Origin: Piromyces finnis finn | Taxonomy: Eukaryota; Fungi; Neocallimastigomycota | DNA length: 64,000 bases | Assembly: GCA_002104945.1 (NCBI GenBank) | Contig: MCFH01000019.1 | Coordinates: forward strand, 793,074-857,073 | Reading direction: 5' to 3' | Part shown: one piece after another, positions 1-64,000 of the stretch | Position numbering within the stretch: position 1 is the stretch's first letter | Layout of the letters: each line of letters begins with the position of its first letter | Notes under the pieces: generated by a model | Databases searched by the model: none | Told to the model about the DNA's origin: nothing | What the model saw: only the letters and a program-made list of their open reading frames with translations | Program-made: the position numbers and the translations under genes

Positions 1-30
1 ATTTTATTTTATTAATTATTTTATAATTAC

Positions 31-1852
31 AATGAATATTCCGACTAAATTTGTTAAAATAATTATTATTTTTTATAGGTTTAAATTAAATTAGATATTT
101 GAATATTAATGGCTTTTATAAATAATTATATTATTTAATTTAAAATACCTCAAATTCATCAATAAGTTTATTAAACACAGGCTTATCTTATAATTTGATT
201 TAATTTTTTTAATAAAATTAGTAATTAATACTTTATAAATATTTATGGAAGTTAATAATACAAACCATTAATTTCTCCATTAATCTTCATGACATATACT
301 TTATTTTTTGGATCACAAGAAGCTTCAATAATTAATAATAAATATTTTCCATCATCTGTAATTTCAACACCAAACATATTTTGAGGATTTTCCGGTTCTG
401 AATAAAACAATATATCTTTTTCTTGTTCTGTTCCAAGTTTATGATAATACATCTGAGAAGAAATAATAAATTATAAATTCAGAATAAGTAAATCATATAT
501 ATATATATATATATTTAATTTTACCATAGCATTTGAATTTTGATCAGTTTCAGTACCAGCAGATTTATCTTCATTAATATTTGGTTTTGGATATCTTTGA
601 TAGAAAATACCTTTTTCATCTTTTGTCCAAGTTATACTATTATATAGTAAATTATTAATAAATAAAGTATTTATTATACTTTACAAAAATTATATATAAA
701 ATTACCCAGAAAATTTAACCCATTCTAATGGTTTATCAACTTCAATTAATTTTCCATCCTCAATTTGACTTTTAATTATGTTTATTGAAATTATAATAAT
801 TAATGTTTTTCCTCAATATTAATATATTTATATAAACTATTACGTTATATATATCTAAATGTATAATATATAAACTATTGATTAGCATTTATAATTTTTA
901 AAAAATTTTTTTAATATTAATTTTATACTTTAACCCAGTCACTTCCACTTTTACTGAGAGAATAAGCAAAATATTTTCCAGAATCAGAAAAAGAAATAGA
1001 ACTTAAAGCTATTGTTCCATCATCTGATAAAATATTTGGCTTATAATTTTATATAAATTAAAATGATTTAGAAAAAGTTTTAAAATATCATTACATAATT
1101 ATAAATATTGATTAGTTTTGTTAATTATTTCTAGATTTTTACATCAAAGAAAACTACAGGTTCACTATCTAAGGTTTTTTGTCTATATAAAACACTATTT
1201 AATTGTTATAAATAAATAGTTAGAATAAAATTAAATTAAGTAATATCATATAATTTGAATATTAAATAAATATGCCTCTGAGATTGTAAACCAGTATTAT
1301 GGAAGTAGTAATAATATTCATTTTCTCCTTTTCCTCTCTTAAACATGCATCCAAAACGTTCATAATTATATTTTTCTAATAATCTTTTTTTAAAAAAATT
1401 ATTTATAGTTCAAATATGAAAAAAAAAAAATTAATATTTTATAATAAAAAATTCATATTATTATTTTTATACGCTAAAACATACTTATCCATTAATTTTT
1501 CACGATGTTCATAGTCTTTTTATATATATTATTATTTTATTAGCATTATTATTTTTGATATTAAAGATTAATTAAATGGATTTACCATTAATGTAATTAA
1601 AAGAAATTTCATTTTGTTCCTTAACAAATTTTTTCGTTTCTTCAGAGTCAGGATCTTTAATTTTTAAAAATTTTAATTTTTTTTACATTATATATAGGTT
1701 TTAATATAAATAAGTATAATAATGAAATTAGAAAAATATAATACTAAAAACAAACCTTCAAGCCAACGATAAGGATCTTTAATTTCAATTCCGAAATGGT
1801 CTTCAACAATAGACTCATCTCTACGAACTTCAGGATACTTCATGTTTAACAT
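31..1852 (-). CDS. PREP: Prolyl oligopeptidase (S9A), 5' part; multi-exon, continues off the left edge
   Basis: Spliced translation [32 protein letters not shown]|[11 protein letters not shown]...[14 protein letters not shown]...[12 protein letters not shown]...[14 protein letters not shown]...[23 protein letters not shown]...[14 protein letters not shown]. This is the typical POP N-terminus and beta-propeller. The catalytic domain lies outside the window. The start could be ATG 1852 or 1843. Confidence 0.93.
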
Positions 1853-2091
1853 TTATATTTTATATATATTATATTTTTATATAATTTTTCAAAATGCTTG
1901 TTTTTTATTATTTATTATTTATTATTATTAACTGAATTCACACTTTTTTTATTTCATTTAAAATTAATTTTAAATGAAAGTATAATTAACACTAGAAAAT
2001 TTTAATTTTAAAACTAAATATTTTGAAACTTTCTTTAATTAAAATTTATAATTTTAAATAATAAAAATATGTTTATTATTATTAATATTAT

Positions 2092-2100
2092 ACACGTGAT
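2092..2100. promoter_or_regulatory. E-box CACGTG (RTCACGTG on the minus strand) in the ~395-bp divergent POP/MCM9 promoter
   Basis: ACACGTGAT at 2092-2100 lies in a rare GC-containing patch between two head-to-head start codons. It matches the bHLH (Cbf1/USF-type) consensus. Function is inferred only. Confidence 0.3.
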
Positions 2101-2247
2101 GCAGATGTGCCATATTTAAATTTTAAATTTTATCAATTTTAAAATTCTATTTTTTTAAAAAAAAAAAAAGAAATTGAAAGTTTGAAATTTAGAATGAAAT
2201 TTTTAATTAATTCATATATTTAGATAAATCTCAATATAATATAAAAA

Positions 2248-3676
2248 ATGGTACTAAACTATGATCCCACAAAAAATAATGATTATAAGAAAGCATTTTG
2301 TACTGAATTAATTGAATTAAAGTATAATGAAATTGAAGAAATATTATTTGCTAAAGATGAATCCATATATTACCCATTAATAATAACGTAATTAAAATTA
2401 GAGAAAAAAAAGAATATAATTTAAATAAATAGAAATATAAACAAATTGAATATATAATGTTTTTTTATAAATATAAAAAAATATTATAATAACAATAATT
2501 ATAATTTGTAAAATATAATTATATATTTTATTAGATATTATGAATTACACAATGGAAATAGTTTATTAGGTAAAATTGCTAAGTATAATTAATAACTATG
2601 TGAATAATATTTATAATGATAGTTTATATAATAAAATTAATATAAAATTAATTATTTTAGGTAATCTATTACTTCATTTCCCAGAAACTATGCTTCAATT
2701 ATTTAATGAGGCTTTAATTGAAGTTCAAGTAATTATTAATTTATATAGATATTTCAAAATTTCATTGAAATAAAAATTATTATTTTTATCTTTTAGTTTT
2801 AATAATATAAATTATTATTAAATTTAATTTTTATATATCATCATTATTAAGAATGATATTATTACAAGACATCCAATGGCTGGGGATATGACAAGGAAAT
2901 ATAATTGTAGAGTAAGAATTGCCAGGTAAAATAAATTTCATTTTAAATTTCAAAATTAAAATTTTAAATTTCAAAATTAATTAATTACTGAAAATAAAAT
3001 AATAAATACCATTAAATAATAAATATTAATTCATATATATTTTAATTTATATTATGTTTATTCTTATTATTAAACAAATAATATGAAAAAATAATTTATT
3101 ATTATTTATCAATTTTTAAATTATTATATATATTTTTATACAAAATAAAATTTTTATAGACTTCCAAGTGCATTATGTTATAGAACTTTACCCCGTTCCC
3201 TCGAGACTGGTATGTTTTTATCTATATCAGGAACGGTAGTTAGAACAGGTCCTAGAAAAGTATCAGAACAAGAACAAATATATCAATGTACAAAATGCAA
3301 AGGACAATTTGCTATGAAAGCTGACCGTGAACAATATTATTGTATTCCAGAACCAAAAGCTTGTAAAGCAATAGGTGTAGTTCCTTGTGACTCTATGAAA
3401 TTTAAAAAAATATCTAGTGATCAAGGTATAATAATAATAATATAACAAAATTATTATTATTATTATTGTTATTGTTGTATATATAAAAACATGATTTATA
3501 AATATTTTAAATACTAATTATTTTCTTATTATAATTATAAATAAATAGCGAGTTCAGAAACTTGTAATGATTTTCAAGAAATTAAAATTCAAGAAGATAT
3601 TAATGCATTAGCATTTGGAAGAATATCCTTTTTATATAATAATTAAGTTTTATTATAAAAAATAAAAATTATTCAT

Positions 3677-3710
<34 letters not shown>

Positions 3711-5735
3711 TTTAAATTATAGTTATTACCTTAATTATAAAAATTATAATTGAAATATATACATTCCCCGGTCAATTATAGTGCTATGCGAAGATGATTT
3801 AGTTGATCAATGTGCAGCTGGCGATGCTGTTGAAATTTCGTAAATAATTAAATTAATAATTATCATTATTAAAATGTGTTTCATATTATTGATATTAAAA
3901 TAATTTTCTATAAATTAATAATTTATCAATAGTGGAATAATATTAAGAAGATGGAAACCATTTGAAAAGGGTCAAAGATGTGATATTGAAATCGTTATAT
4001 GGGCTAACTATATATACGTAAAAAATGAAGATCGTTTCTTTGATACTAATGTTGAAGATGAAAAAAGAAAAGAATTTGAAAAATTTTGGGAACATTATAA
4101 AGACAATATTATGGCAGGTAAAGACTTTTTAAAAAGCGATAGAGTAAAAATATAAATAATTAATAAAGATATTTAATTTTATTAAATAATGTATTAAAAT
4201 ATAATAATATTATTAATATTAATAGGAAGAAATAGAATTATATCAAGTTTTTGTCCATTCATATATGGTGCATATCCAATTAAATTGTCAATTATCTTAA
4301 TGCTTTTAGGCGGTGTGGCAAAGGCTGAAGCCGGTATTAAAGTAAGAGGTGAAATTCATATATTATTAGTAGGTGACCCAGGTAAAATATATATTAACAT
4401 TAATGCGTTATTTATTGAAATTATGAATTATCACAAAATGTTTAATAAATTAACTTTTATTATTATAATAATTAAATAGGTACTGGTAAATCTCAATTTC
4501 TTCGGTATGCAGCAAAATTATCACCAAGAGCAGTATTAACAACAGGTGTTGGTACAACTAATGCTGGTTTAACAGTAACTGCTGTAAAAGATTCAGGAGA
4601 ATGGCATTTAGAAGCAGGTGCTTTAGTATTAGCTGATCGGGGTATTTGTTGTATTGATGAATTTGGAGGTATCAAAGAGAATGATAAAACAGCAATTCAT
4701 GAAGCAATGGAACAACAGGTAAATAACAACACTAATTTATTTTTAATAATTAAAAACCAAAATAATAAATAAGGAAATGTGTTTAATGAATATAATTATT
4801 TAATAATTAAATATAATTTTATTGTTATAATAATAATAAAGACCCTTAGTGTAGCAAAAGCAGGTTTAATTTGTAAACTAAATACGAGATGTTCTATTTT
4901 GGCAGCAACAAATCCAAAAGGAAAATATGATCCGGAGCAAAATGTTTCAATAAATATTGCATTAGGTAGTCCTTTACTTAGTAGATTTGATATTGTATTT
5001 ATTTTACTCGATAAACAAGATAAGGAGTGGGACAAGTAATTATTATAATTTATTATTATTTCTTTTTCTTTGTATTAACTCAAAAATAAAATAATTAAAA
5101 TTTATCTATATATATATATATATGGAATTCATTTAAATATATTAATAATTTTTTTTTTTTTTTAATTTTCAATAAAATAGAAAAGTATCAAGTTTTGTAA
5201 TTAAAGAAAATTCTTTGAAAAATAGAAAGAAAGCATATATATCATCACAAAGTAAAAAAGAGTTTAATTCTAATTTAATAACGGATTATTGGAAAATTGA
5301 AGATTTACAAGCATATATTCTTTGCGCTAAAACATTTTCTCCAAAAATGACAAGAGAAGCTCAATTAGTACTCTCAAGATATTATCAATTGCAAAGACAA
5401 TCAGATATAAGAAATGCAGCAAGAACAACTGTAATCCTTTTTTATATAAGAAATAATGATTTAACATTAATTATAAATATATATATTAACATTCTTATAA
5501 CTTTTATTGTTTAAATATTTCCAAAAAGATTCGTCTATTGGAAAGTTTAATCCGTTTATCTCAAGCTCATGTAAATTCATTTTTAATATAAATTATGTTA
5601 CTTAATTATTCATTTATTAATATTATAAATATATGTTTTTGTATATAATAATTAATATTAGGCAAAATTAATGTTTAGAGATTTAGTTATTGTACAGGAT
5701 GCTGTAAGTACTCAATATTCAACAATTATAATAAC

Positions 5736-5783
<48 letters not shown>

Positions 5784-7018
5784 TTTTAATTAGATTGTTG
5801 TAATCTCAATTATTGAAATTTCAATGCAATCCTCCTCTATTTTTGGTGATGTATTATGTACTCTTCACTCAATATTTCCGGATGATCCAATGAGAGATTA
5901 TTATGAAAAAGGTATGAAAAATAATCAATTATATAATTATTATATTAGTATTTTATATTAATACGCTATTTTTTTAATTTGCAGAGAAAATAATTTTAGA
6001 TAAACTACAACTCAGTGATTTATATAGTGGACCTGATATTGAGATTAAACCAGAAATGTATGGAGGTTCACCAAATATAAAACAAACTCTTTATCAAACC
6101 CAGCTTCAGGCTAAACATTTTTCACCAAGTTCATCGCAAACCTCTAACAATGGAGAAAATAATACTTCACTAAGATCAATTAACAACAATGACAATAATA
6201 ATATTGACATTACTACCACCGTCGCTAATAATAATAAAAAAGATAACAAAGAAGATGTTAGTAATAAAAATGAGAAAAATGATATAGAATCTGAAGAAAT
6301 CGTAAAGAAAAACAATGAAGTACGAAAAAACCCGGAAAAGGGTAAAAAGATAGAAACTAATAATAAGCCTCCAAAGAAAAGATCTAAAAAATCTAAGAAA
6401 AAATATTCTAATTCTATGGAGGATAACGAAAATGATTCTTCCATAGATGATTATAATAATGATAATTGGGAAGATGAATTAGAAAATTCAAGCTTTTTAT
6501 TGTCTTCATATGACTCAGAAAAAAAATCAGCAGGAGAAAAATCTATTCAAAATTCACAAAATTCTATTCTTTCATCATTGAATGTTAACGTTAATAATAA
6601 TTCGAGTGAAAAATCAGAAACATCAGAAACATCAAATAAGTCATCATCAAATAATGATAAGAATGATAAGAAATTAAATATAACAATGAGTCAGAAATTT
6701 TCAAGTAAGTTAAAAAGCTTTATGTACACTAAAAAATCTAATACTACTTCCTCTTCAACTTCAGAGGAATCCAAACCACCTTTATTAAATGAAGTATCAA
6801 ATCTATCTGAAAAGGTAATATCCAGTTCTAGTAATTATAATGTTAATAATAACAAGTTATATAACGATACTAGTGATACTAGTGATAATGATCAAAACTC
6901 GGATGAATTAGAAAATGAGGATGAAGACATTAATGATTTAGAGTTAGACTATGATTTTGAACCGACAGATACAATGGATTCTATCAATAAGAAAAAAAGA
7001 AAATTTATATGGGATTAA
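2248..7018 (+). CDS. MCM9: DNA helicase MCM9, 16 exons
   Basis: N-terminus MVLNYDP...YYPLII...[19 protein letters not shown]. Zn finger CTKC...[12 protein letters not shown] box [65 protein letters not shown]. Also [17 protein letters not shown] and [17 protein letters not shown]. The long low-complexity tail ends KKKRKFIWD. The TAVKDSGEW and AATNPKG motifs match MCM9 rather than MCM2-8. Confidence 0.92.
3623..3762 (+). other. U12-type (minor spliceosome) AT-AC intron, MCM9 intron 6
   Basis: Donor ATATCCTTTTT at 3623, branch-like TACCTTAAT at 3727-3735, acceptor TAC at 3760-3762. Removing it joins ...ALAFGR to [15 protein letters not shown] in frame. Read-through hits TAA before any GT. Confidence 0.9.
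5736..5783 (+). repeat. (AAT)n microsatellite in MCM9 intron 14
   Basis: About 16 consecutive AAT units. Confidence 0.9.
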
Positions 7019-7687
7019 AAAAATCAACTCTTAATATTTATTATTATAATTATTATTTTTTTTTATATTATTATTTTTACTAATATTATTTAACAATATT
7101 CATCTATTAAGAGATCATTTAGAAAAATATTTATTAAATACATTGAAGATTTCTTAAAAACATTCAATATATGTATTTATATAATATATTTATATACCAA
7201 GATTTTATTAATTTTATTTTATTTTTTTTTTTAGAATGATACCAATTATTAAAAATTTTTTCTTAATCTTATTCCTAAAAAAAAAAAAATAATAATAATT
7301 TGTGTAACTTGAAAAGACATCCACAATTTATTAAAGAAATATAAATAAAGTTTTTTATTTTTATATATCGGAGTTTTTAGCTTTATGACATTTTTATTTT
7401 ATAACTTCAATATTTATATTGTCTATTGAAATTTTTTTTTTTTTGCTAAAAAAAATACTTTATTTTTATACATTTATAGTATTAATAATATATTTAGCAT
7501 ATTATACATGTATAATTGTATTTAATTTTAATAATAATAAATTATTGTACAAAAAATTATCGAAATCTAGAGATTTAAATATAAAGATATAAAAAAAAAA
7601 AAAAAGATTACAATATTTATAATAAAAATTAATTAAAAAAAAATAATAAAAGAAGAAAAAATTATAATAAAATCGTTGTAATAGAAA

Positions 7688-7947
7688 ATGAATTTAGGTA
7701 AAATACAAAATAAAAGAATTATAAGTCTGAAAAGGCCACAAAGTCAACAAGTTCTGAATCCAGAACTTGAAGTTTTTTCTAGACAAATGAGAGCTAGAAA
7801 TAATTATCAACCATCTGGAAATCATAAAAAGTATTAATAGTTATAATTATAAATAATGTTAATTTTAGATTGTTCAATTATTTATTATTATATAATATCT
7901 AATTTCTTTTTTTAAAAAAAATATCTATAATTTAATATTAATGTATT

Positions 7948-7980
<33 letters not shown>

Positions 7981-10466
7981 TCCTTAATTAAAAATATTTG
8001 TGAAGAAATGTTAATTAATGGAAATATTAATTCTTTTGTAAATTTTTTCTATCTTACCCATACAACTCAAAATCCAAAAGAATTAAATAAATCAAAAGAT
8101 ACACAAGAAAATGATAATAATAAAAAAGAACTAATAAAAAAAAATTATGATGATGATGATAGTGAAGAAGAAGGAGGAGGAGAAAAAAGATTGTATTATG
8201 AAATTAATACTTTTAATGATAGAACTAAAGAAACAGTAACTGATATGAGTAAAACCAATATGTTAAGTACAGATAATCTTTTTAATTTTAATACTTTATT
8301 TGTTAGTATTGAAGAATGTGAAAAAATGGGTAATTGGGATATACTATTAAAAAATATTCATATTAAAACCAAAAAATATTGTTTATAATAATTATAATGG
8401 CAAGAATAATAAATTGAAATCAAAATATATAATATATTAAATAACAATAATAATAAAACAGGAAATGCCTTGGAAACGTATAATTCAAAAAAAAATTTAG
8501 CCGAATATTTTGGTAGATTAAATAATTGGAATGAATCTATTAAATACTATCAGAAAGCATATGATTCCATTGTACTATTAAAGAATAAAGTTGAACTTCA
8601 CATGGAAGCCATATATAACATTGGATATGCTTATGAAAAAACTAGTAATTTTTATGAATTATTATAAATTTTTATTATTTATTTGATCCATTTGTTCATT
8701 ATCTAACTATAAATTTAAAAAATAAAATAAATATGTTTTATTTTTGTTATATTTTCTCATTTAATCAATAATTGATTATCAATAACAACTATAAAAAGAT
8801 CAAATTACCAAAGCATTAGCCTATTATATAAAATGTAGAGATATATCTATTGATAATTATAATAAAAGCTATGAATTAACAGCATCCCAAAAAATAGTAA
8901 AACTTCGATTAATTATAGCAAATAAGGTATTATGAGAGGAGAAAAATATAATTAGAATATTAAATCAATATATATAATATATAATGATTTAAATTTATAA
9001 TCTTATTTTTTTACTATATACATATTATATTTATTATTATAATCTTTTAAATTAAAACAATATATATATATATATATTTTTTAATATTCTTATATATTTA
9101 TAAAGCTGGATAAAAAAAAGAAATATGATAAGGAAATTGAATATTACAAAAAATGTATTAAAATTATTAAAGAAAGTTATAATGAACAAGATGAAATAAA
9201 TATAATATCCTTTAGATTAGGAACAGCTTATTTTAATAATAATGAATTAGATAAAGCTATTTCAGTAACTATTTTTTAAATTTATGAAAATTAAAAAAAA
9301 ATTAACTATTTGAAAAAAAAAAAAAAAAAAGAAATATGAAATAAAACAACTATTATTTTTTTTATTTTATATATATATACTTTCATATTTTCGATTTATT
9401 ATTTAGTTATTTGATGTATTTATTAACAATACAGATGATACTGAAAAAAATTTAGCTAATAAAAGATTAGCGCATGCTTCTATTGCAGATTGTTATGTTA
9501 GGTAACAACATAATCATTGTTCAAAAAATTAAAATATAAAATAATATATTAACCTTTTATTCCTATTTTTTTATTATTCTATAAATTATATTTAAATAAT
9601 TATATTTTTTTTAATAATATATACACATACACATTTCCCTTTAATTTATTTAAATTTGTATTATTGATAAATTTAGTAAAAATGATTATGATAATGCTAT
9701 AAAACATTTAGAAAAATTCATTTCTTTTGGTGCCAAAGATTTAAAACAAAAAACGGCTCAAATGGAAGCCTTAAATAAATTAGGCATAATTTATAATAAA
9801 AGAGGAGAATATAAAAAAGCGGTAGTTTGTTTTGAAAAGCATTTCCAACTTTTAAATACCATTAAAGAAGAAGAAAATAATATGACTGGATCATCAAAAC
9901 TTAATAAATCATTTTCTAGAAAGAAATTTTATAAAACATCATCCTCATCAGAAACCTCACAAAGTCAACTTTATGGAGAAGATGATGATAATGATGAAAA
10001 GAATGAAATAAAACTAAAAAAATTAGATAATCTAGATCCATTATTAATGAAAGATAGTCGATCTAGTCTTGCCACTGAAAACAGTGTTAAATCACTTCAA
10101 TGTATAGAAAATAGTAAAAAATTTAATGAAGCATTAATTCAAATGGGTGTAGCCAAAGCCGATAATGAACTTGAACGCTTCTTTAATTGGATACAAAAAT
10201 CGGATACTTCTTCGTTAAAATCGCTTCTTCAATGGAAAGCAAACCGTAGTATAATAGAATTCGGTGAGGAGGATTCACTTTTAAATAATACTGAAAGAGA
10301 AACGGAAGATATATTAACAAATAATCAAATGAATATGAATGTTGATAATACAGAAACTACAGAAATTAAAACAGAAGCTACAGATATTAAAACAAAAACA
10401 ATAGATGATCCTATAGAAAAAAATGAAGAAAATATCAAAATGGAAGTAGAAAATGTATTATCTTAA
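7688..10466 (+). CDS. TTC29: Tetratricopeptide repeat protein 29 (flagellar TPR protein), 7 exons
   Basis: N-terminal ICEEMLINGNINSFVNFFYL, several TPR-like helices (AIYNIGYAYEK, FRLGTAYFNNNELDKAI, ALNKLGIIYNKRGEYKKAVVCFEKHF), and C-terminal ALIQMGVAKA...SDTSSLKSLLQWKANR, which resembles the TTC29 C-terminal motif. All introns are GT-AG and preserve the frame. Confidence 0.8.
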
Positions 10467-10975
10467 TAATAAAAGAAATTCTATTTTCAATTATATATAT
10501 TATATATATAAATTAATCTTAAAAAATAAATATATCTTATAAAATTTTATGTGTATGACTATTTTATGGTAAAAAAGTAAAAAATAATATATTTTATATA
10601 TCCTTTATAAAACTAATAGAATTCTTTAATAATGCTATAAATCACTTTTTTTTTTTTTTTAGTTTATTTAATATATTTGGTATTTTGTATACTGATTTAT
10701 ATATAAAATTGCCAAGAATTATTTTTAAATATATTAAAAAATATGTGATATAATTGATATTTTTTTTTAAAAAAAAATAAAAAAAATATACAATGATTAT
10801 TATAATTATTAAATTAATTAAATAGGGTTTTGTTCAGTATAAATTTATTATTATCGATAGACTTTTAATGATGTAAATAAAAATATATATATATTATGAA
10901 ACTTTTAAAAAAAAGATTAAATGAAAATAAAATTTACTATAATTTTTGATCTATAATATTTTTTTAAATTTAAAT

Positions 10976-13900
10976 TTAATTTTCACTCTTCAAGCTTTGA
11001 ATACTTCTCTTTCTTCTAATAGAATCAGCTAAATCCTTAATTCTAAATTTAATATCAGTTCTACTACGACCAACGTAGTTTGATATTTCAATCCATCTAT
11101 CCATTGGATTTTCCTTGAATTGTGTAGTTGGGAATTTTAAGAGGGCTTCTTCTAATTTTGTTTGTTGTTCTGGAGTCCATGGCTTTAATGATATTCCAGA
11201 TGGACAACGTCTTAAACTTTTAGTTTGTTCAATAGTTTCGACTTCAACCTTTTCTTCTGAAGATGGTGATTCAATAATTTCAGTTTGTTCTTCACTACTT
11301 TCTTCTATTTCAGTCTTATCTTCATTAACTTCTTCAGAAACATCAGCTTTTTCAATGACTTCAGTTTTATCTTCATTAACTTCTTCAATAGCTTCAGTCT
11401 TTTCTTTTATTTCTTCAATAATACCATATGATTCTTCACCGGTTAAACGTTGATTAGCGGTTAATGGTAAATCAACATTAACTTCATCACCATATATTGA
11501 CTTAACATTGAACATCTTCGTTTTAGTATCAATTTTTGGGACATAACCATAAATTGGTTTAACCTTGTACATTCCACGAATTTCTACAGGAGTTTCTTCA
11601 ATTTCAGCAACTGGAGTTTCAATTGCTTCTTTCTTAACTGGTTCTTCATTGGTTTCAGCTGGAGTTTCAACTGATTCCTTCTTAACTGGTTCTTCAGATT
11701 TTTCATTATCTTCTTGTTCCTTTGCCTTCTTAGCAGCCTTCTTAGCAGCCTTTTCAGCCTTTCTTTCAGCTTTAGTCTTCTTTTTATCATCACCAAATGA
11801 AATAGTTAATTCTTCTTTTTGTTCTTCTTTCTTTTCTTCTTCCTTCTTTTCTTCTCTTAATTTTCTACTTGATTTCTTTGAACGAAGTTTACCCATAGAA
11901 ATTTTCTTCTTTAAAATATCCTTAATACGTTTAGCATTTTCTTCTTCAATTTTCTTAACTTCCTTTAAGATTTCTTCCTTTGGTTTAACTGGTTCTTGTG
12001 GTTTTTTTTCTTCTTTCTTTTCAACCTTCTTTTCTTCCTTCTTTTCTTCCTTTGGCTTGGAAGCTTCTAATCTAGCCTTTGACTTCTTCTTCTTAATTTT
12101 CTTACTCTTTTTAGTTTCTGGTTTAGCTTCTACTGGAGCTTCTTCTTTCTTTTGTTCTTCAATAACTACAGTTTTTTCTTCAACTGGTGCTATTTCTTCC
12201 TTTTTATCTTCTTCGATTTCTTTTACAGTTTCTTCAGCTGTTAATGGTAAATCAACATTTATATTATCACCATAAATAGATTTTACAGAATACATTTTAG
12301 TCTTTGTATCAATATCAGGAATAACTCCATATATTGATTTAATTTTATACATACCACCATTAACATTATTGACTTCTTCCTTAACTTCTTCAGTTGGTGT
12401 AACTTCTTCAGCAACGATTGGTTCTTCAGCTGGAGTTTCTTCCTTAATTTCTTCAACAGCTGGTTGTTCAACTGGAACATCAACTTCCTTATTTTCTTCA
12501 ATACTTACTTGTTCTTCAACTGGGGCAACTTCTTCCTTGATTTCTTCAAGGATTTTTGGTTCTTCTACTGGGGCAACAACTTCCTCAGTAGTAGCAGAAT
12601 CTTCAGTTGGGGCAGCAATTTCTTCCTTTATTTCAGTAGTTTCTTCAGTAATTGGAGAGGTTTCATCAACATTAACCTTAAGTTCTTCAGAACTGTTCTT
12701 CTTCTTAGACTTCTTCTTCTTCTTGTTCTTCTTCTTAGATGAAGTAGCTGGAGCATTTTGTTCCTTTTCTTTTTCTAATTCTCTTTCTCTTTCTTCTTCT
12801 TCTTCAGAATCATATTCCTTTCTTATAATTTTCTTTTTAGTTCTTCTCATACCACCAATTCTAGAAATTGATGGTAATTTCTTTAACATTTTAGTAACTT
12901 CTGGTTTTTTAACTTCTGGTTCCTTCTTTTCTTCTACAACTTCAACCTTTTCAACTTCTGGTTCTTTTTTTTCTTCTTTAATTTCTTCAACAACTTCTTT
13001 TTTAACTTCTTCTTTTTCTTCTTCAACTGGAGCCATAGTAGCTAATTCAGCAGCATATTTTTCACCTTCGTTTAAGTGATCTTCATTGAAATAAGTAGAT
13101 GCAGCTTCCCATCCATTTTCGCTAGCTCTGAGTAAGTAAACACGGTATGCTGTTAAATTATCAGCATCCATTTGTGAAATATATTCATCTAATTTCTTTA
13201 ATTGACTTTCAATTTGTTCTGCACTAGCTGGGGTAGCTGGGTCAATTAAGTAATTATTATCCTTAAAAAATATTTATAAATATTAATATGGTGTTATTAT
13301 TTTTTATATTTATATATTTATTGATTTTATAAAAATTATAAATATACTATTTCACAAAGAGTTAATATTTATATAAAAAACATACTTGTAAGAATTTCTT
13401 TAAAGTTTTCTTTTCCTTACGAATAACTCTCTTTTTCATTTCCTTTTCTTTCTTTTCTCTAGCAATTCTTTCTTTTTCTTCAAGGATAGCATTTTCTTTG
13501 GCCTTTTCTTCTTCTTCCTTTCTCTGTTATATATATTACATATTTTTATATTTTATTGTTAAATATTTCATTATTACCCTCTTATATGTATACTTTTTTC
13601 AAAAATAATAATTTAATTATGCTATATAATAAATATTATTAATATTACTCTCTTTTCTTCTTCAGCAGCAGCAATTTGAGCAGCTCTCTTTTCTAAACGC
13701 TTAGCTTCCTTAGCTTCACGATCAGCCTTTTTGTAAAGTGCTAATCTTGGATCAGTTCTTACAGCTAAATCTATATATATTAAGAATTTTTATTTTATTT
13801 ATTAGTGCTGTCTTCCATATAATATATTTCAAATATTAAAAATAGCTAATATGGTTATTATGAGTTTACCAATTAAATTAATAATTCTTTGATTATCTTC

Positions 13901-15341
13901 CTTCTTATGTTTGGCTCTAGCATTTTTATTCTTACGTTCAAAGTAACGTCTATCTTCACGACTATATTAATAAATTTTATTTGTATAAATGAATTTATAA
14001 AATATTATGGTTAAAATTACATTTATATATTTTCTAAAAATAATTTATTAATAATGAGATATTAATAATTATATTACTTTTCATAATTTTCAGTATCTTC
14101 TTCATCAAGATATTCAAAAGATCTCCATGAATCAAAGTTTGACCAGAATCTGTAAAATCCTTCAACTTCTTCACGAGTACTATTCATATCACCAAGGGAT
14201 GGAACAGGTTGAATATTTGAAAATCTTTATATACATGAATATTTAATTTTTATAAAGATTTTTATTAGTACAAAATTTTCTTATTTTATTTTTTCATTAA
14301 ATCTTTTCTACTTAAATTTTTCCACTCTTTATTTTTAAATACATTTAGGTACTATTTATTAATATATTAATAATTTTATAATATACCTAGAATTTCTTTC
14401 AAAAACTGGAGTCAAAACATCAAAGAATTCTTCCTTTGAACATTTAGTTGGAATTGATTCATCAAATTCAGGATCAACAGAATCAAATTGTCTTCTTTTT
14501 ACTGGGTCAGTAATAATTTCATAAGCTATATTTAAAAATAGGTAATATAATTGTTATTTAATGAATAATTTATTATATAAATACTTATTAAAAAAAAGTA
14601 TTTTATATTATATATATTTTTATATTAAAAATATACCTTTTTGGATGCATTTGAAGAATGAATCATTGTTAGTATTACCATCTGATGCCTTCTTATCTGG
14701 ATGATGTCTTAAAACCTTCTTACGGTCTTTTTTTATTTTATATTTTTTATTTATTAATATAAATTAATATTAATTTACTTTTTTTTTCTAAAGTTATTAT
14801 TATATATAATTTTATATACATCTTTAAAAAAAACTTACAAGCTTTTTTAATATCTTCTTCAGTAGCATTAATTCTTAATTTAGATAAACCTAAAACAGCA
14901 TAGTGATCTTGGGACTTTTTTTTATTATTTATTAAAATAAATAAAATGTTGCAAATAATATATAAATTATGAATTTTTCATGAATAAAAATTGATTTTAG
15001 AATATCAGGATAAAATATAAAATAAAGCGAATTGAAAAGAAAAAAAAAGACAATTATCAATATACCTTCCAGTTGTATGGATTTAATTTTAATAATTCTG
15101 GAGTTTCTTCTTCATAATCACTGTCATCATCAATGTCTTCATTTTCATTCTTACTAACATCTTCATAAAACTTATCAAAACCACTTTCTAAACATTGTTG
15201 GTATTTCATTAAACGTTCTCCAACCTTTTCAACTGAGAATAATTCTGGTTTTTCAATGTCATATTTAATATATTTTTGATCCTTTATTTCTGGATTAATA
15301 TCTTTTGGTAATTCTGGTAAAGAAACAATAACGGATTTCAT
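10976..15341 (-). CDS. ZUO1: Zuotin/DNAJC2 (MPP11) ribosome-associated J-protein with a very long E/K-rich insertion and one C-terminal SANT domain, 9 exons
   Basis: Spliced: WK|[14 protein letters not shown]...[16 protein letters not shown] (J domain with HPD), [45 protein letters not shown], charged middle region, helical RAC-head-like segment, ~615-aa acidic spacer, then [22 protein letters not shown]...[20 protein letters not shown]. Confidence 0.93.
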
Positions 15342-15633
15342 TTTTATTATTATGATTTCTTATATAAAAAAAATATCTTAAAAATAACCAAGAAAATAAC
15401 TGACTAATAAATAATAAATAAGTATATATCGAATATAATTTAAATTTTTTATAATGAACTAATTGAACATTTAATTATTATTTGAAATAATTAAATGTCT
15501 CTAAATAAAAAGTCTTCGATAATAATTTAATTAAATTTGGCAAGTTTTAAATTATATATGTATTTTTTTTTATGTAGTTTATTTTTTTTATCAATATAAA
15601 AAAAATAATAAAAATTAATATATCTTTAAGGAT

Positions 15634-15642
15634 GATTGGCTA
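15634..15642 (-). promoter_or_regulatory. CCAAT box (TAGCCAATC) in the divergent ZUO1/MED10 promoter
   Basis: GATTGGCTA on the plus strand, ~290 bp upstream of the zuotin ATG, in otherwise G/C-poor DNA. Confidence 0.3.
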
Positions 15643-15843
15643 AAAATATAATTATTCAACCTATTAGAATGGATTGAAATTTGAAATTTTAAATACAATT
15701 TTTATATTTTAAAAATTAATTTATTACTAAAACTTTAAAAACTTTATTTTTCAACGAATAAAAATCCTTAATATATTTTTTAAATTTTATAAATAATAAA
15801 ATTTATTATTAGAAAGAAATAAATATAATTTATTTATTCATTC

Positions 15844-16025
<182 letters not shown>

Positions 16026-16346
16026 TTGCTAATAAACGAATTTATAAATTTAAATATTATATTTTTTTAAAAATGTTTAAATTTATTTATCTATTTAAAT
16101 AAACATTATTAAATATCAAATAGTGATATATTTAATAAATTTACTAATAAATTTAAAAGTTTTAATAATAAAAAAAAAAAATTGTTTAAAATCCATCAAA
16201 CTTTTTATAAAATTATATTAAAGGCCAATTTATACATTTTTATTAAAAAAAATTCAAAATATAAAAAAATATATTAATTATATTTAAAAAAAACCATTAC
16301 TATCTAAATATTATATATCAAATAAAAATAAATAATCTAATTCAAA

Positions 16347-17078
16347 ATGGAAGATGAAATCAACATTGAAGATATTGATGACTTTGATAATTTTGATGAT
16401 AATTTGAATAATGACTATGAAGATAAATTAGTAGGAGATCCATTAGATTTATTGGAAAATAAAACTTTAGAATTAATTAATACTTTATATAATTTAAATG
16501 TGATCGTTTATGATTTTCAAAAAGAGAGTACACCTGTATTACATAATAAAATGTAATTATATTATTTTTTATTATTGTTTTCATCACCTTTATAATAAAC
16601 AGTCAAATATATAATATTAAATCATAATTTTTTCAAAAAATCTAAATTAAAGTTCATATAAAATAATTAACCATTTTAAAATTTTTATAATTACATAATT
16701 ATTAGTAATGAAGTTGTGAATGAATTAAAGGATTTGGATGAAATTAAAGATAATGTTGATATTAAAATACCGCAAGAATTACTAGAGTAAATATTATATA
16801 TAATTTATTTTAAATATTTTATTTTTATTTAAAATTGTAATAAATATATTTTTTAATCAATAAATTCAATATTAAATTTCACATTCCATTTAATGAATAT
16901 TATTAATTTAAAAGTGATGTTGAACAAGGAAAAAACCCTGATATTTTCTCCGACAATTTAATAAGAGAAACAATATCACAAAATCAAAGTACTAATGGTA
17001 AAATAGAAGCTATAAAGGTAAATAAAAAATATTACTTATTTAAAAATTACCTAATTTCATTTTAATAATTAAATACAA

Positions 17079-17111
<33 letters not shown>

Positions 17112-17245
17112 AATTAAAATAAATTTTTAAAAATGAATAAATATAATAAAAATAGAAATTAAGTAGGTCCTTACAAAAAAGTATTCAAAATGCTTATCCA
17201 AAAGATTTTGAAATATACCAAAAATTATCAAATCCAAAAAAATAA
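16347..17245 (+). CDS. MED10: Mediator subunit MED10 (Nut2), 4 exons
   Basis: LINTLYNLNVIVYDFQKESTPVLHNKI|NEVVNELKDLD...IKIPQELLD|DVEQGKNPDIFSDNLIRETISQNQSTNGKIEAIK|KLSRSLQKSIQNAYPKDFEIY matches the Med10 pattern (VxDFQ, IDxGxNP, NxxxxGK). Confidence 0.88.
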
Positions 17246-17768
17246 TTAGCAACTACATTAAAAATTATTATATATATAATTCACTTTTAAAACATTTATA
17301 ATCTTGTAAATCATTTTCACTATACTTCCTTAAAATATATTACACTTTTGTAGTAGCAATTTCATTAAATAATAAAAATAATTATAATAAACAAAATATA
17401 ATTTAACACATTAATTCGCTGTAGCATATACTATAATAGTTATATTGTAAATTTATATAATATTTAAATTAATTTTTTTTTAGTTATTTCTTTTTAGTTT
17501 TTCGTTTGTTTTGCTCGCATTTTAAAAATTTTATATATACCTATTTTCCTATTCTTCTTTAAAAAAATAATAGTGTATATATCTTATTAATTTCTTTTTA
17601 TAAACATTTAGATATAAAAAATTAAAAAATGTGAATTAAATATTTCTTTTTAAAGAAAGCTATCTATGCATGAATATTTACATGGCATTTATATATTAAT
17701 TATTTATGTTTTTAAAAGATAAATAAATATAAAATATAAATTCTATTATTAGTTAATAATAAATAATT

Positions 17769-18410
17769 TTAACAAATAATACAATTGCCCTTGGAATGAC
17801 TTTTCTTGTTAATATCTCTTGAACCAGAGATACTTCTTGAGGTGGCAGCTGGTGCAGCATCAGTAGCTGGTGCAGAACTTTCAGCTGGCTTATTACCATA
17901 AGCTGGAATTTGAGCACCTTTTTTGAATAAAAGGGAAATACAACCTGGGTTTGGTTCATTCATTTTATATTCAATGCCATGAGTATTAACTAATTCTTCA
18001 ATAGCTGGTTTAATCTTTGGAATTTTATCAATACTGTGGTTACCACGACCAACAATAACAATTAATGCATCAATATTCTTTTGTTTACATAATTTTATTC
18101 TTTCTTCAACAAATCCCTTAGATTCTTCAACAAATAAACCGTGTAAATCAATTTCATGAACTGGTAAATTCTTGTCACTATTATTTAATTTAAAAATTAA
18201 ATTGGCAGCCTTTTTATTACATTCTATCATTTCTTGATCATATTTTTTTCCTTCGTCAGAAAGTTCCTTAGCTTTTGCTTTGTCACCACTCTTGAAAGCT
18301 TGTTGAGAACGTTCAAAACAATCACCTCTCTTTTTAGCAAGTTCTTGAGCTTGATCTCTTAAATTATCAATTTCTGGTGGGAATTCATCATAGAAATTGT
18401 TCTTAACCAT
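17769..18410 (-). CDS. DUF1771 + Smr-domain protein (YPL199C/NONU-1-like putative endoribonuclease), intronless, C-terminal CaaX
   Basis: LRDQAQELAKKRGDCFERSQQAFKSGDKAKAKELSDEGK (DUF1771-like), IDLHGLFVEES and IVGRGNHS (Smr motifs), NPGCI. Ends ...KKSHSKGNCIIC*. Confidence 0.88.
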   Translation of the reverse strand: MVKNNFYDEFPPEIDNLRDQAQELAKKRGDCFERSQQAFKSGDKAKAKELSDEGKKYDQEMIECNKKAANLIFKLNNSDKNLPVHEIDLHGLFVEESKGFVEERIKLCKQKNIDALIVIVGRGNHSIDKIPKIKPAIEELVNTHGIEYKMNEPNPGCISLLFKKGAQIPAYGNKPAESSAPATDAAPAATSRSISGSRDINKKSHSKGNCIIC

Positions 18411-19742
18411 GTTGACTTTTTTTTCAAACTAATAAATAATTATTATAAAAATAATGATTTTATAATATAAAGTTTATTTTTTTTTTTATCTATATGATAC
18501 TTTTTTTTTTTCTTTTTGTAAAATTATTTAATTTAAATGAAAAAAAAAAAATAAAAAAATAAGGAAATCGTAGGTTATATATATTCTATAAATTAATTAT
18601 TAAATTTATTTTCAAAGTATAATTATTAATTTTTTAAGTTTAATTTTTTTAAAATAATGGCATTACCAAATTAATTATAATATATTGATGAATATAAAAG
18701 TTTTATAAAAAAAAAAAAAGGCAATTGTTATTTTATGTTTATTGAAACTTTAAACTGAATGAAGTATATATCAATAGAGTATATTTTAATTATTATCATT
18801 TATTATTACTCTAATTAACATTTATTATTATTATTATTATCATTATTATCATTTATTATTATACTAATATAATGATATACTATTTTATAAATTTTATAAT
18901 CAAGTAGTATTAATAAATCTTAAATACTAATAATTTCAACTTTTATTATTTATTATAATTATTATTCACTGGCCTATTCTTCTACCTTTTAGGGAGCCAT
19001 TTTAAAACACACCACCACAAATTAAAATTAAAACAAAACTACTTATATATTATAATATAATAATAATTTATAAATAAAAGATTAATTTCCACTTTTAGTA
19101 TTTTTTAATATTTAAAATTTTTATATTATATATTATTAATGTTTTAGATTTTATATATATATATATTGAATAATATATTAATATTATAATATAGAATATA
19201 TAATTATTATCCAATAAGATTTATTCATCAAATTTAATAAATTACCTTAAATGTCAATATATATTAAATTTCCTTTTTAAGAATTTTATAATGAATTCAA
19301 AATGTAAATTATAAAAAAGGTTGATGGATCATGCGTTATGTTTTTTTAGAGTAAAGCAAAAAAAGCAAAAGGTGAAAGGAAAAACTTGCTACATTTCATT
19401 TGAAATTCTCTAAAAAATAATACAAAAATGTGAATGAAAATATTCCATTTATATAATAAATAAACTTTTCTATTTATACCTTTGAAAACATATAGTGTTT
19501 TACCAAATTTCATTAAAATCAAATAATTTACTATTTTTTATAATTTTATTATTCTATATATAATAATAATAAAAGCAGTAAACAAAATATTAGTGATTTT
19601 ATGGAATTAGTTGTACATTATAGTATAATAATATAATAACAAGAGTTATTCATTTTATATAAAAAAAAGAAAGTGATAAAAAAAATTTGTTTTTTTTTTT
19701 TAAAAAAAATTAATTATTAAATTTTAAATTTTTTAATTTTTA

Positions 19743-19786
19743 TTAAAAAAAAACCCACATTTTTTAAGGTGTGGGTTTTTTTTTAA
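19743..19786. repeat. Perfect 17-bp inverted repeat with a 10-nt loop
   Basis: TTAAAAAAAAACCCACA (19743-19759) and TGTGGGTTTTTTTTTAA (19770-19786). Confidence 0.85.
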
Positions 19787-20097
19787 AAAATTTTTTTAAA
19801 GATATACTATAATAATTATATATATTATATACCTTAATATGAATAAATAAAGATGATATTTTTATAAATTTTATTTTTCTTTTTTTTTTTTATCTTTGTG
19901 TATTTATAGTTATTTATAAATATTATAAGCATATAAATATTAAATTTTATATAGGTTTTATAAATTTTGATATTCTATATTTTTATATTTTTCAAATGAA
20001 ATATAAAAGTTTTTAATTTTTATATTACTTTTTAAGTCCTTAAATAAGAATAGGATTTAATTAAATGAAGAATAAATGAATGGAAAAATTTAATATC

Positions 20098-20177
20098 TTA
20101 TTTAGTATACCATGAAAAACATAATAAAGTATAATAAAACATAAAGTTTATTATGTTTTTCATGGTATACTAAATAA
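20098..20177. repeat. Perfect 31-bp inverted repeat with an 18-nt spacer
   Basis: TTATTTAGTATACCATGAAAAACATAATAAA (20098-20128) is the exact reverse complement of 20147-20177. It extends about 7 bp further after one mismatch. Confidence 0.9.
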
Positions 20178-22411
20178 AATATTAATTATTGTAATAAAGC
20201 ATAAAGCTATATTTTATTTTTATATTTTACTATATGAAATTTGAAAAATTAAAATTTCAAAGTTTATATTATTTCAACGCTATTCATATATATTTAAAGG
20301 ATTATAAAGATCGATAATAAAAAAGTATTAAAGGTTTAAGCTTAATTATAATGATATATATTAATCATTATTTAATATTAATTAGTATAAAAACGACTTT
20401 TCTTATCTCCACAAATAATAAAAATATAACCATTTAACAGATAAATTATAAAGTGATATCATTTACAATATTGCTTTTATAAAAATATGTAATATTAAAA
20501 TTTGTATTCTTAATTATTTTCTTTAAAGATAATATTTTGAAAATATAAAAAAAATATTTATAGAAAAAAGATATCTAAAAGTATCTTGGAAATTTTGTTT
20601 ATTATGTACAAATTACATAATTCTTTTAATTCCATCATATTAAACCAGACTAAAAAAAAACTTACTATAAATGAAGCATATTAAATATGTTTATCTACTG
20701 TAAAGTTTTTCTTTAATAAAGTTTTTAATTAAATAGTAGATCTAGCTTTTTATTTCTTCTTTTCTATAAAAAAAAAAAAAGAGAGAGAAATAATAATAAT
20801 AAAGATGATGGTAATGATGATGATAAAAATGATAGTAATGACAAGGTTTTATATAAATGTTAATATAAATAAAATAAATATTTATTTAGTATCCTTTTAA
20901 AAAATTTTTTAACATTCCAATGTAAAATTAAACTTTTAATATAATAATTATTTAATGATAATTTCACCTACAATTATTTAATAATTGAAATTGAATAATA
21001 CTATGACCTATAAAAAGGTAAACTTCACTTAAAATTTATAATTATTTAATAAAAAAAAATTATAATGATTATATTAAAATGGAAAGTTTGGCATTTTTTT
21101 TTTTTTTAAATGAATATTAAAAAGCATTTTATAAACATACATTGTTAAATCTAACAATTAATAATTAATTAATTCAATACTTAATTATTACTATTACAGA
21201 ATTATCAATAATCCAAAATTATACTTTGCTATATGTTTTGTTAGTAAAAATTTATAAAAACAGAATTTCAATATAATTTATAATCAAACAAATTGTATTA
21301 ATATAAATATTATTTAAAATGCTGAAGGAGGCAATAAATGAATTCTTATAAATAGCAAATATTCTACTATAGAATATATTCATTTAAATGTTATTAAATA
21401 GACTCAATTTATAATTTATAACATTTAAAATGAGATTATTTAAATATAAAGATTTAAATACAAAGTATAATAATAAATTATTATTACCAATAATTTTAAT
21501 TATTACAATATAAAATTAAATAAATAATAGTAGCAATAAAAAAGTACAAATAATAATCATCTTTTTACTTCTTTGAATTAAATAATATTTTAAATAAATT
21601 CTTTATCATCTTTAATATGAAATATAATGTGTATACTGCACATTCCCATTAGTATTCAATGAATTGAAAATAGTTTACATAACTATTCATAACTATTACA
21701 TTAAAAAAAAAAACTACTTTATATTATTGTTTTTTTTAAAAAAAAAAATAATAATTATAATATTTTAAAATACTAAAATAAACTATATAATATACATATG
21801 TGAATTTTAATAAGGAACATCTATTCTAGTAATAATAATAAATATTTTACACTAAAAAGAATATAATTTATACAAATATTAATAAAAACACATATAAAAC
21901 AATAACAATCTATATATTCTATTATATTTTATATTTATTACTATTTTATATTTATAATCTACATTATTTTTGAAAAAAAGATAGAATTCCAAAGTGTAAT
22001 GAAGTTTCCCTTCTTCACTCAAATAAATTTATTGGATAATTATAAGTTTTTTTTTTTGTATTCTTGATTGGTTGAAATACTTCATCAATCTATATTTGGA
22101 ATTGTCCTCCATTTCAGGTAGATTAAAATTTTAGAAATACTACATTTAATAATTTATTCAATTAAACCAAAGTTAACTTTTTAAGCTAAATAGTTATAAT
22201 GATATTGTCTCTTAATTATTATTGTTTTTCAATATTTTTAATAATATTTTAATATATTTTTAATGATATGTATATATATACTACATAAACTTAAAAATGA
22301 ATATTTTATTTCTATCCCTTTTAATTATTTATTTACTTTTATAATTATTTATGAAATTGTAATTTTAAAAAATATTTAAAATATATAAATTGTAAATCTA
22401 TAAATTACTTA

Positions 22412-22444
<33 letters not shown>

Positions 22445-23022
22445 CCATAAATCCATTATTATAATAATATTTTTTTTTTTAGTCTATTTATTTATTTTAT
22501 TATACTTTATTATTGTTTCCTTTTTAATAAATAATTAATACATAGTTTGGTAAAATAACAGAGTTTTTTAATTACTAAATATTCATCATTTTTATATAAA
22601 TTTACTTTTGATATAGGCATGATATATGTTATGATAATTATGGGGAAAATATATAATAATAATAAAAATAAAAATAAAAAAAAAAAAAAAAAAAAATTAA
22701 TAATTGAATTTGTGTAATTATATAGAAATAACTTGATATTCCCCTTTAAATCTCTTTTTCTATTTTTTAAGTTTTTTTTTTTTTTTTTTTTTTTTTTTTC
22801 ATTTAGTAAACGATAAATTAATTAATAAATATATATATAATATAGATAATTGAAAAAGAATATGAGAGGTTTTTGTTTCATATTTCTCTGGTTTTAATTT
22901 TGGTTTTTGGCTTTAGATAAATAAAATGATATAAAGATTTCATTGTCAACATAAATCCATTAAAAGATTAATTTTATCACCGACAAATATATTACTTGAA
23001 AAGAATGTTTTTTTTTTTGTTA

Positions 23023-25812
<2,790 letters not shown>

Positions 25813-26038
25813 TTTTCTTCACCTACTTCTTCTCTCTTTTTTTTTTTTTTTTTTTTTATTTTATTTTATTTTTATTTTAAAAAATGGTTCATTAAATAAT
25901 GTTTTGCATTATATTTATGTATAATTGTTGAATCTTTTTTTCTCTACAACATTTATATTAAATTCACTTTTATTTTTTCTCTTTTTAATAAAAAAAAAAT
26001 AAAAAGAAAAAAAGAAAAAATATATTTCTCCACTAAAC

Positions 26039-26069
<31 letters not shown>

Positions 26070-28640
26070 GAAAGAAATAAAAAAAATACTAAAATTACCA
26101 ATACTTTAAAGAAGAAGAAAAAAAAAAAGATTAGTGTCTATATAATATTAATAATAATAATATAAATAAATATATAAATATATTTAATTTTTTTTTTAAT
26201 ATAGATAAAAGATATAATTAATAAGCGAATAAATATATTGAAAATAAATAAATTAATTAATAATTAATAAATAAATAGTTAGATAAATTAATATATTACA
26301 AAATTAAAATTCAAAATCAAGAGAAAAAAAAAAGCAAACAGTAACATATTTTAAATATATAATAATAAGAATTATTTATGAAAAATGGGTTAATGGTTTA
26401 ACAAAATAATGCTTATTGAAAACCTATGATATAGTAAAAAAAATAATACAATTATATTTCAATTAATTAATTAATGCAATAAGGTTGTTTTTTTTTTCTT
26501 AATACTATATATATATCTGTACAAATATCAAAATAAAAAAAAAAAAAAAAACTATTTTATGTGTAAATATGTATAAAGAAAAGTAAAATAATACACCACC
26601 AAAAGAAAATTCTATTTTAGAATTGACAGTATTTAAATTAAAATTATCCTCTCGACCTAAAAATATTGAATTTTTGTAGGTGAAATAATAAATTGAATAA
26701 ATATTAATGGAAGTCTAATAATTTAGTTTTTCTTTATATATAATATTAAATATAATAATGTTGGAAGTTCAATTTTTAAAATTTAGTTTAAAAAAAGTTT
26801 TACATATAATCTAGTATGAATACTTTTTTTAAAATTTGTACTATTTGAAATAAGAATACTTTGAAATAAAAAAGTAAAAATTAATAATATATAAAAGTTA
26901 ATTCAAATTAAATGGTATTACATTATCTCAAGTTGTAAATAAAATATATATTTATATATTTTAGATAATAATGAATGATATACTTTTTAGTATGAATAAA
27001 ATAATACTTTAATAAACCACTTGGTTTTTATTAAAGAAAAAAAAATTCGAATATTTTAACAATATATGATTTATAAAGTATATATTAATGTTAAGTATAT
27101 GTTATAGACTTGATCCTACCCTAGATTATAGTAATTTTATATCAATGTCATATGCAATATACAAATTATACACATTATAAATAGTAATATCATTATTTGT
27201 ATAATTAACATATTTATTATATTCAAAAATATATTTTTAACGCACAATATTAATTCTAACTTTTTGATAATCTAAATATGCACGATAGAATTGTTATATA
27301 AACACAAAATATAATAAATTATAATTATTCTTAATTATTATATAGTTATAAATATGTAAAATATATAAAATATATAACGTATTCATATTAAATATACTCT
27401 TTTTTTTTTTAGTTAATAGGTTAAAAAGATTTATATTTAAATTAGCAAGTAACATTAAATAATTAATTAGTATATAGATAATAATAATAATAATAATAGT
27501 GTATTATTAATTCCCCATCCACATTAAATTCACATTAATATTGTTTTAATTATTTTCATTGCCTTAAATACACTTTTCCCATATTTTTAATGTTTTTATG
27601 AGCGTTTAGATGAATTTATGCGCATATAATTAATTTTAAAAAATAAAAAAAAAAAATTTAATATTTATAATAATTGTTAAAATATATTAATTAATTGAAA
27701 CATATTAATTTATTAATTTTCGTTGTTAAAGATATATTTTATTTATTTTGAAATACATTAATTTCTCGTTGTATAAATTTATTCTTTATTTTAATATCAA
27801 GCCACAACTAGTATAAATATAAGTTTATTTTTCCAAATCTTTATTTCGATGTAATTACCATAATAAAATATTTTTTAAATAAAGTTTATATTAAAACAAA
27901 TACTTTAACAATTTATTAATAATATTAAATTTATATTAAATTTTCTTTTTTTTTTTACCTTTAATAAAACCGTAAAATTTTAAATATAAAATATTAAAAA
28001 TAAAAGAAAAATTCCATCCACTAAAAATGATTTTAACCTAAAAATAATAATAATTATTTATAAGTAATAATAAATATTAATAATAAAAGAAAGATTAAAA
28101 ACTTTACTGTTTAATAAAATAAAAATTAAAAAATAAAAAGAACCAAAAAAAAAAAAAATTAAAAAAAAAAAAACTAAAAGAATTCATTAAGTGATTTTTA
28201 CGATTGGTTTATAAAACATTAAATTTATTTGATATTATTTTATTTTTAATAAAAAGAAAGTAATCAATGCACAACAATAATAAGCCTCAACTGCGGAAAA
28301 AATTAAAGTTTATTGAATTATTAAATTATTATATAACTAGCGGCAAAAAAAAATAATAAAAATATAAATATGAAAATATTTTTCTTTTTTAAAAATAATA
28401 ATATTCAATATTCAATTATTTAATCTTTAATATATATTTTTTTGATAAAAAATATACTTTTTAAAATACTTGTAAAATAAAAGATTTTATTAAAAAAAAT
28501 AACTACTACTGGTTAATAATTATTTTTATTAAATTTTCTATAAAAAAAAAAAGATTTATTATTAATAATTCACTTTGTATATAAAAATAAAAAATATTTT
28601 ATTTAAAATTGAATAATATTATACTATCATTCATTCTATC

Positions 28641-30176
28641 ATGAGATTTTTAAATACTTTAGCTTTCATTAGTTTAGCCATTGTTGGTTCAAAGGCTATG
28701 AGAGATATTTCTTCCAAGGAATTAGTAAAGGACATTAAAATTGGTTGGAATTTAGGTAATACTTTAGATGCCCATTGTCTCGAATTCTTAGATTATTCTG
28801 AAGATCAAACTGCTTCTGAAACATGTTGGTTAAATCCAAGAGCTACTCAAGAACTTTTTGATAAATTAAGTGAAGTTGGTTTTAATACCTTCCGTATTCC
28901 AACAACTTGGACTGGTCATTTTGGCGAAGGACCAGAATACAAAATTGACGAAGCCTGGATGAAAAGAGTTCATGAAGTTGTTCAATATGCAATCAATACC
29001 GGTGGTTATGCCATTTTAAATGTTCATCATGAAGATTGGAATTATGCCTTTTCCGATAATTTAGCATCTGCTGAAGTTATCCTGGAAGCAATCTGGAAAC
29101 AAATTGCAGCAGAATTTGAAGAATTTGATGAACATTTAATTTTCGAAGGAATGAACGAACCAAGAAAAGTAAATACTGATGTTGAATGGAATGGAGGAGA
29201 TGAAGAAGGATGGGAATTTGTTAATGAAATGAATGATCTTTTCATGAAAACAGTACGTGTTTCAGGAGGAAATAATAAACTTCGTCATCTTATGATTCCA
29301 ACTTATGCGGCAGCACTTAATGAACATACTCTTGAAGCCTATCACTACCCAAATAATGATGATAAGGTGATTGTTTCTGTTCATTCCTACACTCCATATA
29401 ACTTTGCATTAGCTACCGATGACACCGCTGTTTCAGTATTTAATAATACACAACCAATTGAATGGGCAATGAATAACATTAATACGTACTTTAGAAGCAA
29501 AGATATTCCGGTTATTATTGGAGAATTTGGAGCAATGAGTCGTAATAATGATGAGGATCGTATGAGATGGGCAGAATTATTTGTTAGTAGTGCTAAATCA
29601 ATGGGAGTTCCATGTATTTTATGGGATAATGGAGTATTTGAAGGTGAAGGAGAACGTTTTGGTATTATTGATCGTTCACAACTTACTATTACTTATCCAT
29701 TATATCTTAAAGGATTAATGGCAGGTATTGGTAAAAATATTAATATTTCCGATTTAGAAGTAACACCAATTACTCCAACTACCACAATTCCAAGTATAAT
29801 TGAAACACCAACTATTGATACACCACCAGTTATTGACACTCCAGTTGTTCCACCAGTTAATCCACCAACTATTGAAACTCCACCAGTTATTGACACTCCA
29901 GTTGTTCCACCAGTTAATCCACCAACTATTGAAACCCCACCAGTTATTGACACTCCAGTTGTTCCACCAGTTAATCCACCAACTATTGAAACCCCACCAG
30001 TTATTGATAATGCTACTAACAGCGAAGATTATCTTTCATGTGCCAAAGATGATTATTCATGTAAATCCCAAAAATCCGAAGAATGTTATAAAAAGGTTTC
30101 AGAATGTTGGAATTCTCAACAAGATCAAAATGCATGTATCAGTTTAGGCAATACATGTGGTAAAATATGGAATTAA
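28641..30176 (+). CDS. Secreted GH5 (subfamily 4-like) endoglucanase, with P/T/V-rich linker and an unidentified C-terminal 6-Cys module; intronless
   Basis: Signal peptide, IGWNLGNTLDA, FRIPTTW, LNVHHE, acid/base FEGMNEPR, SVHSYTPY, nucleophile IIGEFG, WDNG. The N-terminus resembles rumen-fungal CelB/CelE-type cellulases. Confidence 0.95.
   Translation: MRFLNTLAFISLAIVGSKAMRDISSKELVKDIKIGWNLGNTLDAHCLEFLDYSEDQTASETCWLNPRATQELFDKLSEVGFNTFRIPTTWTGHFGEGPEYKIDEAWMKRVHEVVQYAINTGGYAILNVHHEDWNYAFSDNLASAEVILEAIWKQIAAEFEEFDEHLIFEGMNEPRKVNTDVEWNGGDEEGWEFVNEMNDLFMKTVRVSGGNNKLRHLMIPTYAAALNEHTLEAYHYPNNDDKVIVSVHSYTPYNFALATDDTAVSVFNNTQPIEWAMNNINTYFRSKDIPVIIGEFGAMSRNNDEDRMRWAELFVSSAKSMGVPCILWDNGVFEGEGERFGIIDRSQLTITYPLYLKGLMAGIGKNINISDLEVTPITPTTTIPSIIETPTIDTPPVIDTPVVPPVNPPTIETPPVIDTPVVPPVNPPTIETPPVIDTPVVPPVNPPTIETPPVIDNATNSEDYLSCAKDDYSCKSQKSEECYKKVSECWNSQQDQNACISLGNTCGKIWN
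29808..30008 (+). repeat. 57-bp coding tandem repeat (19 aa, PTIETPPVIDTPVVPPVNP) x3.5
   Basis: The 57-nt period is visible directly: three full copies plus a 30-nt partial, nearly identical at DNA level. Confidence 0.95.
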
Positions 30177-30811
30177 GAAAAAAAAAATTAAAAAAACGAA
30201 TCAGTTAAATTTGAAATAATTTATACTAATTATATAATTTTTTTTTCATTAGTTATAGTCAATTATTAATACATTTTATATATAAGATCATAATAGTATT
30301 ACTTCAAAAATTATTGTTTTTTTTTTTTTTTTTTTTTAATTTATTTAAAAATATAAATATAATAGATTTAAAATTTTGTAAAAATATATATATATATGTA
30401 TAATAAATGTTAAATATTAGACACTTGTAAAAAAAAATAAATGATATTATAAAAAAAGAAATAAAAAAAAAAAAAGCTAAATATTTATGCAAATATTTAT
30501 ATAAATAATAGGAATGCACATTCTTATTTAAATATATTAATATAATAATCTGCTAATAAATTATAGAATATTATAAGATATTTAAAATATTAATTTAATT
30601 ATTATTTTATATATTTATTATTTATTTATATTATCTAAAGTATTTTTTTTTTATTTTATATTTTATATAATGTAAAAAAAAAAAAAAAAAAAAAAAAAGA
30701 GATAGTTTTTCTATTATTTAATATATATTATAGTATCTATATATTAAATAATAATAAATGAAATTAATCTTTTTTATTAAATATAATTATGTGGCAATTT
30801 TTTTATTTTTT

Positions 30812-32559
30812 TTATGATATTCCTTTTCTCCAAATAGGTATAGCTCTTAATAATAGCAATAGCAATAATAATAATAATAATAATAATAATAGTAATAATT
30901 AATACTAATATATTATTATAATTTTTATAAAAAAAAAAAAGTATACACATAATAAAATAAATTAATTATATATAAATTTTGTATATATATTTTATTTACC
31001 GATGTGGAAGTTCGTTAGAATGAAAGAATTCATTTACATGTTCTATATTGGTAAAGAGACCTCTTGATTTATTCGTATTATTATTATTATTATTAATAGA
31101 ATTAACATAATTTTGGAAAGTTTTTGTTGGTTGAAAGATACGATTAGGATCTTTTTCAACTGTAATAATATTGACAGATTTTATTTTCTTCAAACGTAAT
31201 TCCTTATCACTTTTTTCTTTTTGATTTTTCATTTGACGTTGTAAAATTTTATTTAAATATTTTTTGTCCTAATAGTTTAATTAGTATAATTTTTTTTTTT
31301 TTTTTGATTAGAAAATTAAATATATATATATATATATATTATTTTTTTTTAAAAAAAAGTAACAAATAAAAAAAAATTATTTACCTTTTCTTGGAAATAT
31401 TTTAAATCCATTTTTTTCTTTTCTTTTACAGTATTCATTACATTATTAATTTTTGAAGATATTGATGATCCATTTTTCTTTTTTGCTTCATATAATTTTA
31501 GTTTTTCTTTATTCAATTTCTTTTTCGTTTTTTTTTTATTGATATTATATATAAATATACCAAATGATGTATCAAAATCAAATATATATATAATATTTTA
31601 ATAATAAGCAAAAGACTAAAGTACAAACTCTATATGTATAATTACTTGTTTTATTTGTAATTTTTTAGCTTCTAATTCTTTTTCCTTTTGTTTTTCTTTA
31701 TTAGCCATTAAAATTTCTTTTTCTTCTTCTAATTTCTTCTTTTCCTAAAAAAAAAAAGTTATAATATTATAATAATTATAAAAAAAATAAAGGTAAATCC
31801 TAGAGTATATATTTTTATGATCTAAATTTTAAGAAATAATTCAAAATTTCTTTTTCTTTTTACTTATAAAAAAAAAAAAAGAAATATTGAAAAAATCCTT
31901 ATATATATATATATATAGATTAGATAGATAAATTACCTTCCATAATTTTAATTTTTGTTTAATTTTTTGTCGTTGTTCTTCTTCCTTTTTCTTTTTTTCA
32001 TTATTCATTTTATTTTTTAGTTCTAATTCGATATGACTAGGATTAATATTTAATGCTTGTTGATTTTCAATTCTTTTTTTCTATTTACATGAAAATACAT
32101 AAAAAAAATTATATATAAAATTATATTTATAAAAATTTTATGTAAAATAAATAAAATAAAATTGGTAAAACATCATCATCATCATTTTGGTATTTAAAAA
32201 TAATAATATAAATATATAAAATGAAGAAAAATAGATTAATAATGAATAATATTTTTATTTTATTTTATGCTAAAATAAAAAATAATATATATTATTAATA
32301 ATTCAAGATATATATATATATATAATTCTCTTGATCTATCAATAATTTTTAATTTCAATATTTTTTTTTTTTACCTTATTTTCTAATCTCCAATTTTCTA
32401 AAGCTTCCTTTTTCTTTTGTTCCAATTCATGATAAGTTTTATACCATTGAATATGTTTTTCAAGACGATTTTTATCTAAACCTGGAATAGAATCTAAACA
32501 CATTTGCTCAAACCTTGAATTTGACGGCTAAATAATAATATATTAAATAAATAATTTTA

Positions 32560-32594
<35 letters not shown>

Positions 32595-32923
32595 ATTTCA
32601 AATATTAAATTATTATTTATATATTCATGATTACAATAAAAATTTTTTATACAAAAATACAGTTTTTTTTTTTAATAAATAGATAAATTGTGTAAATAAT
32701 ACATATAAATTCATTGATATATAAAAAAAAATTATAATATTTACACCAATTTTTTTCCAAATTTTTTCAAACATTGAATGAGAAAGTTCATCCCATCCTC
32801 CATTACGACCATGATTTCTAACATAAAAACTTCTAAAACGTTCTACATCATATAAATAAGTAGATTTTAAAGATGAATTTTTTTGATGATTTTCTGAATC
32901 CTCTGGATTTTTCATAGTATGAC

Positions 32924-32956
<33 letters not shown>

Positions 32957-35017
32957 TAAATAAGAATTACAAATTAAGAAAAGTTGAGAAAAAAAATAAT
33001 ATATAATTATAAAGATAAAAATAGTTATAACAATTATATATAAAGAAAAGGGATGAAAAAAAAAGGATGTTTTTTTTTTTCTTTTTCCTATTCCATTGTT
33101 ACTATTCAAACTATTAAGAGGGAGGAAAAGACAATAATAATAATACTTATAAAATAAAAGAGAGATAATTTCAAATAGATTTACTTTTGTTGATCATCCA
33201 TTTCCAAGGATAATTGTTCTGATTTTAAATATTTTTTAGCTTCATTTTCCTGATCTACTCCCCCTTCCTCATCCTCTTCCTTATCCAAATCAGGATGGAA
33301 AGAAGTAGAAGAAGTGGAAGAAATAAATTTCTTTTTCCCTTCTTTATAACCATATTGAATAATTAATTTAGCTTCCATGGTAACCTCGGAGGGAACCAAG
33401 GTTAAATTTGTATTTGGTAAAGGTGTAGAAGAGAATGTGAAAGTAGAAGAATTTTGATGATTTTTTTGTTTGAATAAATTTTTTCTAGTGAATCCTTCCT
33501 TGGTCAAAGCTTTTTTTTCATTCCAATCATTTAAATGTTCCTGAAATATAGATAATTCTTGATGAAGTCGCTTTTCTGTAATCAATAATTCTTCATAACT
33601 TTTTTTTTTTTAAAAATTTTTATTGATAAAATAATTTATATTTATTTTTATGACATGATTTTAAAATATAAAAAAAAATAGTTAGTAATTAATAATATTT
33701 TCTTTTCCTTTTTTTCTTTATATATATATATATATATATTTCTTTTTACATATTTTTTTGATTCTCTTTAAATAGTACAATATTACTTTCAATTTCTTCC
33801 ATTAATGATTTCAAATTATCCAAATCTATAGAGAGGTCATTTCCAATGATATGTCAATGTCAATGACAAAAATAATATGAATTATATACATAGATACATA
33901 GATAAATACAGATATAGGAATTAAGAATAAATAAAAAAAAAAAAAAAGATAAAAGATTTTTTAATTATTAGTTTTTTCAAAGATATATTTATATAATATA
34001 TTAGTGTCCTTATTATTATTATTCTATATATATGTATATATTACATTTAATACTATTTTCTTTTTTATTCACTTGGTCTTTAAATGTATTAACATTTTGT
34101 TTAATTTTAGATAATTTCATAGATAAATTTTTTTCTAAAATTATAGTAAAAAAAAAAATAAAAATAAAAATAAAAATAAAAATAAAAATGTTATTTTATA
34201 ATTAGGTATTAAAAAGCAAAATTAAATATAATAAATATATAAATATCATAGTAGAATATAAAATATATATACAAAATAAAATAAAAGGGATAAAATTTAT
34301 ATAATAGATAATATTATATAGATATATCGAAAATTGTTTTCTTACTTTCATGGTCTAACTTTTTATTACACTCTACTCTATCAAATAATTCAAAATTATC
34401 CCTTCATTAATCCAAAATAATAATAATAATAATATCCATTTATTTGATACAATATATATTTAAAAATGTTAAAAGAGAAATTTTAAAATAAAAAAAAAAC
34501 TAAGTTATTATTGGATATAAAAATAAGTTTTTTATATATATGTATATAGGTGTATATATATATTTTTATTTACTCTGTTTCAATAGGAAGGTTAAATAAA
34601 AATTCTATACTTTGATTTTTATTTAGCTTTTGTTTTTGATATTGGTGTATTAGACTAGCAATAGTATTGGAAGGTTGTTTTGATGACGATAGATGCTGAT
34701 GCGGATGATTTAATCCAATAGTATTTATGATATCCTTTTCTAAAAATTCAATTCTGCGCATTATTTTAAAGGATAACAATAAAAAAAAAAAATTGAAAAA
34801 AATTGATTTATAATAATATTATAAAATATATATATATTAATATAGTTTTATTTTTTATAATATATTATTTTAAATAATACTATGAATAATGAAAATGTAT
34901 AAAAAAATGGAAATATGATGAAAAAAAAAAAAAAAAGGAATACTTTTTATCCAAGGAATGAATAGCACCAACAATTCTAATTTTTTCTCTTATGGTATTA
35001 CTTTTATTATCATACAT
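30812..35017 (-). CDS. CCDC112: Coiled-coil domain-containing protein 112, 13 exons
   Basis: Spliced: MYDNKSNTIREKIRIVGAIHSLDKK|IEFLEKD...KLSKIKQNVNTFKDQ...LKSLMEEIESNIVLFKENQKNIYEELLITEKRLHQEL...GRNGGWDELSHSMFEKIWKK...IPGLDKNRLEKHIQWYKTY...VEKDPNRIFQPTK...PHR|AIPIWRKGIS*. The GGWD..H..F, DP.R...PT and PHRAIP.WR motifs are CCDC112-like. The first exon is inferred from phase compatibility. Confidence 0.82.
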
Positions 35018-37858
35018 TTTTTTTTCTTTTTATATAATAGTATATTGAAATGATAATATATAATTCTTTTAAAATCCTTTTTCTTTTTCTTTTATAAGTA
35101 TATTCTTTTATTGTTGTTACCAGTAAAAGAATAATAATAATAAAAAAAAAGCAGCAACTCAAAAAAAAAAAAAAATTATTGATTAAATGTTTATTTAAAA
35201 TTAAATTAATTTTTTTTTTTATAATCATTATAATTATAGTTTTAATTAAAAATAAAAAAAAAAAAGATGATGGATAAATATTTTATAAAAATAAAAAAAA
35301 AAAATAAACATTTTATAATTTCCATTTAAAAAAAAAAAAAAAAAAAAAAAGACTATTTTTTTAAAATTTATAGTGAATTTTAAAAAAAAAAAAAAAAAAA
35401 AGAGTTAAAAATCTTAGTCACCATTTTTTTTTTAAACTCAGTAAAGAAAAAAAAAAAATGATTTTCCTCTATAAAAATTTTAATATATTAATATAAAAAA
35501 AAAAAAAAAAATAGGTATCACTAGCTCAATAAGCTAATCTAAAATAATAATAATAGTAGTAGTAGTATTAATAAATAAAGGATGATTTAGTTAATAATTA
35601 TACTTTTTATTATTTTTTTTATATATAAAATAAATCCAATTTAACAATTTATATAAAGGTAGTTTATTATAAAATAGACATTGTGTGAAACCATAAATAA
35701 ACTATTGACCGCATCAATGATTTCTAAAATAAAAAAAAAGTATTTTTATTCTTATAAAAAAATATACACCAATAAGATATAATAAATATAATATTAAAAA
35801 AAATGTTTATCACCACCATAAAAATAAAAAGAATTACACGATATCATAATATATAATATTACATTAGGATATATAATTTTATTTTATAAAAGATACTTTT
35901 TAAATAATGATTAATTATTAAAAAAAAAAAAGTTAAAAATATTAAGAGTATTATAAAACAAGTATTAAGGATATTAAAAAAAATAATATATAAATATATA
36001 TATTTATTATAATAATATTGACATAGACATTGTTTTTTTTTTTTTTTTTTTCTTCTTCTTCTTCTGAAAATGGTGTGATAACGAATTTAATTATTAATAT
36101 TAGAATAAATATATATATATAAAAAAAAAAGTCATAGTTTTTTTTTAAAAAAAAAAAAAAAAAAAAAAACTTTATAGGTCGTTGTCTTAAAGTATTGATG
36201 AATAATGAATGTTTTTTAAAAAAAAAATAATATACATGTATAAATGGGAAAAAAAAAAACTATATATATATATATACAAATATTAAATATAAATGTTAAG
36301 ATATGAAATTTAGTATCTATATAATTATAGTTTTAGGATATAATATAAAAGTTGGAATTAAATATAAATTGTATTCACATTAAAAAAATAATAATAATAA
36401 AAATTATCATTTGAATTAGTAAAAATCTTGTTTTTTTTTTTTTGAATATAAAGAAAAATCTATAGATATATAAGATTTTCCTTTTTTCTATAAAATAAAA
36501 TAAAATAGTTCACACAAGAGTAGTAGTATTGATAATAATAAAAGGTGTCCGAATTAAACTTTTATTTTCATACTATACGAGAGTATTTTGTTTTGTTTTG
36601 TTTTTTGTCCAAAGTAAAATAATATATTTAATTTTCATATTTTTGAATGAATTAAACTTTTTTATATACATACATAACCATAGTGATGAGAAAAATGATT
36701 TTCTTTTCATTTCTAATAATTATTGAATCCTTTTTTTTTAAAGAAAATATATATACTTTTTTTGATCCATCAAAAAAAGAAACCAAGATGTTTTTTTTTT
36801 TTTTTCCTCTTTCTTTCTCTCTCTTTTTTTTAATATAATGTTTAAAATCCATTATTATTAAAAGTCCATTAATAAATATATTTCTTTCTTCCTTTTTTTT
36901 TTTCAATCCTGAAAAGAAAGAGGTGTAAGAAGCATTTGTAATCCTTTCCATCTTTTTTTTTTTTTTTCGTTTCATTTTCATCCTTTAAATTTATCTTTTT
37001 CTTATCAATAAAAAAATATTAAAACAACTTAAAATCCAATGGAGAGATTGACGTATCTTTTTTAAATGTTTCATACTTTTTTATTTTTTTTTTCTTTTTG
37101 TTCTAATTTAATTAAAAAAAAATATTTACATTTGATTTTTTTTTTTTTTTAGACTTTTGAAATATGAAGGTAAGGTTAGTAGGATTTTTTAAATTTAAAA
37201 AAGAAAAATTTAAAAATTTAAAATTAAAATTTTTAACATTTTTCTTTTTCTATATACATATTTCAAAAAAAAAAAAAAATTAAATCTTTAAAAAATAAAC
37301 TTTAAAAGTTTTGAAAAAAAATGATTTAAAAAAAAATAAAATTTATTTTTTTTTATCATTTGATTTTTCAGTCTATTTTTAATTTCAGTAGATTTTCTTT
37401 TTTTCATTAGAAAAAAAAAAAGTCTTGAAAAGAAGGAAGATGAGACTAGTCTAAACATTAACTTTTTTTTTTTGGTTTAATATTTTCTATATCAAAATAA
37501 AAAAAAAAAAATATACAAATAAAAACTACTAAACACTAACATCTAATCCCAATTTAAATACTCTATGTTTAGATTAGTGACCCTTTTTGTTTGAAATCAA
37601 TCTTTTCCTTTTTGACTTTTTTTTCTTCCCTTTCTATCTCATAATGGTGGAAAATTTTACCATCAAAATTGAAATTTTTTAATAGAAAAAAAGCTTCCAT
37701 CTACTTCCATTATAATTATTTTTTTTTTAATTTTCTTTTTTTTTTCTTTTTTCGATATTTAAATAATTTTCTCAGTTTTATCAAATTAAAATTTTCTTAA
37801 AAAAAAAGTTTCAATAATTTTTTCTTCGTACTTTTCGTATTTCTTTTCTTTTTTTTTC

Positions 37859-39271
37859 TTACTCCTTAATTACTTCTTCTTCTTTATTGACCATCATGTC
37901 ATCAGCAGTTTCAATTATATCTTGACCATTTCTTGATTCAACTAATTGTTCTTCTAAAGTTTTGATTTTTTCTAAAAGCTTCTTTTCTTTAGATTCCCAC
38001 TCTATTCTATTGGATTCAAGCATAGCAAGTCTGATAGAAAGATTTTTATTATCAGCTTCTAAACGCTTGACATGGTTTTCTAAAGTTTCCATCTTTAATA
38101 CCTTACGCATTCTTGAACGTCTAGCGGCTTCAGTATTTTTTTGTCTTTTTAAAGCTAATTCTAATGAAATTGGTTCATTATTTTTATTGTAAGCGCGAGT
38201 ACCGGTAGTTTTAATGGTAACAGGTGTATTAATGACATTTTGATTTACAGTTAAAATATTACCTTGACCCATTTTTCCGTTCAAATTATTTTGAAGGTTT
38301 GTTTGTGATGGATAATTAGAAGCAATATTAGTAGTAGAAGATATGATTTGTTGTTGGCCCTTTCCTTGAATAGTTTGAGTGAAACTTTGATTATAGTATT
38401 GTTGGAAACCATTTTGTTGTGATGGTACTTGTTGTTGGAAGGATGGGTTAGCAACATTCATTCCATTAGAATTCATAATGGTTACAGCTTGAGTTGGTTG
38501 AGCTTGAGTAATAGTAGCAGCAGCAGCTCCTTGATTCATTGATACAAAACCATTTGGAGTTGTATTATTCATAAGGTTAATTGGACTACTAGTAGTAGTG
38601 TAAGAAGTTGTTTGAATTGGAGCAGCAACTGCAACAGATTGGTTCTTATTAATATCAACAGCACCCATAGGTGGAGATGGATAACGTTGATCATTATTTT
38701 GTGGAATATAAGTGGTAGTTTGAGCAGCAGTACTTTGACTAATGATTTGACCATTCTTTATAGTATTGTTAATTGGAAGAGTTGGGAAAAAGTTCATTCC
38801 ATTACCTTCAATTGGGGATATAGTTTGTTGTATATAATTTTGTTGTTGTTGACTTGGTACAGTATTTGGAATGGTAATTGGTTGTGGAGAAATAGTATTA
38901 GTAGAAATAGAAGTAGTTGAGGATGGAGTAGTAGCATCAGCATGAGTTAAAATTAAATTGGTAGTGGTGGTTTCATTTAATACTTGTGGTGAGTAAGTTG
39001 GGGTTTGTAAATAAGTAGTTGTATTAACAACGGTAGGTTGACCTTGTGATATTAATTGAGCTGAAGTATTATTATTTTGAAAGGTAGTTTGATTAGCATT
39101 AAAAGTTTGAATGGTTTGACCATTATTAACTTGATAATATTGAGTCTTTCCAAAATTATCAGTAGCCATATTATTTCCTTGATTATTTATTATAGAACCA
39201 TCAGCCAATACGGTTTGTTGTTGACCGTATGAATAATTATCAAAAGATATTTGTTGTGGAATAGCAGACAT
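37859..39271 (-). CDS. GCN4/CPC-1-like bZIP transcription factor with a Q/N/T-rich N-terminal region, intronless
   Basis: Basic region ALKRQKNTEAARRSRMRK closely matches Gcn4 (ALKRARNTEAARRSRARK). It is followed by the leucine zipper METLENHVKRLEADNKNLSIRLAMLE. Confidence 0.88.
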   Translation of the reverse strand: MSAIPQQISFDNYSYGQQQTVLADGSIINNQGNNMATDNFGKTQYYQVNNGQTIQTFNANQTTFQNNNTSAQLISQGQPTVVNTTTYLQTPTYSPQVLNETTTTNLILTHADATTPSSTTSISTNTISPQPITIPNTVPSQQQQNYIQQTISPIEGNGMNFFPTLPINNTIKNGQIISQSTAAQTTTYIPQNNDQRYPSPPMGAVDINKNQSVAVAAPIQTTSYTTTSSPINLMNNTTPNGFVSMNQGAAAATITQAQPTQAVTIMNSNGMNVANPSFQQQVPSQQNGFQQYYNQSFTQTIQGKGQQQIISSTTNIASNYPSQTNLQNNLNGKMGQGNILTVNQNVINTPVTIKTTGTRAYNKNNEPISLELALKRQKNTEAARRSRMRKVLKMETLENHVKRLEADNKNLSIRLAMLESNRIEWESKEKKLLEKIKTLEEQLVESRNGQDIIETADDMMVNKEEEVIKE

Positions 39272-39480
39272 TTTTATTTTTTCTAAAAGGTATTAAATTT
39301 ATTTGTTTTTTGTTTTTTAATTAGTTATTTGTTTGTTTTTATTCTTTTTTTTTTTTTCTTTTTCTTCTTTAAAAATTTAGTATAGGTAGGTGAATTATTT
39401 CAAATAATCCAAAATTTGGAAAAAACGTTAAAAAAAAGGTTTAATTTTTATACAAATAAGTTAAAATAAATTTTTATTTC

Positions 39481-39495
39481 TTAAAGAATTGTCAT
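39481..39495 (-). promoter_or_regulatory. Putative upstream ORF (ATG ACA ATT CTT TAA, M-T-I-L-stop) in the leader of the GCN4-like gene
   Basis: This is the only minus-strand ATG I found between 39272 and ~40290. It lies ~210 nt upstream of the main ATG. Confidence 0.5.
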
Positions 39496-41639
39496 AAACG
39501 TTTTTATCTTTCTCAAAAAGATACGATTTTTTTTATTTAAAAACTATCTATAAAAGTTTCAAACTTTATTCTAGTATTATTTTAGGTTGTTGGTTTGTGG
39601 TTTGGTTTGTTCGTTTCCTTAAATAAGAGTTTAAATAAATAATTTGTTTTTGTTTTACTTTTTTTTTTAAATAAAAGCTATCAAAGAATTGAAAAAAAAA
39701 AGTTTTTTTATACTATAAAAAAAATAATTTACTAAAAATATTTTACAAAATTAGTTTTAAAATTTCTTTTGAAAAAAAAAAAGTTAAACGTTTTTTTATG
39801 AAAAAAATATTTATATTAAATAAAAAAAAAAAGAGGTTTATCTATATTTTTAAATAAACAATTCTTGTTGAATTTTGTTTTTTTTTTTTCCAAAAAAAGT
39901 TTTCTATACTTTTTTTTTAAAAAAAAAAAAGGTATAAAACTTTTAAAATGGTTTTAAAAATTAAAATATTTAAAAGTTAAAAAAAAAACTATTTAAAATA
40001 CAATTTTTTATTTTAAAATAGTTTTCTTTCTTTTTTTTTTCTTTTACTTTTGGTGGTGCCTTTTTTTTTTTTTTTTTTGTTACTTTTCTTTTCTTTCTTT
40101 TCTATAAACCCTTTTATAAAAAAAATAAAAGAAAAAAAAATAATTTTTTTAAAGAAAAATTTTAACTTTTTAAAAAAAGAAAAAACTGGAAAAAAAATTA
40201 ATTTATGAATTAATAAAAAAAAAAAATACTTTTTTTTCAGTTTTTATATTTTTTTAAAAAACTATAAAGAAATAAAATTTTAAAAAAAAATGCTTCATCA
40301 TCAAATGAATTGATAATAAAAAAAATAAAATGAATTTTAATTAGATATTTAATTTATTTCATTATAAACTCTAATTATTATTATTTTTAATATCGTTGAC
40401 TTTAAAAAAAAATACATTTTAATCTATTCAAGAATAGGATAAATAATATATTAAATTTATAATCCTTTTATTTATTTACTTCATATTATCAATACAATAT
40501 ATAATCTATAAACAATATAAAATAATATATGAATTTATCATTAAAATTCTTTTTTGAACAATGTAAAATTCATTTTTATAAAATTAAAGTTTATATATGA
40601 AGTTATTTAATGTAGTACAAAATGTTATTTAGGATGAATATATTTTTCAATATATTTGAATTTATTATATAATTTACTTTTTCATATATAAAAATTTATT
40701 GTCTAAATAGACAAATTTTAATTAAATAATATATCACATCAGAGTACTGATAAATTAATTTACCAACATATATTACAATTTAAATTTTATATATGAACTT
40801 ATCTATTGAAACTAAAGTTATTTACAATAATAATTTAATTAATATACTTTGTGAATTGTACTACATTATAAATTATATCCTAATTAAAATAAATAGTAAA
40901 TATTTATTAAACATATATTAACCTTATCTTATAATTTTTGAAATTTAAATTTTTTAGTATTTAATAAGGTTATATTAAAAAATTAAATTAAATTTCTTTG
41001 ATAATAAATTTTATTTTATAATTTAGTTTTTTATAAAAAAATGCTTCATGATTGTTCATTGACTATCCCTATAAATTAATTCTAATTAGAAATATAAACA
41101 GATATATAGGATTAATATATATAATATATATTAATATATAATGGATAAACTTTTAAATTTCTTTTAAAATGATAAATTATCCATTTAGAGATAAATTTAT
41201 TAAATTAATAATTAATATTAGACTATAAACTTTAAATAGTATTTTTTTAAAAAGAAAATAAATAGGATATATAATAAAATGAATTAATAATTTATTTATC
41301 AGTATATTATGTGATATAGTATGATATAAATTAAATAAAAAGGAATAAATGCTAATTCATTTTATTATTAAAGAATTATTTATTCTAAATTAAAAAGCTT
41401 ATTTATTATTAAACAAAAAGTAAACAACTTTAAAATGATCATTCAATTCATAATATATCATTTAAATATATTAAAAAAGAAAAATGACGATGGCTTGAGC
41501 CATTTCTTTTTTTTTATATCAATACTATTAATAGCTCTAGATGATAGAAATGAAGCTGAGAATGTTATAATGTTGCTGAAATGAGGTTGTTACAAAGATA
41601 TTGTAATAATAATGACATTATAATATTATTGTTAAGTAT

Positions 41640-41771
41640 TAGCATTAAGAATGTTGGTACCAGCAATATTAGTATTAGCATTAATATCATTAGTGTTGGT
41701 ACCAGTAATATTAGTATTAGCATTAATATCATTAGTGTTGGTACCAGTAATATTAGTATTAACATTAGTAT
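41640..41771. repeat. 42-bp minisatellite (~3 copies), possibly a decayed N/T-rich coding repeat
   Basis: GGTACC recurs at 41656, 41698 and 41740. One minus frame reads NANTNITGTNTNDI repeats but is bounded by stops. Confidence 0.75.
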
Positions 41772-44700
41772 TAGGAATGCTTTATTGATAAAAATGATTA
41801 TATTGAAAACTTTTTTTAATCCTACACTCCCCAACCTACCATAAAATTCATGAAATTCTTTTTTTTTTTGCTAGGCAAGATTATCTTTAAAAAAACTTAA
41901 AAAAGTTCATAGGATGAGACATTCTAAATTTTTTTTGTTATATTAAAAATAAACTTGCCATTTCTTCTTGCTGTTATAATTTTAATATTTTCATCATTTT
42001 TTTTTTATTTATTCAATTGTACAAGTAGAGTTGAATATTAATGGATTAAATTGTAATTAAATTGTAATAATATGTAATTCTATTTATTTCAATATACCTG
42101 TTAATAAAAAAACATATTAATTATATAAATATAATAATTATATATAAACAAAATATAATAATAATTATATATAAATAAATAACTATATAATAATTATATA
42201 AATATAATAATAATAATTAAATCTATATTATAATAAAGTATTAATAAAGTGCAATGAATACTAATAAAGCAGTTAAATATTAGGAGCAATTAACAATTAA
42301 TAAAGCAATTAAATATTAATAGTAATAAATTAATAATTATTTATTTCAGATAGTATTTATTTATTTCATAAAAGTTTTTTTTTTTATTAATTCAATAATT
42401 AATATTTGAATATTAAATCAGCATTAGTGTTATTAATTATTAAGTCATGGCTAGACTTTCGAGCGTCTTTTAACCTCACACAAAGAAGAAAAAAAAGGCA
42501 AAGAACAAATCATTTATAGAACACTTTTTCTTTTATTTCATAGGATATTATTAATTTGATATTGTTTTATTCTTTCAATAACTTTTGCTTTTATTTATGT
42601 ATGTATATAAGATAATTAAATTAAAAAAGAATGAATTCATTCTTTTAATTCGTAAAACGCTTCTTTTTATTATCCTTCTTTCTTGCTTTCTTTTCTTACC
42701 TACCATGCATAATTTTTTCTATTTTCATTTTATTTTAATATTCTTCCTATCAACGATTTGTTCCTACCTTTGATGAATACAAATATTATTAATTGATTAT
42801 TAATATATAAGAATTTATAATACAAATTAATTTTATGGATTAAAATTTTATTAAATAAATTAAATTAAATTAGATACTTTTAATATAGAATTAAATTTTT
42901 AATAATAATGAAAATGGCAATTGAAAAAAAAAAATTGTCACTTTTTATGCAAATGATAATGTCTTCTCTCTTTTTTTTTTCTCTCTCTTTCCATTATACC
43001 TCTAAATATTTAATAGGATTTATTATTAAAAAAATAAAAGATTTAGGTATAAGCATTGTTACCTTTTTACCTTTTTTAGACCTAAAGAAAAGCCTTTAAA
43101 AAAAATAGTACAGATAAAACCTTTAAAATTGTATAGTATATATTAAATAATAATATAAATATTTTATGGATTTATTCATTCATTAAAAAATAAATTAAAA
43201 ATTTATTAATAATATAGAAAAAAAGGTTTAACCAATAATATGATCCAAAAGTTAATATTATTATTCATTTTATTTGAGTAACACTTTTTAATTAAAAAAA
43301 AAACTTCTCCAAAAACTGGAAAAAAAATAAGAATTAAAATTTATTAATAGTAATAGGAAAGAGTATCATCTGGGTAATACAACAATTTAAAAAATATAAA
43401 ATAATTTAATTAGTTTATTTAACACACAGCGTACAACGCACAACACCTTTCATAAGATCGAGTTAAGAATCCAGAAACAGAAGATTTTTGTGAAATAAAG
43501 ATATAAATAAATTAATTTAAAATTAAAACAAATTGTTCTTCTTAAAAAATAAATACATCTAAAACATTCTATATGCTAATAATTTATCCTCTTATTTTTT
43601 TTCGGAATAATTCCCCTTTAAAAAATAATTCATAAAGAATGCATAAAATAAATATCAAATTGAATCCAAAGGGAATAAAATGTATAAAAACTAAAACAAT
43701 AGCATAAGATAAAAAAAAACAATGGCCTACTCGAAAAATAAAATTAAAAAGGACAATTTTTATCATAAAAAAAAAAAAGAATAAGAATTAAAGTTTAAAT
43801 TAATGAATTAACCTTAATTAATAATGAAATCAACATTTTTTATGATGAAAATATTAAAAATTTAATTTCATTAGAACAATAGACATTTCAAAAAAAAATA
43901 ATCATTAATGTTTATTTTTAATTTATTTTGTACTCTCATTATTTTTAATAATTTAAATGAATTAATTAAATTTTTAATTAAAAATTGATTGTACATTTTT
44001 TATTTTTCTATTGTTCTAATCCCTTTTCCTTTTAAAAGTGTAGATAAATTAATTCTAATATCAATTTATTATACGATCCTATATCCTATGGTTCAAAAGA
44101 GGTAGAAGGATAATATCATTTAGTATCATTATACAATATCATTCCTATGATAATAATTAAGAATTTTAAATAATACAAGGAAAATAAAAGTAATTTAATG
44201 ATACTAATTCTATAATTTTATTCTATTAATTTTTAATTTATTAAAAAAAATTTTTTATTTTTCTTGTCACACCTTCCAATTTATTTTATCGACCAACCAT
44301 TTGATCTTTAAACTAAATTTGGGATAGTTTTTTTTTATTATTTATGAATACTATATAAAAAATGACTATGGATGAACATTTTTTATCCTTTTTTCCATAG
44401 AATAAATAAGAGTGATATTATTATTTATTAAACTTTTTTATTTAGGTTACACCATCTGTTTATTTCATGCATATTAAAATTTATTTTTTTAAATATATCA
44501 TTTTTGAAATAACAATTGAATATCAATGAATATATTTTTAAATAATAAAAAAAAAGGTAATGCTTACGTGTGTCATTTCCTATACTACCGCAAAAAATAA
44601 ATGAATTATTATTTCATTAATAATAATAAAAAAAAAAAGAACAATAAAAGTTTTCTACAACAATGTACTCTTTCTTACATACCATTTTTTTAATTTTTGG

Positions 44701-47090
44701 AATATAAAAAAAGAAAAGATGTCATTCTTTATTAGAAATTGGGATAAAATATGTCATTATTCCGTGATAATTTTATTGGAAATTCATAAATATCTTTTAT
44801 TTTCCATAAAGGTATTACTTTAAAAGTGACCTTCTTGACCCATCAAAAAAGATAATAAATTTATTTATTTTGTTGATACTTGATACCATAATTAAATCAC
44901 TTTTTTTTTTAAAACTTTTAAAAATGGCCTGTTTTTTTTTTTGATATTCTTAATCTTATTTAATAATATTGTATTTTGTTTTATTATTAATAGATAAATA
45001 TAAAAAAAAAAAAGTTCCTTTTATTTTATTATTATTATCATTATCATTATTTTTTATTATTATTTATTTATTTATTTTATTTTTCATACTCCGTTTTTAA
45101 TTTCATTTTCAAAGTTTATTACTATTATCCAATTTTTAATTTTAATTTAATTTTAATTTTAATATAAAATAAACTTTTTTAAAAAAAAAAGTGTAACCCA
45201 AAAGATTTTAATTCCTATTAAAATGTTTTTTTTTTATTTTAAATAATTAATTTAATTTAATATTAAAAAAAAATATCCATAAAATGTCGATCAATTTTTA
45301 AAAAGAAATTTTTATTTATATTAAAAAACAAGTAAATGATGAGGCTTTTTTTTTAATCATTAAAAGGAATATTTATTTTGCTAAAGTTAATGCTTTTTTT
45401 TTACTAGATATTAATCTATTGATATAGCATTGATGATAGATCATTGATATTTTAAAAATGATCTTTTTTTTCTTTCAGAGTTGTAACACTTGTTCATCGT
45501 TTATCTTTTACTAAAAAATACGTTTTTAGCTAATAGTATGAATAAGGAGTTTTAAAAGTCATTATTAAACGTTGTAATAATTTTAGTGCAACATTAATTT
45601 AATTATTAAAAAAAAAAAGAGTCTAGAAAGTCTTTTTATTAAAAAGTTCCATTCTCATTAGTTATAAAGTAATACAACAACAAAATGTTTTTTTAATAAT
45701 GGAAAAATAAAAAAAAAAAATTAAATTTCATAAAACACAAAAACAGTCACACAAAGAATTTTTATTTGTCAATGGGAAGAAGGGAGGTTGGGAAATTTTT
45801 TGGTTGGCTAAAATAAAGGCTTTGATGATAACTAGTTTTTTTTATTATTTATGAAAAGCCAAAGTTTATTAATGAATGAATGTCATTAATTATTATTAAT
45901 CGTATTTTTATTTTTCACATGTTAATTATTTTTAATCTAGAATTTTTTATAAAATAATAATAAAAAAAAAAAGATAGATATAAATTAGAAATAATAATTA
46001 AATAGGGAAAAAAAGTAGTTAAGAATATCCAATATATCCATATATCTATATATATTTATATATATTTATATATATTTATATCCATATATCTATATTGATA
46101 TTGTTATAATTTTTTTTAAAATATCTTTTTCTTCTTTTTTTCATTATTAAATAGTTCAAAATCAATTAAGCGTCATTCAACCTTTTTATCGACTTTTATT
46201 ATAAAAATCGTTTAAATAAAAAACAAATGATAATATATTTAATAATATATTAGTTTATATTAATATATATTGTAATAATATATTGAATCAAATTTGATAA
46301 ATTTAAAAAAAAAATTTTTTTTTGTTGATTTTTACACCATCAAAAATGAAAAAAAACGGCCAGTCCAATTTGAATCAAAGCTAAACAATTTTAATATTTT
46401 TTTTATTACCAAAGTTTATGGTAAAATTTTTATTCGTATAAGAAAAGCACTATTGTCAGTTGAATAAAATTATAATTGTTGTTGTTGTAAAATAAAATAA
46501 AAAATAATAAAACTATTTGATAATAAATTTTATATTATTTAATTATTTAAATCTTGTTAATTAAAAAAAAAAACATTTTATTTATATAGAAATTGAATTT
46601 TACATAGCCTCCATTGACTTTAAAAAATTTTGATTTCTTTTTTTTTTTTTAATAGAATAAAGTGATTTTTAATTTAAATAATAAAAAAAAAAAGGTCAAT
46701 GAGCTTTGAAGGTATCTTAATATAAAGAATACAGGTTTAAATATTTGTAAATTACTATACCTTTTTTCCATATATATATAAATAATAAATAGGCTTTCTT
46801 GGTTGTAAGTTATTATACTTTTTTATTAAAATTACAAATTTATTGATGATTATTATTTATGATTAAAAGAAATTACAACTCCAACTACCATTATTCTTGT
46901 TAGTATTATTATTGTTGTTGTTGTCAAACGGTTCATTTTCAAATTATTTATTTTTGGGAAAAAAAAGGCTTAAATTTTTGTAAATTATATACATTATTTT
47001 TTTTACAAATATAGAAACTAATAAATGTGGTAGGATATATAAAAGGAAGGTTAATATGATGCCATTTTAATCATTATTAATTTAATATAA

Positions 47091-47095
<5 letters not shown>

Positions 47096-47132
<37 letters not shown>

Positions 47133-47133
47133 G

Positions 47134-47168
<35 letters not shown>

Positions 47169-47169
47169 G

Positions 47170-47231
<62 letters not shown>
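47096..47231 (+). repeat. Interrupted (ATT)n microsatellite
   Basis: A long ATT run broken twice by ATGTTT, followed by degenerate ATT/GTT runs to ~47480. Confidence 0.9.
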
Positions 47232-50182
47232 GATAATAATAAGGATAATATACTACTATTAATAGTATTATTAAATAATATATAATTTATTATTCAGCAT
47301 AAAGTAATAGCATATATATTATTTATGATAATTTATTATTATTATATATTATATATTATTTATTATTGTTTTATTATTGTTGTTGTTTTTATTATTATGT
47401 ATTATATATTATTATTATATATTATTATTATATATTATTATTGTTGTTGTTGTTGTTGTTGTTTATTGTTATTGTTTGCTGTACATCATTATTAGCATAG
47501 AAGAAGAATAGAATATTCTTTTTCATTTTTATGATCATGGTGTTTTTTTTTTTAATAAAAGCTGATGAAAATGATAAGAATATTTTCAAAAAAAAATACA
47601 CTTTACTATGTTAAGATAATATAAAAAAGAAATGAAAGACATCACCTTTAATATACTTTTCTATACAAAAAAAGAGTAATTTAAAAAAAAAAAACTTTTT
47701 TTTTATATTCAATTTCTAATCAATACTTTTTTTTTTTTTTAATAATACTTCCATTGCAATTTTAATCATTTTCATCTCTCCAACCAAAAAAGGATGATTC
47801 ATGTTTTTATAAAATATAAAACTTTTATATTTATTATGAATTAAAATTCTATTACATTTTTCCTTTTTTGGATGGATTCTTTTTTCTTTTATTGAAAATA
47901 AATTAATGTTGTGTAACCATTAAATCAATAATAGGAAAAGAGTCATTTTTTAAAAAAATAATTTAAATTCAATTTCTATTCATAAATTAATTCCTATAAT
48001 TGAATAGAAATGAATTGAATGGTAATATATGTAATATATATGGTAAATAATTTATTTTATTTGTCTGTGTAAATGAAAAAGTAAAAACACAATTTTTATA
48101 GTAGTAAAAAAAGGAAAATTATAAAAAAAATATCCGATAAAGGTGATGGAAAATATTGTAAAAAGCAACTATTTTCAATACTAAAAAAATACCTTTTTTT
48201 TAAAAAAATTATTAAGATATCAAGAATATTTAAAAGAATTTCATTAAATGTTTTTTTTTTTCTGTTGGTAATAATTTTTATTTCGATATTATTATTTTAT
48301 ACAGAAAAAATATAGTTTAATTTCCTTCCCATTTATAGTTATATTTGTATAGAATAATAGAAATGACAAAAATGACATAATACCTTACAATACCAATTTT
48401 TTTCTATTAATTTTCTTTTCTGTATATGGTATAAAGAATAGATATAGGATGCACATGGTATAATTTCAATGAGTTCATGATCAAGTAGGTAGAATGAATG
48501 TTACTACCCATCTTAATAATACATTTCATGTATTTTATATAGGATAATAATAGATGATTTAAATAACAAGAAAAAAAATGGTATTATACTATTATATCTT
48601 AACAAAGACAACGACATATTCATTTCTTTTTTTATTTATTTCTTAATATCATTCTTTATTAAAAAAAAAAAAAAGGTAGATTCAACTTTTTTTTGTTTTA
48701 ATCTAAATTTAAATAAATATTAATTAAAAGGGCTACTTTTTTTTTATAAATTAAAAAACAGAAAAAGAGCATGACAAAATTCTTTTTTTTTTTTTTTCAA
48801 AATTTAATACTTATAATAGTAACGGCGGTAATAATACAATAATCATTTATTATTGTTGTTGTTAATAATAACATTTTATTATTGTTATTCTATTTAATAC
48901 ACTTTATACCTTTCACACTTTCCAGGATGATCATGTTATTTATTCTAAAAAAATTTGTATACATTTTATTGTTAATAATGTATACATTTTTCTAATGTTA
49001 GACATTTTAGACAGGTTATGATGATGATGATGATGATGATGATCTTTTTTACTTTTAAGAAATTTTTAATTTAATGATCAATATCATAAGTCACTTTTTA
49101 AAACAAAAAAGGTAAAATGATCAATTAACTTTATCAAAAAAAATTTTTTGTTTGACATTTGATACGAATGAATAAAGAGAGCATGTTTCATCAAATAATA
49201 TTGACCTTACATAGACCTTTACAGACTTATAGACCTTTTCAGATAACCTAAGGATAAAATGTTTCTTTAAAAAGGTTAAATTTCAACCAATTTAAAAAAA
49301 AAAAGTTGTGTGACTAATTTTTTTTGGGGATCCTTTTCATATAAAACAAAGTTTTATTTCTAAAAAAAAAGTTAAAAAAAAAAAATTTAATAACCTTAAA
49401 AACTTAAAATTCAAATATTTCCTTTGTACTCTTTTTTAAATAGAAATTAAAATTTAAAGAAATGTCATCTGTAAACTTTATTTATTATTAAAATGTTAAG
49501 TATTGTTTTCACGTTGAAAAGAAATTATTTCATTATTTTTTAATTAAAGCTTATTTTTCTTGGAATAATTTTTTTTGGATGTACAAAAGAAATGAAATTA
49601 AATGAATCAATAGAATTAATATATTAAATTTAATTTAATAAAATTAATTTAATCTAATTTAATTAATTTAATTTAATAAAATTAATTTAATAAAATGAAT
49701 AGATTATTTCATTTCAAGATTACTTTTGTACCATAGTTAAATGTTATATATACCATGAGTTTATTATAATATAATAATAATTTATGTAGATTTATATTAA
49801 TGAATTTATTTATCATATATTATAAATACACTAAGATCAAAATATGAAAAGATGTTTTTTTTTATTTTTTTAAAAATTATATACAAATTTTTTATTTAAG
49901 AATAATACTAAATATTTTAAACCTTATTTAATAATAAATGAATTGAAAAGATTCTGGACTTTTTAAATTTTTTTTTAAAAAAAGAAAACTTTTTTTTAAT
50001 TGAATCCTTTTTTGTCATTTGTTCAAAAAAGGTAATATTTTTTAGAATAATATTAATTTTTTTAATATTTTGATTTTTTGACCAAAAAAAAAAAATTCAA
50101 AAGGATTAAAAGGTTTGGAAGAACAGTTTTTTTTTTATGATAAAATAATATTATATTGAAAAATTAAAAAGATGAACAAACA

Positions 50183-50346
<164 letters not shown>

Positions 50347-52733
50347 CTTTAAATTTTTTCTATAAAGGTTAAAAAATGAAAATATATTAATTTGTATTTT
50401 ATGCTATAAACTATGAATATTGACAACTACTACGATCTTAAAATTATTTTTGTATTATTAGATTCCTTTTTTTTATTTTATTTTATTTTATTTTATTTTA
50501 TTTTTAGCATTATTGTAATAATATTATTATATAATGGGTTTAAAGTAAATGAAATTAGTTCTTCATCATGTTTCAAATAAAAACAAGACCATTTTTGGTT
50601 AGTTCTAACCAACTGTTGGCTGTAGTGTAGTTAGGTTATGGTAAGCATACTTTTCGAGTGTTATTGTAAAAGTAACAAAAATTACAAAAAAGTATAAACT
50701 ATATATTAGAATGTATTGTAATATATTCAAAAAAAACAAAAAAATTAAAGTAATTTAGAATATTCTAAAAAAAAATTTTTTTGTTACTTTTAATGAATGA
50801 AAAGAATGTAAAAAAAGTAATCTTTTTTTTATTTTAATTCTTGTGAAAGAGAGAGAAATAAAATGGTGTAATACTATAAATAATGATTGAAAACGTCATT
50901 ATCATTACTAATAAATAAAAAGTTTGTAAAAGTAATAATTATATAATTATCATTTTTAATTAAGAAATAAAAAGATGAATTAAAAAAAGGTTAGATTTTT
51001 TTTATATTCATTATACACACAATTCATGGCTATAATTTTTAGTAATGGTTAATAATAAAGTAATCTCAAGATTCATCCAATATTATCGTGTATTAGAAGA
51101 ATGCTATGAACAAACCTACTTTTAAATAATTATTATTTCTATCTATATAAAAGAATATTCAAAAAAAAAAATAATTTTATTTGTTCTTTTGTTAATTTCT
51201 ATTAATATTTTTTGTTTTATAGAATATTAAATTTGATATAAAAAGTAGAATAATAAAAGTAATTAATAGATAATAATTAATAATAGTTATAGTAATAATA
51301 ATAGTAATAGTAATTATTAGTAATTAATAACAATTAATAATAATTATAGTAATTAATAGTTAATAATAATAGTATTAGCGATTAATAATAATTATAGTAA
51401 TTTATAGTTAATAAGGTTTAACATTAAAACATTAAATAATAATCAAAAAGAAAAGATGATGTTGAGAATGATGAATTAGAACTTATTCAACTTTTATAAA
51501 TATTAAAGTTTTATGGAACTTGTTCGATTTTTCGATAATGAATCGTTTTTTTAATTCATATATTTATTAATTATTATTTATTTTTTTGTATAAATTAAAA
51601 ACTTTAATAATTTTATATTTTAAAGAAAAAAGAAAAGGATCTTTGTTAATCTTGTTATAATAAAGAAGAATGGAATGTTTCATAAATAAAACATTCAAGG
51701 ATATTTTCTCTTTTTTTTTTTTAATCCATCTCACTTTATTACTAATTTTTTAAAAAAGACATTTTTTTATATCTATAGAAAAGTAGACTTGTGAAAAGGT
51801 AATAATGATGAATTGATTTAGAGATTTATATTAAATAATAATAAAAAGAAAATAGGAAATTTTTTTATAGAAAAAAAAAAGGTAATTTAACCATTTTTAT
51901 ACATAAAAAAATATTATAAATTTTCTATAGATATGGAAAAGTACTATAGTTTTTTTTTTTTTTTTTTGTTATGTTTCAATTGAATAATAAAATCATTTTT
52001 TATTTAATCATCTCTTCTAAAGATACAATGTTAGATGATAAAAAAAAAAAAAGAAAAGGATTTTAAAAAGTATTATAGTTATAAAAAAAGGAAAATATTA
52101 AATGTATATTTCTCTAACCCTTATCTATTATTAAATTTTGTTTTTTTTTAATTAAACCAATTTTAGCAACATTATTAACTTGCATTTTTTGAAAAGAGAA
52201 AAAAAAAATAGAGAAACAAAATTCTTATCATTTTATAGTTTTATTTTGTCTTGCTTTTTTTTTTTTTTTTTGAGGGAATATCAAAGGAATGAACCGAATT
52301 TTTAAAACCTTTTTAATAATCCATAAAACCATATTGTTAATCATTAACCAGTAATTCTATTAATTCTAGTAGTTTAAACTTTAAAAATAAAAAAAAAAAG
52401 TGATTTTTTTTTAATATAAAGAAATTGGTTTCCAAGAATAATAGTAAGGAAGAAAAAAAAAGTTTTTAATAGACTTGGCTAGACTTTTTTTTAATATTTA
52501 TTAAATAGCAAATATTAATATTATTTATTATGAATTGTCTTTTTTTTATTTTTTATTTTTTATTAATATTTCTATAATTGTATTAATTACTTTTTTCTTT
52601 TTGGAATACAAAAAAAAAAAAAAGAAAAAAGAGATAATAAAATAAAAAAATGAATAAATAAATATTTCTTTTTATATCAAATCATTTCATTATTATTTTT
52701 TTTTATTTTTTATTTTTATAATAATAATAATTA

Positions 52734-52734
<1 letters not shown>

Positions 52735-52795
<61 letters not shown>
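52735..52795 (+). repeat. (AAT)n microsatellite, ~20 copies
   Basis: Direct reading. Confidence 0.9.
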
Positions 52796-53180
52796 GACAT
52801 AATAATAATCAAAAAATAATATTATTGTATTTTTTATTTTTTTTTTATTTTTTTTTTAGTTTTTTTTTATTTTTTTTATTAATCCATCGATAACTATCGA
52901 TTATAAAAAAAACCCAAATTTTTTTGATCTTTTTAAAAAAGGTTTAATTAAATTTTTTTTTTTAAATATAACCAAATTTGTTCATCTGTCAAAAATTAAA
53001 ATTTTTTTTTTTAATATAGATTAAATCTATTAAAAAAAGTTTAATATTTAAAAAAAAAAAATAATTAAAAGATGATCATTTCATATTTTTTTTTTTTTTA
53101 TTTATTCTGAGAGAGGAAAAAAAATTATAACTATAATTACTATTAAAATACGTTTTTTAGAATTTCAAAAATAATACATA

Positions 53181-53361
53181 AATATTTTTATTTTATTTTT
53201 TATTTTTTTTTATTTTTTATTTTTTATTTTTTTTTATTTTTTATTTTTTATTTTTTTTTATTTTTTATTTTTTATTTTTTTTTTTTTATTTTTTATTTTT
53301 TTTTATTTTTTATTTTTTTTTATTTTTTATTTTTTTTTATTTTTTATTTTTTATTTTTTTA
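53181..53361 (+). repeat. Degenerate (T5-10A)n repeat
   Basis: About 180 bp made only of T runs punctuated by single A. Confidence 0.85.
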
Positions 53362-54815
53362 TAAAAATTTTTATTTAAATAATTTATATTTTTATGGTAA
53401 GAAAAGGCTTTCATTTTTTTATTTATAAAATTTTATTTCCAAAAAAAAAAAATAGAAAATTAATTTTTTTTTTAATTTGCTGTAACAAATGAACTTAGCA
53501 TTAAATTTAAAACTTAAAAAAGTTTGTTTTACCCAGTAATAAAAAATAAAAAAAGTTGAAATGAAGAAATTTTAAAGATGTTAATCTTTTTTTTTTTATT
53601 TTAGTTTAATCTTTCATTAAATACTTTTAATTCGCAAATAAAATAAAAAAATACTTTTTTTTTAGTAATAATAAAATTGAATAAATCAAAAATTAGAGAA
53701 GATTTATATTATTACTGCCTTATACATTGCATACATATTGAATTACCAAAAAAAAAGTTTGCTCATCATTATGGTAAACAAAAAAAAAAAAAAAAAAGTT
53801 AAAACATTTAATTAAATTGATAATAAATAAAGTTTTATATTTATAAGTTTATTATTTTTTAAGATTTAAAAAGTCATGTTATTTTAAGGAAAAATTTAAA
53901 AAAAGTATTATAAACTATGAATAATTGATAGAAAGATATCTTATAAAATGATAGAAACAAAAAAAAGGAATTTGATTACAAGAATTATTTTATATCATAT
54001 ATATAAATATTCGTTTATTCAATTAATAGAGTAATATAATAATAAATAAAATAATTGGTAAAGTCTTTTTTTTTATATATATAATTAATAATAATATTTA
54101 ATTTTATCCATCTGATGTCCTTTCCTTCTTTATCAAAAGTTGAAATAGAATCGTTTTTGGATGTTAATTATAAACTTTGTAATAGGAAACTTTTGTTGAT
54201 GTTAATAATAAGAATTATAAAATAAAATAAAAAAAAAGAGTTTTAATTATTCATTTAATAAAACACAAATAAATTAAAAAAAAAAAGGATACACTTTTAT
54301 TTTTGGCAATTATGATAATATATATAAACCTATTATTATACTAGAAGAGATATAATTATTCAAAAAAAAAAAAAAGATCTATTTTTGACTAGTCCATTTG
54401 AATACCAAAAAAAATAATAGATTTTAAATATACTTTTTTTTTTGAAGTTAATTTCGTTTTTACTTTTTATTATTTATCATTATTTGCTTAGTAATTTATA
54501 TATACATTAAATATTTTTTTAGTATTATTATTACAAATTTCTTTATTATATATATATGAATAAATTTTAAGATTTAATTACATTTTGAATTTTCAATTTA
54601 TATATATAAAGATATTTTCTATCTATATATCTAAATGATAATAAAATTAGTATTATTTTTTTATCCATTTTTTTTTTCTATCTATTGGAAAAATTCATAA
54701 TTTATATTTATGCCAGAATTATAAATACATAGTAATAGGTATAAATATAAATTCTAAATAAAAAATTTAAAATATATTGAAAAGATATTAAATAAGGATT
54801 AATATCCTTTTCTAT

Positions 54816-54921
54816 AGTATAATAGACTATACAATATAGTTGTTTTATCTAAAGATTTCAAATATATAAGTATAATAGACTATACAATATAGTTGTTTTA
54901 TCTAAAGATTTCAAATATATA
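54816..54921. repeat. Perfect 53-bp tandem duplication
   Basis: 54816-54868 is identical to 54869-54921 (AGTATAATAGACTATACAATATAGTTGTTTTATCTAAAGATTTCAAATATATA). Confidence 0.92.
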
Positions 54922-55122
54922 AAGTATAGAATTTTTTAATTTCAATATATTTTAAAAGTCTATAAATTGTATATATATTTTTTAATATAATTATAATTTA
55001 TTAAAATATTTATTTGCTTGGTGTTGCATATTTTTTTTCTTCTTCTTCTTCTTCATTTAACAACAGTAAACAAATTAAATTATTTGGATTACTATTTACG
55101 GTAGTTTTTATTTTTTGAAAAA

Positions 55123-55256
55123 AAAAATAATAATGAAACAAAACTTTTAAAAATGAAATTAGTATTCATTTTATTGACAGGTTGGAAGAAAAAAAATAAT
55201 GAAACAAAGCTTGTAAAAATGAAAATGAATATTCATTTTATTGATAGGCTGGAAGA
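55123..55256. repeat. Diverged ~67-bp tandem duplication covering the last codons, stop and proximal 3' UTR of the deacetylase gene
   Basis: Copy 55190-55256 encodes LPAYQ*. Copy 55123-55189 reads LPTCQ* on the same strand, with a similar downstream sequence. Confidence 0.8.
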
Positions 55257-56272
55257 CCGAGGCATTTATCCATAGTAACTGGTTTATAACCTTTTTTCAA
55301 CATGTATTCAATTTCAGCTTTAGCTAATTTAAGTAATTTTATTTTAGTAATACCATTGTAATTGGCATGATTTAAGGATAAGGCGGCATGACCAACATTT
55401 CCTTTAAATTGTTCAAGAGCATAGTCAATATCACCTTCATTGTTCCAATCCATGGTATCAATATTCCAGGTGACGGCGGCAGAATAACCAAGATTTTTAA
55501 GAGTTTTTGCAAGTTTAACATTACCATTACCGGAACCATAAGGTGGACGTACAAAGGCTGGTTTTTTACCAATAACTTCTTCAATAAGAGAATCAAGATT
55601 GATCATTTCATCAACAACTTCATCTGTGGAAAGGGTGGTAAGGTCAACGTGAGACCAGGTGTGAGAAGCGATGACATGTCCTTCCTTATACATTCTTTTA
55701 ATAATTCTTTTAGCTTTTTGAGTTTCAATACCCATAGCAGAGGCACCGGTGATAAAGAAAGTGGCCTTGACTCTGTATAAGGAAAGTAAATCAAGTAAGG
55801 CATCATCATAAATATATGGTCCATCATCAAATGTCATTGCCCAATACTTGTCATTAACACAAGTGTTATAATAACTGAAACCTTCTACAGTAGCATCATC
55901 AATTGCACTTTGACCACAGGCACCAAATTCAGATTGACACCCATTTAAACAATAATCTTCACCCATTCCACACCAACCAACGGATGAACAACATTGTCCT
56001 TCTGGACAAATACCATGACCATGACCACATTGACCATTGGTAGTAATGGAAGAATCTATATCTTCGTCCCCTCTTTCATTACAAATACCAAATTCTGGGA
56101 GACAACCGGCGTCACAAAATGCGGAAGTTGTACCACACCATCCCCATTGTGAACAACAACTACCTTCTGGACATTGACCAAATTCTCCACCACAACGACC
56201 ACTTTCATCGGCTAAAACCGATTTTGAAGAAATTAAAGTAAGAATAGCTAAAGTAAAATTGATACACTTCAT
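55238..56272 (-). CDS. Secreted chitin/polysaccharide deacetylase (CE4) with two N-terminal CBM18 (hevein-like) domains, intronless
   Basis: Signal peptide, two CG...CP.G.CCS..GWCG....C...C....G.C modules, and CE4 motifs TFDDGP, HTWSH, RPPYG, DTMDW and LSLNH. Confidence 0.95.
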   Translation of the reverse strand: MKCINFTLAILTLISSKSVLADESGRCGGEFGQCPEGSCCSQWGWCGTTSAFCDAGCLPEFGICNERGDEDIDSSITTNGQCGHGHGICPEGQCCSSVGWCGMGEDYCLNGCQSEFGACGQSAIDDATVEGFSYYNTCVNDKYWAMTFDDGPYIYDDALLDLLSLYRVKATFFITGASAMGIETQKAKRIIKRMYKEGHVIASHTWSHVDLTTLSTDEVVDEMINLDSLIEEVIGKKPAFVRPPYGSGNGNVKLAKTLKNLGYSAAVTWNIDTMDWNNEGDIDYALEQFKGNVGHAALSLNHANYNGITKIKLLKLAKAEIEYMLKKGYKPVTMDKCLGLPAYQ

Positions 56273-57790
56273 TTTTTTTTCTTTCTTTCTATTGAATTAT
56301 TTTTTTGTCTTTAATTATTATTTGTTATAAAAATATTATATAAATATATATAATATAGAATTATTTTATTTTTTTTTTTTTTAAAATTTAAATAAATAAA
56401 TATATTTATTTAAAAAAAAAATTATCTATTTTTTCTTATAAAAATATTAATAATAATATTATTAATAATAAAAAAAAGTGTAAGGATACTTTTTTCTTAC
56501 TTTTATATATACGTATTTTTTTTAATATTTTTATCGTTTTACATTTATTCCTCGAAATTTATTATCAAATCATTTTCCCTTTAAAAATATCTATTTTTAT
56601 TAAGGATAAATGAAAAATTACATTAAAATTTAATTTGTAATAGGTTAATTTTAATTGTATTTTAAAAACTTTTTAATAAATATATATACTTTTTTATTAA
56701 GAAATAAAATTCATTTAGAAAAAAAGTTTTTAATGTAATCTCAGTACTTTCAATCATTTGTGACTTTTCATTAAAATACTAATTAATATATTTTTTATTT
56801 ATTTATTAAGATTTTTAATAAAAAAGATATATATTTAAAAATACTAACCTAAAGGATGATTTTTATAAAATTTTATAATATTTAATGTTGATTAAAAAAT
56901 AGGATTTACCAACTAAAATGAATAAGGAAATAAAGTAAAATGAAAAAATAAAATATTCATTTGAAACTATTAAAAAAAAATATAAAAAATATAAATAATT
57001 AAAGTAATTAATATAATGAATGGAATATTTTTATTAAAACAGTTTATTTTTTAATCTATCCTTTTACTTTTATAAAAAAAATTCTAATTTTTATATTATT
57101 ACCTTATAAAAAAAAAAAACTAAAAACCCAAATTCTATTAATTTAATAAAAAATAAAAAATAGTTTAATAAATAGTAAAAGGATTCTTCAACTATATTTA
57201 TAAATGAAACTGTGTGAAAATGAAGATTTATTAATAAAAAAAAAAAGTTAGAAAATAGGATAAAATGGGAAATTTTCAATGAATTAATAAATTTATTATG
57301 CTATTAAACTAATATTAAATTTAGTACTATACTAAACATATAATAATAATAGTTATTATGAAATATATAATTAATAAATTATTTTATTAATCTGGTTTTA
57401 GGAAAAGGTGAAAATAATTACATTAAAAAAAATTATAATTATATAATAAGATATGTTATGAAATTAATATATCTAGCTTTTTTTTTTTTTATACTATAGA
57501 GTAATTTCTTTTATCTAGTAGGATAATCCTAATAACTTTTTCTAAAATATCTATAGCGTTGTCATTTCCATAATATCTTTCATTACCAGATTTTCCCAGA
57601 AGATCTTTTGCTGCTGGTAATATTTTAATATTTATAATAATTATTTTATTAGGTGAAAATCATATATTATAAGAATTATCCTATCCTTTTTTTTTTTTTT
57701 AGCTTCTTCATTTCACCTTTATTAATTATTATATATTTACATATTTTACATATTTACGAAAAGTTTTATTTTTATAGTTTAAAATATATT

Positions 57791-58148
57791 GAAGTCAACA
57801 AGCAACGTAGTAACCCTTTACATAACGTAGTAACCCCAGTCAAAAAATGTACTGAAGTCAGCAAGCAACGTAGTAACCCTCTACATAATGTATTAACCCT
57901 CTACATAATGTATTAACCCTAGTCAAAAAATGTACTGAAGTCAGCAAGTAACGTAGTAACCCTTTACATAACGTAGTAACCCCAGTCAAAAAATGTACTG
58001 AAGTCAACATGCTACGTATTAACCCTCTACATAATGTATTAACCCTTTACATAATATATTAACCCCAGTCAAAAAATGTACTGAAGTCAACATGCTACGT
58101 ATTAACCCTCTACATAACGTATTAACCCTTTACATAACATAGTAAATT
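57791..58148. repeat. Higher-order minisatellite: alternating 63- and 83-bp units built from 20-bp TAACCC-containing subunits
   Basis: Units start with GAAGTC at 57791, 57854, 57937, 58000 and 58083 (lengths 63, 83, 63, 83, then partial). They contain 2 or 3 copies of a subunit like AACGTAGTAACCCTTTACAT plus a constant AGTCAAAAAATGTACT block. Confidence 0.92.
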
Positions 58149-59699
58149 GAAGTATATACATTTTATAAAAGATTTCATTTTTTTAAACTTTTTTATATAA
58201 ATTATTGGATTTTTTGAATATAAAAAAATTTTTTTACAATAAAAATAAAGAATTTAGATTTACTTCAATTAAATGTCTCTTAATATAAAATCTTTTTAAT
58301 AGTAATTTAGTAATATAAGACAACTATTTTAAATATTTATTAATGAAATAAGATAATTTGGTAGTTGTGATGGAACAACAAATAATGTAGATCCTACTGT
58401 TCCTAATCATAATAACATCATATGCTGGTCAACAATAATTAATAAAGATTAAACCAACAACCAAGTATGTCAATGCTGAAGAAACAGTAAGACAGGTCAT
58501 TAGGGCCAACACAGTACAACTCATAGAAATTTTAATTTTATCCCCTAACAAAATTTGATCTCTGACGATCATGCTAAACTTTCTTGTTAACTTTTCGACC
58601 TCCTCTCATTTTTACACTTTTGTAAATTATAATATTTAAATGTAATTCATGGCCTTCTTACTTTAATTAAAATGACTAAAATATATTATAACCATTTTCT
58701 ATTTATTTGCGTTTTGTGTTTAAATTATTTTTTAAATTTTGTTTTTAAATGAATGAATATGAACTATAATTTTAATTAGAATAATAAAGTTTAATAATAT
58801 TTTATTTTTTTTTTTTACTTTAAAAGCAGAAAATATTATTAAACTATTTTAATTCTAAGATTTTTCTATTGAAATAAAATAAATAAAGGGTTGAAATTAT
58901 AGAATCGTCTATTTTTTTTAATATTTATAAAATATTAACATTTAATAAATTGGTAATAATAATTAAATATTAATATTATTCATTTATAAATTGTACTAAT
59001 TTATTTTTTTTTAATGTTTAGAAATTAAGGGGGATGATTTCATTTTCATAGTTTCATAAAAAAAGAAATTTCTTTTTTTCTAAAATTTTAATAAAAAATT
59101 AATGGTCTGAATTCGTAAAATATACCAATAAAAATAAAGGATTAATTTAATTTAATAAATCTATGTTTTTTTAATATAAAAATTAAATATTCTTAATTAA
59201 AAAAAGGAAAATAATAATATTAAAAATCAATTATTTTAATTAATATTTATCCTAGATTTTTTGAAGGATTTAGTCAGGTCAGAGTTTCTGTTCGAGATAA
59301 ATATTAATTCCAACTAGACTTTATACAAGTGATTTTTAATGGAATAATACCTTTTTTTTTCTATAAAATTTAGAAAAAGACATATATAATTCATAAATTA
59401 TATAACTTAATAAATAATAATATTATATTATTATAATAATGATATAATGATATAATGATATAGAGTAACTAATTAAAGTTTTTTAATATCATTCATTCTG
59501 TATTAATAAAAAAAAAAGAATTCAATGTATTTCTAATATTTCTTCATTTTCTTTATTTTATAAGCATAATTAATACTTATTTAATACTTATTCAAGGGGA
59601 AAATAACAATACATAATAATAATTTTATAATATTGTTATATATATTAATTAATTTTGGTGTTACACCATTCTATATAAGTAGAAAAAAAAATTTTATAT

Positions 59700-60404
59700 T
59701 GTTACGGTTCGAGGAATTTACTTTTATTTATAAAATATTAATAAATTTATTAATACTCAAAAATAATATTAAAATGAAATAAGAAAAATTGTTTTATTAA
59801 TAAAATTGTTTTATTAAGATATTAATATAAAATTATAAAATAAAATAAAAATAAAAATAAAAATATCTGTATATTCTCTAATTCTTATAATATACACCTT
59901 TTTATACTTTTTGTAAAAAATTAAGTAGTGTTAATTAAAAGAATTAGTCTTTAATTATTTACATAATTTTAGTATTTAAATTACTTTTAAATGAATAATA
60001 AAATTACATTACTATTATAATAAATATTTATACATATTATTAAATTGATTAACATACATTAAAAGTTTACTTTAAATATATTTAACTAAAAAATTTTACT
60101 ATTTTACAGAAATATTATTCATAATTTTAATTAATAAAAATTCATTAACTTGATAAATTAAACTAAAAGTTCAATAAACTATAATTTTCAATATATTATT
60201 ATTACTAAATTAATTTTTAAGTTTAATAAAATAAAATTTAAGTTCAATAAAAATAATTATTAATAATTTTAAATATAATTTAAGTGTATACATTAATTTA
60301 CAAATAAGAATATTGTAAAGTTTTCATATATTTAGGAACAATAATGGATTAGGTCATAATCATTAATTATGACAAGAATAACATTATTTGTTGGTTCCTT
60401 AACA
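59700..60404 (-). mobile_element. Putative 3' LTR (~705 bp) of the Gypsy element
   Basis: On the minus strand it starts TGTTAAGG at 60404, just after a G-rich PPT-like CGTGGGGGCACT, and ends CCGTAACA at 59700. The termini are TG...CA with a 7/8 inverted match. The 5' LTR is outside the window, so the boundaries cannot be confirmed. Confidence 0.7.
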
Positions 60405-60427
60405 AGTGCCCCCACGAAGACTCTTGC

Positions 60428-63400
60428 TTACGCAAAAGCAGAGTTAAACTTTACAATATTCTTAAGATGAACATTTCGGTTCATCTGAATTCCAGTGGAT
60501 ATATCAGCTAAAGTAACAGTATTGAATTGTTTCTTGACAACTTTGAGTGGTCCAACGAAATAAGGCTCTAACTTCGTTCGATTAAAATTTCTAACTAATA
60601 CTAGATCACCGATATGGATATTTTTGCCCTTAGTCATACTTTGTTTTTCTTCCCTTCTAGTAGCCCAGTATTTATTCGCATTTTTAATATTTTCACAAGC
60701 TTCCAACGTCCACCTGTAATGATTAATAAACTTCTCAAGTAAGATTTCATCCGAAGACTGATTAATACCCTTAGTAGGTCTGGCGGCAATATCAAAGGGT
60801 TGCTGATCTTCTCTTCCATAAACCAATTCAAAACTAGAATGGTTTGTGACAGTATTTTTAGTAGTTCTGAGCGCCCAAAGAGCAGAAGGCAAAATTTCAT
60901 CCCAATCCTTGTTTTCTTTTCCAAGCAGTCTTAGAAGCTTTCCAATTTCTTTGTTTCTATTTTCAGTCAAACCATTACTTTCAGGATGATAAGTTGAGAC
61001 AAACTTGACATAGACATCATATAAGTCCAGGAAAACTTTGGTCATATCTGAGGTAAATTGGACACCGTTATCGGTTGTAATGACTTGTGGTACTCCATGC
61101 CGAGAGAAAACATTGATTAAAAATTTTATGACATCCTTTGAAGTGATATTTTCGGTGGGTTCTGCTTCGACCCATTTTGTGAAATGATCCACTGCAACTA
61201 TAATATATTGGTTATTGTTACGAGTTTTTACCAATGGACCAATGATATCTAAACCCAGATGAGTGAAAGGAGCTTCAACCTCAGTTGGAAGATTTTCCGT
61301 AGGTTCTGGATATGGTTGAGGGCGATTAAGTTGGCATTTTTCACATTTGGCTACAACTCTTCGAATATCATTAACCATGTCGTTCCAATAATAGCTTTTT
61401 CTCAGACGTTGATAAGTTTTATAATATCCTTCATGTCCAATGTTATGAGCTTCCAAAATCAATTTCAGCTTTTCATTGGTTTCCGTGATCAGTTTTCGAT
61501 AATTCCTTCCATCAATAAAGTAATCCACCCCATCTATTTTGGTGAACTTTTCTTCAACAAATTCTTTAATTACCTTAGATAGCATGGTTTCTTCTATACC
61601 TTTATTAATTTTAGTAGCTAACACTTCCTTATCTTTGTCATTTCTCATTCGAGACAGTGCATCTGCTACAACATTCTTTTTACCTTGTTCATAACGAATA
61701 TCAACTCCTAGCATACTAGCTGTTAAACACCATCTTGTTTGTCTTGCATTGTTTGGCTCCTTATTTTTAAATAATCCAATTAATGGTTTATGATCAGTAT
61801 AGACGATAGTCTTGAATGGACTTCCCATTATATAAGGCTTTAATTTAGTAATGCAGTAAAATAAGGCAGTCCCTTCCAAGTCAGTAATTCCATAATTTTT
61901 TTCTGCTTTCGTCAGACTTCGGCTAATATAATGAATTGGATGTTCAATATCTGTGCCTTCCTTTTGTAATAATACTCCTCCGATTCCTTCATACGATGCA
62001 TCTGTTCGGATTATAAATTCTTTCTCAAAATCAGGGAATTTCAGAATAGGCGCATTAATTAACTTTTCTTTCAATATAATAAAACTCTCTTGTTGTTCAT
62101 TACACCATTTGAAAGGAACACCTTTTCTAAGCAGCTTACACAAGGGAGCAGTAAGTTTAGCATAATTAGGAATAAAATCTCTATAATATCCAATTGAACC
62201 TAGGAATGATCTTAATTCATGGATATTCGAAGGAGGCTTCCAATTTTTTATAGCTTGGATTTTGTTATCTAATGGTTTAAGACCTTCTGTAGTTAAACGA
62301 TGGCCTAACACGTCAACTTCAGTTTGCATAAAATGACATTTTTCAATATTGATTTTTAGTTTGTTTTTCCGGAAAATTGCTAAAACTTGATTTATATGTT
62401 CAATATGTTCTTCAATACTCTTTGAATAGATCAGAATATCATCAATGAAGTTATAAACACACTTTCCAATTAACGGAAACAGAATCCGATTCATCTCCCT
62501 CTGAAATGTAGCGGGTGCTCCAGTGAGACCAAAAGGCATAACCTTGAATTGGTAATTTCCAAACTTAGTTGTAAAACTTGTCAATTCAACGCTTTCTTCA
62601 TCCATACGGATTTGATGATAGCCGGAATATAAGTCCATAGTAGTGAATATAGTTGCACCATGTAAACTATCAAATATCTCATCTATAAAAGGAATTGAAT
62701 AGGCATCCTTTTCAGACAAATCATTAACTCTTCGATAGTCCACGCACATTCTCCATTTCCCATTATGCTTCGGGACCAAAACCACCGGAGAAGACCATTC
62801 CGAGTACGATGGCTCAATTAGCTTTTTATTAATCAATTTAGACAATTCTTCCTTAAGTATATCAGATTTGAACTTGGCTAACCTATATGATCTTTGTTTA
62901 ATTGGCTTTGCTCCTGGCTTTAAATTAATCTTATGGGGAGTTAAATTCGAAGGTGTTAGTTCTTCAGAAGAAGTAGCAATAATTTCAATATTCTCTTCCA
63001 ATATCCGAACAATTTGTTCTCGATACTTTTCATTAAGAGTCTCAGTAAAATTTTTATTGTGAATATATTCTGAAGGTGGTAAACCTTCAATATTTTTCAA
63101 ATCACTTTTAAAATCTTCATCACCGACTCTACGTATCATACACATAATCTTTTCTTCATCATCATATTTGTTATTAATTGGAGCAATATCTTCAATAAAT
63201 CCATTTGAATTAAATCTGCAAAGACTATAGCGAAGTGGGTGGATAAATAAGTTGTTATCCATTTGGGTTTTCAAATTAATTAACATATCATAAAAGGGGT
63301 CTTCTTTATCCACCACTCTAAAATCAGCAGTGATTGTAAGATCATTTATCTGGACCGGTACTCTAATAATTATGCCTTCCGAATAGTCATCATTTTTAGT

Positions 63401-63745
63401 AGCTAAACGTATTCTTCCACAACTCAATCCAATAGATTCATATTGATGGGGAAGTTTATCTAAATATTTTTTTGTTATAATACTTAAGTTGCTACAGGAA
63501 TCAACTAATAATTTACCTGGTACCCCATCAACCGTTGCATCTACCATAGCGATATCTTCTTCTGATACTTCTTTACTTTTGCTTACATACGAATGATCTA
63601 CATTATTTACTAATACCGAAGTAGCATTAAAATTCTCCAGAGCTCCCACAATTTTTGTGTTGTTCTTTTCCAGTTTAAGACCTTGTGACACTTGCGTTCG
63701 TAACTTTGGAGCCGAGTTAAGTAATTGACCAAAGTAATATTGCAT
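60428..63745 (-). CDS. pol: Gypsy Pol polyprotein (protease, RT, RNase H, integrase), 1105-aa uninterrupted ORF
   Basis: Protease LLVDSCSNLSII. RT WRMCVDYRRVN, DLYSGYHQI, MPFGLTGAPATFQ, FIDD. RNase H TDASYEGIGGVL, TDHKPL, NVVADALSR. Integrase HNIGH...CEKC, LDIIG/TDNG/E, and a GPY/F-like PYFVGPL. Confidence 0.96.
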   Translation of the reverse strand: MQYYFGQLLNSAPKLRTQVSQGLKLEKNNTKIVGALENFNATSVLVNNVDHSYVSKSKEVSEEDIAMVDATVDGVPGKLLVDSCSNLSIITKKYLDKLPHQYESIGLSCGRIRLATKNDDYSEGIIIRVPVQINDLTITADFRVVDKEDPFYDMLINLKTQMDNNLFIHPLRYSLCRFNSNGFIEDIAPINNKYDDEEKIMCMIRRVGDEDFKSDLKNIEGLPPSEYIHNKNFTETLNEKYREQIVRILEENIEIIATSSEELTPSNLTPHKINLKPGAKPIKQRSYRLAKFKSDILKEELSKLINKKLIEPSYSEWSSPVVLVPKHNGKWRMCVDYRRVNDLSEKDAYSIPFIDEIFDSLHGATIFTTMDLYSGYHQIRMDEESVELTSFTTKFGNYQFKVMPFGLTGAPATFQREMNRILFPLIGKCVYNFIDDILIYSKSIEEHIEHINQVLAIFRKNKLKINIEKCHFMQTEVDVLGHRLTTEGLKPLDNKIQAIKNWKPPSNIHELRSFLGSIGYYRDFIPNYAKLTAPLCKLLRKGVPFKWCNEQQESFIILKEKLINAPILKFPDFEKEFIIRTDASYEGIGGVLLQKEGTDIEHPIHYISRSLTKAEKNYGITDLEGTALFYCITKLKPYIMGSPFKTIVYTDHKPLIGLFKNKEPNNARQTRWCLTASMLGVDIRYEQGKKNVVADALSRMRNDKDKEVLATKINKGIEETMLSKVIKEFVEEKFTKIDGVDYFIDGRNYRKLITETNEKLKLILEAHNIGHEGYYKTYQRLRKSYYWNDMVNDIRRVVAKCEKCQLNRPQPYPEPTENLPTEVEAPFTHLGLDIIGPLVKTRNNNQYIIVAVDHFTKWVEAEPTENITSKDVIKFLINVFSRHGVPQVITTDNGVQFTSDMTKVFLDLYDVYVKFVSTYHPESNGLTENRNKEIGKLLRLLGKENKDWDEILPSALWALRTTKNTVTNHSSFELVYGREDQQPFDIAARPTKGINQSSDEILLEKFINHYRWTLEACENIKNANKYWATRREEKQSMTKGKNIHIGDLVLVRNFNRTKLEPYFVGPLKVVKKQFNTVTLADISTGIQMNRNVHLKNIVKFNSAFA

Positions 63746-63999
63746 TTTGTTTCGTTAAGATCTTTAACTACATTATATTCTTCCGTATCTGCTATCATTT
63801 GAATATTTCTAGCAGTTTTCTTAACCTTCGATTCTGCAGGTTTTTCTTTCTTTTGCTTTTTCATTAATTTATTTAGAGTTGAATTAGAAGTAGATTTGGT
63901 TGATTCACTTGTGTTATCTTTCTCTACCACCTTAGCACCTTTCTTATCTGTAATTGCAGATAACATTTCTTCTTCATCATAGTCGATAATAATAGGATC
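63610..63999 (-). CDS. Upstream gag-side reading frame of the Gypsy element (partial), out of frame with pol by one nucleotide
   Basis: Open from the window edge (DPIIIDYDEEEMLSA...EEYNVVKDLNETKCNIT). It overlaps the pol frame by ~140 nt. Confidence 0.75.
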   Translation of the reverse strand, partial: DPIIIDYDEEEMLSAITDKKGAKVVEKDNTSESTKSTSNSTLNKLMKKQKKEKPAESKVKKTARNIQMIADTEEYNVVKDLNETKCNITLVNYLTRLQSYERKCHKVLNWKRTTQKLWELWRILMLLRY

Positions 64000-64000
64000 T

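Follow-up and report, generated by a model that had tools for sequence, protein, structure and literature searches.

The sixth intron of an MCM9 gene of the anaerobic gut fungus Piromyces finnis, at positions 3623-3762 of the DNA analysed, is with a probability of about 0.93 a genuine U12-dependent AT-AC intron, most simply of ancestral origin and an ordinary substrate of the minor spliceosome reported from this clade; its motifs predict dependence on U11, U12, U4atac and U6atac. The stretch of DNA considered here (the window) comprises the last 64,000 nucleotides of the 857,073-bp contig MCFH01000019.1 in assembly GCA_002104945.1; adding 793,073 to a window position gives the contig position, which puts MCM9 at about 795,321-800,091. 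The G+C content of the window is near 18% throughout, in line with its origin from an anaerobic gut fungus, and it also contains a single-exon GH5 gene at 28641-30173 that matches this contig verbatim. The features of the MCM9 gene and of its AT-AC intron are as follows.

2248-7018, + strand: MCM9 orthologue as assigned from its sequence, with 16 exons, 15 introns and a 2994-nt coding sequence for 997 aa
3549-3622, + strand: exon 6 of MCM9 (RNA joints, translation and junction-peptide alignment)
3623-3762, + strand: probable U12-type AT-AC intron of 140 nt, phase 0 (RNA joint and sequence)
3623-3631, + strand: 5' splice site ATATCCTTT, matching the U12 consensus RTATCCTTT at 9 of 9 positions and identical in three orthologous introns
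3678-3707, + strand: A30 tract inside the intron, of low complexity and not conserved in Anaeromyces robustus
3727-3735, + strand: putative branch-site motif TACCTTAAT (U12 consensus TTCCTTRAY), aligning to TTACTTTAAC of A. robustus
3736-3759, + strand: spacer from branch motif to 3' site, including a 16-nt insertion relative to A. robustus
3760-3762, + strand: 3' splice site TAC (sequence and RNA joint)
3763-3839, + strand: exon 7 of MCM9 (RNA joints, translation and junction-peptide alignment)

The gene model was built from the joints seen in RNA contigs together with two GT-AG introns placed in repeat stretches (5036-5180 and 5704-5793), and its spliced translation gives one open reading frame from the ATG at 2248 to the stop codon at 7016-7018. 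The AT-AC intron is intron 6, in phase 0 after R219, and translation of the model yielded an uninterrupted 997-aa frame only when 3622 was joined to 3763. A long (ATA)n microsatellite lies inside intron 14, at 5735-5780. Several comparisons bear on the identity of the protein. Its exons carry the Pfam domains MCM_OB, MCM (the P-loop AAA+ domain) and MCM_lid; for the Walker (AAA+) exon the bit score is 135.6 with human MCM9 and 86.4 with the best MCM2; and an alignment of the spliced product with human MCM9 over 657 aa shows 50% identity. A 51-aa peptide spanning the junction of exons 6 and 7 aligned without gaps to the MCM9 structures 7W7P, 7YOX, 7DPD, 7WI7 and 8S91 with E of about 1e-12, with the junction (marked by a slash) falling at AFGR/IPRS in the window protein and at SVGS/IPRS in the structures, and this peptide distinguishes MCM9 (E 1e-12) from MCM8 (8e-4). 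When the cDNA of a related gut fungus was used as query, the top named database matches were all MCM9, from fungi and from animals. Judged by these alignments, the gene is an MCM9 orthologue, in the MCM8/9 branch, having an OB fold, a P-loop AAA+ domain and a lid, and being closest to MCM9 among MCM2 to MCM9.

Evidence for splicing came from the assembled contigs of four public runs, of one organism and three studies, for which the RNA label was a guess ("RNA?"). The four runs contain about half of the words sampled from 2600-6600, as expected for exons only, and contigs that lack the introns can only come from spliced RNA, despite the guessed label. With the contigs of these runs aligned on 2100-7200, a joint from 3622 to 3763 that skips 140 nt with ends AT..AC was found in contigs of all four runs, whereas the remaining 12 joints listed for MCM9 are GT..AG in every case; one contig of 3062 nt spans 2184-7014. 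The position of the joint is ambiguous by two letters because AT follows both sides, and AT..AC is the sole reading that matches a known intron class. It was also found that a JGI metatranscriptome cDNA from a related gut fungus, Ga0307465_101997, represents a full-length spliced MCM9 that is 77% identical to the window protein and has the same AFGR/IPRS junction. Intron 6 is thus precisely removed in vivo between 3622 and 3763, and the junction that the initial annotation had proposed for checking in RNA is the one that the four runs contain.

That there is no intron at this position, the 140-nt skip being instead an assembly artefact, a template switch of the reverse transcriptase where two letters (AT) are shared as microhomology, or a strain deletion, is exceedingly improbable. 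Such an origin would be in keeping with the fit of AT to both sides of the joint and with the nature of the evidence, which consists of assembled contigs and not of raw reads. However, the same joint recurs in four runs from three studies, the related species' cDNA and the public A. robustus model have the same junction, the protein is gap-free against MCM9 across it, and the reading frame, if left unspliced, meets an in-frame TAA at 3644-3646. Conventional splice sites were likewise considered. The initial annotation had stated that no GT-AG solution avoids this TAA, which is not literally so, as eight in-frame GT-AG pairs exist (donors 3552 and 3564, acceptors inside exon 7); all eight delete a conserved OB-fold motif, the segment QEIKIQE...IPRS, and none of the eight is present in the RNA. 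Two further joins occur among the contigs of this gene. Contigs of three of the four runs continue from 6466 at the earlier position 2480, a single G separating the two, and one contig of the fourth run joins 2771 to 4200 with ends AA..AA; both joins are probably chimeras formed through A/T-rich words, with a back-splice as another possible origin.

The letters around the joint agree with the initial annotation in each particular, namely the end of exon 6, the donor, the branch core about 28 nt from the end of the intron, and the TAC that precedes exon 7. Exon 6 ends at 3622 with ...GCATTTGGAAGA, the intron begins (3623-3633) with ATATCCTTTTT, and exon 7 starts at 3763 with ATTCCCCGG. In the branch-site motif TACCTTAAT the CCTTAA core is intact, with the branch A presumed from the motif to be at 3733 or 3734. 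The stretch separating the branch motif from the 3' site that is used (3761-3762) has neither AG nor AC, and the last 27 nt of the intron are A-rich (TTATAAAAATTATAATTGAAATATATAC), a polypyrimidine tract being absent. The other 14 donors of MCM9 belong to GT-AG introns and mostly start with GTAA, unlike the donor of intron 6. How often such motifs arise in DNA of this composition was assessed by counting. Over both strands (128 kb), ATATCCTTT occurs 6 times and the loose branch motif [ACT]CCTTRAY 20 times, and the window holds 13 RTATCCTT sites against 8 expected; a U12-like architecture, with a branch motif followed at plausible spacing by YAC or YAG, is found at one of these 13, which is intron 6. 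The other 12 sites were rejected as lacking this architecture, the best-looking (at 11916) being antisense to a minus-strand coding region. On these counts, the arrangement of motifs in intron 6 is more than chance. One further intron of MCM9 was evaluated as a degenerate U12 GT-AG intron: intron 12 (5431-5528) starts with GTAATCCTTTTT, and TTCTTATAAC lies 28 nt before the intron ends. The orthologous intron starts with GTAATAATG in A. robustus and with GTAATAACG in Borealophlyctis, and Paraphysoderma lacks one, so that intron 12 was assigned to the U2 type and its resemblance to U12 introns to chance.

Genomic MCM9 loci of ten named relatives were compared with that of the window, making eleven genes in all. 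Three of the ten relatives have, at the same phase-0 site before IPRS, an AT-AC intron that starts with ATATCCTTT and contains a U12-like branch motif.

Anaeromyces robustus (Neocallimastigomycota), MCFG01000040.1 (locus L002), 2327-2438: intron of 112 nt, starting ATATCCTTTTTT, with branch motif TTACTTTAAC 11 nt from the TAC end
Borealophlyctis nickersoniae (Chytridiomycota), locus L003, 1852-1924: intron of 73 nt, with branch motif TTCCTTAAC 15 nt from the 3' end
Paraphysoderma sedebokerense (Blastocladiomycota), locus L004, 1955-2031: intron of 77 nt, with branch motif ACCTTAAC 14 nt from the 3' end

The A. robustus intron interrupts the same codon boundary, AFGR/IPRS, with the same donor and AT-AC ends and a homologous branch motif, and the only blocks conserved between the two gut-fungus introns are the donor, the branch motif and the 3' end. 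The motif TACCTTAAT of the window differs from TTCCTTAAC at two positions. In the genomic MCM9 loci of Batrachochytrium salamandrivorans, Nowakowskiella, Obelidium, Podochytrium, Dipsacomyces and the mollusc Elysia, an intron at this site is absent. The MCM9 of the pigeon Columba livia also has none at the GS/IPR site; a GT-AG intron does follow ...IKIQEQ in this gene (locus L005, about 5604-7700), 8 codons upstream of the place occupied by the fungal U12 intron, and, though nearby, the two are not one intron. Seven of the eleven sampled MCM9 genes are thus without the U12 intron at this position, and intron 6 is most simply interpreted, from this distribution, as a U12 intron that zoosporic fungi inherited from an ancestor and lost repeatedly. 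Its presence in a chytrid and in a blastoclad as well shows that it is old. The initial annotation had raised the question of whether the position is of U12 type in other MCM9 genes, and the answer differs among species: it is in A. robustus, Borealophlyctis and Paraphysoderma, and the seven other genes lack the intron. Its central claim, a U12-type AT-AC intron in MCM9, is borne out by the motifs, the RNA junction, the homology of the protein across that junction, and the orthologous introns in three phyla.

A few AT-AC introns with U2-like donors are removed by the major spliceosome, and AT-AC termini by themselves do not establish the U12 type (Sheth et al. 2006). The branch motif of intron 6 is, moreover, further from the 3' end than is usual in U12 introns, and it may be asked whether this intron also is of the U2 type. 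Such an assignment is very unlikely. Intron 6 shares with U2-type AT-AC introns only the terminal dinucleotides; those introns have a U2-like donor and are without a U12 branch motif (Sheth et al. 2006), whereas intron 6 has both a U12 donor, matching the consensus at 9 of 9 positions and differing from the 14 GT-AG donors of the same gene, and a CCTTAA branch motif. The donor and branch motif are, in addition, conserved between the gut-fungus introns and recur in two other phyla. The preferred assignment to the U12 class also agrees with the known U12 AT-AC introns of animals, plants and early-diverging fungi, which intron 6 resembles in its AT-AC termini, its donor ATATCCTTT, its CCTTAA motif near the 3' end, the lack of a polypyrimidine tract, its occurrence as a lone intron among many of the GT-AG class, and the conservation of its position across phyla. 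It differs from usual U12 introns in being extremely A/T-rich, with the A30 tract, and in having the branch motif 27-28 nt from the 3' end where 8-20 nt is usual.

If intron 6 is spliced as its motifs predict, the U11/U12 di-snRNP would recognise the donor and the branch site together, with U11 pairing to ATATCCTTT and U12 to the CCTTAA branch motif. [quoted passage not shown] Recognition by the di-snRNP, the exchange of U11 for U6atac and the branching steps are those of the established U12 splicing pathway. Motifs, RNA junction, homology, orthologous introns and the literature together support the presence of a working minor spliceosome in P. finnis, as the initial annotation had supposed.

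The long branch-to-3' spacing is the sole mildly unusual feature of intron 6. The distance is 27-28 nt in the window intron and 11-15 nt in the three orthologues, and the greater length arises from the 16-nt insertion relative to A. robustus, in which an intron of 112 nt (140 nt in the window) has its branch motif 11 nt from the end. Sheth et al. (2006) accepted U12 branch motifs located 8-30 nt from the 3' end, with 8-14 nt as the usual location, and noted that earlier schemes demanded 10-20 nt; intron 6 is within the former range and outside the latter. The 3' site used is the same as in A. robustus although the insertion shifted the branch motif from about 11 to 28 nt. It may be, as a tentative and somewhat doubtful extension of these findings, that the minor spliceosome of P. 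finnis tolerates long branch-to-3' distances and, in introns poor in G and C, takes the first AC or AG downstream. If true generally, this would amount to a lineage-specific relaxation of a constraint considered tight in animals, and the spacing offers a small lead for the study of how the minor spliceosome chooses its 3' sites.

U12 introns are reported to be slow to splice in some animal systems, and the initial annotation had suggested that slow splicing may limit expression of this helicase. A real U12 intron that is in addition a rate-limiting, regulated step for MCM9 expression appears unlikely. Besides the precedent in animals, the long branch-to-3' spacing could reduce efficiency and would fit such a role, but seven of the eleven sampled MCM9 genes manage without the intron, and assembled contigs drop minor variants and so give no retention rate.

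The initial annotation overrated how new the finding is. Minor introns and minor snRNAs in Neocallimastigomycetes, with Piromyces finnis named, were already reported by Larue & Roy 2023 (PMC10639083), and minor snRNAs had earlier been reported in chytrids and zygomycetes by Lopez et al. 2008 (PMC2396436). The minor introns of Larue & Roy are of the same clade, species and intron class as intron 6; the text available from that paper (PMC10639083) is without a per-gene description, and a single intron is documented here with its RNA junctions and orthologues. As the minor spliceosome of Neocallimastigomycetes, P. finnis included, is known from the literature, the MCM9 intron changes no open question; it adds one more confirmed and RNA-verified case of minor splicing to those from the clade of this anaerobic gut fungus. 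In the literature, the tie of MCM9 to minor splicing is limited to Mcm9 intron retention in Zrsr2-mutant mice, the gene not being called a minor-intron gene. No minor snRNA and no U11/U12-specific protein was found within the 64-kb window itself; an Rfam search of the window at gathering and E-value thresholds returned no snRNA, its sole match being a chance Thr_leader.

The consequences for annotation of MCM9 are suggestive. A public MCM9 model from the P. finnis genome was not found among protein-database models of 189-1660 aa. In Piromyces sp. E2, PIROE2DRAFT_13135, annotated as a "hypothetical protein" of 405 aa and lacking any Pfam domain, is 61% identical over its full length to the C-terminal tail exon of the window MCM9; it is the closest named homologue of the tail and probably stems from an incomplete gene model of MCM9. 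The missing P. finnis model and the E2 fragment hint at mis-annotation, possibly from the AT-AC intron or from another cause, and serve as a warning that predictors restricted to GT-AG can lose genes like MCM9. The public A. robustus model (928 aa) has the AT-AC junction correct; its first residue corresponds to residue 69 in the window protein, about 68 N-terminal residues being missing, and its N-terminus is probably truncated. In Dipsacomyces acuminosporus, the OB-fold segment ...CADYQEIKIQEQVGRLALGTIPRAIVV... is present twice in one MCM9 model, about 875 nt apart (locus L006, at 1146 and 2021), which is due to a tandem duplication within the gene or else to an error of the assembly.
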